NCBI GenBank assembly: GCA_051532055.1
Contig: JAOPTX010000023.1
Coordinates: forward strand, 64,001-128,000
Origin: Fibrobacterales bacterium
GTDB lineage: Bacteria > Fibrobacterota > Fibrobacteria > Fibrobacterales > JAOPTW01
DNA: 64,000 nucleotides
Direction of reading: 5' to 3'
Below, one piece after another: positions 1 through 64,000 of the stretch. The first letter of the stretch is position 1. Each line of letters begins with the position of its first letter. The position numbers were made by a program, and so were the translations under genes. The notes beneath the pieces are model-generated. The model did no database searches, had not been told where the DNA came from, and was given only the letters and a program-made list of their open reading frames with translations.

Positions 1-1
1 G

Positions 2-670
2 AAAAAAATCTATATTTATAAGTTGTATGAGCGTATCTGGCATTGGACTCAAGCACTCATCATTATGATACTCATCGCTACTGGACTGGTGATTCACAAC
101 CCAGAAGTATTCACCATCCTTCCCTTTGATGTCGCTATTACTATTCATAGAGTTCTTGGCATCCTTCTAGGGGTCAATGCAATTTTTTCACTTTTTTATC
201 ATATTTCCACCGGAAAAATTACTCAGTACATCCCTGAACCAAAAGGCTTTTTTGCAAAAGCTTTTACCCAACAAATGTATTACCTTAAAGGAATTTTTAA
301 AAAAGAGAAACATCCCTTTGAAAAAATACCTGAACGTCGTCTAAACCCTCTTCAACAAATTGCCTATCTCGGCTTATTAAATATACTCCTTCCTGCTCTC
401 ATGATTACTGGATTCATCATATATTTTTACCCATATGACAATGTCGTACTTGAAGCAATTGGTGGCCTCGAAACTATAGCGACGATACATACCCTCTGTT
501 CATGGTTAATAATTTCATTTCTTATGATGCATATTTATCTTACGACTACTGGACATACTGTGACAGAATACACCAAAGCAATGGTTACTGGCTGGGAAGA
601 TGTCGAAGACCTCACTCCCAAAGACGATGCAACAAACAACAAGGAGGCAACCGATGCTTCAGAGACTTAA
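2..670 (+). CDS. Di-heme cytochrome b subunit (Ni-hydrogenase/thiosulfate reductase cytochrome b family); start codon cut by the window edge
   Basis: Frame is open from nt 2 (KKIYIYKLYERIWHW; the G at nt 1 is probably the end of ATG). ERIWHW, IHRVLG, NPLQQIAY, TIHTL and MHIYLTTTG give four TM helices with heme-ligand His residues. Confidence 0.85.
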   Translation, partial: KKIYIYKLYERIWHWTQALIIMILIATGLVIHNPEVFTILPFDVAITIHRVLGILLGVNAIFSLFYHISTGKITQYIPEPKGFFAKAFTQQMYYLKGIFKKEKHPFEKIPERRLNPLQQIAYLGLLNILLPALMITGFIIYFYPYDNVVLEAIGGLETIATIHTLCSWLIISFLMMHIYLTTTGHTVTEYTKAMVTGWEDVEDLTPKDDATNNKEATDASET

Positions 671-1181
671 AACAAAAGAAGGGTATCTCAATCCCTATAC
701 CGCGGGCTTTGCTCTAGGTATCGTGCTCTTTCTCTCATTTTTACTCACCGGTAATGGCCTTGGAGCTTCCGGGGGGCTCAATCGTATTGTAGTCGCCGTT
801 GAAGACCTGATTACCCCTGAGCACATCGATCAAACCCCCTATCTTTTGAAGATGGCGGGCGGCGACAAAAACCCCTTAGACCATTGGATACTGATGCTCG
901 TTGTCGGCACTGCTGTGGGTGGATTTGCATCCGGCCTTATATCAAAACGCATCAAACCAGAGCTCTTTAAAGGGCCCAACATTAGCAACAAAAAAAGAAT
1001 TGTTATGGCACTTGTCGGTGGCCTGATAATGGGGTATGGTGCACGACTTGCTCGTGGCTGTACATCAGGGCAAGCTCTCTCGGGTGGGGCAACTCTTTCG
1101 GCGGGAAGTTGGACTTTTATGTTTGCAGTATTTGGTGGAGCATACGCTCTTGCCTGGTTTGTTCGGAAAAACTGGAATTAG
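654..1181 (+). CDS. YeeE/YedE-family sulfur-compound transporter subunit
   Basis: ATG at 654 follows an AAGGAGG SD. Gly-rich TM helices with the GARLARGCTSG motif. Confidence 0.88.
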   Translation: MLQRLKTKEGYLNPYTAGFALGIVLFLSFLLTGNGLGASGGLNRIVVAVEDLITPEHIDQTPYLLKMAGGDKNPLDHWILMLVVGTAVGGFASGLISKRIKPELFKGPNISNKKRIVMALVGGLIMGYGARLARGCTSGQALSGGATLSAGSWTFMFAVFGGAYALAWFVRKNWN

Positions 1182-1190
1182 GAGATTAGT

Positions 1191-2411
1191 ATGGCACCTA
1201 TAGAATTTTTATCAGCACTCAGTGAATTACAGCTCTACATAGTACATCTACTTATTGGCATTGGATTTGGCTTTACTTTAGAACAAGCAGGCTTTGGCGA
1301 CTCAAGACTCCTTGCCGCTCAATTCTATTTTAAAAATCTTACCGTCCTGAAAGTAATGTTCACCGCAATTATCACCTGCATGGTTGGAATATTCCTTGCA
1401 TCATCACTGGGGATACTCGACTACACCCAAATTTGGGTGAACCCAACCTACCTCTGGCCAGGGATTGTCGGTGGACTCATCATGGGAGTAGGATTTGTTC
1501 TCGGCGGATATTGCCCGGGCACCTCCCTCGTATCTATGTCAACGTTAAAAATAGATGGAGGACTCTTTGTTGTAGGAGGACTTATTGGCATGTCAATCTT
1601 TGGCGAAACTATTGATGAAGTCTCAATTGCATGGAGCTCGAGCTACATGGGTCGGCTCACTCTCCCTCAAGTTTTTAATATTCCTACAGGGGTAATGGTG
1701 CTCCTTGCGGTCACTATGGCAGTTGGTATGTTTAAAGGGGGCGAATGGCTTGAAAAGAAATTTGGCGACGGCTCACCCAAAGCACTATTTCCCAAATGGG
1801 CGATGGGGGGATTTCTTGTAGTTATTATTGCATTAATTGTTATCGGCCAACCCACCCCTCAAAAACGTTGGCAATTTGTGAAAGAGAGCCACCAACCTAA
1901 CATTGATTCACGGGCCGTTTTCATCCACCCAGGTGAACTGGTTAAAACATGGTTTGATGACAAACTCAGTCTCTCAATCTGGGACTTCAGATCAGAAGAA
2001 GAATTCAACCTTATAAATATTATAGATTCCGATCGAAAACTCATAGACCATCTTACGGAGAAATACATAATTGAACTCCGAAAAAACCCACCCAATAGAG
2101 TGACCGTCATTGTGGGTACGTCTGAACTACAAGCGCTTTCTGTGTATAAACAACTTATGGCCTATGGTATCCCTAACATATACATTCTTGATGGCGGAAT
2201 TGAACAATGGCTCAGAACGTTCAACACTCACCATACCTTTACAGAGCTTGTTAAACCCTCTCCTTATGGACTCCATTTTGACATTCCAGAGGCAAAAGGG
2301 GCACGCCACCGTGTTTCTGAGCCAGAAAAAGAGTGGATAGAACACATGCAGTACCCCTCAAAGATTAAACTTGAACTCAAACGAGGTGTTGCCGGTGGAG
2401 GCTGTGGATAA
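1191..2411 (+). CDS. YeeE/YedE-family transporter subunit fused to a rhodanese-like domain, with C-terminal GGGCG tail
   Basis: N-terminal GIGFGFTLE...GGYCPGT YeeE motifs. C-terminal DFRSEEEF...YILDGGIEQW rhodanese signature. AGGAG SD. Confidence 0.85.
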   Translation: MAPIEFLSALSELQLYIVHLLIGIGFGFTLEQAGFGDSRLLAAQFYFKNLTVLKVMFTAIITCMVGIFLASSLGILDYTQIWVNPTYLWPGIVGGLIMGVGFVLGGYCPGTSLVSMSTLKIDGGLFVVGGLIGMSIFGETIDEVSIAWSSSYMGRLTLPQVFNIPTGVMVLLAVTMAVGMFKGGEWLEKKFGDGSPKALFPKWAMGGFLVVIIALIVIGQPTPQKRWQFVKESHQPNIDSRAVFIHPGELVKTWFDDKLSLSIWDFRSEEEFNLINIIDSDRKLIDHLTEKYIIELRKNPPNRVTVIVGTSELQALSVYKQLMAYGIPNIYILDGGIEQWLRTFNTHHTFTELVKPSPYGLHFDIPEAKGARHRVSEPEKEWIEHMQYPSKIKLELKRGVAGGGCG

Positions 2412-2547
2412 CTTGTTAAATTTGAGCCTCGGTGTATTCAATAGACTCCTAGGCTCACCCTCTTTAAAGATTCTCGGATATTTTATCCCACATAAATACA
2501 GTATAAATAGTTATACTTCGTTCTAGTTACTCACACACGAAGAGAAT

Positions 2548-3297
2548 ATGACCTTACTTGAAATTATTGCCAAGGCAAAAGCAGATAATCAAACAAGCCT
2601 TGATCTTAAAGGACTTGAGATTCGCGACCTCCCTGATGAACTATTTGAACTTACTCAATTAACCGAGCTCAATCTTGACGAAAACAACCTTGTTGTTATC
2701 CCTGATGAGATAGAAAAGCTTATAAACCTTACCGATCTCAGCATTAGTGAAAATGATTTGATGGAACTCAGTCCAGGTATTGGAAATCTCATCAATCTTG
2801 AAAACCTATATCTCGGCTACAATGGTCTCACTGACCTTCCTCCGGAGATTGGAAACTTAAAAAATCTTAAGATGTTAAACATTGCCAAAAACAGTCTTAT
2901 GGAACTCCCTCAAGAGATCGGTGGTCTTGAGAAGCTTGAAAAATTAAGTGTTCATGACAATGTATTGCCAGAACTCCCTAAAGAGATTGGTCTTCTTAAA
3001 AAATTGAGAAAAATTTATCTCGATAATAACTCATTAAAAAGTCTTCCGACTGAGATGGGTGGAATGGAAAGCCTGAAAGAGCTCATCGCATCGGGCAATT
3101 TTTTCACCGCAATCCCTGCAGAACTCGGTAAACTCACACACCTTGAAGAGATCGTTCTCGACATGAATGATATTACAGAGCTTCCCATTGAACTAAATGA
3201 CATTACCGATATTAAATGTATTTCGGTTGTAAATAACCCTGTCTCAATTATTCCTGATGTACTCAGAGAGCATCCTGGACTCATTATAGACAAATAG
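2548..3297 (+). CDS. Leucine-rich repeat protein (about nine 23-aa repeats)
   Basis: Repeated LxxLxxLxLxxNxLxxLPxEIG units. Confidence 0.95.
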   Translation: MTLLEIIAKAKADNQTSLDLKGLEIRDLPDELFELTQLTELNLDENNLVVIPDEIEKLINLTDLSISENDLMELSPGIGNLINLENLYLGYNGLTDLPPEIGNLKNLKMLNIAKNSLMELPQEIGGLEKLEKLSVHDNVLPELPKEIGLLKKLRKIYLDNNSLKSLPTEMGGMESLKELIASGNFFTAIPAELGKLTHLEEIVLDMNDITELPIELNDITDIKCISVVNNPVSIIPDVLREHPGLIIDK

Positions 3298-3317
3298 ACT
3301 TTAACAAAATTATATAT

Positions 3318-3359
3318 GCCAGTAGCTTGTAAATCCCTTACAAGCTACTGGCTTTTTTT
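3318..3359 (+). terminator. Intrinsic terminator
   Basis: Perfect 15-bp stem GCCAGTAGCTTGTAA / TTACAAGCTACTGGC with a 5-nt loop, then T7. Confidence 0.9.
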
Positions 3360-3413
3360 ATAGGGTATTTTTATTATACTAATAACGAAGACACACATTA
3401 CAAAGGAACCGAC

Positions 3414-4115
3414 ATGAAGATTGAAGGATCAAAGATATTAATCACTGGTGGGAGTTCCGGCATTGGAAAAGCTACTGCACAACTCCTTATTGAGAAAGGC
3501 GCTACCGTCGTCATTACCGGACGTGACACCGATAAACTCACTACAGTCGCTCAAGAAATTGGTGCACACCCCCTCCACTTTGACATTTCTCAAGGTGAGA
3601 CTATTGTTGCGAAAAGTGCAGAGGCGATAGCACTTCTCGGCGGCATTGATGTACTCATCAATAATGCAGGTATTGGGGAATTTGGTCTCCTCGAAGAGGT
3701 TACCCTCGACCAATTTGAACGCGTCTTTTCTACTAATGTTTTTGGATTAGCTATGCTCACACAAGCTATACTCCCTCATTTAAAAGCAGCCGGTAAAGGC
3801 TCGATTGTCAATATCGCATCATCTGCAGCAACTAAGGGCTTCGCCTACGGCACTGTCTACTCTGCTTCAAAATTTGCACTCCGAGCAATGACCCAATGCT
3901 GGCAAGCAGAGCTTAGAAAAGAGAATATCAGAGTTATCGGCATTAACCCAAGTGAAGTTCCCACAGCATTTAATAAAACCGATCGAGTTGAACGACCAGA
4001 GGAATTAAATAAGCTTTCAGTAATGGAAATTGCAGAACCTATTGTCAGCGCCCTCGAAATGGATGACCGTGGTTTTATTCCTGAACTTTCAGTCTGGGCA
4101 ACAAACCCTTTTTAA
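3414..4115 (+). CDS. Short-chain dehydrogenase/reductase (SDR)
   Basis: TGGSSGIG, NNAG and YSASK motifs. Confidence 0.95.
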   Translation: MKIEGSKILITGGSSGIGKATAQLLIEKGATVVITGRDTDKLTTVAQEIGAHPLHFDISQGETIVAKSAEAIALLGGIDVLINNAGIGEFGLLEEVTLDQFERVFSTNVFGLAMLTQAILPHLKAAGKGSIVNIASSAATKGFAYGTVYSASKFALRAMTQCWQAELRKENIRVIGINPSEVPTAFNKTDRVERPEELNKLSVMEIAEPIVSALEMDDRGFIPELSVWATNPF

Positions 4116-4117
4116 AG

Positions 4118-5566
4118 TCACTCATTAAGAGTGAACAGATTCATCTGTTCACTCACCCCTTTTAGGTCAAAAAGGCCCACTTCACGAACAGCAACCCTAC
4201 CTTTCAACCCTTTAACCACTGCCTCACTAAATAGAAGTGATGGATTTGGCTCCTTACATTGCGATTCAATACGAGCTGCAACATTCACCGGTGACCCTAT
4301 CACGGTAAATTCTAAGCGATCAGTGCTCCCTATATATCCAGCGATCACCTCACCACAATGAACTCCAATGCCATTATACAGTTTTGGATGCCCTTTCTTT
4401 GATCGTATATGATTGAAGAGCTTGAGTTGAGTACTCATCTCGGCTGCCGCTTGTACCGCATCGTACTCTGACCCCTCACTGCTTTCAGTCAATCCAAATA
4501 CAGCAAGAATCGCATCCCCAATAAATTTATCTACAATACCATTATGAATCTTAATCACCTCTACCATACGGCTAAAATATTCATTGAGCATTGCTGTCAG
4601 TTTTTCTGGTTCAGTCTCTTCTGAAAGTTTTGTAAAGCCCCTGATGTCCACCACTAAAATGGTGAGTTTTTTCTTTGTGCCACCCATGGTTAAAACATCA
4701 CCATCATTACTATAATTCTTAATAAACTCCTCTGCAACATGAGGAGAAACAAATCGACCAAAAGCATCTTTAATCCTCTCACGCTGTCTGAGCCCTTTGG
4801 CCATATCATGGATTCCAGCTGCAACCTTACCGAGTTCATCGGGGCGACTCGCTTCTAGAGCTACTTCAAAATTTCCATCACCAATTTTTTGTACCTCATC
4901 GACAATGATTTGTGTGTCCTCTGAAAGTCCTTTACCATAGTACCATGCCACAATGAGTGCCATGGTAGCATAAAACCCGATCAGATACCCTATCTCATAA
5001 GCTACATTCATTGCAATAACATCTTCCATCACATAACGAGTTATGAGTATTAATATACCGAGAAGAGGGAGGGTCGTAAACAGAACAAAACCCTGCATTA
5101 TACGCCGAGTAAATCGCTCAGGGAATTGGCGAAACCCACCGATTGATCTATTTATACTTCGCACCTGACGTTCTAATAAAACTCGTTCCCACTGCGCTAA
5201 TATTCCCGACCCTAATATCCAATACCCACTGAGCATTTTGAGATGACTCCCAAAGGGGAAGTCAGCATAACGATAATGATGAATCACTACAGCAATCACT
5301 CCAGAAACAGCCCAAAGTGCAATAGCGCTATAATACCCAACTCGTGGTGCAGCATCAAGCGGTTGTTTATCTATAACATACCGAAAAATAAACTCACGTA
5401 TACCAATTTGAAAAAGTGCTAACGCAGCAATATTTTGAACAATCTGATACACAGGAACACTATCGATAAACTGGCACACCATTTTGGCATAGACCGCCAA
5501 AAATAGGGCCGTAATTAATGAAGCTCCATGAATCAAAAAACGTGTTTTTGGGTTAATTACTGACAT
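4118..5566 (-). CDS. Membrane-bound class III adenylate cyclase with HAMP domain
   Basis: About six TM helices, HAMP (DELGKVA), DIRGFT, DKFIGDA, FTVIGSPVNVAARIES. Lys/Thr at the specificity positions indicate ATP. Confidence 0.92.
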   Translation of the reverse strand: MSVINPKTRFLIHGASLITALFLAVYAKMVCQFIDSVPVYQIVQNIAALALFQIGIREFIFRYVIDKQPLDAAPRVGYYSAIALWAVSGVIAVVIHHYRYADFPFGSHLKMLSGYWILGSGILAQWERVLLERQVRSINRSIGGFRQFPERFTRRIMQGFVLFTTLPLLGILILITRYVMEDVIAMNVAYEIGYLIGFYATMALIVAWYYGKGLSEDTQIIVDEVQKIGDGNFEVALEASRPDELGKVAAGIHDMAKGLRQRERIKDAFGRFVSPHVAEEFIKNYSNDGDVLTMGGTKKKLTILVVDIRGFTKLSEETEPEKLTAMLNEYFSRMVEVIKIHNGIVDKFIGDAILAVFGLTESSEGSEYDAVQAAAEMSTQLKLFNHIRSKKGHPKLYNGIGVHCGEVIAGYIGSTDRLEFTVIGSPVNVAARIESQCKEPNPSLLFSEAVVKGLKGRVAVREVGLFDLKGVSEQMNLFTLNE

Positions 5567-5638
5567 ACATCACAAGGTTAAACTTTACGATTAGTATACC
5601 ACAGTTTATGTGAGTGTGCAATTAAGTAAGCAATTCAA

Positions 5639-6154
5639 CTAGAGAAAGGTTACAACCTCATTGATACTTCGTCGAATAGGTCCCGGCTTGGGGCTCCAGC
5701 CCTCTTCGGGATATCCCATAGGGGTCACAGCATAGACCACCTCATTTTCGGCGAGATTAAGAGCATTATAAAGGGTAGCAGTGTCAAAGGCTGCAATCCA
5801 ACACGTCCCCACACCTTCATATTCTGCAGCCAGAATCATGTGATCCATAACAATCGTTACATCAGTTTCAACAGCATTATAACCATCACCACGCCGCCAT
5901 GCAACATCTTTATCCCCGACAACAACAACTATTTGGGGCGCACGCTTAAACCAATCCCGATGATAACACTCTCGTACTTCGTGGAGCATATCTTCACTTT
6001 CAACAACAATTGCACGCCAAGGCTGACGATTAGCCGCTGTTGGCGCTACAATCCCAGCACTAATAATCCGCTCCATTACTTCTTGGGGAACGGGCTTATC
6101 AGGTCTATAACTCCGAATACTGCGTCTTTGAGAAATAAGCGTGTAAAAATCCAT
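5639..6154 (-). CDS. Nitroreductase family protein
   Basis: RRSIRSY, APTAANRQPW, GVGTCWI motifs. Confidence 0.93.
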   Translation of the reverse strand: MDFYTLISQRRSIRSYRPDKPVPQEVMERIISAGIVAPTAANRQPWRAIVVESEDMLHEVRECYHRDWFKRAPQIVVVVGDKDVAWRRGDGYNAVETDVTIVMDHMILAAEYEGVGTCWIAAFDTATLYNALNLAENEVVYAVTPMGYPEEGWSPKPGPIRRSINEVVTFL

Positions 6155-6216
6155 TGTAGGGTTACCTTACTGAAAGTCTATTCGTTTAACTGGTAAAATA
6201 ACAAAGATAGGCTGCT

Positions 6217-7056
6217 ATGCGTAATCCTTTACCTCAAATAATTATTCTCATCTCCTTCATACTCCCACTTGGCTGTACAACTATGATTCCCGAACCCAAC
6301 CAGGGTGTTACTGCAACTGTTGAATTTTTAGCGGTAGGCCAAGGAAGTGCGACCCTTATAACACTCGATAGTATAGCAGTACTCATAGACGCTGGCCCTG
6401 ATAGTAGTTCACTCTATCAACTCCTCAATGAACGCAACATTTCATCACTCAATGCAGTAATACTCACTCATAACGACCGTGACCATTTCGGTGGCCTCTT
6501 TGATATTCTACCTCATATCACAATCGATCACCTGTACCTCCCCCAAAATGCCCACTCCAAATATCACTGGGACTCTCTTACGACACTCATTAAACACATT
6601 AGAGCAGACACTCTTACCCGTGGTGATGTTATTGACGAATTGAATCCCTTGAGCGCCTCCGTCTTATGGCCCACTCTCACTCACACTCTTCCAGGAAACA
6701 GTAGCTCTACCGTACTCCACCTCTCCCTTGGTGCTCACTCAATCCTCCTTACCGGTGATCTCGAAGAATCTGAAGAAAAAGAACTGTTAGCCCTCACTCC
6801 GGACCTCAATGTGGACCTATTACAAGTGGGTCATCATGGTTCAGCAACGAGCACTTCACTCCCTTTTATTGCAACACTCCTCCCTAGTTATGCGGTTATA
6901 CCCGTAGGGAAAAATAATTCCTATGGACATCCCCATCAAAGCACCCTTGATCATCTTAATATGTATGTAACTGACTCACTTTATCGGACCGACCATGACT
7001 CAACAGTAGTCGTCACTCTAAATGGACAAAGCCTCTCAATTACCACCCATCACTAA
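6217..7056 (+). CDS. ComEC/Rec2-like metallo-beta-lactamase-fold lipoprotein (nuclease-like)
   Basis: Lipobox LPLGC; VGQG, THNDRDH, LTGD, GHHGS and NSYGHP motifs. Confidence 0.88.
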   Translation: MRNPLPQIIILISFILPLGCTTMIPEPNQGVTATVEFLAVGQGSATLITLDSIAVLIDAGPDSSSLYQLLNERNISSLNAVILTHNDRDHFGGLFDILPHITIDHLYLPQNAHSKYHWDSLTTLIKHIRADTLTRGDVIDELNPLSASVLWPTLTHTLPGNSSSTVLHLSLGAHSILLTGDLEESEEKELLALTPDLNVDLLQVGHHGSATSTSLPFIATLLPSYAVIPVGKNNSYGHPHQSTLDHLNMYVTDSLYRTDHDSTVVVTLNGQSLSITTHH

Positions 7057-7126
7057 TTACTCTTCCCCCCAATAAGTTCCCACTTCGGACTACAGTCTTC
7101 TTCCCTCTATTGCTATCTTTCCTCAT

Positions 7127-8413
7127 ATGAATGATACCCCCACTTCCCCACTTGCCGAGCGCATGCGCCCCACTACTCTCGATGAGTTATTAGGGCAGAC
7201 TCGTATAATCGGTGAAGGTTCAATGCTCAAACGAGCTCTTGAAGGCGGCTCTGTCCCCTCTATGATTTTTTGGGGGCCTCCTGGATGCGGCAAAACATCT
7301 TTAGCACATGTAATAAGACATCAGACAGACCATGCTTTTATTGCACTTTCTGCAGTCCATTCCGGTAAAAAAGAGGTCCGCGAGGCAATTCTTGAAGCTG
7401 AAAAACGCACCGCGTTTAATAAACAGAAAACCATTCTCTTTATTGATGAGATTCACCGTTTTAATAAAGCACAACAGGATTCACTCCTCCATGCATCAGA
7501 AACGGGCGCGGTTACTCTTATAGGGGCAACCACAGAGAACCCCTCATTTGAAGTCAACAATGCACTACTCTCACGGTGCCAACTCATCCTTTTTGCTCCG
7601 CTTGGTGAAAAAGAACTCCTTAACCTCATAGACCAAGCCCTTAATGACGACCCACGAGGCTTATGTTCAGGAAAAACCATTGAAAAAGAGGCAGCACTAT
7701 CACTTATCAGCCAAGCAGATGGTGACGCTCGCTACCTCCTTAATCAACTCGAGTGGATTGCCGAACACAGCACCGGTGACACTATATCATCTGAAACACT
7801 GAAAGAGGTTCAAATTGAGAACCCACTTCGTTATGATAAAAAAGATGAGAATCACTACAATTTTATCTCGGTTTTTCAGAAATCAATACGGGGAAGTGAT
7901 GTAGATGCTGCGCTCTATTGGCTCCACCGCATGATTCAATCTGGTGAGGACCCACGCTATCTCTTACGTCGGCTCATGCGTATCGCCATTGAGGACATTG
8001 GAAATGCTGACCCACAAGCAATACAACTTGCAACATCTTGCCAGCAAGCGTATGATTTTTTAGGTATCCCTGAAGGACTCATGGCACTTGACCAACTCAC
8101 TATTTATCTAGCAACTGCCCCAAAAAGCAACAAAGTTGAGATAGCAGAGATAAAAGCCAATGCCCTTGTAAAAGAGTTCGGCAACCTCCCTGTCCCCAAA
8201 GCATTCAGAAATGCAGTAAATAAAACAGGCAAGAAATTGGGGTATGGCGATGGCTATAAATATGATCACGATTTTCCCCACTCCTATGCAGGGCAAAACC
8301 ACCTCCCACAAAAACTTGTCGGTACAACCATTTATGAGCCAACCCCACATGGGTTTGAAAAAACCATCGGCCAAAGAATGGAATATTGGCGCAAAAGCAG
8401 AGAATCTAAATAA
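7127..8413 (+). CDS. rarA: Replication-associated recombination protein A (RarA/MgsA)
   Basis: PLAERMRP, GPPGCGKT, DEIHRFNK, GATTENP, KSIRGSD motifs. Confidence 0.96.
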   Translation: MNDTPTSPLAERMRPTTLDELLGQTRIIGEGSMLKRALEGGSVPSMIFWGPPGCGKTSLAHVIRHQTDHAFIALSAVHSGKKEVREAILEAEKRTAFNKQKTILFIDEIHRFNKAQQDSLLHASETGAVTLIGATTENPSFEVNNALLSRCQLILFAPLGEKELLNLIDQALNDDPRGLCSGKTIEKEAALSLISQADGDARYLLNQLEWIAEHSTGDTISSETLKEVQIENPLRYDKKDENHYNFISVFQKSIRGSDVDAALYWLHRMIQSGEDPRYLLRRLMRIAIEDIGNADPQAIQLATSCQQAYDFLGIPEGLMALDQLTIYLATAPKSNKVEIAEIKANALVKEFGNLPVPKAFRNAVNKTGKKLGYGDGYKYDHDFPHSYAGQNHLPQKLVGTTIYEPTPHGFEKTIGQRMEYWRKSRESK

Positions 8414-8535
8414 AAGGGTAATCTTACCCTAAGCCTCATCACTTTGCACCGGCAAAATCCCCCTATTTCTCGCCTAAAAACCGCAATTAAACTATATTTT
8501 GACCACACTCATTAAGCGGTTGGTTCCCACTCATT

Positions 8536-9864
8536 ATGTCTCAGAATTCGGAAAAAGGCTCAACTTCAAAAAAACTTATTAGGGGTATCACCCGAGAACT
8601 GGTAATTCCCATTGTTCTTGCACTGATAGTGATCCAATTTGTTATACAAGCATTTAGAATTCCTACAGGATCTATGGAAAACCACCTTCTTGTCGGTGAC
8701 TTTCTGTTAGGGATCAAATTCGTCTATGGAATAGACCTCCCCTTTAGTGATGCTCGTATTGCAATCTCTGAACCAGACCAAGGTGACGTCGTTATTTTTC
8801 GCTACCCTGGTGACCCAATAGTTCCCGATTACGATAATGACCGGTATAGCTTTATTGCAGACCTCCTTATGTTTGGTAAATATTACTACGATCACAAAGC
8901 CCCAGAAGGGTCTCCAAGTCTTATTCACTCTCCAGAAAGCCCCAAGGATTTTATTAAACGGTGTATTGCCGTTGGTGGGCAAACGATTCAAATTATTGAC
9001 AAACGAGTATTTGTTGATGGAAAAGAGTTTGCCCTTCCTAAAAAGGGAAAGTTTAGGGAGACAGACAACTATCCACTGAGAGATAATTTTGGACCATACA
9101 CACTCCCCAAGGCAGGAGATCATTTTAAACTTGACACTCTCAGCCTTAAAGAACTGTATAATATTAAATCAGTGATTGCCCAAGAAAACCCCAGTAGCAC
9201 TGTAGAGCTCCAACTCTCACTTGCGCAACATGACCAAGCATTGGATAACTACACCTTTGAAAATTTTATATTTCCTTCTGGAATCTCAAACTTTCATTCC
9301 CTCTATATTGCACACATCCGCGAAAAAGATATGGTGTGGAAATCATCAAGTTCCTTTTCAAATAAAGAGAATATTAATATCTCGTTTAACTTTTTCAAAG
9401 AGTATGCTCGAACGGGCTTTATTCTTCGGCCTATGCAAAATAGTATTGGCACTTTTACCCGCACCGTTTCGTACACCTATTTTGAACCACAACTCCTTAA
9501 TAGCCTTGAAGCAAATGTCACTTCTATAAATACCAATGATTCTGCAGCTCACCTCGCTCTTAACTACCATCTTACTGTTGATGGCACCCCAATCTCTGGA
9601 TATACTACTCAAGAGAACACCTTTTTTATGATGGGTGACAATCGACACAACTCTGATGATAGTAGATTTTGGGGCGTTGTAAGCAATCGAAATATTAAAG
9701 CAAAAGCATTTATCACCTACTTCTCATTTGACGATCCACCAGAAAGCTCGGAAGAGTTTAATCGATATGATGATTTCCAAATAGTTAACCCCTTTACTTG
9801 GTTTAAAATACCTGCTAAAATTCGCTGGTCACGTATCGGTAAATTAATTCACCCGGTTAAGTAG
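8536..9864 (+). CDS. lepB: Signal peptidase I with a large insertion
   Basis: IPTGSME (catalytic Ser), FIKRC (catalytic Lys), MGDNRHNSDDSR. Confidence 0.93.
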   Translation: MSQNSEKGSTSKKLIRGITRELVIPIVLALIVIQFVIQAFRIPTGSMENHLLVGDFLLGIKFVYGIDLPFSDARIAISEPDQGDVVIFRYPGDPIVPDYDNDRYSFIADLLMFGKYYYDHKAPEGSPSLIHSPESPKDFIKRCIAVGGQTIQIIDKRVFVDGKEFALPKKGKFRETDNYPLRDNFGPYTLPKAGDHFKLDTLSLKELYNIKSVIAQENPSSTVELQLSLAQHDQALDNYTFENFIFPSGISNFHSLYIAHIREKDMVWKSSSSFSNKENINISFNFFKEYARTGFILRPMQNSIGTFTRTVSYTYFEPQLLNSLEANVTSINTNDSAAHLALNYHLTVDGTPISGYTTQENTFFMMGDNRHNSDDSRFWGVVSNRNIKAKAFITYFSFDDPPESSEEFNRYDDFQIVNPFTWFKIPAKIRWSRIGKLIHPVK

Positions 9865-9872
9865 CCCCCAGT

Positions 9873-11681
9873 ATGAAACAAACACACATCATTCTTCTCC
9901 TTGCTGTACTTATATTATTGGTTGCCTGTGCCCATGTTGTCCCTCTCACTGGGGGAGAGCCTGACAAGCAGAAACCTTACATTACTGGTATATATCCCAA
10001 AAGTCAAAGCACTCAAGTGCCTCGCGAATTGCAGGCCGTATTTCAATTTAGTGAATGGATTAATGACCGCCCAAATGATTTTAAAAAGGCAGTAACCATT
10101 TCTCCACCGCTTAATAAACTGCTCAAGTTCAACGTTGATGGCGACCGGCTTATGATCACCTCTAATGCAACGCTCGATTCAAATACTACCTATAACCTCG
10201 TTCTATCAACTGAAGTGCAAGATCTAAATGGCAACCAATTGATCTCTCCCTTCAATCTCACCTTTTCTACAGGTGATACCATAGACACTCTTGAACTTGC
10301 TGGTTCAGTACAATACCCTATTGGGTCTCGCGGAAAAATGAGTTCCGTTAAGATTGGCCTCTATCCTACAGGAGAGAACCGTTCATCCTTTGGATACCTC
10401 ACTGAGTTTGCTGACTCAAATGGAGTCGTCGCACCAAATCCTAACTTTTTCGAAGAAAAACCCCTCTATATCACCGGCAGTGACTCATCGGGTCTTTTTC
10501 TTTTTAAAGGCCTCAAAAAAGGGAGCTATGAACTCATCGCCTTTGAGGATAAAAATAACAACGCAAAAGTAAATCTTCCGTCTGAGAAAGTAGCTCTCGC
10601 AAGTGGACCACTGATAATTGGAGACACTACAAAACCTGCGCTCACATTAATAAGTCAAGATACCAATAAACTCAAACTCACCGGTATAGAAATAGAGTAC
10701 CCCAATCGACTTGTTGTTAATTTTAATAAGGCACCTTTTAAAGATAGCGCCCTCATCAATACCAACTATCTCATAATGTCTCTCGATTCGAGCAGAACCT
10801 ACCCAATACAGTCTGTGTATCTTCAGCCAAATTCTAATTATCCCGTACTCACTATTGACTCGCTCGCAGCAGATTCGTCATATGTTATAATTTGTACAAA
10901 CCTACAAGACTCCCTTTCACACCCTCTCGACTCTGCACGTCGTTTTACTCAATTTACCTGGCGACCTCTTATTGACACCCTGCCACCACGTGTGGTGACC
11001 ACACAGCCAAAAGCGCGAGCCAAGGACATCACGCTCGATACAGCAATTACGCTCTTTTATAATAAGCCCGTAACCCCTGATGATTTTACCTATCAACTGG
11101 TTGCCGCTGAAGACACTCTTCCCTATACTGTTGAACAACATGACCCTCTCACTATTACAATCACACCACATAAAGAGCTTCCCAATAATTCAGAAGCGGT
11201 TGTTTCATACCTTACCTCAGACACACTTATTATTGAAGGTGACTCAACTCAGCCTAACGACACAACCATTACTCAACGCGCAAACACCATTCTATCATTC
11301 AATACCTATGAGGTAATAAAAATATCCCAGTTTTCAGGTACCATTCCAGGCAACTATTTTACCCCATCCCAAAAGGGCTCAGCCCAAGCAATCATTACCA
11401 TACAAAACCAGATGACGAAGAATATTTACTCAACCCAATCTATCGACGGCACCTTCACATACAACTCAATTCCAGAAGGCCCATACTTTTTAGAGTACTA
11501 TATTGATACCAATAAAAATTCGCGATGGGATGCTGGCTCTATTTATCCTTTGAGTTACTCAGAGCCTTATCATCGCATTAAAGATACGCTTCATATCGTA
11601 CGAAGCGAACCAAATGTTCTCCAAACATTACTCACACAACTCCAAGACACAACAAGTGTTTTACCTAAGCAGGAACCATGA
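9873..11681 (+). CDS. Lipoprotein with several bacterial Ig-like (Big_5-type) domains
   Basis: Lipobox LVAC, GGEPDKQKP and DTLPPRVV Ig-domain starts, and DKNNNAK/DTNKNSRWD calcium-loop-like motifs. Confidence 0.75.
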   Translation: MKQTHIILLLAVLILLVACAHVVPLTGGEPDKQKPYITGIYPKSQSTQVPRELQAVFQFSEWINDRPNDFKKAVTISPPLNKLLKFNVDGDRLMITSNATLDSNTTYNLVLSTEVQDLNGNQLISPFNLTFSTGDTIDTLELAGSVQYPIGSRGKMSSVKIGLYPTGENRSSFGYLTEFADSNGVVAPNPNFFEEKPLYITGSDSSGLFLFKGLKKGSYELIAFEDKNNNAKVNLPSEKVALASGPLIIGDTTKPALTLISQDTNKLKLTGIEIEYPNRLVVNFNKAPFKDSALINTNYLIMSLDSSRTYPIQSVYLQPNSNYPVLTIDSLAADSSYVIICTNLQDSLSHPLDSARRFTQFTWRPLIDTLPPRVVTTQPKARAKDITLDTAITLFYNKPVTPDDFTYQLVAAEDTLPYTVEQHDPLTITITPHKELPNNSEAVVSYLTSDTLIIEGDSTQPNDTTITQRANTILSFNTYEVIKISQFSGTIPGNYFTPSQKGSAQAIITIQNQMTKNIYSTQSIDGTFTYNSIPEGPYFLEYYIDTNKNSRWDAGSIYPLSYSEPYHRIKDTLHIVRSEPNVLQTLLTQLQDTTSVLPKQEP

Positions 11682-14359
11682 TCACCTCTATCTCTGAATT
11701 TATTGCAATTGACCTTGAAGCTACAGGGCTCGACTACAAAAACGATACTATTATTGAAATTGCCCTTGCGCACTTTATTAATGGTGAAGTCGTTAATTCC
11801 TATAACAAGTGCATCAATCCAGGCTGCCTTATCTCAGCCTTTATTTCAAACCTTACCGGTATCACTCAAGCCGATCTTGATAACGCCCCTACTTTTGCAG
11901 CTGAAGCACAGGAAATCAGAACGTTTATTGGCGACCTTCCTGTTGTAGCCCATAATTCATACTACGATACAACCATGCTTAACACCTGCCTCGAAAAGGT
12001 ATCTGTTCACCTCGTTGAAACCAACCCTGTGTATGACTCTCTTCTTGCCGCGCGAATTGCATGGCCCCATATGGTAAACCATAGACTCGGTACTGTGATA
12101 CAAGAACTCAACATAGATGTCCCTGCTTCACATAGAGCACTTCCCGATGCAATAGCTTCAGGACAGGTATTTATACAGGCTCAGGAAATTTTTACCACGT
12201 ACTCTGAAGTAACTCTACATCAAATGAGCCAAATATGTAGCAGTATACAACAGCCAGCAAACAAGTCGTGGAGTCAACTATTTAATACATCTTCTGAGGC
12301 CCAAGTATCTTCTACCGTAATCGGAGATCCGGCAACTCATGCTCCTCTTACCCCCGAAATTTGTGAGAAACTCAAGAATTCTCCCCTTATCTCTGCCGCA
12401 ACACACCCCCTTAGAGATAAAGTCGACATTTCCCTCAAAGGAACTGAAGTACTCATTGCACAAAATGATCCTCTGTATCCCAAATGTCACTCATATCTTG
12501 TGCCTATTTTTGAACGCATTGCTCATTCAGAAGATCGTGTTGTCATTTCTACCAGTAAATCGAGTCGCAGTGAACTTATCGACCTTATTAAAAAATTAGA
12601 AGATGAGATAAAGCAACCACTCCCTTATTCTATTTTACAATCCCGCGATCAATATCTCTGTTTACAAAAGTTTGCCAATTGTCTTAAAGACCCAGATGTA
12701 CTTCTTTCTGAAAATGAGAAACTTACTTTCCTCACTCTAATACCTTGGGCTCATACCACTGTTACTGGCGACATTACTCGTCACAAGGGGTTTAATCTCA
12801 GCCGCAATAGACAACTCTGGTACAAACTCTCTGGCGCAGGAAGTAGTTGTAGTGGTTCTGACTGCATATCTACTTACAACTGCTTTGCTCATAGAGCACG
12901 TAAACAAGCCGAGAGTGCTCAACTTATAATCGTTGACCATCATGGCTTCTTTACTGACATGCAACTTGATTTTAGCTTTATTCCCCCGTATGACGCCATA
13001 CTCTTTGACGACTCTGGTGATCTGCAATCAGTAGGATACTCATACCTCAACAAATCCATTTGGTACTTTAAACTCAAGAATATAATCCAGACGTTTTCGA
13101 GTCACTACGAACCTGATGTCGGGCTTTATGGACTTCTAAAGAAACACAGTTCATTAGAGCTACTCCCTGAGATTGAAGATCTCCGTGAATTGGTTAAAGG
13201 TTGTGAAAAAAGTCTCCATAGACTATTCATGAAACTGGGTAAAAATATTCACAAGAAAAACAGTGAGAAGCGTTCAAAAATATCATTTACACAATCAATT
13301 GGGCTTGAATTTAATGCAAGCCCTGACAAATTGAATAAAGCATTTGATGCCTGCCTCACTGCACTTGACTCTATTCCTGCTCAACTTTCAGAAAATGATC
13401 ACCTCTTTTTAATAAAAGAGATTAATGAATTCAAAACGTCACTCTCTGATTTTTATCGCGACATTCAATTCGTCTTTACATCAGAAAACGAGAATTTCTG
13501 TTTTTGGACCGAAGAGTTTAATAACCCTCATAAGATACGCATGAATGCAACAGCAATTGATCCAGAGCTCCTTATGCCACCTAAGTTTTATCAGATGGTT
13601 CGCTCTGCGCTTTTTATATCAAATGAACAAACCGTTATGGGTAAAACAAGTTATATTAGAACACTTTTCTCTATTGAAAATTCTAAAAAACACATTCGCC
13701 AATTCGTACTCAATCGTGAAAAGCCTCTTGGTGAAACACTTCCCATTATCATTGGCACTGATACTCATAAAATGCCTTCCCCACAAAAAATGTCGACCAT
13801 AATTAGTACCCTTCAAAAGGTGATGCACAGCTCAACAGGAAAAATTGTGGTAATTTTTCAAAACCCATACTTCTTGCGCCAAGCCAGTAAGGTTCTTGCA
13901 AATGAAGCAAAACAGGGAAGCTGTAAGCTCTATGCACAAGATATCGATAGTGGACTAGATAATCTTATCCCTCTGTTCATCAATGCACCTCATTCAATGC
14001 TCTTAACCACATCGATTTTCCCAAATTTATCTGGTCTCGGGGCAGAGGAACCCCTTACGGTAATCTATACACAACTTCCCTTCCCTGACACCCAGCATCC
14101 TGCATTAAAAGCAACAAGTGAACTTCTCGAAACTCGTTCTATAAATCCATTTACAGAATCTTTGGTACCTCAAGCAGCTATTGCTCTCGAGAAAAGTCTT
14201 AACAATCTTGCACAGCTGAATACCCCTCCCAAAGTAGTATTTCTTGATAGTCGTGCAGCAGCGGAGAAGTACTCTACTGTCTTTACTAATATTTGGAATA
14301 AAAAACACACCCTCTATACTGATGGCGAAGCACTTCTTGCCGCAATAGAGGAGAAATAG
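11678..14359 (+). CDS. DnaQ-like 3'-5' exonuclease fused to a degenerate DinG helicase
   Basis: DEDDh motifs DLEATG, HNSYYD and HRALPDA. DinG-like body (YLCLQK, Cys cluster, LPFP) with eroded ATPase motifs. Confidence 0.85.
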   Translation: MITSISEFIAIDLEATGLDYKNDTIIEIALAHFINGEVVNSYNKCINPGCLISAFISNLTGITQADLDNAPTFAAEAQEIRTFIGDLPVVAHNSYYDTTMLNTCLEKVSVHLVETNPVYDSLLAARIAWPHMVNHRLGTVIQELNIDVPASHRALPDAIASGQVFIQAQEIFTTYSEVTLHQMSQICSSIQQPANKSWSQLFNTSSEAQVSSTVIGDPATHAPLTPEICEKLKNSPLISAATHPLRDKVDISLKGTEVLIAQNDPLYPKCHSYLVPIFERIAHSEDRVVISTSKSSRSELIDLIKKLEDEIKQPLPYSILQSRDQYLCLQKFANCLKDPDVLLSENEKLTFLTLIPWAHTTVTGDITRHKGFNLSRNRQLWYKLSGAGSSCSGSDCISTYNCFAHRARKQAESAQLIIVDHHGFFTDMQLDFSFIPPYDAILFDDSGDLQSVGYSYLNKSIWYFKLKNIIQTFSSHYEPDVGLYGLLKKHSSLELLPEIEDLRELVKGCEKSLHRLFMKLGKNIHKKNSEKRSKISFTQSIGLEFNASPDKLNKAFDACLTALDSIPAQLSENDHLFLIKEINEFKTSLSDFYRDIQFVFTSENENFCFWTEEFNNPHKIRMNATAIDPELLMPPKFYQMVRSALFISNEQTVMGKTSYIRTLFSIENSKKHIRQFVLNREKPLGETLPIIIGTDTHKMPSPQKMSTIISTLQKVMHSSTGKIVVIFQNPYFLRQASKVLANEAKQGSCKLYAQDIDSGLDNLIPLFINAPHSMLLTTSIFPNLSGLGAEEPLTVIYTQLPFPDTQHPALKATSELLETRSINPFTESLVPQAAIALEKSLNNLAQLNTPPKVVFLDSRAAAEKYSTVFTNIWNKKHTLYTDGEALLAAIEEK

Positions 14360-14370
14360 GAGTTACTCCC

Positions 14371-14898
14371 ATGAAGAACAACATTCTCCACTCCGTTACC
14401 TTTGCAAAAAGAGTAGTATTAGGGTCACTCCTTATCCTCTCTTTAGATCTTCTCATAGGGTGTTACTCTTTTTCAAATTCAACGCTTCCCAGTAGCATCA
14501 AAACCATAACTATTTTCCCAACTGAGAATCAAACAATGCAGGCGGTACTTGGTGATAAACTTACCGAACGCATCAAACAGGTATTTACTGCTAACGCTCG
14601 AGAAGTAAGACAGGTCAGTAGTTCTCCCCATAGTGAGTTCTATATTACACTCAAAAAATATGAGAATGAACCTCTTAACTTTTCTGCAGATGCAACCATT
14701 GAGAGTTATCAAGTACGCATTGTTGTTGATGTGCTTTTTAAGGACTTAACCAGTGATGAAATACTATACGAAGGAAGTGACATCGAGGGACTTGGCGCCT
14801 ACAACACTTCAGATGAAGATGAAATATCCCATGGTCAACAACGAGCACTCGAAGACATTGAGCTCATTATCATAAACAATTCACTGTCAGCCTGGTAA
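14371..14898 (+). CDS. lptE: LptE-family lipoprotein
   Basis: Lipobox LIGC-YSF, PSSIKTITI..ENQT pattern, C-terminal Trp; typical size for the family. Confidence 0.75.
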   Translation: MKNNILHSVTFAKRVVLGSLLILSLDLLIGCYSFSNSTLPSSIKTITIFPTENQTMQAVLGDKLTERIKQVFTANAREVRQVSSSPHSEFYITLKKYENEPLNFSADATIESYQVRIVVDVLFKDLTSDEILYEGSDIEGLGAYNTSDEDEISHGQQRALEDIELIIINNSLSAW

Positions 14899-14922
14899 CC
14901 TCTACAATACTAAGGATTTCTA

Positions 14923-15756
14923 ATGGCTCTTCGCTTTACAAAAATGCATGGTTGCGGAAATGATTATGTCTACATCAACTGTTTTACTGAACAGGTAAGT
15001 AACCCAAGCGCTCTTGCACAACAAGTTTCAAATCGCAATTTTGGTATTGGCTCTGATGGACTGATTCTCATTAAACCCTTCGAAGGTGCTGATGCTGAAA
15101 TGGTCATGTATAATGTTGATGGTTCCCTATCTGAAATGTGTGGCAATGGCCTCCGATGCGTTGCGAAATATGTCTATGACCATGGCATAGCCTCCAAAGA
15201 ACAACTCACCCTTATGACTGGTGATGGATTGAAAAATGCCACTATTGCAGCAACAGAGCATGGCGTAGCGACTAACATTACTATTGATATGGGAGTACCA
15301 ACACTCAATGGCGCTTCTATACCTACAACCTGGAACAGCCCCACTGTTGTCAATCAAGTCATTACAGCCGGAGACCGAGAGTTCACAGTAACCTGTGTAA
15401 GTATGGGCAATCCACACTGTGTAATCTATGTTAATGACGTACAAAATTTCCCTATTGAAATCTATGGCCCATTACTAGAAAGTGCATCGTATTTCCCCAA
15501 CAAAATTAATGTCGAATTTGTTGAAATTATTTCTGCTACTGAAGTAATTCAACGTACATGGGAACGTGGCTGTGGAGAAACCCTCGCCTGCGGTACTGGC
15601 GCTTCTGCAGTGTGTGTTGCAGGTGTGTTAACTGGGAAGACAGAAGCAGACTTACTCATTCATCTTACGGGAGGTGATCTCCAACTCTCCTATACCACTA
15701 ATGAAACGGTCATAATGACGGGCCCCGCAGTTGAAGTTTTTACGGGAACACTTTAA
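14923..15756 (+). CDS. dapF: Diaminopimelate epimerase
   Basis: KMHGCGND, EMCGNG, SMGNPH, ERGCGETLACGTG motifs. Confidence 0.97.
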   Translation: MALRFTKMHGCGNDYVYINCFTEQVSNPSALAQQVSNRNFGIGSDGLILIKPFEGADAEMVMYNVDGSLSEMCGNGLRCVAKYVYDHGIASKEQLTLMTGDGLKNATIAATEHGVATNITIDMGVPTLNGASIPTTWNSPTVVNQVITAGDREFTVTCVSMGNPHCVIYVNDVQNFPIEIYGPLLESASYFPNKINVEFVEIISATEVIQRTWERGCGETLACGTGASAVCVAGVLTGKTEADLLIHLTGGDLQLSYTTNETVIMTGPAVEVFTGTL

Positions 15757-15859
15757 CTTTCTGATGGGCTTTTCATCCTTAAAATCACCAACTCCTGCAT
15801 TGTGAATCATTAATCGTTCCTCTTTTCTGATCAAATCGACCTTTTAAAATTCGCTATTT

Positions 15860-15873
15860 TTGATCTAAATCAA
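15860..15873. promoter_or_regulatory. FNR-type box upstream of feoA
   Basis: TTGATCTAAATCAA matches TTGAT-N4-ATCAA exactly. Confidence 0.75.
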
Positions 15874-15922
15874 GAAAAGTGCTACTTTTAGATTGCTAAA
15901 CTGTATAAAAGCAAAATATAGC

Positions 15923-15966
15923 TTGAGACAGCATCTCAATTTATCTACTTTGAGACTAATTCTCAG
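15923..15966. promoter_or_regulatory. Two tandem palindromic operators (Fur-like) upstream of feoA
   Basis: TTGAGACAGCATCTCAA (15923-15939) and TTGAGACTAATTCTCAG (15950-15966). Confidence 0.65.
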
Positions 15967-15981
15967 TCGCAAGGTTAGCAT

Positions 15982-16209
15982 ATGAAATTAAATGATCTCG
16001 AAATCGGTAAACAAGCAACTATTACCGAAATCACTGCCACAGATGAACTTCGTCATAGATTGTTCTCTTTTGGCATTAGACCAGGTAACACCGTAGAAAT
16101 GAAAAATGTTAGTTTTAACCACGCAAACCTTCAAGTAATGATACAATCATCACTCACTAACTTACGAGCAGAAGAGGCCGTTATGGTCATCATAGAGGAG
16201 CTCAAATGA
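15982..16209 (+). CDS. feoA: Ferrous iron transport protein A
   Basis: RLFSFGIRPG and LRAEEA motifs; ATGA overlap with feoB. Confidence 0.93.
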   Translation: MKLNDLEIGKQATITEITATDELRHRLFSFGIRPGNTVEMKNVSFNHANLQVMIQSSLTNLRAEEAVMVIIEELK

Positions 16210-18446
16210 AACAGATTCGCATAGCACTAGTTGGCCAGCCTAACGTTGGTAAAACACTTCTTATTAACTCTGTTAGTGGTTCTAAACTGAAAGTGGGTAA
16301 TTTTGCAGGGGTCACTGTTGAGAAAAAAGAGATCTCATTCGAATATGAAGGGCACGAAATTATTATTACTGACCTTCCCGGCACCTATTCTCTCAATGAC
16401 TATACTCTTGAAGAGCGTGTAACAAAAACCTACCTCCTCAATGATAGGTATGATATGATTCTCAATGTTCTCGATTCCACAAATCTTGAACGTAACCTCT
16501 ATCTCACTACAGAACTATTAGAGCTCGATGCCAAAATGGTGTGCGCCCTTAATATGAGTGATGAAGCAAAAAAAGAGAACATTCATATTGACGCCTCTCA
16601 GTTGAGTACCATTCTAGGCATACCTTGTCATAAAGTATCAGCAGCTACAAAAGAAGGTATTGAACTTCTCATAAAAGAGATCGTATCAACATATACTGCT
16701 GAGAAAAAAGCGATGAAGGTAACCTATAGCGAAGCTATAGAGGAACAGTTAGAAACAATCCAATCGTTTTTGGAATCAAAAAACACACAACTCCTTTCGG
16801 GAGGCTTTAATGTGTCCCACCGAAGAGCAGCAGTCCTTCTCTTACAAGAAGACGCTGCGTTTTATAAAGTGATTCATGAACATCCTATATGGATTGAACT
16901 TTCTGATGTTTTAAAAAAATGTTTAAAACAAACCTACGATTTTCATGACACAAAAGATATGCTCGAAATTTTTCATGAAGAACGCTATGCTTTTGCAAAG
17001 GGCGCTACCCTTGAGACTGTTAAAGTTGACGCAAAAATAGGAACGACTATAACTGAAAAGATTGACTCACTTTTAATTCACAAAGTGTTTGGTCTGTTTA
17101 TTTTCCTAGGCTTTATGTACGGCCTTTTTGAAATCACCTTTACCCTTGGCGCAGTTCCAATGGACTACATCGATGCCCTCTTCAGTTGGTTTGGTGACAC
17201 TATCGGTGGAGTCATTACCAATGATGCAGTGAGATCCCTCATTGTAGATGGTATCATTGCTGGTGTTGGTGCCGTTGTAATGTTCTTACCCAACATCATT
17301 ATCCTTTTTATCGGTATTGCTCTTTTAGAAAATACCGGGTATATGTCTCGTGTAGCATTTTTGCTTGATGGTCTATTCCATAAATTTGGCCTTCATGGTA
17401 AGAGCTTTATCCCCCTTGTTGCTGGGTTTGGTTGTTCAGTACCTGCCTACATGTCAGCACGTATATTAAAGAATGAAAAAGACCGCATCATTACCATGTT
17501 TATCATTGGATTCATGAGCTGCGGTGCGAAACTCCCCATTTTTGTGGTATTCTGTGGAGCATTTTTCCCACAGGCACCAGGGCTTGCGCTCTTCCTCGTA
17601 TACATATTAGGTATTCTCATTGGTCTTATTTCGGCAAAGATTTTAAAAATAACAGCCTTTAAAGGTCAGGATGAACCATTTGTAATGGAAATGCCTAAAT
17701 ACAGAGCCCCATCCCTACGCCTTATGTGGAATATGGTTTCTGCAAAATCGTTTTCATATTTAAAAAAAGCTGGTACCTATATTCTAGCCGCTTCTATGAT
17801 AATTTGGTTTGCAAGTAATTATCCTAAAAATTTAGATCTCATCGCACAAGCTCATTCAGTTGAAATAGCTATATCTGAAGATTATGCAAAACAGATCGTA
17901 CTCTCTGCAGAGTTGATACATCAACAAGGTATAGCTGATACTGCTATTACTCAAGAGCACACAATCAAAGAAATTGAGGCAGCAACTAAAGAACTAGAAG
18001 CTACACGTGATGGATTAATTGCCGAGAACAATTACACCCTACAAAAATCTCAATTAGAAAAAAGTGCACTGGGAATTATTGGAAAGGCAACTAATTGGTT
18101 TTTTGAACCTCTCGGATTTGATTGGAGGCAGACCGTTGCTCTTGAGATGGGGCTCCTTGCAAAAGAAGTAGCAATTTCAACACTAGGAATTCTGTACGCA
18201 TTAGGCGATGACGTTGATGCAGAGAACGAATCACTGCCAACCGTGCTCAAAAAAGAAGTACCAATGAATTCAGCAGTAGCATTTATGCTTTTTAGCTTGC
18301 TATACCTTCCTTGCCTCGCAGCAGTATCAGTATTTAAGAAAGAAGCTGGTGGATTTAAATATGTAGCATATCTATTCCTATTTACGACAGCAGTAGCATG
18401 GATTGTTGGATTTATAGGATACCATGTCACAAACATTTTTATATAA
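16206..18446 (+). CDS. feoB: Ferrous iron transport protein B
   Basis: GQPNVGKT, GVTVE, DLPG and NMSD GTPase motifs; GFGCSVPA and YLPC gate motifs. Confidence 0.97.
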   Translation: MKQIRIALVGQPNVGKTLLINSVSGSKLKVGNFAGVTVEKKEISFEYEGHEIIITDLPGTYSLNDYTLEERVTKTYLLNDRYDMILNVLDSTNLERNLYLTTELLELDAKMVCALNMSDEAKKENIHIDASQLSTILGIPCHKVSAATKEGIELLIKEIVSTYTAEKKAMKVTYSEAIEEQLETIQSFLESKNTQLLSGGFNVSHRRAAVLLLQEDAAFYKVIHEHPIWIELSDVLKKCLKQTYDFHDTKDMLEIFHEERYAFAKGATLETVKVDAKIGTTITEKIDSLLIHKVFGLFIFLGFMYGLFEITFTLGAVPMDYIDALFSWFGDTIGGVITNDAVRSLIVDGIIAGVGAVVMFLPNIIILFIGIALLENTGYMSRVAFLLDGLFHKFGLHGKSFIPLVAGFGCSVPAYMSARILKNEKDRIITMFIIGFMSCGAKLPIFVVFCGAFFPQAPGLALFLVYILGILIGLISAKILKITAFKGQDEPFVMEMPKYRAPSLRLMWNMVSAKSFSYLKKAGTYILAASMIIWFASNYPKNLDLIAQAHSVEIAISEDYAKQIVLSAELIHQQGIADTAITQEHTIKEIEAATKELEATRDGLIAENNYTLQKSQLEKSALGIIGKATNWFFEPLGFDWRQTVALEMGLLAKEVAISTLGILYALGDDVDAENESLPTVLKKEVPMNSAVAFMLFSLLYLPCLAAVSVFKKEAGGFKYVAYLFLFTTAVAWIVGFIGYHVTNIFI

Positions 18447-18463
18447 CATACCAATTACAAGGC

Positions 18464-18484
18464 GGGCTCTTCTGAGCCCTTTTT
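18464..18484 (+). terminator. Intrinsic terminator after feoB
   Basis: GGGCTC-TTCT-GAGCCC followed by T5. Confidence 0.7.
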
Positions 18485-18496
18485 AATACACGCCCT

Positions 18497-18513
18497 TTGA
18501 GACTAAGACTCAA
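18497..18513. promoter_or_regulatory. Third copy of the feo operator palindrome
   Basis: TTGAGACTAAGACTCAA, similar to the two boxes upstream of feoA. Confidence 0.6.
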
Positions 18514-18528
18514 TTTTATGGAGACACT

Positions 18529-18657
18529 ATGCAACGATATAGACAAATAGGCCTACGCGCGTTTTTTAACACCATGAATGAATACCGTACTCCCTTACCC
18601 AAACATCCAATAAAAAAAAGTCAAAATATAGACAGAGGATATACCGATGGACAATAA
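18529..18657 (+). CDS. Putative 42-aa small protein (not in the ORF track)
   Basis: GGAG SD then MQRYRQIGLRAFFNTMNEYRTPLPKHPIKKSQNIDRGYTDGQ*; overlaps the start of the next gene. Confidence 0.4.
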   Translation: MQRYRQIGLRAFFNTMNEYRTPLPKHPIKKSQNIDRGYTDGQ

Positions 18658-19312
18658 GCCTTGGACACTAATAGTATTCTGCTTAACCACATTTACAGCA
18701 TCCCTTTTAGCACAAAATAAACCCTTTTCTGCATCAGTAGAACTCATACGTGACTTCGCTCTAACCGCGGATGAACAGCCCATTGAAAACACAATTGCTA
18801 TTGAAACAGACAGAGCTTCTGTTACCTTCGGTATAGAAAATATATACTACGGATCTGCATCAACACCTTCGGCAACATCTGATGAGATTAACCTTTATGC
18901 CGGTATAGCATTGGGAGAGCATATCACAACTACACTTTTACAAAGGCTTTTCCTAGAAGACACCGGAGAACTCAATACAAATCTCAGTGGTGGTGGGATC
19001 GTGAGTCTTGGGTTTGAATCATTTATCAATATCACTGACGATAATGAATTCACGGTGACCTATACAGACCCTACATGGGAATACTTAAATACCCTCCTTT
19101 TAGAATACCCACTTTATGAGTCAGGCGCTCTGAGTGCAGGTTTAGGTGTCGAAAATGAACTCATTCTTGCAAAGGATAGTGATGCTGTAAATGGAACTCT
19201 CTTCTTTGTGAGCGTAGGATATGAATCGGTTGCACTGACCGGTGGATACATTATAGAGGCCGCACCTGAAGTTGCCCACTCCTTAGAATTTGGATTAACT
19301 TTTGAATTATAA
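18647..19312 (+). CDS. Secreted acidic protein, probable small outer-membrane beta-barrel
   Basis: Signal peptide, alternating hydrophobic strands, C-terminal EFGLTFEL, GAGGA SD. Confidence 0.55.
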   Translation: MDNKPWTLIVFCLTTFTASLLAQNKPFSASVELIRDFALTADEQPIENTIAIETDRASVTFGIENIYYGSASTPSATSDEINLYAGIALGEHITTTLLQRLFLEDTGELNTNLSGGGIVSLGFESFINITDDNEFTVTYTDPTWEYLNTLLLEYPLYESGALSAGLGVENELILAKDSDAVNGTLFFVSVGYESVALTGGYIIEAAPEVAHSLEFGLTFEL

Positions 19313-19389
19313 ATAACAGAAGAAAAGTGTCATTGACTCCCCACCTTTTTCAAGACACTCCCTCATCCTACACCAATAAGAGGCATATC

Positions 19390-19827
19390 ATGTTTAACAG
19401 TAAAATTATTGCAACAAAAGAGACCATTGGATCAATCTGCTTTGAATCAGAGTGGGCAACACTTTCATGTGGCCGTACAACACTTCGATTTACCGAAGTA
19501 GAGTTTAAGTACCTTTCGACACTCGCTGCAGATACACTTACGAACATTAGCTGTGAGAGTCACACTGAATCTCTTATGAGTAAAAAAGAAGGGTTTGGCA
19601 AAATACTTCGGTTCAGTGATCGGTGGTATAAATTTATTTTTCTCAATACCAGTATCATGCTCACAAAAGAGAAAGCACTTCTCCTTTGTGAGATGATTCT
19701 TGATGGATGGAATACCTTAAACCCAGATGCTCCATTATACAAAACCCCTAGTAGTTCCCCTCTTGATGATGATATTATTGAGTTGATTGAGTTAATAGAA
19801 AATCAATGGGGAGGTTCATTAACATAA
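19390..19827 (+). CDS. Hypothetical cytoplasmic protein with an internally duplicated module
   Basis: ATG at 19390 after GAGG; two similar strand-strand-helix segments. Confidence 0.6.
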   Translation: MFNSKIIATKETIGSICFESEWATLSCGRTTLRFTEVEFKYLSTLAADTLTNISCESHTESLMSKKEGFGKILRFSDRWYKFIFLNTSIMLTKEKALLLCEMILDGWNTLNPDAPLYKTPSSSPLDDDIIELIELIENQWGGSLT

Positions 19828-19904
19828 CCCTACTTTTATGCTCAATTTCCCCTAAAAACAATAATTTTACAAGTCGATACTCATGGTTAGGTTTCTCCTT
19901 TTTA

Positions 19905-19918
19905 TTGATCCATATCAA
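19905..19918. promoter_or_regulatory. FNR-type box upstream of the MFS-pflB-pflA operon
   Basis: TTGATCCATATCAA matches TTGAT-N4-ATCAA exactly. Confidence 0.75.
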
Positions 19919-20009
19919 CTACAGATTGAGGCGAAAATAGTATCTTTGTGGCCAAGGTACAAAACCTTATATACCATGCAGACACACATTCAAGAAGAGA
20001 ACCACACCT

Positions 20010-21287
20010 ATGAATAAAACTAAAAACAGATGGCTCATTGCCCTCTCAGCAGTTGGAATACACATATCAATTGGATCAGTATACGCCTATAGTGTAATGG
20101 TACTTCCCTTAAACCAACTCAATGGGTGGTCTAAAGCAGACATCAGTACTGCCTTTAGTATCGCAATTCTGTTTCTTGGACTCTCTGCAGCATTTCTTGG
20201 AAGTTTTGTTGAAAAGAAAGGTCCTCGTATTTCGGGAATGGTGGCCGGCGCCTGTTATGCCCTCGGTACTGCTGGAGCAGGACTTGGAATTTACCTCAAC
20301 TCACTTCCTCTCTTTATTGCAGCCTATGGAGCACTCGGTGGCATCGGACTTGGCTTAGGCTACATCACACCCGTTTCAACCCTTGTAAAATGGTTTCCCG
20401 ATCGTCGTGGACTTGCAACAGGCATGGCCATCATGGGCTTTGGTTTTGCTGCTATGATTTTTGGTCCCCTTATGACTTACCTTTTTTCAAGCATTGGTAT
20501 TCCATCAACTTTCTGGGTTCTTGCTGTTGTATATGGCGTTGTCATTATTGCCTCTGCTCAATACATAGCGCCTCCACCCAAAGGATGGACACCTGAAGGA
20601 TTTGATCCAGATAATACAACCTCTTCAAAAATTACTAAAAAAGATCTTGCCCAATTGACCGCTCCTGAATCTCTTAAGACGAGACGGTTCTACTACATGT
20701 GGATTATGCTTTTCATCAACATCACTTGTGGCATTGCTCTTATCTCGGTAGCATCACCAATGGCGCAAGACAGCATTGGTATGACCGCAATGCAAGCAGC
20801 ATCAATGGTTGGCCTCATGGGCCTCTTTAATGGGCTTGGTCGTATCGGCTGGGCAACACTCTCTGACAAAATTGGCCGCCCCTACACCTACACTACTTTT
20901 TTCCTCATACAGATTGCAGCCTTCTTAGTGCTGCCTTATGCAACTTCAGCTCTCACGTTTCAATGCATTATCTTTTTGATCATTAGTTGCTATGGTGGTG
21001 GATTCTCATCAGTCCCTGCCTTTCTTGGCGACCTCTTTGGCACTAAACAGCTTAGCGCTATCCATGGATATATTCTCACCGCATGGGCAGCTGCTGGTCT
21101 TGCAGGTCCGACTATTGCATCAAGAGTGCGAGAGATGACAGGGAGCTATGATCAGACTCTTCAGATTTTCGTTGGATTTTTCATTGTAGCATTTGCAGTA
21201 TCCATTTTAATGAAAATGAATATCAAGAAAAAAGAAAAACAGATTTTAACAACTGACAAAGAAGTGGCAGAGCTCTGCGACGTATAA
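20010..21287 (+). CDS. OFA-family (oxalate:formate antiporter/YhjX-like) MFS transporter
   Basis: GSVYAYS, KWFPDRRGLATG, LSDKIGR, DLFGTK; 12 TM helices. Confidence 0.92.
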   Translation: MNKTKNRWLIALSAVGIHISIGSVYAYSVMVLPLNQLNGWSKADISTAFSIAILFLGLSAAFLGSFVEKKGPRISGMVAGACYALGTAGAGLGIYLNSLPLFIAAYGALGGIGLGLGYITPVSTLVKWFPDRRGLATGMAIMGFGFAAMIFGPLMTYLFSSIGIPSTFWVLAVVYGVVIIASAQYIAPPPKGWTPEGFDPDNTTSSKITKKDLAQLTAPESLKTRRFYYMWIMLFINITCGIALISVASPMAQDSIGMTAMQAASMVGLMGLFNGLGRIGWATLSDKIGRPYTYTTFFLIQIAAFLVLPYATSALTFQCIIFLIISCYGGGFSSVPAFLGDLFGTKQLSAIHGYILTAWAAAGLAGPTIASRVREMTGSYDQTLQIFVGFFIVAFAVSILMKMNIKKKEKQILTTDKEVAELCDV

Positions 21288-21303
21288 ATAAGGAACGAAA
21301 ATT

Positions 21304-23541
21304 ATGAGTACACAAACAACACTTCCCCCATTTAAAACTGGCGCATGGAACGATACCATTGACGTCCGTGACTTTATTCAACAGAACTACACTCCTTACG
21401 ATGGGGATGCTACTTTTTTAGTTTCTCCCACTGAGTCTACGAAAAAGCTTTGGGATCAAGTTTCGGCATTATTAGGTGAAGAACAAAAGAAAGGGATACT
21501 GGATGCAGATACCTCCATTATTTCATCAATCATCTCTCACCAAGCAGGGTATATTGATCAATCTCTCGAAAAAATTGTAGGACTACAAACCGACAAACCT
21601 CTCAAGCGTTCACTTATGCCTTATGGCGGCATTCGCCTTGCAGCAGGATCACTCGAAGCCTATGGCTATAAAATCGACCCATCTGTTGAAAAAATATTCT
21701 CAACTTACCGTAAAACACATAATGAAGGAGTCTTTGAAGCGTATGATGCTGAGATGCTTGCCATTAGAAAATCAGGTATAATTACAGGACTTCCCGATGC
21801 CTATGGCCGTGGCCGTATTATTGGTGACTATCGTCGTATAGCACTCTACGGAGTTGATGCACTTATTGCAGAAAAAAAATCTGTTTCTAAAAATGAACTT
21901 TCAAAAGATTATGCCAACAGCGAATCAATACGTGAACGAGAAGAGTTTGCTGAGCAAGCTAAGGCATTAGTTGAACTCAAAGAGATGGGCACTACCTATG
22001 GTTTTGATATTGGGCGCCCTGCAGAGAATGCAATTGAAGCAGTTCAGTGGACTTATTTAGGCTATCTTGCAGCAATTAAAGAACAAAATGGTGCGGCTAT
22101 GTCTATAGGCCGTGTCTCAACCTTTTTCGATATCTATTTTAAACGAGACATTGAAGCAGGGCTCTTAACTGAAGATGATGCACAAGAGATTGTCGATCAC
22201 TTTGTAATGAAACTTCGTATTGTTAAATTCCTCAGACCTCCAGCATATAACGAACTCTTCTCCGGTGACCCAACATGGGTTACTGAAGCAATTGGAGGAG
22301 TAAGTGAAAACGGAAAACATTTAGTAACCAAGACAAGTTACCGAATCCTCCACACCCTCTATAACCTTGGTCCAGCACCAGAACCCAACCTCACAGTTCT
22401 CTGGTCTCATAGCCTTCCACAACACTTCAAAGAATTTTGTGCTAAAGTATCAATTGACACAAGCTCTATTCAGTACGAAAGTGATGACCTCATGCGCCCT
22501 TACTGGGGTGATGACTATGGTATCGCATGTTGTGTATCAGCTATGCGTATCGGTAAACAAATGCAGTTTTTTGGTGCCCGTGCCAACCTTGCAAAAGCAC
22601 TTCTCTATGCAATTAATGGTGGTAGAGATGAAGTCAGTGGCGCACAAGTCGGTCCTAAAATGGAACCCGTTACGAGTGACATACTTAACTTTGATGAAGT
22701 ACGGGACAAGCTTGATGTGATGCTCGACTGGTTAGCTGAGACCTATATTAAAACATTGAATGTCATTCACTTTATGCACGACAAATACGCCTATGAACGC
22801 CTTCAAATGGCACTCCATCAACGTGAAGTTCTCCGTACAATGGCGACAGGCATCGCAGGTCTTTCTGTTGCAGTGGATTCACTCTCTGCTATTAAACATG
22901 CAACCGTTTCAGTTGTGAGAGACGAATCTGGTCTTGCCACTTCATTTAATATCGATGGCGAATACCCCGCTTATGGTAATAATGACGACCGTGTTGATTC
23001 TATTGCCGTTAAACTTGTTGAATCATTCATGAGTAAACTCCGATTACAAGAAACATACCGTAACTCTGAGCCAACACTCTCTGTCTTAACCATAACCTCT
23101 AATGTTGTGTATGGAAAAAAGACTGGTGACACACCTGATGGGCGCAAAAAGGGTGAACCTTTTGCTCCAGGCGCAAATCCAATGAATAACCGAGATACTA
23201 AAGGGGCACTTGCCTCCCTCATGTCTGTAGCAAAGATCCCCTACAAAGATGCACAAGATGGCATTAGTTATACCTTTTCGATTATTCCAAAGGCACTTGG
23301 TAAAGACGATACCTGTAAAGTAACTAACCTTGTTGGTCTTCTTGATGGATATTTTGCTCAAAATGGACACCACCTCAATGTAAATGTATTTGAGCGTGAA
23401 CTCCTTCTTGATGCAATGAAACACCCAGAAAAATATCCACAATTAACCGTACGAGTATCCGGATACGCTGTGAACTTTGTTAAACTTAATGAAGAGCAAC
23501 AGCTCGACGTAATCAACAGAACCTTTCACAATTTTTGTTAA
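21304..23541 (+). CDS. pflB: Pyruvate formate-lyase
   Basis: [23 protein letters not shown] Cys pair, RVSGYAV glycyl-radical motif. Confidence 0.98.
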
Positions 23542-24270
23542 ATGGCACATACCGGTTATATACATTCAGTAGAAACTTTTGGAACACTCGATGGGCCTGG
23601 TATTCGCTATGTCCTATTTCTGCAAGGGTGTCATCTTCGATGCCTCTACTGCCACAATCCCGACAGTCAAGAAATGAAAACAGGTTCACTCCTTACTACT
23701 GAATCAGCTTTCAATGAAATAATAAAATATAAAAGTTTCTATACTAATGGCGGTGTCACCTTTACGGGTGGAGAGCCGCTCTTGCAAAGCTCTTTTATTA
23801 TCGAACTCGCCACCATGCTTAAAGAAGCAGGAATTAAAACGGCACTCGACACCTCTGGGTCACTATGGGGAAATCGCGTGCGGGAAGCACTCAACGCGGT
23901 AGATCTCGTATTACTCGACTGTAAAGGATATTCTTCAGAGCACTTTACTACTATGACCGAAGTGAATAAAGGATATTACTTTTTTGAAACACTCGATCAT
24001 CTCGAAGAAATTGGCAAAAAAAGCTGGGTACGATTTGTCTTGGTCCCCGGCTATACCGATGACCTAAAGGCAATAGAAGAACTTGCCCAACGTTTGATGT
24101 ACTATGCCTACATTGAATATGTAGAAATCCTCCCATTCCACAACCTAGGTAAGGAGAAATGGGAACAAATTGGAAGATCTTGGCCTTTAGAAGAATGCCC
24201 ACTTCCGACTCAAGAGCTTATGCAACAAGTACAAGAGATATTTATCAGTAAAGGTCTGCGACTTAAATAA
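23542..24270 (+). CDS. pflA: Pyruvate formate-lyase activating enzyme
   Basis: DGPGIR, CHLRCLYCHNPD radical-SAM motif, GGEP. Confidence 0.97.
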   Translation: MAHTGYIHSVETFGTLDGPGIRYVLFLQGCHLRCLYCHNPDSQEMKTGSLLTTESAFNEIIKYKSFYTNGGVTFTGGEPLLQSSFIIELATMLKEAGIKTALDTSGSLWGNRVREALNAVDLVLLDCKGYSSEHFTTMTEVNKGYYFFETLDHLEEIGKKSWVRFVLVPGYTDDLKAIEELAQRLMYYAYIEYVEILPFHNLGKEKWEQIGRSWPLEECPLPTQELMQQVQEIFISKGLRLK

Positions 24271-24378
24271 TAAGGCTTCCATTTATGAACATTAAAAAGC
24301 TCAATAAAATCATGGTACTTCTGAGAGTCATTGCACTCGTCATTATTTGTGTAATGATATATAACGCTCTTGATTATT

Positions 24379-25365
24379 TTAAATAAGATATTTACACAAA
24401 GTCCTACCAAGCCCTTGAAGCAGCTCAGAAGTCTCATTATCAAGGAGATGCTCTTGAGATTCACACCCAAGCATTATCACCCCCTTTTGAGTATTCCCAA
24501 TTGAGACAGGGATACCAAAAAGTACCGACACCCCTAGGGTATCTAACTCTTTATGATAGATACCCGGCGCCCCCTCGTGTATAAGAGTCGCAAACTGAAT
24601 GTTATAAATGTTTTTTAAAAAGGCACTCCCACTTAAGTAAGCCTGATCCTCAAACCCATAATGCTTTGAGCGATCAAACATCTCTTTTTCATTTTCAAAA
24701 TCTCTAAAAAAACTGAATTTAAGGTCGAGTTCTCTTGTGAGTGTATTCAATAATTTTTGGGTAAAAATATCAGGATCAGATTCCACATAGAGAGAATTAA
24801 TAATCCGCAACAAACCTGACTGATGTTGAATTCTTTTCTCATATCGTTCTTTTTGAATTTGACTCCAAATTGCAAGTGATGCATGCCCCGAAAGAACATC
24901 AAGTAGCTCAAGAACACTATTCTCCAACTCAGTCTCTTCAGGGACTCGAGCCTTAATGATATACCCTCCAATACTTTCATCATGAGCAAAGAGCGGCACT
25001 ACAAGTGACACTATCCCATGTTCATGAACTACCTGAGGAAACTGTACACCATCTTCTAAAATAGTGAGAAGGTAGTCGAGTTCATTTTGATTTTCGGTAT
25101 CAATATCATTCTTTTCAAAAAGAAGAGTCAATTTATTTGCACCATCAAAAAGATAGACCCTAGCAGTCGTAATATCGAGAAAGGTCTCTGCAACACTATT
25201 GAGTACATAAGCGATCTCTTTGATATTTCGTGTGCTATGAATTTTTTTTGAGAGATACTGTACCTTTAGATATTCATCGAGATTCTCTTTAAGCTTGCCC
25301 AGCTCTTTATCATCTTTACGCCTGAAATTGGCATTACGCCGTTCAGTAAATGGTATATCTTTCAT
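24379..25365 (-). CDS. Tandem GAF-like domain protein with no output domain
   Basis: Two GAF-like ends (VVPLFAHDESIGG...ELLDVLSGHASLAI and GIPVSIGNTQKGVI...ELLQGLG). Confidence 0.7.
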   Translation of the reverse strand: MKDIPFTERRNANFRRKDDKELGKLKENLDEYLKVQYLSKKIHSTRNIKEIAYVLNSVAETFLDITTARVYLFDGANKLTLLFEKNDIDTENQNELDYLLTILEDGVQFPQVVHEHGIVSLVVPLFAHDESIGGYIIKARVPEETELENSVLELLDVLSGHASLAIWSQIQKERYEKRIQHQSGLLRIINSLYVESDPDIFTQKLLNTLTRELDLKFSFFRDFENEKEMFDRSKHYGFEDQAYLSGSAFLKNIYNIQFATLIHEGAPGIYHKELDTLGVSVLFGIPVSIGNTQKGVIMLGCESQEHLLDNETSELLQGLGRTLCKYLI

Positions 25366-26270
25366 TAGTTTATCAACTCCCCAATAAATGACGATGAGCG
25401 TTCTATCTCTTCTAATATTTCTTCTTTAAAGAATTCAAGATCAATCTCTTCTATACCTAAATTGATATCATGAGCAAAATCCCAAAATTGTTCTTCAACT
25501 TCTGGTGCCTTGTTATTACCACTACTTCCAAGTTCACATTGCTGGCAGAGGATATTGGCTAAATACACACTCGCGACAAGCTCTTTATGCATAGGCGCAT
25601 ACCACGGATGGTGATGATGACGCATAATTTGTGAAACAGCATCCGGGAGCTTCCATTTTTTACCGAGCCAAAAACCGATCACCCCATGATGAACACCAAA
25701 ATAGCGTTGTTCTTCATCAAAAAGAAGACGTCCACTCTCTGATGCTTTTGCCAGAATCACATCAAAATCCTTGGGCATGTACTGAACCAAAACCACTTTA
25801 CCAAGGTCATGAAGAAGACCACCTAAAAATGCTTCATTTGCACCTGATGGATAGAGTCGCTGTGCAATAATTTTTGCTGCCATACCAACACTTGCCGAAT
25901 GCTCCCAAAAGCTTGAAAGGTCAAATGAGGTCTCTGCTTTCGCTCTTTTAAAATAATTAAGTACCGAGACACTGAGGGTCACTTCCTTAACTGACTCAAA
26001 ACCCAAGATCACAATTGCCATATTGACCGTTGTCACTTCATGCTTCAATCCATAATATGCAGAGTTACACATTTTAAGAAGCTTAGCGGTGAGTACTTGG
26101 TCATCAGAAATGAGTTCACCAAGCATTTTAGCTGATGTCTTAGGATTATCAACGACTTCAATTAGTTTTGCAGCAATGGTAGGAAGTGTCGGAAGACTCA
26201 ATATTGAGTTGGTCACCTTTCGTAAATGTTCCGCTTTTGCAAAGAGCTCTTGGTGTGTCGGTTCACTCAT
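25365..26270 (-). CDS. HDOD-domain protein
   Basis: LPTLP, DQVLTAKLLKMCNSAYY, FWEHS, GLLHDLGK, KWKLP motifs. Confidence 0.93.
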   Translation of the reverse strand: MSEPTHQELFAKAEHLRKVTNSILSLPTLPTIAAKLIEVVDNPKTSAKMLGELISDDQVLTAKLLKMCNSAYYGLKHEVTTVNMAIVILGFESVKEVTLSVSVLNYFKRAKAETSFDLSSFWEHSASVGMAAKIIAQRLYPSGANEAFLGGLLHDLGKVVLVQYMPKDFDVILAKASESGRLLFDEEQRYFGVHHGVIGFWLGKKWKLPDAVSQIMRHHHHPWYAPMHKELVASVYLANILCQQCELGSSGNNKAPEVEEQFWDFAHDINLGIEEIDLEFFKEEILEEIERSSSFIGELIN

Positions 26271-26587
26271 TATGCATACCCATCAAAAAAATTTCCACCC
26301 ATATATTTTCGCGCTTTCTTTGACTTACTTTTATTGTTATCGGTTTTTTCACCAGTACCTTCAGGAGTATGTCGCTTTTTTCCCTCTTCATTTTTAGGAT
26401 CCATAGGATCTTTCTCTTCCATCTCTTGCGCTTCCTGCATCTTCTGCTCTTCAGCATCACGTTGAGCTTTGCGCGCAGAAAGTTCATCAGCAATTTGTTT
26501 TGATGCTTCATGAGATTTTAATTCGGAAGTCATTTGTGACCGGTCAGTATTGTCTTGATTCTGCATGGGATTGAGTGGAGTACTCAT
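26270..26587 (-). CDS. Small hydrophilic flagellar-operon hypothetical protein
   Basis: ATGA overlap with fliA and TAATG overlap with the HDOD gene; C-terminus GNFFDGYA. Confidence 0.7.
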   Translation of the reverse strand: MSTPLNPMQNQDNTDRSQMTSELKSHEASKQIADELSARKAQRDAEEQKMQEAQEMEEKDPMDPKNEEGKKRHTPEGTGEKTDNNKSKSKKARKYMGGNFFDGYA

Positions 26588-27348
26588 GCATTAATCCTGC
26601 TGACGAGGCGGCCCCTTAATTTGATCATTGCTTTTGAATGAATTTGTGAAACACGAGATTCAGTAATGCCGAGTACTTGACCTATCTCTTTAAGAGTCAG
26701 TTCTTCGTAGTGATAGAGAGCAACAACGAGTTTCTCTTTCTCAGGCAGGGTACCAATAGTATCTTTTAAAATCCGTTTAACTTCTTGATAACCCAGTTGT
26801 TTCAATGGGTCAGCACCATCGGGGTCTTCTATGGTATCAATAACAGAAAGTGATTTGGAATCACCACCTCTATCTGGTAATGAATCTTCTAACGAGATAA
26901 TTGTTGCTGGTGCAACTTCACTTAACATCCCTTCAAATTCACCCATCGATACACCAAGCTCTGCAGCTACTTCATCATCATAGGGCATCCTACCAAACTT
27001 ATGCTCTAACTTCGCATAGACATTCTGTAGCTTTTTAGATTTTTGTCGAATAGATCGAGGAACCCAGTCTAGGGCACGAAGCTCATCGAGAATAGCTCCT
27101 CTAATTTTATGTGTTGCAAAGGTTTCAAATTTAAAACCAAGACTGAGATCAAAAGTTTCAACTGCCTTAATGAGCCCCACAATTCCAGAACCATAGAGGT
27201 CACCAATCTCTACTGATTTGGGTAAATTAATGGCAATCCGTTGTGCGGTATATTTTACCAACGAAGTATACTCGGCCAGCAACTTATCTTTTGCGGTCTT
27301 TTTACCTTGTTCTTTATACTCTTTCCAAAGCGCGTCTAAATCCGGCAC
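26584..27348 (-). CDS. fliA: Flagellar sigma factor FliA/WhiG (sigma28)
   Basis: IRGAILDELRALDWVPRS and LTLKEIGQVLGITESRVSQIH motifs; GTG start with SD. Confidence 0.96.
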   Translation of the reverse strand: MPDLDALWKEYKEQGKKTAKDKLLAEYTSLVKYTAQRIAINLPKSVEIGDLYGSGIVGLIKAVETFDLSLGFKFETFATHKIRGAILDELRALDWVPRSIRQKSKKLQNVYAKLEHKFGRMPYDDEVAAELGVSMGEFEGMLSEVAPATIISLEDSLPDRGGDSKSLSVIDTIEDPDGADPLKQLGYQEVKRILKDTIGTLPEKEKLVVALYHYEELTLKEIGQVLGITESRVSQIHSKAMIKLRGRLVSRINA

Positions 27349-27476
27349 ACAGTTCCTTTAACGTTTACCTAAAGGTCAATTCCTATCTCTTCAAGTAGCT
27401 TTCTATAGTTTAATAAATACTTAATTCTATCATACAATTCACTAATTTTGTATAACTAAATCAATTAAAATGGCTT

Positions 27477-27824
27477 TTAGCCTTTCTTTTTGAAGTCTTC
27501 TTTTCCTTTAAATTGTCTTTGCCACTGTCGCTCTTCAGGTGTATCCTGAGTCACATGAAAGGTCATTTCACCTTCAAACCGGTCTACACTTTCGCTCTTA
27601 GCAGAATGAATCATGGATTTAACCAGCGTATCTGATATTATTAAGAAGAGTATCCAAAATACTCCACATACTACCAACGATTTAGCCAAATCAAATAGTA
27701 GATCATTCAAAGTAATCGTATCTCGAATGAAGAGAGATATCCCAAAAACACCCCAAAAAACCAGTATTACTAATGTTTTTGTTATTGCACGAGTCAAACC
27801 CTGGCTATCTAATCTATTTTTCAT
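27477..27824 (-). CDS. Small two-TM hypothetical membrane protein
   Basis: ATG at 27824 overlaps the flhG stop (ATGA); two hydrophobic helices. Confidence 0.7.
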   Translation of the reverse strand: MKNRLDSQGLTRAITKTLVILVFWGVFGISLFIRDTITLNDLLFDLAKSLVVCGVFWILFLIISDTLVKSMIHSAKSESVDRFEGEMTFHVTQDTPEERQWQRQFKGKEDFKKKG

Positions 27825-28633
27825 ACAAATACCTTTGATATTTGCCGTGATACAGCTCGAACACATTTAATATATTCACATTGTGGATAGAGCTCAATAA
27901 CTGGTGTCTGCTGTAATATTGCATTAGGAACCAATGAATCAAAAGGGAGGTACCCAAGATATTCAGGCCTAATTCCGAGAAACTGTTCCGAAACTTGTGC
28001 TAAATTCTCATATACCTTTTGTGGATCTTCACCATCCATAACCGAATTCACCACTACGGAAACTTTTTGATAGGGGTTCCATTTCCGAATCGTTTTTAGC
28101 GTACCATACGCATCTGCAAGAGAAGTTAATTCTTTATTCAGTACCAACACCACAAGGTCTACGGTCGTTGTGAATGCAATAGTCGGCTCACTTAATCCTG
28201 CACCCACATCAATGACCATACATTCATATTGATTTCCCAAAGTGTGAAGTGAGCGAATAATACGCTGCATAGCATCACTTTGCACCCAATTAATCGAAGA
28301 TACTCCCGAAAAACCATGAATAAAATCAAGGCCGAAAACATTTCGCTCAATGATATCTGAAAAATCGAGTGAACCTTCAACAAACATGCCCCAATGGGCA
28401 GAGGGGGTAACCCCCATCATAATGTTAAGATCAGCCAACCCTGGATCACCGTCTAAAAGAAGTGTCTTACTTTGTTTCGCAAGTGCTATAGCCAAGTTGA
28501 GAGAAAAGGTACTTTTACCCACTCCCCCTTTCCCACTCGCAATTGCAATTTTATAACAGCTATCTGAAAGAAATGAATCTCTGAGATCGATAAGGCCCTG
28601 ATAGTAGCCCATTTGTGTTTGCAATTTATCCAT
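27821..28633 (-). CDS. flhG: MinD-like flagellar number regulator FlhG
   Basis: SGKGGVGKS, DVGAG, SLADAY motifs; directly after flhF. Confidence 0.9.
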   Translation of the reverse strand: MDKLQTQMGYYQGLIDLRDSFLSDSCYKIAIASGKGGVGKSTFSLNLAIALAKQSKTLLLDGDPGLADLNIMMGVTPSAHWGMFVEGSLDFSDIIERNVFGLDFIHGFSGVSSINWVQSDAMQRIIRSLHTLGNQYECMVIDVGAGLSEPTIAFTTTVDLVVLVLNKELTSLADAYGTLKTIRKWNPYQKVSVVVNSVMDGEDPQKVYENLAQVSEQFLGIRPEYLGYLPFDSLVPNAILQQTPVIELYPQCEYIKCVRAVSRQISKVFV

Positions 28634-29853
28634 TACATTCCCTCAAACATTATCTCAGAAAAAGACTCTGCCTCTGCGATCATTATATCGTCAGGTATTT
28701 TTTGTCCAAAAGTTAAGTATGAAACCGGAAGCCCATTTTTAATCATCACATTAACAAGAGAAGCATGGCTACTCGTTTCATCAAGTTTTGTGAAAAGGAC
28801 CCTGGACACCCCTAAAGATTTGAAAGATTCAAAAATATGTTGCATATCATCCACCTTAACATTTGCAGCCAATACAAGATGAATTTCATCGGGAACGGCA
28901 ATATCAATAATTTGACGAAGCTCTGTCAGATGCTCGCTACTGGTTTGGGACCTTCCTGCAGAATCAATTAAGACCACATCTTTATCTTTGAAATTATCAA
29001 GAGCTTTATCAATATCACTCAATTCAAATATCGCTTCAAAATCAACACTCGATGCACTTGCAAGAGTACTCATCTGTTCGATTGCACCAATTCGATAACA
29101 ATCAGTTGAGATAATTCCTACCTCTTTATTACCTTGAAGAATTAACTGCCCTGCAAGCTTTGCAATGGTCGTTGTTTTACCAACACCAGTTGAACCAACA
29201 AACATTATTATAGATGCTCTATTTTCTCTAAAAGTTATAGGGCCCGCAACAGGAAGTTTATCAGCAACAATTTTTTTGCTACTGTACCGTACAAATTTTT
29301 CATTGCGTTCATCAGGAGCGCTTGCTATAGTGAGCTCTGCCACTACTTCATTTATAAAATCAGGAAGCACCCCCTTTTTAAGGAGCTCATGATAAATCAA
29401 TTTAAAATCTTCTGGTACCGACTTTATTACTTCGCTTGATCGATTCAGTACACCCTTCTTTAGGTTTTGAATTTCACGCTTAATTTCTGCAATTTCTTTA
29501 TTTGGCTCAAGTACAACGTCACGAATTGCCCCGATTTCATGTTTAATAGCCTGTAACAGATCATTGTGAGCTTGTTTATCAGTATCACTTTCAGCTTCAA
29601 GTACCGCAGATCTACTTTGACCAATAGATCGAGGAGAGTATGCTTGTGCAGGCATCGCGTGCCCCACTACTTCTCCCGGTTTTACAAATGCTTTTTCATC
29701 AAGGGCTGCAGTTACTTCCACCTCACTCTCTTTGCCCATCAGTCCTTTCTTTAAATTTTCGGTCTTTAATATAACCGCCTGGGGACCCAGTTCTTCCTTA
29801 ACCCGTTCAAGGGCTTCACGTACTGTAGCAGCTCTAAACTTTTTCATTTTCAT
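28633..29853 (-). CDS. flhF: Flagellar SRP-family GTPase FlhF
   Basis: VKEELGPQAVIL, GSTGVGKTTT, DSAGR, TKLDE motifs. Confidence 0.96.
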   Translation of the reverse strand: MKMKKFRAATVREALERVKEELGPQAVILKTENLKKGLMGKESEVEVTAALDEKAFVKPGEVVGHAMPAQAYSPRSIGQSRSAVLEAESDTDKQAHNDLLQAIKHEIGAIRDVVLEPNKEIAEIKREIQNLKKGVLNRSSEVIKSVPEDFKLIYHELLKKGVLPDFINEVVAELTIASAPDERNEKFVRYSSKKIVADKLPVAGPITFRENRASIIMFVGSTGVGKTTTIAKLAGQLILQGNKEVGIISTDCYRIGAIEQMSTLASASSVDFEAIFELSDIDKALDNFKDKDVVLIDSAGRSQTSSEHLTELRQIIDIAVPDEIHLVLAANVKVDDMQHIFESFKSLGVSRVLFTKLDETSSHASLVNVMIKNGLPVSYLTFGQKIPDDIMIAEAESFSEIMFEGM

Positions 29854-31930
29854 GGATCGATATGGTTCCTGTAGATTTAATATTTATACCAGTCACAATT
29901 TCACTATACGCCAAAACCGAAAGATTGGGGTAACTTCCTTCAAGAAGCATTTTCATGGGAAACCGTATATTAGGCGAGCAAACTAGTATTTGCTGTTCGT
30001 TAAGAGCGAGCAATCGCTCACAAATTGGTGCCGTTGCATCGAGAATCTTACCAACAACATCAGGCCTTAACACTAAACGAGGCCCCTTTTCTGTTTTCTG
30101 TACTGATGCCTCTAATAATTGTTCCAACTGAGGATCTAATGTAATAACGGGTATGACTCCATCAGGCGTATTGAAACCCATACAGATTTGCCGTGACAAC
30201 CCAGCTCGACACTCTTCAGTTAGGTAGGTTGTCTCCTTTGACATTTTAGCACTATCAGACAATATCTCAAGTATAGCAGAGAGGTTCCGTATTGAGACCT
30301 TTTCACTCAATAAATGGGTCAGTACTGTTTGTAATTCACCAAACCCAAGAAGACCAGGTATAAGCTCATCAACAACAGCAGAGTTATCTTGTTTCACCGT
30401 ATCAACCAATGCTTTCACATCCTGACGCGTCAAAATATCAGCAGCATTACCTTTTATAACTTCAGTAATATGAGTTGCAAGAACTGCAGGCAACTCTACT
30501 ACGGTATATCCCGACAATTCAGCCGTCTCTTTCTGCGATTCTGTTATCCAAAGAGCTGGGAGCCCAAAAGCGGGTTCAACGGTCTCGATTCCTGAAATCT
30601 GTTGAGATACTTCTCCTGGATTCATAGCAAGGTAAGAACCCATCATGAGGTTGCCCGATCCCACTTCAAGTCCTTTTACCTTAACTATGTAATCATTCGG
30701 TTGAAGCTGAATATTATCTCGAATTCGAATAGGAGGCACAATAATACCCAGTTCTGTAGCACATTGCCTTCTGAGCATAGTGATCCGTTCGAGTAAATCC
30801 CCACCTTGGTTTGTATCAACTAGTGGTATAAGGCCATAGCCAATTTCCAACTCCATTTGATCAATTTTTAAATAATCTTCAATGCGTTCTTCGGCACTCT
30901 CGGCACCACTTTCTCCTTGAGAAAGTTCCTCTTCACTTTGAGTCTCCTCTTCTTTTTTCTTTGAATCAGCTGTAGCTATTTTATATGCACCAAATGCCAG
31001 CATTATAGCAAGTGATGTAAATGGTATGATAGGCATTCCTGGTACAAGCCCAAGAAACATCATGACACCTGCTGAGGCAAAAAGTGCCTTAGTACTTTGA
31101 GAAAATTGCGCAATCAGCTCTTGCCCAAGGTTACCTGATGAAGCCGCACGAGTCACAATAATACCTGCACCAGTCGAAATCATCAATGAAGGCACCTGTG
31201 AAACCAATCCATCACCAATGGTTAACTTAGTATAAGTCTCAAGTGCAGTAAAGAAGTCCATACCTTGCATCGCCATGCCTGTTGCAAAACCACCAATAAT
31301 ATTAACCACCGTAATAACCAAACCTGCAGTCGCATCACCTTTAACAAATTTACTCGCACCATCCATTGCGCCATAAAAGTCAGCTTCGCGAGATATATCT
31401 TTCCGTTTCTGCTTCGCTTCATCTTCGGTTAAAATTCCCGCATTTAGATCGGCATCAACCGCCATCTGTTTACCCGGCATCGCATCAAGAGTAAAGCGAG
31501 CAGCAACCTCAGCGATTCTACCAGAACCTTTGGTAATGACTATCAACTGTACCATGACTATGATGATAAAGATAATAACCCCTACAACGATATTATTACC
31601 CGTTACAAAATTACTAAATGAGTTAATCACTTCACCCGCCTCACCATCTGCAAGAATCATACGGGTTGTAGAAATATTCATCGCTATTCGAAAGAGAGTT
31701 AACACCAGTAGCAAGCCGGGAAATACCGAAAAATCTAAGACATTATCGAGATACATAGAGATAATGAGAACAACAAGAGCAAGGGATATCATAAGTGAGA
31801 GCAAAATATCTATCAGCCAGGTCGGTATTGGAACCACCATCATTACAATAACACCAACAATAGAGATGATAATAAGTACATCTTTATGTTTTGCTAATGC
31901 GCCTAGATTTATGCCATCTTTTATGCTCAT
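29834..31930 (-). CDS. flhA: Flagellar export protein FlhA
   Basis: RIAEVAARFTLDAMPGKQM and ADFYGAMDGASKFVKGD motifs. Confidence 0.98.
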   Translation of the reverse strand: MSIKDGINLGALAKHKDVLIIISIVGVIVMMVVPIPTWLIDILLSLMISLALVVLIISMYLDNVLDFSVFPGLLLVLTLFRIAMNISTTRMILADGEAGEVINSFSNFVTGNNIVVGVIIFIIIVMVQLIVITKGSGRIAEVAARFTLDAMPGKQMAVDADLNAGILTEDEAKQKRKDISREADFYGAMDGASKFVKGDATAGLVITVVNIIGGFATGMAMQGMDFFTALETYTKLTIGDGLVSQVPSLMISTGAGIIVTRAASSGNLGQELIAQFSQSTKALFASAGVMMFLGLVPGMPIIPFTSLAIMLAFGAYKIATADSKKKEEETQSEEELSQGESGAESAEERIEDYLKIDQMELEIGYGLIPLVDTNQGGDLLERITMLRRQCATELGIIVPPIRIRDNIQLQPNDYIVKVKGLEVGSGNLMMGSYLAMNPGEVSQQISGIETVEPAFGLPALWITESQKETAELSGYTVVELPAVLATHITEVIKGNAADILTRQDVKALVDTVKQDNSAVVDELIPGLLGFGELQTVLTHLLSEKVSIRNLSAILEILSDSAKMSKETTYLTEECRAGLSRQICMGFNTPDGVIPVITLDPQLEQLLEASVQKTEKGPRLVLRPDVVGKILDATAPICERLLALNEQQILVCSPNIRFPMKMLLEGSYPNLSVLAYSEIVTGINIKSTGTISIHENEKV

Positions 31931-31938
31931 CTGCTACT

Positions 31939-33756
31939 CTATTGATTTCTCGCAATTACAGAGGGTCGATTAAACCCTCTATTTCGCAAGACTTCAATTC
32001 CATTGGCATCAAGTTTTACCAGGCTCCCTACTTCAGTATCAGTTATCCAGCAGCCATTATCTGATTGGTCAACAACTGCACCAATAGGATTACTGAAACC
32101 AGAAAAAACCTGAACACCGGGGCTTAAGCTACTCACCGCCTGAAAACTTGTCATTTCACTACTACTCAATTTAACAACTTGCCCTGCTTTTGTGTCAACT
32201 ATCCAACAGATCCCATTCCATGCCGAAATTTTGCTAATTTTCTGAAATCCCGTAATTGAATCTATTCCAGTGCCATCGCTATTCATTAAATAGAGGGTAC
32301 TACTGTCGGCAACCCATAATTGTGAAGCAACATAATCAAATGCTATAGAGGCTGGGTTTTTAAAAGTGAAGAAAGGAAGAAATTGAGCAGGGTCCAAAAC
32401 TCGACCGGTATCAACAGACATATAGACAGTATCTGTTACAGGATTAACATACCAGCTACTATTTTCCCGATAGTCAACAACAAGGTCGGAAACATACCCC
32501 TTGCTCACAGAATCCATAGTAAGCTCAGTTAAGGTAGTATCGGCAATCTGAAAACTCTTAACTACTCCTTGATTGTTAATCCCACTCGAAACCCATAGTA
32601 CTTTCGAATCATGATCAAGTGCAACACTTCGAGGCGAAACAAATGATGAGTCTCTCATCTCTTGTATACCATTTTCGGAGAATCGGTAGAGCGCATTTGC
32701 CCCCTCATCAGCAACCCATACAGGTGAAGGTGTATTTGGGTCAATAGCTATGCTGCTAATATCATTAAAGCTGTTACGTAACCGAAAAATCTCGGTACCA
32801 TATCTCGTGATCTTGATTAAATCATTTTCATCACTCATCCACAAAGACCCAATCTCTTGATAACCAATTACCCTCACCCGATATTCCCGAAACATCAACG
32901 AATGAGAGTCTGATATTTGAAGGGTTACGATGGTATCAATCTCAGCTGCATCGAGCTCTAATCGATACTCATAACTATTGGCTGCCGAATCTGCCGCAGT
33001 GCTTATTAATGTAAACCCATTAAGCGTCACTTGAGGACTAATTAAACTTGCTTTGTAAGCATCAGACAAACTCAATGAAAAATAGAGATCTTGCCCTGCG
33101 CGACCAAAAAGATGAATCAGTTCGCGATAATTTTCACTGCGTACCTCTTGGCTTACTCCACTGATCATAACAGAATCAATCCGTGGCGCAATATTCTCAA
33201 TTTCTACTGAGATAGGATTTGAATAGACACCATTTACCACTACATGTACCGTATCTGCGAAGGTTGAGTCAGCGATCATCACCCCCTGTGCAGCGACACT
33301 ATCAATATGAGGAGTAGGAAGGGTCTCCCAAAGTATATACGCAGTATCAGAATCAACAAAACCATTCTTAATAACCGGGGTATGGTAAGCTACCATTCCA
33401 CTATTGCTGTGCCACGCCACGACACTCCCTACCTGACGTCCAAATTCATCAAATGCTTGATCATACTCTTCCTGAATACGAAGTCGTTGAATGGGAGGTA
33501 ATGTGGAATTTAAAAGTCCTGAAAGGCTATCTTTCAAACTTTGAGCGGTAATCATTTTTTCCGTCGCTTGTATTCCACCGAGTGTCACCCAGACTTTATA
33601 AGCCCCCCCCTCATAGTCTGAACCTGTGATATCAACATGTATCTCAGGGAACAAACCTTGGGGCCCCTCATCATCACCAAAGAAGAGACATCCATTCATT
33701 ATGAGTGCATACAGCACCACTATCATACATTTAAACACCAGCAACCTGCCTTTCAT
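31939..33756 (-). CDS. Predicted lipoprotein with Ig-like region and C-terminal NHL/beta-propeller repeats
   Basis: Hydrophobic leader ending MNGC; repeated F-x-x-P-x-x-V/I-A-x-D...W-V-A-D units. Confidence 0.7.
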   Translation of the reverse strand: MKGRLLVFKCMIVVLYALIMNGCLFFGDDEGPQGLFPEIHVDITGSDYEGGAYKVWVTLGGIQATEKMITAQSLKDSLSGLLNSTLPPIQRLRIQEEYDQAFDEFGRQVGSVVAWHSNSGMVAYHTPVIKNGFVDSDTAYILWETLPTPHIDSVAAQGVMIADSTFADTVHVVVNGVYSNPISVEIENIAPRIDSVMISGVSQEVRSENYRELIHLFGRAGQDLYFSLSLSDAYKASLISPQVTLNGFTLISTAADSAANSYEYRLELDAAEIDTIVTLQISDSHSLMFREYRVRVIGYQEIGSLWMSDENDLIKITRYGTEIFRLRNSFNDISSIAIDPNTPSPVWVADEGANALYRFSENGIQEMRDSSFVSPRSVALDHDSKVLWVSSGINNQGVVKSFQIADTTLTELTMDSVSKGYVSDLVVDYRENSSWYVNPVTDTVYMSVDTGRVLDPAQFLPFFTFKNPASIAFDYVASQLWVADSSTLYLMNSDGTGIDSITGFQKISKISAWNGICWIVDTKAGQVVKLSSSEMTSFQAVSSLSPGVQVFSGFSNPIGAVVDQSDNGCWITDTEVGSLVKLDANGIEVLRNRGFNRPSVIARNQ

Positions 33757-34807
33757 TTTTTAAGCTAAATACATATGCTAAAATTTCTGCTACGGCACCA
33801 AAAAATTCTGCGGGGAGTTCAACTCCCGGCTCTACAATATCATACATGGCGCGAGCAAGTGGTTTATCTTCCACAATAGGAATATCATTGTCCGTTGCAA
33901 TTCTTCGAATCTCTTCAGCTATCAGTCGTTTACCCTTTGCAACTATAACAGGAGCGTCATCAACCCCTCGTTCATAACGTATTGCTATTGCGATAAAAAT
34001 CGGGTTTGTAATTACCACTGTAGCCCGCTTTGTTTCACCCTGCATCATACGAGCATTCATTTCCATCATCATTTGACGCATACGTGCTTTAAGCTTTGGA
34101 TCTTGATCAGCATTTTTTGCTTCGTCTTTAATTTCTTGCTTAGTCATTTTGGAATCAGTACTAAATTTTTTCTTCTGATAAGCAAAGTCTATAAGCCCAA
34201 GAATAATTAAGAGAGCAGCAACCCAGATAGTAATTTCTAAAGCAACATCAAAAATCTTTGCCCAAATTATTGCAACATCCGTATCCATCAAAAAAAGAAG
34301 ATCTTCAAATTCTTTGGCAATTATTATATAGACAACAATACCTACAATAGTAAGTTTCGCAAGGTTTTTAAGGAGTTCGACAATTGTCGCAATGGAAAAC
34401 TTACTCTTTAATCCATTCATCTTCATAATTTTTTTAAAATCAGGTTTAAGCTTATTCAGAGTAAAGAGCCATCCTACTTGGAAAAAATTAACACCTACTG
34501 CGAGGACGAGCATGAGTACTGCTATAGGGTAAATTGCATATAGGGTTTTTTTAAGCATTTTCTCTGACACCAGAGCAATAAAGCTCGCCTCATTCAATTC
34601 AAAACTGCTAATCATCGAATAGACATCAACCAAGTTTGTTCGCATTACATCCATAAGCCGCTCACCAAAAATAAGAATTGCAATTAATGCAATCATTACT
34701 CCCGCTCCTGCGGTTAAGTCTTGAGACTTTGCAACTTGTCCTTTTCCACGCATCTCCGATTTACGTTTAGCGGAGGCGTCTTCGGTTTTTTCGTCTTTAT
34801 CAGGCAC
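33731..34807 (-). CDS. flhB: Flagellar export protein FlhB
   Basis: EKTEDAS..RK, KGQVAKSQD, KMTKQEIKDE, VVITNP, PVIVAKG motifs; GTG start at 34807 after GGGGGA. Confidence 0.96.
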   Translation of the reverse strand: MPDKDEKTEDASAKRKSEMRGKGQVAKSQDLTAGAGVMIALIAILIFGERLMDVMRTNLVDVYSMISSFELNEASFIALVSEKMLKKTLYAIYPIAVLMLVLAVGVNFFQVGWLFTLNKLKPDFKKIMKMNGLKSKFSIATIVELLKNLAKLTIVGIVVYIIIAKEFEDLLFLMDTDVAIIWAKIFDVALEITIWVAALLIILGLIDFAYQKKKFSTDSKMTKQEIKDEAKNADQDPKLKARMRQMMMEMNARMMQGETKRATVVITNPIFIAIAIRYERGVDDAPVIVAKGKRLIAEEIRRIATDNDIPIVEDKPLARAMYDIVEPGVELPAEFFGAVAEILAYVFSLKNERQVAGV

Positions 34808-35606
34808 TCGTTCCCCCTGCACGCATTAAAATGAAAAGGTTCTCTTGAATAAGAATGAAATACTTATCAAGAAGCTGGTATGCCAGTGGCAACGTGTATA
34901 TAATAACCATTATCCCAATACCAATTTTGAGAGGAATAGCCACCAACCATACATTCATTTGCGGCATTATCTTGGACATAAATGCCATTCCAAAAGTGGT
35001 TAAAATAATTATAACCATTAGGGGCGCTGCCATTTTAACCCCAAATACAAATGATTGGACGACAAGAAAGAGTATTACCTCAACATTAAGGTTACTATGA
35101 TGTTCAATGCCAGCGATAGGTATATATTTAAATGATTGAACTACAGCCTCAATAAAAAAATGATGATTATCATTAATGATAAACATCACCGTAAAGAGTA
35201 CCAAAATAAATTGACCCAGCCCAGTAGTCTGGTCACCGGTTGTTGGATCAATTCCCGGGGTCATACTCAAGCCCATATCACGAGCCATAAAAAAGCCTGC
35301 AATGGGTATAAATGTAAAGAGAAGAGATGAGGTAAAACCAATAATGACACCCACAAAAACTTCTTTAAGAGTCAAAATAAAAACGTGCGCTATTGAATTA
35401 GACACTTCAATGGTTTGAGAGGGGAGGAGAGGAAATATTAATATACAGATAAAAAAGACAATACCCACTTTAACCCGAGCACTTATATTCCTTCCAGTAA
35501 AAATAGGGAGTAAAAAAATTGCCACAGATACTCGAACCAACATGAGGAAGAAAAACTCAAGTTGACCGACGGTTATATCTGCTATGGTTGCGGCTTGCTC
35601 TAACAT
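34800..35606 (-). CDS. fliR: Flagellar export protein FliR
   Basis: Hydrophobic; KEVFVG, MGLS, PQMNV motifs; position in the cluster. Confidence 0.93.
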   Translation of the reverse strand: MLEQAATIADITVGQLEFFFLMLVRVSVAIFLLPIFTGRNISARVKVGIVFFICILIFPLLPSQTIEVSNSIAHVFILTLKEVFVGVIIGFTSSLLFTFIPIAGFFMARDMGLSMTPGIDPTTGDQTTGLGQFILVLFTVMFIINDNHHFFIEAVVQSFKYIPIAGIEHHSNLNVEVILFLVVQSFVFGVKMAAPLMVIIILTTFGMAFMSKIMPQMNVWLVAIPLKIGIGIMVIIYTLPLAYQLLDKYFILIQENLFILMRAGGTSA

Positions 35607-35607
35607 A

Positions 35608-35877
35608 CTATGGAATCAAATTTGGTATCATGTCGATCAGACTATTAAAAAAAGATCGAAAGAGTTTAAGCATTGTAGGCATCATAAAAAGAAGCACGGC
35701 TGCTACTGACAAAATTTTTGGAATAAATGTCATGGTCATTTCATTAATTTGGGTTGCAGCCTGAAAAATTGAAACAGCTAATCCAACTACAAGCGCAGTA
35801 ATGAGCATAGGCCCACCAAGATACATTAGTGTTAACAGTGCATTTCTTCCAATATCAATTACAACAATATCTGTCAT
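35608..35877 (-). CDS. fliQ: Flagellar export protein FliQ
   Basis: SIFQAATQINEMTMTFIPK motif. Confidence 0.97.
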   Translation of the reverse strand: MTDIVVIDIGRNALLTLMYLGGPMLITALVVGLAVSIFQAATQINEMTMTFIPKILSVAAVLLFMMPTMLKLFRSFFNSLIDMIPNLIP

Positions 35878-35886
35878 GATACACTC

Positions 35887-36633
35887 CTAGTGAAAACTCA
35901 GCACCACTTGCTGGACCACTAAGTGCCATCCATCAACAAGTACAAATAATATCAATTTAAAGGGCATTGAAATCATAACGGGAGGAAGCATCATCATCCC
36001 CATTGACATAAGTACTGATGCAACAGTCATATCAATAACTAAAAAAGGAATATACAGTAGAAACCCAATAATAAATGCTGTTTTTATCTCGCTTAATATA
36101 AAGGCAGGAATAATTACTGTCAGTGAAAGTTCATCAATATTTTTAGGATTCGCCGTTTTTGATACGCGCAAAAAAAGCGCCAGCTCACTTTCACTCGTCT
36201 GCCTAAGCATAAAATCTCGAATAGGAGTCAATGCTTCTTCGATTGCAACTTCATGATTTATCTCTTTGGCTAAATAGGGTTGCAGTGCGTTCTCATTGAT
36301 GGCATTAAAGGTTGGCGTCATAATAAAAAACGTGAGAAACAGAGTAAGCCCCATTACCACCTGATTAGGTGGTGCATTCATTGTACCCAATGCCTGTTTT
36401 AAAAAATTAAGAACGATTACTATACGGGTAAAAGAAGTGAGCATGATGATGATCGAAGGTGCTAGAGTCAACACAGTCATGAGTGCTACGATTTCCAAAG
36501 TAACCGCAACATCATCAACTGATTCAGCCTCTTCAAAACCAAGAGTCACTTTTGGCATTATCTGTGCAGATAACTCTGGAATACAGATGAGACCAAAAAT
36601 GAATAATACAATATACTTAAGAGGCACTGTCAC
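35887..36633 (-). CDS. fliP: Flagellar export protein FliP
   Basis: TSFTRIVIV, PPNQV, MGMMMLPP, KLILFVLVDGW motifs. Confidence 0.97.
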   Translation of the reverse strand: MTVPLKYIVLFIFGLICIPELSAQIMPKVTLGFEEAESVDDVAVTLEIVALMTVLTLAPSIIIMLTSFTRIVIVLNFLKQALGTMNAPPNQVVMGLTLFLTFFIMTPTFNAINENALQPYLAKEINHEVAIEEALTPIRDFMLRQTSESELALFLRVSKTANPKNIDELSLTVIIPAFILSEIKTAFIIGFLLYIPFLVIDMTVASVLMSMGMMMLPPVMISMPFKLILFVLVDGWHLVVQQVVLSFH

Positions 36634-37222
36634 CTCCCTTATTATTCTGTACTTCAGTACGTTTAAATTTACTCAACAACTGATTCACCGTTTGATTAAA
36701 TTGCCCTGATGCAATTCCTGATTGTGACGCTTTATTCAAGTAACGTTCAGCATCATCACCCTCTATTGTCGTGAGGGTATTAATTGATTGCTGTGTTACC
36801 CCAAGAACCAAAATTTTCCCATGGAGTTTAACCGTCATTATTTTATGCTGCTGCCCTAAGGGTGTCATATCTAAGACTTCAAGATCACCTTGCCCCGAAA
36901 ATTTATTAAAGGCGCTTCCTTGTAATTTTTTCATAAGGTAGATTAACACTACAATAAGAAGAATGATAAACGCCAATCCTAGAAATGTTTTTATAACAAG
37001 GGTACTGACAGATACTTCTTCTGGAGTTTGATCTTGCGCTAAAGATTGACCCGATCCCGTTTCATTGATCACATCAAGTTTTCGTTGACCTGGTTTTTCA
37101 GCTCCGTCGACAACTGGTGGTTTTAATTCTGCAAACAGATGAGACCATGTGAGTACAACCACAATGGTAATTATTGACCTTATATTCATCATATACCCAT
37201 TTTTGTACGTTCGGATTTTCAT
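36617..37222 (-). CDS. fliO: Flagellar protein FliO/FliZ (true start possibly near 37192)
   Basis: TM helix followed by LGQQHKI...ILVLGVT; lies between fliY and fliP. Confidence 0.85.
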   Translation of the reverse strand: MKIRTYKNGYMMNIRSIITIVVVLTWSHLFAELKPPVVDGAEKPGQRKLDVINETGSGQSLAQDQTPEEVSVSTLVIKTFLGLAFIILLIVVLIYLMKKLQGSAFNKFSGQGDLEVLDMTPLGQQHKIMTVKLHGKILVLGVTQQSINTLTTIEGDDAERYLNKASQSGIASGQFNQTVNQLLSKFKRTEVQNNKGGDSAS

Positions 37223-37278
37223 TACTACTACTCTTCACAAGATAAAAATCCTCTAGTTGGGCAAGTGATTTTAATGAG

Positions 37279-38415
37279 CTATTTCAAAAATTTTAATCGT
37301 TCTTCTGGTGTCACAAGAGAAACGACCCGTATTCCAAAATTTTCATCCACGACCACTACTTCCCCTCGAGCGACCACTTTATCATTTATCAATAGATCAA
37401 CAGGCTCTCCAGCAAATCGATCCATTTCTACTACTGAGCCCGGACCAAGTTCAAGTATTTTTCGTATACTCATATTGCACCGACCTAACTCGATAGTAAT
37501 ATCCAATGGGATATCAAGTAACATATCGAGAGCTCTATTACCTGTTGATTCAAAAAGTGTTGCTGCGCCACTTGCAACTGCTGGGGCAGCCACTCCTGTA
37601 TCCATTGGTTCGGGAGAAGCGTCAAGCCCCGCAAGACTTCCTTGTTCTTCTGTTGGGGCGAGCTCAAATCCATCTCCCCCACCTTTAACTTTTGCATAAA
37701 AGTTTTCAGAAAGCGATTGATCTGCTATTAAGAGCATTTCTGATTCCAAAATGCCTTCAACCGTATAACTCACGCGGCCTAATACTGACCCCGCAGAAAC
37801 TAACACCTGATCCGAAACTGAATAATCTACCGTTTCCGCTTGACCAATGCTAATTTGAATATCAAAGTCACTACTTATTGAAGTATTGACCGAACCCATC
37901 ACTTGATTGATTAATTCTGCAAGTGCCTCTTTATGATCCTCTTCGAATTCTGCACTTCCATCCCCCATCATCATGAGATCGGACATCACCGCGGTATCTT
38001 TTTGACTGTACACTAATCCAAGTTGACCAGATATATCGCCTTCAAACCCAACTGTAACAACAAGGTGTTTATCGGCAAAAGCCCCCCCAGCACTCTCATC
38101 AGAACATTCTACAACTTCCTCAATCTTGTATTCAACATTTTTATTGATGGCTGTAGAAATAACACCGGATGCTTGGTTTGTGACAATTTTAAAAAGAGGA
38201 CGCAGTTCTTCAGGATCGATGAACGTATCACCACCATCACCACCATCACTACCATCATCCCCGCCACCAAAATCCCCGCCATCCATACCGCCACCACCAT
38301 CAGTGGGAACAGAAGCTACTGCTCCTGGATCTGCTACTACTTCGCCATTTTCTCCAAAGAGCCCCGAAGTGAGTGCATCGATATCTTCTTGACTGAGTAA
38401 TCCATCATCACTCAT
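37279..38415 (-). CDS. fliY: Flagellar switch protein FliY (CheC-like phosphatase domain plus FliN)
   Basis: N-terminal LLSQEDIDAL CheY-binding peptide, ELINQVMG (ExxN), C-terminal SpoA domain GEVVVVDENFGIR. Confidence 0.9.
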   Translation of the reverse strand: MSDDGLLSQEDIDALTSGLFGENGEVVADPGAVASVPTDGGGGMDGGDFGGGDDGSDGGDGGDTFIDPEELRPLFKIVTNQASGVISTAINKNVEYKIEEVVECSDESAGGAFADKHLVVTVGFEGDISGQLGLVYSQKDTAVMSDLMMMGDGSAEFEEDHKEALAELINQVMGSVNTSISSDFDIQISIGQAETVDYSVSDQVLVSAGSVLGRVSYTVEGILESEMLLIADQSLSENFYAKVKGGGDGFELAPTEEQGSLAGLDASPEPMDTGVAAPAVASGAATLFESTGNRALDMLLDIPLDITIELGRCNMSIRKILELGPGSVVEMDRFAGEPVDLLINDKVVARGEVVVVDENFGIRVVSLVTPEERLKFLK

Positions 38416-39463
38416 CACTACCTACCTCTCTGTCGATTATGGATGTAATTTGTATTGATTTTTTCCGTCCAACCACACCTGGCTTTCCAAGGAACTTCGG
38501 ACGCCCTCCAACTGAGACTACCAAATCAGAGCCTGCAGATTTATCGAGAACCAATACATCATTTTTTTCGAGCTGAAGGAAATCTCTCACACTCAGTGAG
38601 GTATCTCCAATAGAAGCAGCAACACCGACAGTTGTATCGCCAAGCTCTTTTTCTACAAGTCGACGCGTCTCTTGCGTCGTTGTTTTTTGTGCTGATATCC
38701 AGGATTCCCCAGATAATTTTTCTAAAATAGATTCAAGTAATATAAAGGGGAAACAGAGACTCATTAGCCCCGAACCATTTTTCATCCTAACTTCCAAGGC
38801 AATCAAAATAACTGTTTCACCAGGAGGTGCAATTTGAACAAACTGAGGGTTTGTTTCATAACTATCAATTTTTGGAGAGAAAATACCAATATTTTCCCAC
38901 ACTTCTTTTAAATCGAGTAATGCTCGTTCAATTATTTTGGTAATTACCGATCGTTCTATATCGGTAAGCTCGCGAGTAGTATCAATGGTTCGTCCCTGAC
39001 CACCAAAAAGCCGATCAAGCATAATGAAAATAAGACTTGGATTCACTTCAAGAATAGCATTCCCCTCAAGTGGCTCCATCTGAAAAATGTATATACATGA
39101 TGGTGTCGAAATAGACATTATCACTTCTTGATAAGTCAATTGGTCAACTGAACTCAGTTCAATTTCAACTAGCGTTCTTAAAAATGAAGTTAACGTTGTA
39201 GAGAGAAGACGTGCATATCCTTCATGAAGATTCTGTAAGGTTCGAACTTGATCTTTTGAAACACGGTCTGGACGTTTAAAGTCGTAGAGCGCAACAGCAC
39301 GCTGCTCTTCTTCTTCATAATCAGAGTAATCAGGAGAAAAGACCGGACCGGCATCAGAAGGGGTAGCAGAAAGTTCCGCTGACCCATCGTCCTCGGCCAT
39401 ATCTCCACCAGACACTGCTGAGAGAAGGGCATCTACTTCTTCTTGTGATAAAATATCACTCAT
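38408..39463 (-). CDS. fliM: Flagellar switch protein FliM
   Basis: ILSQEEVDALL, YDFKRPDR, ETNPQF motifs. Confidence 0.97.
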   Translation of the reverse strand: MSDILSQEEVDALLSAVSGGDMAEDDGSAELSATPSDAGPVFSPDYSDYEEEEQRAVALYDFKRPDRVSKDQVRTLQNLHEGYARLLSTTLTSFLRTLVEIELSSVDQLTYQEVIMSISTPSCIYIFQMEPLEGNAILEVNPSLIFIMLDRLFGGQGRTIDTTRELTDIERSVITKIIERALLDLKEVWENIGIFSPKIDSYETNPQFVQIAPPGETVILIALEVRMKNGSGLMSLCFPFILLESILEKLSGESWISAQKTTTQETRRLVEKELGDTTVGVAASIGDTSLSVRDFLQLEKNDVLVLDKSAGSDLVVSVGGRPKFLGKPGVVGRKKSIQITSIIDREVGSDE

Positions 39464-39484
39464 TCTTCCTTACCTTTTATCTAC

Positions 39485-40036
39485 TTACTGTATTACAAAT
39501 TCATCAAAATAGCAGGAACGAATTTGACCTGCCGCTTCAGGCAACATCAAATTTATATCGTTGGTTATCTCATTTCTAATTTTTTGTTTACCCTCTTTCG
39601 AAGTAAGCTCCACTAATGGAATTTCACTCAAAATTGTGATAATTCTATCTTTAATTCTCGGCATCCTTTCATCAATAGCTGCCGGAACCATGGGATATTG
39701 CGCCATATCAAACTCAACTTGTACTGCTGTTTTAAGATACCGCGTACCATCAGTTCCTGCAATATTCACCGTTACTGCAATTGAAGATTCCAAACGCGCT
39801 CCTGCTTGGGTCGACTTCTCTTTTGCAGCCCTTTCTTCATCTTCCTGCTGTGCCATTTGTTCCGCAACAAGATCTGGAGCTGGCCCCAGTTGGAGTACAT
39901 TTATGACAACAACAGATATCCCTACCATAAATGCCATGTTGAGAAACATAATCAGAATAATCATCACCAGATTAGACTTCTTTTTTTCTTCAATCGGCTC
40001 TGCCGCTCCAGCTACTTCATTATCTTCATCAGCCAT
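39485..40036 (-). CDS. fliL: Flagellar basal-body protein FliL
   Basis: Single TM helix, VNIA..RYLK, EGKQKIR, FDEFVIQ. Confidence 0.93.
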   Translation of the reverse strand: MADEDNEVAGAAEPIEEKKKSNLVMIILIMFLNMAFMVGISVVVINVLQLGPAPDLVAEQMAQQEDEERAAKEKSTQAGARLESSIAVTVNIAGTDGTRYLKTAVQVEFDMAQYPMVPAAIDERMPRIKDRIITILSEIPLVELTSKEGKQKIRNEITNDINLMLPEAAGQIRSCYFDEFVIQ

Positions 40037-40082
40037 CTTGTTTCCTTAGCGTCTTAAAGTGTTCATCATGTATACGCTTCAA

Positions 40083-40808
40083 TTACTTTTCTATATAATC
40101 GACAAATATCTCTATTCTTCTATTCTCAGCTCTGTTTTTATTGTTTGTATTTGGGACAAGAGGCCTAAACTCTCCATACCCAACAGCACTCATATTTTGA
40201 CTAATCTCTTCTGTCTTCACACCAGAGTATTGCGCCAAAAGCTTGAGAACACTCAATGATCGAGCTGTTGAGAGTTCCCAGTTAGAGTCATACTTTACTG
40301 TATGTATCGGCACATCATCCGTATGACCTTCAACTCTAATTTTCAAATCAGGCTTGTTTTTTAATATTTGTCCAATATCAGCCAATATTTCTTGACCTTT
40401 CGCCTTTAAATCTGCATTTCCCGAGGAAAATGCCACCGGGTCTTTTAATTTTATAGCGATGCCTGTTTCAGTCATTTTTACTTTAACCGCATCATCCATA
40501 TTTTTTGTTTCTATGACATCTTCAACTTTTTTTGCGTCTTCCAATGCCTGCTTTCGCTTTGACTCATCACCACTGTGCTTAGGAATTTGCACCACCGGCA
40601 TGATCGCAACTGTAGGATAACTATCAAGCACTCCAAAAGAGCCCTGTATTGTCTGCATGGTCATTGCATATTTTGTTGGCTCAAATGTCGCCATAGAGAG
40701 AAGCATCACAAAAAAGGTGAGTAACAGTGACATCATGTCACCAAAGGTCATCATATAGGCCGGAGCCCCTTTGACACACTCTTCACATTTTGGACACTCT
40801 TCAGCCAT
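40083..40808 (-). CDS. motB: Flagellar stator B subunit (MotB/PomB)
   Basis: TFGDMMSLLLTFFV TM helix; OmpA-like domain EGHTD, NWELS, NRRIE. Confidence 0.96.
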   Translation of the reverse strand: MAEECPKCEECVKGAPAYMMTFGDMMSLLLTFFVMLLSMATFEPTKYAMTMQTIQGSFGVLDSYPTVAIMPVVQIPKHSGDESKRKQALEDAKKVEDVIETKNMDDAVKVKMTETGIAIKLKDPVAFSSGNADLKAKGQEILADIGQILKNKPDLKIRVEGHTDDVPIHTVKYDSNWELSTARSLSVLKLLAQYSGVKTEEISQNMSAVGYGEFRPLVPNTNNKNRAENRRIEIFVDYIEK

Positions 40809-41579
40809 TTACTCTTCCTTGTTGAGTTCCATGCGAGTTATTGGATCGAGAAATGAGCCAAGTTTCATTTCAACAGTACGCGGGTTATCTCCCGATTGGA
40901 TTGACATAATCCCCTCTAACATTAAGCTTTTCAATAACATCTCATTTGCCGAATAAAATTTTAACTTAGTCGAAAGTGGTGTAAAAAATAGATTTGCTAC
41001 AATCGAACCATAGAGCGTTGTCAAAAGTGCAACCGCCATCGCAGGACCAATCGCCGTAACATCTGACATGTTTGCAAGCATCAATACCAACCCAATAAGC
41101 GTTCCCACCATTCCAAATGCCGGAGCCAAATCTGCAACAGTAGCTACTTTATCTGCATTTTTTTTATGACGCTCTTCAATAAAGTTTAACTCTGTTACCA
41201 ATATACTCCTTAGGAGCTCCGCATCAGTACCATCCACCGCAAGCTGAATACCCTTCTTCAAAAATTCATCTTCAATCTCATCTGTACGAGACTCAAGCGC
41301 CAACAACCCTTCCTTACGCGCCTGCTCCGCAAATGAGACCAACGTTTTAATAGTCTCAATAAATGCTATTGGCTGGACTATAATCGCATTTTTGATAACT
41401 GATATCATTGCAACGATTTGACTCGGTGGGTACGATATAAACATGGCACTAAATGCACCACCGATTACAATCGCAAACGAAGGTATATCGATAAACATAC
41501 CAATACGCGCTGGGCCAATACCCAATACAATTATGAGGAGCAGACCGGAAATCATCCCGCCTATAGTACCCAAATCCAT
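40809..41579 (-). CDS. motA: Flagellar stator A subunit (MotA/PomA)
   Basis: ARKEGLLALE, PAFGMVGTLIGL, ALLTTLYG motifs; ATG at 41579 after GGGGA. Confidence 0.96.
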   Translation of the reverse strand: MDLGTIGGMISGLLLIIVLGIGPARIGMFIDIPSFAIVIGGAFSAMFISYPPSQIVAMISVIKNAIIVQPIAFIETIKTLVSFAEQARKEGLLALESRTDEIEDEFLKKGIQLAVDGTDAELLRSILVTELNFIEERHKKNADKVATVADLAPAFGMVGTLIGLVLMLANMSDVTAIGPAMAVALLTTLYGSIVANLFFTPLSTKLKFYSANEMLLKSLMLEGIMSIQSGDNPRTVEMKLGSFLDPITRMELNKEE

Positions 41580-41640
41580 CTTATTCCCCTGCTTAGTTCG
41601 TTCCAATCACCTGTTTAAAATATAACCTAGTTTGGAATTG

Positions 41641-41670
41641 GCCCTCCTTGAAATCTCACTCAAGGAGGGC
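41641..41670. other. GC-rich inverted repeat between flgE and motA
   Basis: GCCCTCCTTGA-N8-TCAAGGAGGGC; no U-tract on the coding (-) strand. Confidence 0.7.
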
Positions 41671-41685
41671 TATTTCAGACTATTT

Positions 41686-43920
41686 CTATCGTTTTAGCTG
41701 TATGAGTTCTTCCATCATTTTATCTGACACTGTAATTATTCTTGAGTTTGCCTGAAAACCACGCTGAGTTGTAATCATCGACGTAAATTCAGCTGCCAAA
41801 TCAACATTTGATCCTTCAAGAGCACCGGGACGTAGTTTTGATTTTGACTGCAGGCCTGGTATACCCGAAATTGGATCACCCGAGTTTGAACTCACTGTAA
41901 AGACGGAGTCACTCAACTTTAGAAGTCCACCTGGATTGGTAAATTCTGTCACCATTACCCGTGCAAGAGCCCGTGATGTACCGTTAGTAAAACTTCCCGA
42001 TACCATTCCATATTCATCAATACTGATATCAGTCAATGACCCAGTACCATATCCATTTTGACCAACAGCAGACGCTGATGTTTGAGCTTCAAACTGAGTC
42101 AACCCTTGAAAATCACCTGGTCCACCCATATCTAGGTTTACCGTCATCTGATTCGAACCATTATTAGGGTCCATTATGAGCCCCGAGCTACTATCAGTAA
42201 AGATAAATGCACCAACTGACCCATCTTGAGCAAAGGAGAGTGTACCTGAATCACCGCCAAGGATTCGTTCATCACCAGAGGCCGTTACTTTCCAAAGCCA
42301 TTCACCAGGCACACCTGTATGAGTGAACGTAGTAGTCAATACATGCTCCGCACCACTTTCATCATATACTGAGATCGACGTATCGAATACTCCTGTATCT
42401 CGTGCCGCCTGAAACTCTTCTGACGCCATATTCGCATTAAAAAGTTTTGGTGTAGGGTTCTGATTATTTGAATTATTTGCGGTAACATTAATATTTTCTA
42501 AGGCAAAGTCAGCTCCCTTCACCCCACGTATTACAATGGTCCCATCATTAATCTGATCGTTACTATCTGCACCATTAATGGTTACTGTTTGATTTTCAGC
42601 CACAGTACCATCAGTAAACGGGAGCTTTAATCCATCTTTAATACTATCCATCAAGTTTTGTATGGTCGTGGTTGCCGCCGAATAGTTCAGCATTGATGGC
42701 GTAGAAGACTCTCCACCAACGGTACCATTTACACTTATGGTATCACCTGTTTCTAACCCAAGAGCATCACCATGAGTATCATAGAGTTGTGACATAAGGT
42801 CAGTCGCTTCAGCAGGGTATCTAAATGAATCAGAAAGCCCTGTATTACCTACAGCAATAGTCGCTGGGAAATTAAATGCCTTACGGATCATTGAGTCCGA
42901 TATTGGCCGGTCTGAACTTACCTGAAATCCAACCAATGCCTGAACACCAGCGGTATTATCAACGGTAACTGAACCTCGATTGACACTACCAGGTCCATCA
43001 TCAATACCCGCTTGAGTGCCCGGATAACCTTGACCATTAAACCAGTTATTTATTGCGGTGAGCATTTCATCTACTGTACCTGCTGTGGCATTGGTACCAG
43101 TAATAATTGCACCCGCTGTTGTTGACGGGTCGACAATTGTTATTTCAAGAGGAGTCAGAGGGAGGCCAGCAGCATCAACTGCTTCATAGGTTAATACATC
43201 ACCTGGTTCAATTCCTAAATCTCTTCCTTTACTATCATAAAGTGCGGTTAACCAATCAGATGAAACCTTTGGCGGCACCAAGGCACCAGTACCTGCAGGG
43301 TCTGCAAAACCACCCGCAGTACTTGGTTGTGCAAATTGTAAAAACCTATTCGTATACACAACAGACCCTTTTGCGCCAGAGTCAGAGTTTAGATTCCTCG
43401 AATACTTTACAGTATCAGTCTCTTTTGCAGGAGCCTGTTCATTAAAAGGAATAGTGATATTCCCTTCTACAGAACCTGAAGGGAATTCTCCTACTTCATT
43501 TGCCATAACACCCTGGAGTACGTATCCATTTGTAGGGAGCACCATCTTACCATCAGAGTCTAACTGAAAAGAACCATTACGAGTAAAAAAGTTTCCTTCC
43601 CCATTACTGACAGCAAAATACCCTTTCCCTTCAATAGCAAGGTCAGTAATTTGACCTGTTGAAAGCATATTACCTTGACTCAACTTAGTATCAATTGACC
43701 CTACAGAGGTACCAAGTCCTACTTGCATTGGATTCGTCCCACCACCGTTTCCTGGGGGACGTGACGAGCCTTCAAGGAGCTGTGCAAATGATTCTTCAAA
43801 TGTCACTCGTGTTGATTTATATCCTACCGTATTAACATTTGCAATGTTATTACCGATAACGTCCAACTGCACCTGATGGGTGTGCAGACCTGATATTCCG
43901 GAATATAATGATCTTAACAT
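41686..43920 (-). CDS. flgE: Flagellar hook protein FlgE (long form, 744 aa)
   Basis: GNNIANVNTVGYK, DLAIEG, TRNGSF, LEGSNVDL, QRGFQANSR motifs. Confidence 0.96.
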   Translation of the reverse strand: MLRSLYSGISGLHTHQVQLDVIGNNIANVNTVGYKSTRVTFEESFAQLLEGSSRPPGNGGGTNPMQVGLGTSVGSIDTKLSQGNMLSTGQITDLAIEGKGYFAVSNGEGNFFTRNGSFQLDSDGKMVLPTNGYVLQGVMANEVGEFPSGSVEGNITIPFNEQAPAKETDTVKYSRNLNSDSGAKGSVVYTNRFLQFAQPSTAGGFADPAGTGALVPPKVSSDWLTALYDSKGRDLGIEPGDVLTYEAVDAAGLPLTPLEITIVDPSTTAGAIITGTNATAGTVDEMLTAINNWFNGQGYPGTQAGIDDGPGSVNRGSVTVDNTAGVQALVGFQVSSDRPISDSMIRKAFNFPATIAVGNTGLSDSFRYPAEATDLMSQLYDTHGDALGLETGDTISVNGTVGGESSTPSMLNYSAATTTIQNLMDSIKDGLKLPFTDGTVAENQTVTINGADSNDQINDGTIVIRGVKGADFALENINVTANNSNNQNPTPKLFNANMASEEFQAARDTGVFDTSISVYDESGAEHVLTTTFTHTGVPGEWLWKVTASGDERILGGDSGTLSFAQDGSVGAFIFTDSSSGLIMDPNNGSNQMTVNLDMGGPGDFQGLTQFEAQTSASAVGQNGYGTGSLTDISIDEYGMVSGSFTNGTSRALARVMVTEFTNPGGLLKLSDSVFTVSSNSGDPISGIPGLQSKSKLRPGALEGSNVDLAAEFTSMITTQRGFQANSRIITVSDKMMEELIQLKR

Positions 43921-43934
43921 ATCTACTCCCTCCC

Positions 43935-44717
43935 TTAGTTTGTCACTTGTTTAATGTCTGAAAGTTTATAACTCTTTGAACCGAGCAGTATCTCTGCTCC
44001 ACCACTCGCATAATTAACACCGGTTACGGTCTCTTTGTTATACGCATACCCTGCATCTGCGGGGCCATTTTTAGATTTCTTAATTTCAAAGGTGTAGTTA
44101 CCCGTTTTTAATGGTTCCCCATTCGTATCAAGCTCTGGCCAAGGCACTTCCGCTTCACTCTCTGTATCAATTCTATCTATTTGAGTATAATAGACCTCGT
44201 TGCCTACTTCATCAAGTATAGAGAGGAATGATTCACCGGGAGAGTTAAGATGTACTTTTAACGGATCATTTTTACCGTTATAATAATCTTTATCAATTTC
44301 AACTACTGCCTTTTTGCCAAGCATAGAAGTGGCCGACGCGTTGGCTACCGATTGGGTTGCTTGATTTTGTGTCCCTACAAATTCTCCCAAGGCATTTGCC
44401 ATATCAGTAATTGAACTTTCTGAATTTTGGCTCGACTCTAACTGAGAGAACTGTGCGAGCTGTGCTACAAATTCTTCATTTTCTTGCGGAGAAAGAGGAT
44501 CCTGATATTTTAACTGTGTCGTAAGAAGAGTCAAAAAATCCATTTTACCAAGTTTTCCATCATCTTTACTAAAGAGACTCGCATCACCCTCATCTTCTAT
44601 AGTAGAACCTTCATCTTTATTATACGACACCTTACGCACACCACTGCCTTCAACCCCATTAATGTTGTTGATCCATTCTTGCTGTGCTGCACTATTATCT
44701 ATTCCCGAAACCGCCAT
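43935..44717 (-). CDS. flgD: Flagellar hook cap protein FlgD
   Basis: FLTLLTTQLKYQDPLSP...AQLAQFSQLE motif. Confidence 0.97.
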   Translation of the reverse strand: MAVSGIDNSAAQQEWINNINGVEGSGVRKVSYNKDEGSTIEDEGDASLFSKDDGKLGKMDFLTLLTTQLKYQDPLSPQENEEFVAQLAQFSQLESSQNSESSITDMANALGEFVGTQNQATQSVANASATSMLGKKAVVEIDKDYYNGKNDPLKVHLNSPGESFLSILDEVGNEVYYTQIDRIDTESEAEVPWPELDTNGEPLKTGNYTFEIKKSKNGPADAGYAYNKETVTGVNYASGGAEILLGSKSYKLSDIKQVTN

Positions 44718-44734
44718 AGTATCTCCTCATTGGA

Positions 44735-46474
44735 CTACGCCAAATACTCCATAGTATTATATCCAAGGCGCCGACCAGTTTCTGCACCGTCTTTTTCAAC
44801 ATCTACTTCGAGAGTTACACTATTTTTAACCCTCTTATTACCTTTAAATCGATTCTGTTCTTCCTCTCGATCTTTTAAATTTGCAAACTCACTCTCTTTT
44901 CTCACTTCAACATCAACATCATCAATAGTGATTCCCTGAAGATTCAATGATTCTTTGAGTTGTCCCACACTTCCTTCTATTGTTTGACGCGCCCCTTCAG
45001 TTTCAACTTTTAAGCTGAGCTTCATTTTAGAATCTTCCATCTGTATATCAATATTAACACGACCTAAATGCTCTGGCTTTAGCTGCATACTCATCGAAGT
45101 TTTTCCGCTATCAATAAGGAGAGTTACATTCTTTACAACTTGTTTTACCACATGGGTTTGTTGCGCACCTCTCCCTTGAGCAACTTCTTTTGTTTTTTCA
45201 ACAATTATTTTTTCACCATTCACTTTCACTGTATGTTCAACATTTACAGATTCAGATGTTTTAAACTCACCACCTTTCACTTGCGTTTGTTGACCAACCC
45301 CTTGATTACCTTTATCAACTACCGTACTTTTTGGGGATTGTTTTTTTTGAGAATCCCCCTGACTAGAATTTTGCTGAAAGAATTCATTTTTTTGTTCTCC
45401 TGCTTGTTTCTCTTGAGTCCCCGTAATACCCTGTTGACGACCTGTATCTTGTTTTTCTGTTCCAGTAGTAGGGCGTTGATCTATTCCCTCTGTTTTAAGT
45501 GACCCTTGCCGCGTTTGCTGTTCAGTCTGCTTGGCTGGCTCTCTATGAAACATCTCTTTCAATTTATCCATAAGCGGAGATTTAGTATCTATTTTCTCAT
45601 CTTTCACCGGTGTCAAAAATGAATCATCTTTGAGAGAGCGAAGTTCTGCACGTTTATTATCAAAAAGTGCCACTTTCTTTGTATTAATCTCTAATTGTTC
45701 AATTGTAGTAGCTATTTTCTGAGTTACTTTTTTAGGAATTTCACCAAGGTATGAGACCTCTTTTTTACCACTAATGTCAAATGCCATCAAATTGCGCGGC
45801 GCGACTTCAAAAGGAATATCAAGTTCTGTTAAACTATGCAATAATTCATTTAACTGTACTGCATCTCCTGGGCTCTCTTTTGTAAGGGTTTGGAGCGCTT
45901 TTTTTAAATCGGTTAATTTCTCAGGTGTCAGTGCTTTAGGATCAACCGTCACACCAAAATCTTTTAGAAGTGAAACAACTTCTTTTTTGCCCTGCTGTAG
46001 CGCTTCTTTAATAGACCCAATTGCTTTTTCAACCTCTTTCAATCTCGTGTTTATTATAGTATTTTCTTCAGAAGGTTGTTCAACCTGCCCCTGATCAGTA
46101 GCATCACTGCCCCTTTCATCTTCTCTATCAGTAGATTTCTGAGCGTAGTCCACTTCATGACCTGTATTTTCATTATTATGTGAATCTGACTCAATTAAGT
46201 ATTCTCGATTCTCTTCTGCAGAGTATTTCGATGTACTCTCCTCCGGCATTGACTGTTTCTCTTGAGACTGTTGATACTCATCTGATTCATATACATTATA
46301 GAGTTCATTCTCAAATGAGTGCGATGGCTCTGGTGTTGAAAGAGTTTCAGGAACAAATTCTTTTTGCTGATCACCACTGGGCACTGAACCAGCACTAATC
46401 GCACTAATATCTGCACTCCCCATTGACTGTCGGGGCATTATTCGCTCACTAAAGAGTTGTGTTAATTTTATCAT
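44735..46474 (-). CDS. fliK: Hook-length control protein FliK
   Basis: Long low-complexity N-terminus; C-terminal LKPEHLGRV T3S4 domain; directly before flgD. Confidence 0.9.
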   Translation of the reverse strand: MIKLTQLFSERIMPRQSMGSADISAISAGSVPSGDQQKEFVPETLSTPEPSHSFENELYNVYESDEYQQSQEKQSMPEESTSKYSAEENREYLIESDSHNNENTGHEVDYAQKSTDREDERGSDATDQGQVEQPSEENTIINTRLKEVEKAIGSIKEALQQGKKEVVSLLKDFGVTVDPKALTPEKLTDLKKALQTLTKESPGDAVQLNELLHSLTELDIPFEVAPRNLMAFDISGKKEVSYLGEIPKKVTQKIATTIEQLEINTKKVALFDNKRAELRSLKDDSFLTPVKDEKIDTKSPLMDKLKEMFHREPAKQTEQQTRQGSLKTEGIDQRPTTGTEKQDTGRQQGITGTQEKQAGEQKNEFFQQNSSQGDSQKKQSPKSTVVDKGNQGVGQQTQVKGGEFKTSESVNVEHTVKVNGEKIIVEKTKEVAQGRGAQQTHVVKQVVKNVTLLIDSGKTSMSMQLKPEHLGRVNIDIQMEDSKMKLSLKVETEGARQTIEGSVGQLKESLNLQGITIDDVDVEVRKESEFANLKDREEEQNRFKGNKRVKNSVTLEVDVEKDGAETGRRLGYNTMEYLA

Positions 46475-46478
46475 ATCA

Positions 46479-47081
46479 CTACCTCAAAGTACCGTCGTTT
46501 TTCCAACCAAGCTTTTTAGTAATGACCGCTGCTCGCTCATTACTCATAGCCCCAAGTGCGGCCATCAACTTAGCTTGTGATCGCACTTCTGGAATGCGTT
46601 TCACAATACCGACAATATCATCATCTTTCAAACTGAGTAAAATAGGTGCTGCTTCTGTTGGCTTCATATTGCCATATACCTGTGCAAGTGCGTCAAGCCG
46701 TTCATCACTCAACTCTTTTGACTCGCCAACGAGTTTTTCAATTCTATCTCTATGCTGTCCAATTTCTTTTTTTAAAACATCGTTTTCCATTTTAATATTC
46801 TCAAGACGTTCAATCTCTTCTTGGAGTCGAGTTTCTCTTAACTCAAGGTTTTTATCACGGAGCTTAATTGCTTCAAAAAGTTTACTCTGTTCAGAGTCAC
46901 TGGAATCTTGTTTCGGGTGATAGGTTTCAAGAAATTGCACGAGACCATCTTTGCCAGCACTACCCTCACCCATCTCGATATGAATAGTACCGGTAGCTAG
47001 GAGAACCACTACAAATACCACAGGAAATAGAAAGAGTGACGCTATTCCCGCTGTAATGACATCTTTTAACCGTACCTTCAT
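46479..47081 (-). CDS. MotE/FlbB/YlxF-like flagellar protein (TM, coiled coil, MgtE_N-like domain)
   Basis: LAQVYGNMKPTEAAPIL...AKLMAAL..ERAA motif; located before fliK. Confidence 0.8.
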   Translation of the reverse strand: MKVRLKDVITAGIASLFLFPVVFVVVLLATGTIHIEMGEGSAGKDGLVQFLETYHPKQDSSDSEQSKLFEAIKLRDKNLELRETRLQEEIERLENIKMENDVLKKEIGQHRDRIEKLVGESKELSDERLDALAQVYGNMKPTEAAPILLSLKDDDIVGIVKRIPEVRSQAKLMAALGAMSNERAAVITKKLGWKNDGTLR

Positions 47082-47118
47082 CTTCAAACCATTTTATAGT
47101 TTATCTACTGAAGTATAA

Positions 47119-47135
47119 AGCGATTAACGTGCCAA
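47119..47135 (-). promoter_or_regulatory. Sigma54 (-24/-12) promoter of the flagellar operon
   Basis: Minus strand reads TTGGCACGTTAATCGCT, against consensus TGGCACG-N4-TTGC. Confidence 0.8.
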
Positions 47136-47281
47136 TTAAAAAACAGGGATTTTACCCAAATTCAGACCTAAATTTGAAGTAAAAGATGAAGTTACGGAAA
47201 AATCTGACAATTAATGGAAAATTATGCAATGGCCAGGAAATTTGTTCCTAATCAACGTATTTGGGCTCTTTAAGGAAAAAC

Positions 47282-48772
47282 CTAGAAAATATCATATTGA
47301 ATAGATACAGAGTAATCTATGGAGAGGCCATTTGGATTTGATTCATGATAACTCCAATATTCATTATTAGAATCCCCAAATCCATTTCCATATGCTTCAC
47401 TCACAATCGACCGTTGACTTGGTCCATACTGAGCCTTAATACCCCAATATTTTGCTTCTACCCGCTCCATTGAGTGGTATACGCCACATTCTGCCAATAA
47501 TTTCAGTTTAGTTGAAAAATACCACACATATTGCATTGACGCCCCAACTGTGAGCATATAGTTCTCATATTTAACCGTAGTATCATAATGCTTTGTTTGT
47601 AAATAAACAGGTATAAACCAATAATTTCCACCCACTGTTAAGGAAACCTCGGTTCTACTCGAAGGATAGTAACTTAATGCAGTCTGATGTCCAATCGCAC
47701 TGAGCCAACCCGTTGCATTCGGTGCTATTTCATGCTGTACACTAACACGATCACCGCTAAAAGCTCCTGATTCAAGATAAATTTTATTCTCTATATGCCA
47801 GTTTAAACTGAGAGCTTCTGTGAAATGATGTTCTATAACTCCAAATGTTCTCGAATATTTGAATTCATTCTCACTTTTACCCGAAGCATTAACTTCATAG
47901 GTATGTCGTGTTCCCTCAACTCTAAAAGCAAGACCAACCCGCAAACCACTCTGTCGCTCTGGATGAGTGTCCATTAAAAAGTCATTGATAATAGTGAAAT
48001 AATCAAGAGCTGCCTCGACCACCAATCCATACTCCTTAAAAAAGGCATCAATAGCCTCTAATTGTAACGTTCGATGCTCCCGTTCATCCCATACCCGTAT
48101 CTTTTCTGTCTCTTGTAATAGGTGAGCAATACTCTCAATATAGTCTGAACGGACATCATCTATTATGCCTTTTTTAAAAAGTGCTTCCACTATATAGTAG
48201 GCTGTTCGAGCATAGGTAACACTTTGAAAACGACCAAAGCCAGCAGAGACCCCTCCTTTCCAATAGTGATGCCTCCCCTCAATATTCGACTCATATGCAG
48301 AAGTATCTACACCGTGCTCTTCAATTTCATTATAATCTATTGAATAATGCGTTCCACCATCAGCGCCAAGATACCAATCATCGAGACCAAAATAATGTGT
48401 ATAGCTAAAGGAACCATAAGGGGCTACCATTGCAGTGGTACTCACTATTTCACTATTAAGACTATCACTCCAATCAGTAATTGACCTATTCACATAGTTA
48501 CCGTGCAAACCAACGACTCCACTCCATTCATTCCTATCAGAGAATTCTCTGCGAGCATAAATGAGTGTTGCACTCCCGAGTAATGCAGTACCTTCATCAG
48601 GAAGAGGAGCAAATATGTTCTCTTGTTTCCCATGAATTCCAGTGTAATCACCGCTAATCATTGGCGTAATGTAGAGTGATGACTTACTATAATTTGTAGA
48701 GCGAAACTCATTTAAGTCATAAGAAAAGACAGATGTAATAGAGAGTAAAAACAGCGATAGCAGAATTCTCAT
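47282..48772 (-). CDS. Hypothetical outer-membrane beta-barrel protein
   Basis: Signal peptide, Tyr/Gly-rich amphipathic strands, C-terminal beta-signal YSVSIQYDIF. Confidence 0.65.
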   Translation of the reverse strand: MRILLSLFLLSITSVFSYDLNEFRSTNYSKSSLYITPMISGDYTGIHGKQENIFAPLPDEGTALLGSATLIYARREFSDRNEWSGVVGLHGNYVNRSITDWSDSLNSEIVSTTAMVAPYGSFSYTHYFGLDDWYLGADGGTHYSIDYNEIEEHGVDTSAYESNIEGRHHYWKGGVSAGFGRFQSVTYARTAYYIVEALFKKGIIDDVRSDYIESIAHLLQETEKIRVWDEREHRTLQLEAIDAFFKEYGLVVEAALDYFTIINDFLMDTHPERQSGLRVGLAFRVEGTRHTYEVNASGKSENEFKYSRTFGVIEHHFTEALSLNWHIENKIYLESGAFSGDRVSVQHEIAPNATGWLSAIGHQTALSYYPSSRTEVSLTVGGNYWFIPVYLQTKHYDTTVKYENYMLTVGASMQYVWYFSTKLKLLAECGVYHSMERVEAKYWGIKAQYGPSQRSIVSEAYGNGFGDSNNEYWSYHESNPNGLSIDYSVSIQYDIF

Positions 48773-48944
48773 TAATTCCCCAGCATAAAAAACGAGTTGG
48801 TACTCAAAATAGAGTATTCACACTCAATTTCCTATAAGCTCTTAGGAGATTAGACTGTTTTATTAAAAAAATGTGTCACAAGTTGTGAGGGTACTTTCAT
48901 AGACCAACTCATATTGAAATAGGCGGTCTATCCATTTTCAAGAA

Positions 48945-48980
48945 ATAAAAAAGGACCGAATTCCATTGATTCCGGCCCTC
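48945..48980 (-). terminator. Probable intrinsic terminator after flgM
   Basis: Minus strand AGGGCCGGA...TTCGGTCCT stem (two G-U pairs) followed by a T-tract. Confidence 0.6.
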
Positions 48981-49017
48981 TCAGTGTTTAGCTGATCTAC
49001 ATCTCATAGCTACCTCG

Positions 49018-49296
49018 TTACAGCAGTTTAATTATTTTCTCGGCAATATCATCTACCATTTGATCATTCAATGTATACTCTCCTGCATTAACTCGGCTTT
49101 TAATATTTTCAAGCTTTTGGAAACGCTCTTTTTCAATATGAGAGTCGTATTTCTGAGAATCCTTCAGCTTCTCAGCAGCTGCTTTGGAAAACTCGTAGGT
49201 ATCTTTAACCTCGGCAGTTTTCCCTTCATCAATTTTTTTCTTTGCTCCAGGGCTTCGTATGTATTCAGCAACCCTTGTAATTATCTCTGTTTTCAT
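49018..49296 (-). CDS. flgM: Anti-sigma28 factor FlgM
   Basis: ATG at 49296 after AGGAGG; DTYEFS and KLENIKSRVNAGEY...IAEKI motifs. Confidence 0.88.
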   Translation of the reverse strand: MKTEIITRVAEYIRSPGAKKKIDEGKTAEVKDTYEFSKAAAEKLKDSQKYDSHIEKERFQKLENIKSRVNAGEYTLNDQMVDDIAEKIIKLL

Positions 49297-49349
49297 AGTT
49301 ATATCCTCCTGGTAAGTGATACACTCCTTTGTTAAACTACCTACTATAC

Positions 49350-49376
49350 TTATCGTCAATCCTCATTTAAAACTTA
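49350..49376 (-). promoter_or_regulatory. Sigma28 promoter of flgM
   Basis: Minus strand TAAG-N15-GACGATAA, against consensus TAAA-N15-GCCGATAA. Confidence 0.78.
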
Positions 49377-49525
49377 ACCTAATTCATTACTCTTTTACCT
49401 CATATTCATCAAAACTTTAAAAACTTGATGAATATTTGCGTTTTTTGATTTTAATATTTGGGTATTTTAAATAAAAACAACAATTGAACCACTTGTATTC
49501 TTTAGTTTTTACTTTAAATACCGCA

Positions 49526-50254
49526 TCAAGATCCCTTATGGGATTTTGATGTTCCCGCCTGAGGACCAAAACGCTTCACAAGGCCATTATAATTGGAGAG
49601 TAACCTATTGTAGTAACGAATGGGAAGCTTTTTAAGGCTTTTTGTACGAATTGCCTTATTAAGAGTACCAGGGCCAACATTATAAGCCATAATGCCATAC
49701 CGTAGGCTTTTATAGCGAAGAATCATTTTTATAAGATACGTCGCCCCAAAGAGAATATTTATCTTTGGATTCATCAAATCCGCACGGGTCTGTAGACCCA
49801 CGCCAAGATGTTTTGACATGGACTGAGCTGTCCCCATTTTAATCTGCATGAGCCCCAAGGCCCCACTTAACTTTCCACTTCGATACTTACCCATTGCATC
49901 AGGATCCCCCTGACTCTCAACCGTAACAAGTGCCAAAATAAGAAGGGGGTCAAAAGAATAAGAACGAGAAATCTTCCAAAGCTCCTCGGTAATTTCGATA
50001 AGCTCTGCATTAGTGAGTTGCCCATACGCACTAAATTGAGTGGCCTCCAAAATTCGCACATACGCATAGGTCGAAGTTATCACCTTTTCAGTATGAAAAT
50101 TTTCACTCTCCAACTCTTTAATTTGAGCCTGAAGACTCTCTGCTGTCCGTGAATTCTTCACCCAAATCAGAGCAATCGCAATCAAAACCAGAGTAATAGA
50201 AGTACCCAACACTATAAGTGATATAACGTTTAATCTGATACTCGAACGGATCAC
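49526..50254 (-). CDS. Membrane-anchored lytic transglycosylase (SLT domain)
   Basis: N-terminal TM helix; VTVES (catalytic Glu), GALGLMQI, AYNVG motifs. Confidence 0.92.
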   Translation of the reverse strand: MIRSSIRLNVISLIVLGTSITLVLIAIALIWVKNSRTAESLQAQIKELESENFHTEKVITSTYAYVRILEATQFSAYGQLTNAELIEITEELWKISRSYSFDPLLILALVTVESQGDPDAMGKYRSGKLSGALGLMQIKMGTAQSMSKHLGVGLQTRADLMNPKINILFGATYLIKMILRYKSLRYGIMAYNVGPGTLNKAIRTKSLKKLPIRYYNRLLSNYNGLVKRFGPQAGTSKSHKGS

Positions 50255-50967
50255 TCGTTCTCCAACTCTTTTTTCTTTTTCCTTTTGTTTCGGCGCTTTT
50301 CAAGTACCTCTAAATACTGCACCCAATCAGAGACAAATGTGTAATCTGCATTCTCTAACGAATCGTTGACCAGCCCTAAATCTTTCAAAGGAGCCAAACG
50401 TAATTGCAGAGAAGTGATGTCTTTAAGCATCTTATCTTTTTGTACTTCTAACTGATGAATCAATTTGGTTTGTTCTGCAATACCCTCTTCTTGAAAACGA
50501 ATAATAGAGATCAAGGTAAGGAGCCACCCTCCTAGAAGAACTAACAAAATTGCAGCAACACCAGGCGAAAGACGCATTCCTGTTTTCTTGGAATAGATAA
50601 TCCCTGTTTTCTTAAGGTTTTTAACAAATCCAGAATTATGATACTCTTGTGCTGTCTGATAAATAGAAAAGAGATTGCTCCACTTAGCAAAATAGAGCAT
50701 TTTCTTTTCGGGACTCATAAGAATAATGAGATTTCCTCCACGTCCTTTTAAATTATTAAGAATTTCTAGAAGCATGGGCGCCAATTTTTGAGTACGCACT
50801 TCACAATGGTGCATGTCTAAAATAAAAAGCTTGTGCCCATCAATAATAAGAGACTCAAGTTTCTCTTGAACACTTTGCACCTGTTCGTCAAAGAAAAGCC
50901 CCTCCAATACAACAAGGATCTCATTATTTAAAGTCTCTATAGATATATCGAGCTGTTTTGACTTCAT
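50251..50967 (-). CDS. STAS-like domain, single TM helix and coiled-coil protein
   Basis: STAS-like pattern VVLEG...LFILDM...RGGNLII...FSIYQT, then a hydrophobic helix and heptad repeats. Confidence 0.7.
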   Translation of the reverse strand: MKSKQLDISIETLNNEILVVLEGLFFDEQVQSVQEKLESLIIDGHKLFILDMHHCEVRTQKLAPMLLEILNNLKGRGGNLIILMSPEKKMLYFAKWSNLFSIYQTAQEYHNSGFVKNLKKTGIIYSKKTGMRLSPGVAAILLVLLGGWLLTLISIIRFQEEGIAEQTKLIHQLEVQKDKMLKDITSLQLRLAPLKDLGLVNDSLENADYTFVSDWVQYLEVLEKRRNKRKKKKELENE

Positions 50968-52937
50968 CTCAATGATTTCCTTGTCTTTTTAATTTTAACT
51001 GTTGAGAGAAATTGTTCACTCTCTTGGCCTTTCATAGAAACAGGCCAGAGCGCGACGCAAGTATACCCTTGGAAGATCGAATCTCCTCCATCGTTAACCC
51101 GAATACTCATCTTCTTTACAATTATGGTACACTCTTTTACAAAACTCCATTCAAAAAGCACGCCGCATTTTTTGTCGAGTACTTCAAATTTGGTCACACT
51201 ATTTTTTTCAAAACCATCTGACATTTCAAAGCCTAGATTTATTATACGACCGTTAACACGAATACGCATTTTCTCTTCATTTGTAGTACTCAGAGTAACA
51301 TTGAATTCATTAGCAAAAAAACCTGAAAATTGATAAAACGTATTGTTCGTCACTTGATAATTGACGTTAATCTCAGAAGCTTTCTCTTTTACCGATATCA
51401 CTTTCTCTATCTTACACTCATGTTTAGTACCATCGAGTGTAAACTTTTGTCTCCCACTCATAAGGAGCTTCGTCGAAGATTTTTGTTTCTTTAATGTAAA
51501 ATCATAAGGAGACGTCAATTGCCCTTGGGTTCCCTCTAGATATCTTGTCACCCCTTCAAAAGAGAACGAATCCATGGGGATCATCCAGTCCCTGAAGCCT
51601 GATACAGGATCGACACTAAATCGTAGTTCTTCTTCATCAACGACCTTAGACTCACGATATCCATTGATAATATTAATAGGGCGAGGACGATACTCGAGAG
51701 ACCTCAAGCGGCCTCCCTTTAAAGGTTCTAATACAAAGCCCATAGTTCCATTAGTACATACAACCTGCTTAGATCCATTATTTAACAGATCAGTTTCTTC
51801 AATTTTAATACCCGTTCCAGGATGTATTTCTCGCAATCGCTCCTCAACCTGCAATAAAATTTCATAACACCGCACCCGGTCTTCAATGAAAGTAATACCG
51901 CCTGTTTGTTTTGAGTTCCGGTAATAAAAAACCCCTTGAACCGGTAACATCATCTCTTCAAGGGCATCAATCTGGGACTGTTGTTCAAGACGTGAAATCC
52001 TTTTATGTAAATGCATCATTCGCTTATGCAGGTAATTCGCCTCAGGCTGTAACACCAATAATTCACGACATGAGGTTAGGTGATTCTCTAACCCTAGGGA
52101 ACGCCCTGCAGTTTCAGGTATCGATATTCCGCCCTTCGAATAACCCGAGTCAATAAGCTGTGCAAGAGTCCCAACTTCGACAGGAAGCTCTGCCTCTGAT
52201 ATTTTTTCAAACATTGTCTTGAGATGATCAAGCCAATCATATTCATACTCACCCCGTGCAAGACCAAAAAATGGGAGATCAACAAGTACAAGTTTATCCT
52301 CAGCATCCTCTAAGTCGGGCAAATTCATTTCACAGAGTTTTGATAATTTTTCAACCATACCTTCAATATTACCATCTGCAAAGAGCTGCATAAATCCATC
52401 CAGCGCAGGCATTACTTTAACTAAACGACCTCTATCTTCAACACAAAAATAACCCGCGCGATCACTATAACGCCAAAGTGATCCTTTCAATTGATAATCT
52501 TTTAAGAGGGTATATTCAAAATGATTTTCCGCCAAGAGCTCAACCATTGAGTTTTCCCAAATATATGCAGAAGGAAAAAAACCTCGGGGCCGAACATGCA
52601 GATTGTTTTCAATAAGGTCCATCAACTTTTTAATTTGAAGTTGCTGAAGTGACCGTGGTAAAAATGGAAATACCGGATCATAATACCCACCACCAAGCCA
52701 CTCGATAGTACCACTTTGTGATTCAACAAGTAATCGTTTAAAAAGATCAGACTTTTTTTGAATAAGGCCATTCAAAAAGGACCCACAACTATAGAGGGTT
52801 ATACCCTTCATGCTATTTGAATCGAGTACTTTATAGAGCTGTTCTAAAAAAAGTTGGCCATACTCTACCAACTGCTTCTCTTGAAGCAATGGCATATCAT
52901 GTATATGCAATACTATTGCAAGTTTAACTTTTCTCAT
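50964..52937 (-). CDS. GH57 4-alpha-glucanotransferase-like protein, probably catalytically inactive
   Basis: IEWLGGGYYDP, FEYTLL, PEANYLHKRM and PLKGGRL motifs give the full GH57 plus C-terminal beta-sandwich architecture. The nucleophile Glu position reads Ala. Confidence 0.8.
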   Translation of the reverse strand: MRKVKLAIVLHIHDMPLLQEKQLVEYGQLFLEQLYKVLDSNSMKGITLYSCGSFLNGLIQKKSDLFKRLLVESQSGTIEWLGGGYYDPVFPFLPRSLQQLQIKKLMDLIENNLHVRPRGFFPSAYIWENSMVELLAENHFEYTLLKDYQLKGSLWRYSDRAGYFCVEDRGRLVKVMPALDGFMQLFADGNIEGMVEKLSKLCEMNLPDLEDAEDKLVLVDLPFFGLARGEYEYDWLDHLKTMFEKISEAELPVEVGTLAQLIDSGYSKGGISIPETAGRSLGLENHLTSCRELLVLQPEANYLHKRMMHLHKRISRLEQQSQIDALEEMMLPVQGVFYYRNSKQTGGITFIEDRVRCYEILLQVEERLREIHPGTGIKIEETDLLNNGSKQVVCTNGTMGFVLEPLKGGRLRSLEYRPRPINIINGYRESKVVDEEELRFSVDPVSGFRDWMIPMDSFSFEGVTRYLEGTQGQLTSPYDFTLKKQKSSTKLLMSGRQKFTLDGTKHECKIEKVISVKEKASEINVNYQVTNNTFYQFSGFFANEFNVTLSTTNEEKMRIRVNGRIINLGFEMSDGFEKNSVTKFEVLDKKCGVLFEWSFVKECTIIVKKMSIRVNDGGDSIFQGYTCVALWPVSMKGQESEQFLSTVKIKKTRKSLR

Positions 52938-53121
52938 AGAATCATTTTGTAGTGCTCTTTATTCTATCATAATAGTATTTAAAAAGGTTACAAAATGCTC
53001 TTTTTTAGCCACATACTATCTTTTTACAAATAACATGTTCTGCAAAAATATTTTTTTGAATAGAAAATCTATTGTGCTTGACTTCTCTCAATTCGGTAGA
53101 GGAAATACCAATAAGAGTGAA

Positions 53122-53964
53122 CTATATTTCTTTATTATCAATGAGCCGTGTCGCACCATAAAAAGCAGCAACAAGTATCACTGCTTTTTCAGTCACCCTA
53201 CCTTTAAGAGGCAGAAGAGTATCTCGTGAAGCAACTTCAACATATTGGATTTCCCGGCACGTTGACTTTTCAATCTCTTTAACTATCACTCTCTTCAATT
53301 GAGCCACAGTTTGCGGAGTCTCTTTTTGCAGCCTCTGTGCCTTATGAAGCCCTGTACTGATTGCAAGCGCGCTGCCCCGATCTTTAGAAGAGAGATACTC
53401 GTTACGCGAACTCATTGCGAGCCCTGACTGCTCTCGGATCGTAGCACCAAGAACTATCTTAATGGGATAACTTAAATCAGATACCATTTTTTTAATCAGG
53501 TATGCTTGTTGGTAATCTTTTTTTCCAAAATAGGCTCGATTAGGCTGAACACAATTAAAAAGTTTAGATACTACTGTTAAGACGCCATCAAAGTGACCAT
53601 CACGATAGGCCCCACAATAGAGATGTTGTATTACTCTATTGGTAACATAGGTTTGATGAGAGTCAGTATAAAACTTTTGGTACTCTGGAAAAAAAAGGAC
53701 ATCAACATCACTTTTTTTTAATCCTAATGAATCCTCTTTAAACGTTCTCGGATACCTAGTAAGGTCTTCATTGGGTCCAAACTGTAATGGATTAACAAAG
53801 ATGGAGACGATGGTCACATCATTTTGCGAAACAGACTTTTCAACCAAAGAAAAGTGGCCTTTATGAAGCGCCCCCATCGTTGGTACAAACCCTATTGAAT
53901 GACTTTTTACTTTAACCGATGCGACATATCGTGCGAGTGCATCTGCCGTACGAATTACTTTCAT
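53122..53964 (-). CDS. panC: Pantoate-beta-alanine ligase
   Basis: PTMGALHKGH, FVNPLQF, GKKDYQQ, AMSSRN, RLIDN motifs. Confidence 0.98.
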   Translation of the reverse strand: MKVIRTADALARYVASVKVKSHSIGFVPTMGALHKGHFSLVEKSVSQNDVTIVSIFVNPLQFGPNEDLTRYPRTFKEDSLGLKKSDVDVLFFPEYQKFYTDSHQTYVTNRVIQHLYCGAYRDGHFDGVLTVVSKLFNCVQPNRAYFGKKDYQQAYLIKKMVSDLSYPIKIVLGATIREQSGLAMSSRNEYLSSKDRGSALAISTGLHKAQRLQKETPQTVAQLKRVIVKEIEKSTCREIQYVEVASRDTLLPLKGRVTEKAVILVAAFYGATRLIDNKEI

Positions 53965-54617
53965 AAATGAAGTGATGTTGGTGAGTAGTAGGTTGTTCCT
54001 TTGGGGAACGATTCGATGACATTGAGAAGGTCCTTGAGATCATCTTCTTTTTCAACAAAGTCAATATTATCTGTATTTACAATCAGGACAGGGCATTCTA
54101 CAACATGGAAAAAATAGTGGTTGTACGCTTCAATAAGCTCTTCAAGATAAGCCCGGTCCATTTTTTGTTCCCAAGTACGACCTCTTTTTTTAATACGCTC
54201 TACCAGGGTGTCAATATTTGCCTGAAGATACACAACAAAGTCCGGCTTCACTACATCTTTTGCAAGTGCATGTGCAACTTTATCATACATAGCAAGCTCA
54301 TCTCGTGTTAAATTTATTGAAGCAAAAATTCGGTCTTTATCAAAAACATAATCACCAACAATACAACTGCTAAACATATCACGCTGTTCAAAAGTTTCAT
54401 AAAATTGTTTGTGACGAGAGAGTAAAAAGAAAAGTTGCACCTGAAAGGCATATGCTTCACGGTTACTATAAAACTTTCCAAGAAAAGGGTTCTCTTCAAC
54501 TTCTTCATGCATCAACTGTGCACCCAGTCTCTGAGCAATCATCTCACTCAATGAGCTTTTCCCTACTCCAATAACCCCTTCAATGGCAAGAAACTGTATC
54601 TCTTCTGGTAATGTCAT
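53961..54617 (-). CDS. Deoxynucleoside kinase
   Basis: IEGVIGVGKS, ENPFL..FY, QLFFLLSR, RIKKRGR motifs. Confidence 0.93.
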   Translation of the reverse strand: MTLPEEIQFLAIEGVIGVGKSSLSEMIAQRLGAQLMHEEVEENPFLGKFYSNREAYAFQVQLFFLLSRHKQFYETFEQRDMFSSCIVGDYVFDKDRIFASINLTRDELAMYDKVAHALAKDVVKPDFVVYLQANIDTLVERIKKRGRTWEQKMDRAYLEELIEAYNHYFFHVVECPVLIVNTDNIDFVEKEDDLKDLLNVIESFPKGTTYYSPTSLHL

Positions 54618-54687
54618 TCTCAGCCTAATTATAGTTCGTTTGTCTGTCCTCGTTTACCGAACAGTCTCAGTATACCAAAACATCCAA

Positions 54688-55191
54688 CTAATATTCATCT
54701 ACTCGCACGATATCTGCATCACTCTCGGTAGTGCGTAATCGATCAAGTAACTGTCGAACACTCACCAACTGTTGTGGATCCACAACAGTACTGTTGAGAT
54801 CGCAAAAAGGAATTAAGACAAAAAATCGTTTGGTCAGTTCTTTATGAGGAATGGTAACATATCCCGTTTGAACTATTTTATTTCCATAATATAGCATATC
54901 ACAATCAATTTCTCTAGCACCCCATCGTCTTCTTTTTTTTCTTCCAACAATAATTTCAACCCCCTTACAAAAATTCAAGAGTTTATCGGGCGTGAGATCC
55001 GTATCAAATGAAATCACCATATTATAAAATTTTTCTTGATCTTGTGGCCCAACAGGAGGCGTCTCATACAGAGGACTCTCCGCTATTTCACCATGGGCAA
55101 TCTTTGTAAACAGCTGAATTGCGCTCTTTAGGTGAGCATGGCGATCTCCTACATTGCTTCCCAAAGACAGGTATATACGTTCTATAGACAT
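54688..55191 (-). CDS. folK: HPPK (folate biosynthesis)
   Basis: LSLGSNVG, SPLYET, WGAREIDCD, IPH motifs. Confidence 0.96.
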   Translation of the reverse strand: MSIERIYLSLGSNVGDRHAHLKSAIQLFTKIAHGEIAESPLYETPPVGPQDQEKFYNMVISFDTDLTPDKLLNFCKGVEIIVGRKKRRRWGAREIDCDMLYYGNKIVQTGYVTIPHKELTKRFFVLIPFCDLNSTVVDPQQLVSVRQLLDRLRTTESDADIVRVDEY

Positions 55192-55416
55192 TTTAATCTT
55201 TTTTATCTCTCTATCTCATTACAATTTACAACATACATTTCTTTTGAGTCTTCAGTATAATCTAATTCACTAGAATGCCAACCAAAATAACTATTGAATT
55301 ATAATTTTTTTTGGCAAGATCACCATGTCATAAATTTCATGTATAATATCATTTTATTGTAATCCCTTGGCTTTACTCAAATTACAAGCTTGTAACTATC
55401 GACCTTTGTCGCAATA

Positions 55417-55464
55417 ATCACAATATGTAGTATGTAATCAATAATTACTACACAACATCTACAT
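55417..55464. promoter_or_regulatory. Tandem NrdR boxes upstream of nrdD
   Basis: CACAATATGTAGT at 55419 and CACAACATCTAC at 55451, 32 bp apart; resembles acaCwAtATaTwGt. Confidence 0.7.
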
Positions 55465-55526
55465 GTTTACTTAACTTTACAAAACAAGATCAGATTCTTT
55501 ACAAACCTACAATAGCCAGGATACAG

Positions 55527-57275
55527 ATGTCAGACATGAAAGAACAAAATCTAAAACCCGTCGTTAATGTTGATGCGATTTCAACAATCGACGAATACCT
55601 CGAAAAACTTGACTGGCGCGTACAAGCGAACGCCAACCAAGGATACTCACTCGGTGGAATGATCCTAAATATTTCTGGGAAACTCATTGCAAACTACTGG
55701 CTCTCAAACGTGTATCGGAAGGAAATTGGGGAAGCGCATCGCAATGCCGATATGCATATTCACGATCTTGATATGCTTGCAGGATACTGTGCAGGCTGGT
55801 CACTCCGCACCCTCCTAAGAGAAGGTTTCAATGGTGTTCCTGGTAAAATCGAGTCAACACCTCCAAAACACCTATCAGCAGCAATTGGCCAGATGGTTAA
55901 CTTCCTCGGTACGTTACAAAATGAATGGGCCGGTGCGCAAGCATTCTCATCATTCGACACCTACCTTGCACCTTTTGTAAAAATTGACAATTTAAGCTAT
56001 GAAGACGTCAAACAAAACATTCAAGAATTTATCTACAACTTAAATGTCCCTTCACGCTGGGGTACTCAAACACCATTTACCAATGTAACTCTTGACTGGA
56101 CCTGCCCTGAAGACCTTAAAGAACAACTCCCAATCATTGGTGGTGAAGAAGCTGACTTTACCTATGCCGACGTATCCAAAGAGATGGCGATGATTAATCG
56201 GGCCTACATGGAAGTAATGATTCAAGGCGATGCTAAAGGAAGAATTTTTACATTCCCTATCCCCACTTATAATATTACACCTGATTTTGACTGGGATGGT
56301 GAAAACACTGAACTTCTTTTTGAAATGACCGCAAAATACGGTCTTCCTTATTTTCAAAACTTCCTCAACTCTGACCTCAATCCTGAAGACGTTCGTTCAA
56401 TGTGTTGTCGTTTACAGCTCGACCTTAGAGAGCTCCTCAAAAGAGGAAACGGACTCTTTGGCTCAGCAGAACAGACCGGCTCAATAGGTGTCGTGACCAT
56501 AAATTGTGCACGCCTTGGCCACAACTTCAAAGATGACCATGAAGGCCTCTTAGCTCAACTCGACAGCCTTCTTGAACTCGCCCGAGAAAGTCTTGACAAA
56601 AAACGTGAAGTAGTTCAATACTATATAGATAACGGACTATTCCCGTACACAAAACGATATCTCGGCACAGTACGCAATCACTTCTCGACCATTGGTGTCA
56701 ATGGTATTAATGAGTGTGTGAGAAACTTTTTTAATGATAAAGAAGATATTGCGTCACCCGCAGGTAAACACTTTGCAGTAAAACTTCTGGATCACATAAG
56801 AGAAAAAATGGTTGCCTTTCAAGAAGAGACTGGCAATCTTTACAACCTTGAAGCAACTCCTGGGGAAGGCACAACCTACCGTTTTGCAAAAGAAGATCAG
56901 AAGCGCTACCCTGAAATTCTTCAAGCGGGAACTCAGGATGCACCCTACTATACCAACTCATCACAGCTCCCGGTTGGATACACTGATGATCCATTCGAAG
57001 CACTCATGCACCAAGAAGAACTTCAAGGTAAATATACTGGTGGTACCGTCCTCCACCTCTATATGTCAGAACGAATTTCGGGCATTGAGGCATGTAAATC
57101 ACTCGTCCGCAGAAGCCTCGAACGATTTAAACTACCCTACATAACCATTTCTCCGACCTTCTCAATCTGCCCGACACATGGTTACCTTACCGGTGAATAT
57201 GATTATTGTCCAAAATGTGACGAAGCACTGATCGAGAAAAAATTGAAAGAACAAGGGGTTACAACCTCAGTATAA
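55527..57275 (+). CDS. nrdD: Class III ribonucleotide reductase, large part (no ATP cone, no glycyl-radical loop)
   Basis: HIHDLD, GYCAGWS, SMCCRL, NLEATPGE, YYTNS, YTGGT motifs and a C-terminal CPTH..CPKC zinc site. Confidence 0.95.
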   Translation: MSDMKEQNLKPVVNVDAISTIDEYLEKLDWRVQANANQGYSLGGMILNISGKLIANYWLSNVYRKEIGEAHRNADMHIHDLDMLAGYCAGWSLRTLLREGFNGVPGKIESTPPKHLSAAIGQMVNFLGTLQNEWAGAQAFSSFDTYLAPFVKIDNLSYEDVKQNIQEFIYNLNVPSRWGTQTPFTNVTLDWTCPEDLKEQLPIIGGEEADFTYADVSKEMAMINRAYMEVMIQGDAKGRIFTFPIPTYNITPDFDWDGENTELLFEMTAKYGLPYFQNFLNSDLNPEDVRSMCCRLQLDLRELLKRGNGLFGSAEQTGSIGVVTINCARLGHNFKDDHEGLLAQLDSLLELARESLDKKREVVQYYIDNGLFPYTKRYLGTVRNHFSTIGVNGINECVRNFFNDKEDIASPAGKHFAVKLLDHIREKMVAFQEETGNLYNLEATPGEGTTYRFAKEDQKRYPEILQAGTQDAPYYTNSSQLPVGYTDDPFEALMHQEELQGKYTGGTVLHLYMSERISGIEACKSLVRRSLERFKLPYITISPTFSICPTHGYLTGEYDYCPKCDEALIEKKLKEQGVTTSV

Positions 57276-57365
57276 AACAAACTCCCGCTTTCAGTTATTA
57301 TCTGAGCGGGAACACACTAAAATAAATTTAGCCAAGAACAACCAAACGATAAGGAAACAACAGTA

Positions 57366-57551
57366 ATGATCGAAGAACTCAATATCGATAACGCACAAAG
57401 AACAAAATGTGAAATCTGGACCCGCGTAATGGGATACCACCGCCCCGTCACAGAATTTAACCTGGGCAAAAAATCTGAATATGCAGAACGCAATACTTTT
57501 ATTGAATCTAAAGCCATGGCTGCATGTGTAGCTGAGACAGCAGTTGCATAA
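57366..57551 (+). CDS. Stand-alone NrdD C-terminal glycyl-radical peptide
   Basis: CEIWTRVMGYHRPV..FNLGKKSEYAER; own AAGGA SD. Confidence 0.9.
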   Translation: MIEELNIDNAQRTKCEIWTRVMGYHRPVTEFNLGKKSEYAERNTFIESKAMAACVAETAVA

Positions 57552-58245
57552 TTCTCTATCAATGGTGCCGATTGGGGGAATGACCCCCATGACGACCATC
57601 GACTTTCCCGGCAAGCTCTCGGCTGTTCTCTACACCAAAGGGTGCCCGTGGAAATGTCACTATTGTTACAATACAGAGCTTCTCGACTACAACTCAGACA
57701 ATACCCTTGATCCTGAAGGACTAGAGAAGTTCTTACTGAAGCGAAAAAACCTACTTGATGCCATTGTCATTTGTGGCGGTGAACCAACATCTCATACAAA
57801 ACTCCCCGAATTTATAGATACTATTCGTTCATACGGGTATCTTATTGGCCTCCACACCAATGGTGTCTTTCCTAAAGTTCTTTCACAGGTTATTGAAAAA
57901 TGTGACTGGATTGCAATGGATATTAAAGCACCACTTGACCAATATGACTCTGTCACTGATGTCCCCAATAGTGCCAAAAATATAGAAGAAAGTATTGATA
58001 TTATTATTAAAAGTGGTGTTGCCCACGAGTTCCGCACTACGGTCCATAGTCACTTACTCGATACCAAAGCCTTGCTACACAAAAGTCGGTTCCTTTCTGA
58101 CAAAGGTGCACAAGTATATGCTCTTCAAAACTTCCAAAACATGCCCGTACTTAATCCCGAGCTCAATGAGAAACCTCATCGAACAATATCTCAAACAGTA
58201 ATTGATGAAATTAGACCGCTTTTCCGTGAATTAATCATCCGTTAA
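57544..58245 (+). CDS. nrdG: Class III RNR activating enzyme (start at TTG 57544 or ATG 57562)
   Basis: IDFPG, GCPWKCHYCYN, GGEPT, EFRTT motifs. Confidence 0.95.
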   Translation: MHNSLSMVPIGGMTPMTTIDFPGKLSAVLYTKGCPWKCHYCYNTELLDYNSDNTLDPEGLEKFLLKRKNLLDAIVICGGEPTSHTKLPEFIDTIRSYGYLIGLHTNGVFPKVLSQVIEKCDWIAMDIKAPLDQYDSVTDVPNSAKNIEESIDIIIKSGVAHEFRTTVHSHLLDTKALLHKSRFLSDKGAQVYALQNFQNMPVLNPELNEKPHRTISQTVIDEIRPLFRELIIR

Positions 58246-58276
58246 CTCCCAAAAAACTAAAGAAACAGTTTCTAAA

Positions 58277-58292
58277 AGTGATTGTAATCACA
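58277..58292. promoter_or_regulatory. CRP-like palindrome upstream of the orphan rod-like gene
   Basis: AGTGA-TTGTAA-TCACA, one mismatch to TGTGA-N6-TCACA. Confidence 0.45.
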
Positions 58293-58354
58293 AACCACAT
58301 AGGAGCACTCATTCAATAAAAGCACTTTACAGGGTTTTTAGGTATATTAAACCT

Positions 58355-58711
58355 ATGAATATAAATGGTTTGGCATCGGCAATTTCAGGCTTAAAAGCAT
58401 CATCTACTCGCATGAATGTGAGTGCCCATAATATTGCCAACGTTAATACTGATGAATTCAAAGCACAAATAGTCAATCAACATGAAGATAACAGTATTGT
58501 CGATACAACCATCAGTCGGGATCTCACACAAGGCCCTATTATTCAAAGAACCTCTAAAGATGGTGCCCAAGAGAATATCGAGATGAGTAACGTCGACATC
58601 TCTAAAGAAGCTGCCAATCAAATCCTAGCCAGTGGTAATTACAAAGCCAATGTAAAATCCATTCAAGTTCAAGATGAAGTTCTCGGTACGCTCATCAATA
58701 TTGTTACATAA
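58355..58711 (+). CDS. Short flagellar basal-body rod/hook-family protein (FlgC-like orphan)
   Basis: AHNIANVNT N-terminal motif and SNVDISKE...YKANVK C-terminal motif. Confidence 0.85.
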   Translation: MNINGLASAISGLKASSTRMNVSAHNIANVNTDEFKAQIVNQHEDNSIVDTTISRDLTQGPIIQRTSKDGAQENIEMSNVDISKEAANQILASGNYKANVKSIQVQDEVLGTLINIVT

Positions 58712-58726
58712 AGTTCGGCGAGTATA

Positions 58727-59596
58727 TTATTGTTTTTTTGTTACAGGGAAAAACTGGACATTCGTTTGAAATACCTGATCAGCATTATTCTCATATTCTG
58801 AGGCGATCTTTACCATTTTTTTTTGAAATTCAATTATCAATTTATCCATTGCATTCCTCCCCTCTTCATTAGTCGAAAAAGTTGCCCCTACAATATTTCT
58901 TTCAGATTTAGTGAATCTCTCTATTGCCCCCCCAGCCAACTCTATTGTTCTCCGCTGAAAATTACGAATGGCAAGAGACCGCGGTAAATACGGCGGCGTT
59001 TCTATACAGCTATTGATTTGTTTATACACTACTCCGGCTGAGCCCATAATCTTCTCTACCATTCCAAGTTTTATAAGAAGGTTTACGGCATCCTTAACTT
59101 TCTTAGCAGGCACAGGGGGAATAATCTGCTGACCAATGAGTTTAAAGTCATCATGAAACTGATTGAGGTGAATAAGTTCTCGAATGACCGACACGTACCA
59201 ATTTTCTAAAAACTCTGTGTAGTTTTTTTCTAGTGTATAAATTTCTTTTGCAGGCTTAAGATAGAGAAGTTGATCACGATAATATTGTTTTTGATTATCC
59301 CCCTCTGCTGATTGATAATTTATTAATGCCTCTAAATAGTGCGTCTCCCTTTTCGAGAGCCTCATCGCCAAAGCCATCTTTAACAATGAATCCACAGATA
59401 ATTGTCTTCGACCAGAAATGACATTTGCCATGTATGACCTCGACTTAAATCCTGCTTTATTTGCAAAGTATTGATGTGAAAATGCCGCGCTCTTCACTCG
59501 TTCAAGCTCAAACCAATCTCTCAAAAAGTCGACATAATTCCAATAATCAAAAATTGAAATGCCTTTGTCATTCACGATCTTCTCTGAAACGCCCAT
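58727..59596 (-). CDS. TIGR02147-family putative HTH regulator
   Basis: IFDYWNYVDFLRD, FANKAGFKSRSY, WYVSVIRE and C-terminal VFQTNVQFFP, characteristic of the family. Confidence 0.85.
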   Translation of the reverse strand: MGVSEKIVNDKGISIFDYWNYVDFLRDWFELERVKSAAFSHQYFANKAGFKSRSYMANVISGRRQLSVDSLLKMALAMRLSKRETHYLEALINYQSAEGDNQKQYYRDQLLYLKPAKEIYTLEKNYTEFLENWYVSVIRELIHLNQFHDDFKLIGQQIIPPVPAKKVKDAVNLLIKLGMVEKIMGSAGVVYKQINSCIETPPYLPRSLAIRNFQRRTIELAGGAIERFTKSERNIVGATFSTNEEGRNAMDKLIIEFQKKMVKIASEYENNADQVFQTNVQFFPVTKKQ

Positions 59597-59729
59597 ATAT
59601 AAACCGTTGGTAAAAAATGTATTGTTACAATTTCCGTATCATTGTTAAAACAAATTTACATCATGGCACCGGTAATTCTTCAAACTAATTATATATTTAT
59701 TTACTGGACCCACAATTTTTTTACATACT

Positions 59730-61220
59730 ATGACTTTTATATTATTACTTATCGCACTACTTATCATTGGATGTGACTCAGCCTCTTCTGTCAACCAATC
59801 AACTGGAATTTTAATTACCGGAAACAATGCATCAATTTCTGCAGAGGTACTTGTTCAAGATGCAAGTAACACCCCACCAGACTCATCAATGTATCTTGTA
59901 CTTAAAAAATCTAATGCAGACGCGCTCGAAGAATCAATTTATTTAACAACTACAAATACTGCAGTATTTGATAGTCTTGAGCCCGGCTGGTATGACATCT
60001 CTGCCTATGCTGACAACGATACACTCATTGGTTCTCTGGACAGTATTCAAGCCCATACAGATTCGGTTGTATCAGTGCAGATCTCAGTCCAATACATTCA
60101 GAATATCGATATCAAAATTGAGGGAGACAACAACACAAATACTTTTATAAATGGTAATGGCAATACGGTATCCAACGGGGATAAAACTGAAAACCACTTC
60201 TATCACCAAGAACACAATTATGAAACAACCAACATTGTGGAAAAAGGGGCATACATTACAGTCACTCCACTTTCATCCCAAACAACTCATACCTCGTCAG
60301 TGACAAAAGTACTTATAGCTGTATCTTCGGAAATATCATCTTCAGTAGCCCCCCCCCTAAGCATTTCACTCCCTATAAGCTCGTCATCTCAACCTACTAT
60401 TGAACATTTATCTAGTACATCATCTACTTCAAGTAGCGTATTTTCTCTACCAAATGCACCAATTAGCTCAAGTATACTGAGCTCTTCTTCAATACTCTCC
60501 TCATCCATATCATCATCATCTTCATCTTACACCCCAACGCCCCTTTTGTCATCTTCTGTGCACCTTATTACCCCTCCTATACCAGAGACCAAACCTTCAA
60601 CCTTTGTAGATTATCGTGACACACAAGAGTATCAAAAAGTAACAATAGGTACTCAAATATGGATGGCAGAAAACCTCAATTACTCAGAGAGCTTCGTATT
60701 AGGCTACTGTAGCGGTGACTCCACCCACAGCGATTCAAAACACTGTGATACATTTGGTCGACTATACACATGGGAAGAAGCCATGAACGGCGAAAGCGAA
60801 TCTGTCACCACTCCAAGTGATATTCAAGGTATTTGCCCCAGTAATTGGCACCTACCGAGTCATGACGAATGGAAAGTCCTCATAGAATATGTAGATTCCA
60901 ATAATGGCGATGAACCATTAGGTCAAAGTTTGAAATCACAGAATTTATGGACTGAGGACGTCAATGGCGGCCCAGGCTCAGACACATTTGGCTTCAATGG
61001 ATTACCTGGTGGATTTGGGGGGAAAGATGGCAAGAACTATTATAATAGTCTCTATAATCATAGCATGCATTGGGCAGCCACCGAATACAGTTATTATCAG
61101 GCAATACGTATTGATCTCAAATATTTAAACAATATAGTCCTTATTGAAAAGAGTAATACAAGCTGGAGATCTTCTGTTCGGTGCATAGAAAACGAACCAA
61201 TAGATACAATCGAATTTTAG
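59730..61220 (+). CDS. Lipoprotein with a Ser-rich linker and C-terminal FISUMP (Fibrobacter succinogenes major paralogous) domain
   Basis: Lipobox IIGC; DYRDTQEYQKVTIGTQIWMAENLNY, GRLYTW, QGICPSNWHLPS, SVRC motifs. Confidence 0.9.
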   Translation: MTFILLLIALLIIGCDSASSVNQSTGILITGNNASISAEVLVQDASNTPPDSSMYLVLKKSNADALEESIYLTTTNTAVFDSLEPGWYDISAYADNDTLIGSLDSIQAHTDSVVSVQISVQYIQNIDIKIEGDNNTNTFINGNGNTVSNGDKTENHFYHQEHNYETTNIVEKGAYITVTPLSSQTTHTSSVTKVLIAVSSEISSSVAPPLSISLPISSSSQPTIEHLSSTSSTSSSVFSLPNAPISSSILSSSSILSSSISSSSSSYTPTPLLSSSVHLITPPIPETKPSTFVDYRDTQEYQKVTIGTQIWMAENLNYSESFVLGYCSGDSTHSDSKHCDTFGRLYTWEEAMNGESESVTTPSDIQGICPSNWHLPSHDEWKVLIEYVDSNNGDEPLGQSLKSQNLWTEDVNGGPGSDTFGFNGLPGGFGGKDGKNYYNSLYNHSMHWAATEYSYYQAIRIDLKYLNNIVLIEKSNTSWRSSVRCIENEPIDTIEF

Positions 61221-61421
61221 CCATACTATAACTAACGGATACAACCTCTACAACATTCACTGTATTGCAGCTGAGTAATTATCTGGTTTAATATACAATC
61301 TAACATTGATAACAAATTTCATATTTTTTATTTAGGATTGTAATTCCGTATAAATCCCAATCGGAACAATTCAATCGTAAAATTGCTCAATTGTTGCTAT
61401 GCAATTATTACCTTTCTCAGC

Positions 61422-62165
61422 ATGATTTCTATACCACCTTATACGATATACCCTTTTGATATTCTCGAATCAACCAATCGACACATCAAAGAGAACCCTA
61501 AAAACTACCCTGATTGGGCAGTGATCTGGACCAGAGAACAAACATCGGGAAGAGGCCGTTTTGAGCGTGCTTGGCAGTCATCGCCAGGGGAAGATCTGAC
61601 GTTCTCACTTTATGTACCCTTAAAAGACATAGAACAGCTTCATTGGGCCAATTTGACCCAAATCATGGCCCTTTCACTCCATGAAGCACTATTAGCGCTC
61701 GACATCCGCACTTCCATAAAATGGCCTAATGACCTCCTGATAGACGGAAAAAAACTGTGTGGCATTCTGTGTGAACTTACTCAAAAAGAGGGCTCTCCTA
61801 TGGCCATTCTGGGTGTAGGACTCAATGTGAATAGTGCGCCCATTTTGATGCAAGCAATAGATCGCCCCGCGACATCTCTCAATGCACAAACCTCAAAGTG
61901 TTATGACCTCTCTGTTGTATTATCATACATCTTAGAACGTTTTTACGAGAATGTAAAATCTGTGCAAGACCATAATTTTGAACAACTTAGAAAGAAAATT
62001 GCTCAAAATTTGACATTTACAGGAGAGCATATTATTATTGTTGACGGTGACAAGCGTCATTCGGGAACAATAATCGACCTCAACAATGATGGAACATTAC
62101 TTTTTGCGTGTGACGAATGTGGAACAATTACCCTCCATTCAGGGGAAATCAGTTTCCGAACTTAA
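61422..62165 (+). CDS. birA: Biotin-protein ligase (no HTH domain)
   Basis: ESTN, QTSGRGRF, KWPND, KKLCGIL, GVGLN motifs. Confidence 0.95.
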   Translation: MISIPPYTIYPFDILESTNRHIKENPKNYPDWAVIWTREQTSGRGRFERAWQSSPGEDLTFSLYVPLKDIEQLHWANLTQIMALSLHEALLALDIRTSIKWPNDLLIDGKKLCGILCELTQKEGSPMAILGVGLNVNSAPILMQAIDRPATSLNAQTSKCYDLSVVLSYILERFYENVKSVQDHNFEQLRKKIAQNLTFTGEHIIIVDGDKRHSGTIIDLNNDGTLLFACDECGTITLHSGEISFRT

Positions 62166-62197
62166 TAACAGTTGTTTTTTAAAAAAGAAAGAGCAGT

Positions 62198-62440
62198 ATG
62201 ATACAAGATGGAATAATGGTCATGCTTATTGGCATGAGTATCGTGTTTGTTTTCTTGGTGTTGCTAAACATTGCAATAAACATTTTAACAAGCCTTACTA
62301 AAGAACATGCTCAGAAAGAACAGGATGCGATCGCCGCGGAAGAGCGGGCTTTAAGAGAAAAGAAAGCTCTAAAGTCTAAACGCGGGTCAGATACCTCACT
62401 TATTGCAGCCATTGCTGCAGCTGTTAAACTGAGAGCATAA
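62198..62440 (+). CDS. oadG: Na+-transporting decarboxylase gamma subunit
   Basis: GMSIVFVFL TM helix and AAIAAAV C-terminus. Confidence 0.9.
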   Translation: MIQDGIMVMLIGMSIVFVFLVLLNIAINILTSLTKEHAQKEQDAIAAEERALREKKALKSKRGSDTSLIAAIAAAVKLRA

Positions 62441-62476
62441 TAATTTTATAACCGCCCAACCAAGGCAAGGAACACT

Positions 62477-64000
62477 ATGAAAAAACTAAGATTTATGGAT
62501 ACTTCATTTCGCGATGGCTTTCAATCAGTCTATGGAGCGCGTGTATTAACTGAAGACTTTATGCCTGCTGTTGAAGCTGCGCGTAAAGCGGGCATCACCC
62601 ACTTTGAAGCCGGGGGCGGCGCACGATTTCAATCACTCTTTTTCTATTGTAATGAATCTGCATTCGACATGATGGATGAATTCCGCAAAGTTGCGGGCCC
62701 TGACGCCGAACTTCAAACCCTTGCACGCGGTATCAATGTTGTAGCACTCTCTCAGTGCCCCAGAGATATTATCGACCTCCATGCCAAAATGTTCAAAAAA
62801 CATGGCATGTCTACCATTCGTAACTTTGATGCACTCAACGATGTGAATAACCTCGTATACTCTGGAGAGCGCATTAAAGAAGCAGGGCTTAACCATCAAA
62901 TCGTTGTAAGTATGATGGACCTCCCTCCTGGATGTGAAGGCGCACACACTTCTGACTTTTATATGGATCGCCTCAGACAGATTCTCGATTCAGGCGTACC
63001 TTTTGACTCAATCTGTTTCAAAGATGCATCAGGTACAGCAAACCCTAAAAAGATTTATGAAACATTTAAAGGTGCTCGCAAACTCCTTGGCGATGACGCC
63101 CTTCTTTGGCTTCACACCCATGACACTGCTGGCGTAGCAACAACATGTTATATGGCTGCAATCGAAGCAGCAGCAACCAAAGATAACAATCTTGGTATTG
63201 ACATGTGTAAAAGCCCTGTATCGGGTGGTACTGCCCAACCAGACATTCTCTCTATGTGGCATGTTCTCAAAGGGACCGAATGGGACCTCGGGATCGACCC
63301 ATTTGAAATCCTTAAAGCGTCTGACGCGTTCGAACAATGCATGAAAGATTATTATGTACCTCGCGAAGCAAAACAAGTATCTCCAGTTATTCCACTCAGC
63401 CCAATGCCTGGCGGAGCGCTCACTGCAAATACAATGATGATGCGTGACACCAACACCCTACACCTCTATCCTGAAGTAATCAGAGAGATGAGTGATGTAG
63501 TGCGTAAAGGTGGATTTGGTACATCAGTAACTCCTGTATCACAATTCTACTTCCAACAAGCATTTGCAAATGTAACGCAAGGTAAATGGAATAAAATTAC
63601 CGATGGCTACGGCAACATGGTACTTGGTTACTTTGGTAAAACACCAACAGCTCCAGATTCGGAGATCGTTAAAATTGCATCCGAACAGTTAGGAAAACCA
63701 GTCTTTACGGGTGACCCACTCGATGTACTCGAGCCAGGTATTCCACAAGCAACCAAAACACTTCAAGAAAACGGCTTAGAAGTTACTGATGAAAACATCT
63801 TTATTGCCTACGCATGTAAAGACAAAGGCATCGAGTACCTCAAAGGAAACATGACTGCGAATGTTCGTAAAAACGAACCTGAGAAATCAACAACACAAGG
63901 CAGTGGTGATGGTAACTACACTATCACGGTAAACGGCAAGGCGCATTCAGTTGCTGTCGCTGGTGAAAACATCACTGTTGACGGTAAAGCATTTGACATC
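62477..64000 (+). CDS. oadA: Biotin-dependent carboxyltransferase (oxaloacetate decarboxylase alpha-like), 3'-truncated; not in the ORF track
   Basis: ATG at 62477 after AAGGA; MDTSFRDGFQS, FEAGGGARFQ, CFKDASG, HTHDT, PMPGGA, VTPVSQ motifs. Frame stays open to the window end. Confidence 0.9.
   Translation, partial: MKKLRFMDTSFRDGFQSVYGARVLTEDFMPAVEAARKAGITHFEAGGGARFQSLFFYCNESAFDMMDEFRKVAGPDAELQTLARGINVVALSQCPRDIIDLHAKMFKKHGMSTIRNFDALNDVNNLVYSGERIKEAGLNHQIVVSMMDLPPGCEGAHTSDFYMDRLRQILDSGVPFDSICFKDASGTANPKKIYETFKGARKLLGDDALLWLHTHDTAGVATTCYMAAIEAAATKDNNLGIDMCKSPVSGGTAQPDILSMWHVLKGTEWDLGIDPFEILKASDAFEQCMKDYYVPREAKQVSPVIPLSPMPGGALTANTMMMRDTNTLHLYPEVIREMSDVVRKGGFGTSVTPVSQFYFQQAFANVTQGKWNKITDGYGNMVLGYFGKTPTAPDSEIVKIASEQLGKPVFTGDPLDVLEPGIPQATKTLQENGLEVTDENIFIAYACKDKGIEYLKGNMTANVRKNEPEKSTTQGSGDGNYTITVNGKAHSVAVAGENITVDGKAFDI

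Follow-up and report, generated by a model that had tools for sequence, protein, structure and literature searches.

Three consecutive genes in the window, the 64,000-nucleotide stretch of a Fibrobacterales contig analysed here, appear on balance to form one inner-membrane module of the Fibrobacterota, with the role of positioning or gating an enzyme that cuts the wall. They encode a catalytically dead glycoside hydrolase family 57 (GH57) protein, a membrane protein with a STAS domain, and a membrane-anchored SLT-family lytic transglycosylase (Table 1). The Fibrobacterota include major degraders of cellulose and chitin, their wall biology is to our knowledge barely described, and the trio would give this phylum a named and conserved envelope module. 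Open reading frame analysis placed all three genes on the minus strand where a preliminary description of this DNA had put them, and the ATGA and GTGA overlaps reported there at the GH57/STAS/SLT junctions were found. Hydropathy analysis returned one hydrophobic segment for the STAS protein, one for the SLT protein and none for the GH57 protein. A promoter and terminator scan remained at chance level (10 found versus 12.1 expected), and no single transcript across the three genes was seen in the RNA contigs of locus L041.

Table 1. Positions within the window of the three genes and of the residues and strands discussed in the text.
Feature	Position	Strand	Basis
GH57 4-alpha-glucanotransferase-like pseudoenzyme, 657 aa, all three domains	50964..52937	-	Pfam PF03065, PF09094, PF09095; model; hydropathy
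Ala124, in the place of the catalytic nucleophile Glu	52566..52568	-	codon GCA; alignment to 1K1W
Asp220, acid/base position, shortened loop	52278..52280	-	alignment; Asp in 25/74 orthologues
Pseudoenzyme residues 373-383, first strand of the C-terminal sandwich, modelled STAS docking strand	51789..51821	-	complex model, conservation
STAS-TM-coiled-coil protein, 238 aa	50251..50967	-	profile matches, model, hydropathy
STAS strand 1, residues 7-13, modelled antiparallel to the pseudoenzyme strand	50929..50949	-	complex model, conservation
Gln60, at the SpoIIAA Ser58 phospho-acceptor column	50788..50790	-	alignment
SLT-family lytic transglycosylase, TM and coiled-coil anchored, 242 aa	49526..50254	-	Pfam PF01464 E 1.2e-21; alignment
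Catalytic Glu113 of SLT	49916..49918	-	invariant in 69/69 orthologues

The GH57 protein was known from the preliminary description as a full-length cytoplasmic protein, and its three Pfam domains and lack of any hydrophobic segment agree with this. Its model (pLDDT 86.8) matches 1K1X at a TM-score of 0.77, with the seven-stranded barrel, the helical middle domain and the C-terminal sandwich all present. The motifs HIHDMP, GFFPSAYIW and DLPFFG were all found, and Ala124 falls in the column of the WLTERVW Glu of the Thermococcus litoralis 4-alpha-glucanotransferase 1K1W, which upholds the loss of the nucleophile proposed earlier. This loss is shared by 72 of the 74 orthologues, the Glu being kept in 2/74 as against 21/21 intact enzymes. 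The DLPFFG motif is indeed degenerate, with the refinement that the acid/base Asp itself (D220) is still present while its loop, DDGEKFG in the intact form, has collapsed; both CSR-1 His are also kept in the window protein. Columns conserved at 85% or more among the orthologues hold mostly Gly, Pro and residues common to the intact fold. The orthologues form one clade in the tree (support 0.997), separate from the intact enzymes of families f7 and f8, and they are full length in the loci with dN/dS values of 0.05-0.22, so that decay of the GH57 gene, an outcome named beforehand as refuting the proposal, is ruled out. Sequence comparison identifies the dead GH57 protein as a duplicate of a GH57 glucanotransferase, its chemistry lost and the whole protein kept under purifying selection.

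The second protein consists of a STAS domain (about residues 1-110), a basic juxtamembrane segment ending in TGxRLS, a TM helix (about 138-156), a coiled coil and a PLxxLG motif; the single hydrophobic segment fits the one TM helix and coiled coil described earlier, and such a segment is present in 105/105 STAS-protein rows. Residues 119-130 are of low confidence in the monomer model and form no hairpin there, whereas an LmdC-type anchor would combine a cytoplasmic hairpin with the TM helix and coiled coil. Searched against Pfam, the window protein gave no STAS match, PF01740 being matched by 60/74 orthologues; its model resembles SpoIIAA/RsbV (TM-score 0.78-0.86 over the target; profile E 3e-9). 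At the column of SpoIIAA Ser58, where the window protein has Gln, the orthologues carry Asp or Glu in 47/74 and Ser in 3/74, and the following Gly occurs in 0/74, in line with the missing DSSG phospho-acceptor motif noted before. Word-indexed protein searches gave only 3 and 10 relatives of this protein and understate the size of the family. Identity with DivIC (FtsB/FtsL) was considered and rejected: the matches to DivIC were weak and confined to 12/74 orthologues (best E 4.7e-4), and a separate DivIC gene of the genome, on contig C38, scores above the cut-off.

Modelling of the GH57-STAS pair gave complex scores of 0.72, 0.69 and 0.72, compared with 0.00 for the best of 3 controls, and the runs share at least 76% of contacts with a partner pLDDT of at least 77. 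The score mark was reached by 116/157 solved complexes and 2/215 mismatched pairs, counts that apply only roughly here, where our own alignments were used. The models support the binding that the preliminary description had proposed to check in this way: the pseudoenzyme is predicted to bind the cytoplasmic STAS domain, whose first strand would join the edge of the C-terminal sandwich, at a distance from the old active site. Asp7 of this strand is kept in 71/74 orthologues. Over the 25 best modelled contacts no clear covariation between the two proteins was seen (mean percentile 0.59, about 48 effective sequences).

The SLT protein has kept its signatures: in the orthologues the catalytic Glu (ES) is accompanied by GxMQ in 68/69 and AYNxG in 69/69, PF01464 is matched by 69/69, and a family-specific insert, GRYRSG..SG, precedes GLMQ. 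The intact catalytic Glu of the preliminary description was thus recovered in the window together with both other motifs. A broken SLT gene as a sign of dispensability was set aside, the frameshift at L041 being absent from 4/4 runs (4 studies; the L041 DNA may itself stem from one of them); an SLT frameshift is present in L145 as well.

The membrane anchors of the STAS and SLT proteins resemble each other more than controls do. A profile of the SLT anchor ranks the STAS protein second among 9698 frames of the genome and scores above 10 bits on 83/83 STAS orthologues, against 1/83 when reversed, and the profile-profile score of the two anchors is 55.1 versus at most 32.3 across 30 block shuffles, a comparison limited by the partly compositional alignment of TM and coiled-coil segments. 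The reciprocal test was weak, the STAS-anchor profile ranking SLT 16th (7.7 bits) and exceeding 10 bits on 18/91 SLT orthologues. The SLT anchor and the anchor of an LmdC-like protein of the genome also rank each other third and second, respectively, among the 9698 frames; the resemblance to LmdC is weak, with a score of 29.6 versus 25.3 in shuffles and an alignment spanning the coiled coil only.

The STAS gene was found in 229 of 296 Fibrobacterota genomes. The trio is intact at 75 of 95 de-duplicated loci and interrupted by contig ends at 8 further loci, and the flanking genes vary from lineage to lineage; conservation of the three genes across genomes, a point raised in the preliminary description, therefore holds. 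Among the 75 intact trios the GH57-STAS overlap is present in 63 and the STAS-SLT overlap in 51, the latter being retained in both large classes, and dN/dS for the three genes is 0.013-0.219 (10 pairs). All three orthologues are jointly missing from 53/53 genomes of families f5, f6, f7, f14, f19, f20 and f21, and also from G009, G010, G013 and G066 (at least 93% complete, within carrier families), which represents a handful of lineages and not 57 events, kin not being independent. Since lineages without the trio exist, it is not required phylum-wide. The GH57 gene of G088 sits on a separate contig, with a different gene after it. The Fibrobacter succinogenes S85 genome carries, in this order, a GH57 gene, two genes for hypothetical proteins and one for a lytic transglycosylase, all transcribed and grouped in a single expression cluster (PMC6204037). 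At L118 the STAS N-terminus and the GH57 gene seem to have been lost together, which was set aside as a probable misassembly, because a frameshifted GH57 gene was found on another contig. SLT loci L072, L073, L079 and L083-L085 are labelled as other phyla; their trios are close to Fibrobacteraceae loci, and we read them as mislabelled bins, not transfer.

We propose that the pseudoenzyme docks on the cytoplasmic STAS domain of a bitopic adaptor, as modelled, and that the STAS protein and SLT pair in the membrane via their similar juxtamembrane-TM-coiled-coil anchors, a step suggested by gene coupling and anchor likeness; the adaptor would therefore hold the SLT domain at the peptidoglycan. The pseudoenzyme would act as a protein scaffold or switch and not as a maltodextrin receptor, the STAS domain would have left the phosphorylation-driven partner switch, and the output of the chain is likely a housekeeping remodelling of the wall that serves the control of growth or shape. 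If the chain is real, a lytic transglycosylase would here be controlled from the cytoplasm in a new way, through a STAS domain to which a scaffold of glycosidase origin binds. Of the trans-envelope chain first proposed for these genes, the conserved trio, the shared nucleophile loss, the absence of decay and the modelled GH57-STAS contact stand, glucan binding is weakened and the flagellar link has fallen; none of the three outcomes named beforehand as refuting the proposal was observed.

A rather unlikely alternative is that one operon holds two units, the pseudoenzyme and STAS protein forming a membrane-tethered complex with another job (e.g. tethering a metabolic or signalling partner) and SLT being merely co-transcribed. 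GH57-STAS is the tighter pair: in genus g7 the two genes are adjacent in 11/11 loci with SLT not beside them, and SLT stands alone at 8 other loci. In F. succinogenes S85 the GH57 gene collects far more reads than the genes downstream of it (rlog 10.97 versus 5.8-7.6), although its length and upstream transcription may explain this, in the portions of that report available here (PMC6204037). Against two units stand the absence of the SLT orthologue from the same 53 genomes, the persistence of the STAS-SLT overlap in both large classes and an anchor likeness that exceeds controls.

Equally doubtful is the sensor put forward in the preliminary description, in which the chain is the same as in the module we propose and the pseudoenzyme still binds glycogen or maltodextrins, reporting carbon storage to the wall-cutting enzyme. 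Its ancestor is an alpha-glucan enzyme, the whole fold has been retained, and the window protein has both CSR-1 His and the acid/base Asp; the genome encodes glgC and glycogen phosphorylase; many loci, drawn from several families, have pyruvate phosphate dikinase as their divergent upstream gene, and glgX with a GH57 branching-type gene lies upstream at one; and F. succinogenes is described as turning over glycogen and releasing maltodextrins (PMC6204037, in part). However, conservation is lacking at both sugar sites. The residues concerned are two His, Glu216 and the YWHG Trp in the pocket of the catalytic site, and the LPHLR His and the SQSE Gln-Ser in the second maltose site (the latter as named in the part of bioRxiv 10.1101/2023.08.25.554913 consulted); they are conserved in the 21 intact enzymes and not in the 75 orthologues, where the first His is found in 24/74, the second in 10/74 and the YWHG Trp in 0/75 among the six commonest residues. 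Glycogen synthase occurrence does not appear to track the trio, f14 having glgA in 8/8 genomes and no trio; the model used, TIGR02095 at 1e-60, misses the synthases reported for F. succinogenes and found none in this genome. The location of related spirochaete-type dead enzymes in Rnf operons further points to reuse as a scaffold.

A bolder extension, which we consider improbable, is a trans-envelope switch common to the whole phylum. The membrane STAS adaptor would be fixed in a phospho-like state, and the dead glucanotransferase sitting on it would sense carbon status, either through an alpha-glucan bound at a remodelled site or through a partner, for instance pyruvate phosphate dikinase, and would toggle the paired lytic transglycosylase. 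If true, membrane machines would have in dead GH57 proteins a docking unit that can be reused, serving Rnf in spirochaetes and wall remodelling here.

It is very improbable that the GH57 protein is still active, with its nucleophile moved or substituted, or that it is a relic in decay. The f8 orthologues L136 and L137 keep both Glu and Asp, and the S85 gene carries the annotation GH57 hydrolase in the part of PMC6204037 available, but the pocket columns of the orthologues hold no conserved acidic residue replacing the nucleophile, and full length and low dN/dS speak against a relic. The highly expressed 'GH57 hydrolase' that is counted among the CAZymes of F. succinogenes very likely has no enzymatic activity.

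The flagellar link rested on flgM, which does follow SLT, 229 bases past its stop (Pfam E 6.8e-4, under the cut-off), with fliK, flgD and flgE 3-8 kb further along the window. This adjacency is local to the genus of the window, and among L034-L153 the window FlgM finds a match in the same-genus locus only; a Pfam scan covering 50 ORFs downstream (49 selected out of 96 listed, plus 1 added) gave no FlgM, a weak result because the known FlgM of L042 was missed as well. Flagellin occurs in 0/101, 0/19, 0/5 and 0/3 genomes of genera with the STAS gene in 100, 19, 5 and 3, respectively, the 101-genome set being the largest genus, and is present without the STAS gene in f14 (8/8 genomes), f5 (5/6), f7 (21/32) and f19-21 (6/6). 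With this mismatch in both directions, and with the flagellar lytic transglycosylase model NF047373 scoring 68 bits on the window SLT against a cut-off of 234, it is scarcely credible that the trio is a flagellar accessory whose SLT makes an opening in the wall for the assembly of flagella, or that this SLT is a flagellum-specific lytic transglycosylase.

Set against known systems, the SLT protein resembles SLT (GH23) lytic transglycosylases in that all signature motifs are present. The pseudoenzyme shares the whole fold of the T. litoralis 4-alpha-glucanotransferase (1K1W/1K1X/1K1Y; TM 0.77, profile E 1.2e-57), whereas its family has lost the nucleophile, most pocket residues and the second maltose site; the window protein is very unlikely to be an active GH57 4-alpha-glucanotransferase, as it has the fold and lacks the nucleophile Glu and an intact DDGEKFG loop. 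The STAS domain has the fold of the SpoIIAA/RsbV anti-anti-sigma factors but, unlike these soluble single domains that act on an anti-sigma kinase, has lost the phospho-Ser and the next Gly, continues into a TM helix and a coiled coil in the same protein, and has as its modelled partner the pseudoenzyme, bound at STAS strand 1.

There is also a likeness in organisation to the LmdC-bactofilin module, for which a Baf-Api-LmdC complex is proposed; in the parts of these sources available, LmdC is a wall hydrolase of bitopic topology, in which a short cytoplasmic segment is followed by a TM helix and a periplasmic coiled coil, and its position is proposed to be set by a scaffold in the cytoplasm together with a coiled-coil partner (PMC10945521; bioRxiv 10.64898/2026.10.09.758143). 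The trio differs in having a glycan-cutting SLT domain instead of M23, no adjoining bactofilin gene, and as cytoplasmic partner a STAS domain with a dead GH57 protein. The M23-bactofilin pair of the genome lies on contig C105, away from the trio, and bactofilin occurs in 258/296 genomes with or without the trio, which makes co-occurrence uninformative. A bitopic adaptor and scaffold placing a wall hydrolase is a known kind of arrangement, while this composition was not found in print. The earlier statement that no such system had been described holds for the operon and the complex and not for the pseudoenzyme, whose class is already catalogued as the GH57 '4-alpha-glucanotransferase-like (4AGT-like) proteins' (Martinovicova and Janecek 2018, PMC6037648, consulted in part): three-domain GH57 proteins of about 620-650 aa with one or both catalytic residues missing. 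The window protein, closest to 4-alpha-glucanotransferases and missing a catalytic residue, belongs here. Most members listed are spirochaete proteins, whose relatives follow rnf genes and do not lie beside STAS or SLT; the table also includes F. succinogenes S85 ACX74280.1 (618 aa, CSR-3 FNSSLV), with the length and CSR-3 of Fibrobacter loci L065, L075 and L092. The portions of that paper available give these proteins no function, partner or gene context; on the strength of our models, this catalogued orphan class would gain a candidate partner, an interface described at the level of residues and a role open to testing.

The three open reading frames of a preliminary description were recovered at the same positions, on the minus strand and joined by ATGA/GTGA overlaps, and their closest named relatives came from Fibrobacterales. 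In Pfam terms the 657-aa product has the complete three-domain set known from GH57 4-alpha-glucanotransferases; its predicted structure (pLDDT 86.8) resembles T. litoralis 1K1X (TM 0.77), and Ala124 occupies the alignment column of the nucleophile Glu (nucleophile E123, acid/base D214 in published numbering; bioRxiv 10.1101/2023.08.25.554913, consulted in part). The 238-aa protein consists of a STAS domain, one TM helix and then a long helix, and has a Fibrobacterota cluster in the ESM Atlas. The third product, an SLT of 242 aa, has its TM helix at the N-terminal end.

Features of the window in and outside the three-gene locus
Feature	Window position	Remark
GH57 pseudoenzyme, STAS-TM-coiled-coil and SLT genes	49526-52937	
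flgM	49018-49296	not a member of the trio
496-aa ORF after flgM	47282-48772	no Pfam match
TM + MgtE_N-like ORF, fliK, hook genes	41686-47087	follow the 496-aa ORF; not members of the trio
DUF4423 gene divergent from Fib_succ_major-domain gene	58727-61220	pairing typical of Fibrobacterota

The STAS protein was matched in 229 of 296 Fibrobacterota genomes, almost always once per genome. A motif scan from the SLT alignment against bacteria and archaea, with each species represented by a single genome, yielded 103 relatives; the 80 retained comprised 73 labelled Fibrobacterota, 6 with other labels on Fibrobacteraceae-like DNA, and 1 unrelated SLT. Those six are Fibrobacteraceae-like trios (loci L072, L073, L079, L083, L084 and L085) on contigs labelled archaeon, Bacteroidota, Actinomycetota or Bacillota, and are probably mislabelled records. 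Among 95 de-duplicated loci, each fetched via a STAS or SLT match, all three genes stood in order in 75, which bears out synteny across genomes; the others were truncated by contig ends (8), held the SLT alone (9, including the unrelated one), GH57 + STAS (1) or STAS + SLT (2). With start codons chosen automatically, GH57/STAS overlapped in 63 of the 75 intact loci and STAS/SLT in 51. Flanks were variable: the upstream side showed pyruvate phosphate dikinase, panC or a contig end, and the downstream side a TolC-like, rsmE, histidine kinase or radical SAM gene. Pyruvate phosphate dikinase is a divergent neighbour of the GH57 gene in several families (L036, L039, L047, L140 and others), possibly an ancestral link to gluconeogenesis. 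In many Fibrobacterales loci (for instance L043:2245-4184), TolC-like and MlaC-like genes lie close behind the SLT gene and may share its transcript; they are not found there in the window's genus or in Chitinispirillaceae-labelled loci. The frameshifted SLT gene at L041:6500-7230 has an intact frame in 4/4 public runs, and is therefore split by an assembly error; L145 shows a similar frameshift.

The three genes are also absent together. A three-profile search of 77 genomes (57 of families f5-f8 and f19-f21, plus 20 others without a STAS match) found no full-length orthologue of any member in 53/53 genomes of f5, f6, f7, f14 and f19-f21, nor in 4 more genomes (93-98% complete) from carrier families. 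The GH57-profile matches in f7 were intact 700-aa enzymes aligned across the barrel only, and SLT-profile matches in trio-less families covered the catalytic domain only (E 2e-21 or weaker, versus 1.6e-37 or better for orthologues). Mixed cases (G021, G041, G063, G087, G279) were contig ends or incomplete bins. These joint absences represent few lineages and are non-independent events; dropping G253, which is flagged as unpublished, from the f7 counts gives 31 instead of 32, with no other change. A literature search that took in few subscription papers turned up neither this operon nor a complex between GH57 and STAS proteins. We conclude that the trio is a real, conserved, undescribed module of known parts in a new composition.

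Modelling suggests a contact between two of the parts. With the whole pseudoenzyme, STAS residues 1-134 and 74-row alignments, predicted complexes scored 0.72, 0.69 and 0.72 (best of 3 controls, 0.00), giving the contact that the preliminary description had supposed; the benchmark of the score mark (116/157 solved complexes versus 2/215 mismatched pairs) is rough only, as our own alignments were used. Contact agreement between runs was at least 76% and partner pLDDT at least 77. In the model, pseudoenzyme strand 378-383 pairs with STAS strand 7-11, and 481-486 and STAS 39-45 lie at the flanks. No GH57-STAS complex appeared among the titles of structure-search matches, so recall of an already solved pair is unlikely. 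The two strands each show a conserved pattern (STAS Asp7 in 71/74 and Glu11 in 59/74; a basic residue at 484 in 68/74); a covariation test of the pair gave no signal (mean percentile 0.59). The SpoIIAA Ser58 column of the STAS orthologues reads Asp/Glu in 47/74 and Ser in 3/74, which may mimic a fixed phospho-like state.

The membrane-proximal segments of the STAS protein and SLT aligned in register with a score of 55.1; none of 30 block-shuffled controls exceeded 32.3, and reversal gave 19.8. Searched against 9698 frames of the genome, the SLT-anchor profile ranked the STAS protein second, and the STAS-anchor profile ranked the SLT sixteenth. The two may form a heterodimer in the membrane. 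We lean slightly towards a scaffold, in which the pseudoenzyme docks on a bitopic STAS adaptor that positions or gates the SLT. That GH57-STAS and the SLT are two separate units appears unlikely given the anchors, even with the GH57-STAS pair kept without an adjoining SLT in genus g7 (11/11 loci); in G088 it is the GH57 gene that is separated from STAS + SLT.

Equally improbable is a pseudoenzyme that senses glucan. Both CSR-1 His and the Trp of YWHG occur in 21/21 intact enzymes, and second maltose site residues in 14-16 of 21, but all are scattered in 75 orthologues, so the alpha-glucan binding proposed earlier finds no support at the catalytic pocket or the second site; a remodelled site could still exist. 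An active enzyme is very improbable: the nucleophile Glu persists in just 2/74 orthologues (both f8; Ser 38, Phe 25), confirming a shared loss, the acid/base Asp in 25/74, and the DDGEKFG loop has collapsed. L136 and L137 (f8) alone keep Glu + Asp at both positions, intermediates useful for an activity test. Compared with a same-genus genome, dN/dS was 0.056, 0.013 and 0.065 for the three genes, against 0.12 for panC; nine further pairs gave 0.02-0.22. In an 84-sequence tree the orthologues form a single clade (0.997), separate from intact f7 + f8 enzymes and near degenerate spirochaete-type GH57 proteins, a nearness that may be long-branch attraction. This genome has two further GH57 genes (L001:1450-3408 and L002:1270-3627), of which one is surrounded by capsule-type genes and the other comes with DUF3536; in f7 (L154:6755-15061, L156:4281-12805) an intact 4-alpha-glucanotransferase lies within an rpoN-hpf-hprK-(mlaD-like)-4AGT-HPr-ptsI run. 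Least credible of all is a flagellar role, as flagellin is missing from genera where nearly all carry the STAS gene (0/101, 0/19, 0/5, 0/3) and does occur in trio-less families (8/8, 5/6, 21/32, 6/6), and flgM was observed next to the SLT in this genus only.

Among known systems, 63 '4AGT-like' proteins are already defined, F. succinogenes S85 ACX74280.1 among them (PMC6037648, in the part consulted). In S85, Fisuc_0668 GH57 (expression >90th percentile) stands in one row with two genes for hypothetical proteins and one for a lytic transglycosylase, all of them expressed (PMC6204037, likewise in part); judging by gene order and annotation, this row would contain the trio, and its four tags were present in one paper. 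Third in the SLT-anchor ranking was an M23 peptidase whose gene closely precedes the single bactofilin gene of this genome, the LmdC arrangement; the sections consulted show bactofilin bound by a cytoplasmic hairpin of LmdC (PMC10945521) and propose a coiled-coil partner (bioRxiv 10.64898/2026.10.09.758143). A profile of 20 M23/LmdC-like anchors ranked the SLT 2nd and the STAS protein 354th, with the coiled coil alone aligning, and we treat the three anchors as a probable common layout rather than demonstrated homology. The run of genes at L174:1-1887 (G000:C105) is parB, LmdC-like M23 peptidase, bactofilin, ATP synthase, and an M23 gene adjoining bactofilin was recovered in 20/31 loci. In four of four metagenome loci (L167-L170), spirochaete-type degenerate GH57 4AGT-like genes stand directly behind rnf (RnfC, D, E/A); tp0147-tp0153 are described as one co-transcribed non-canonical Rnf set (PMC4436053, in part). 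The rnf-linked degenerate GH57 is a second case in which a membrane machine has a dead GH57 linked to it.
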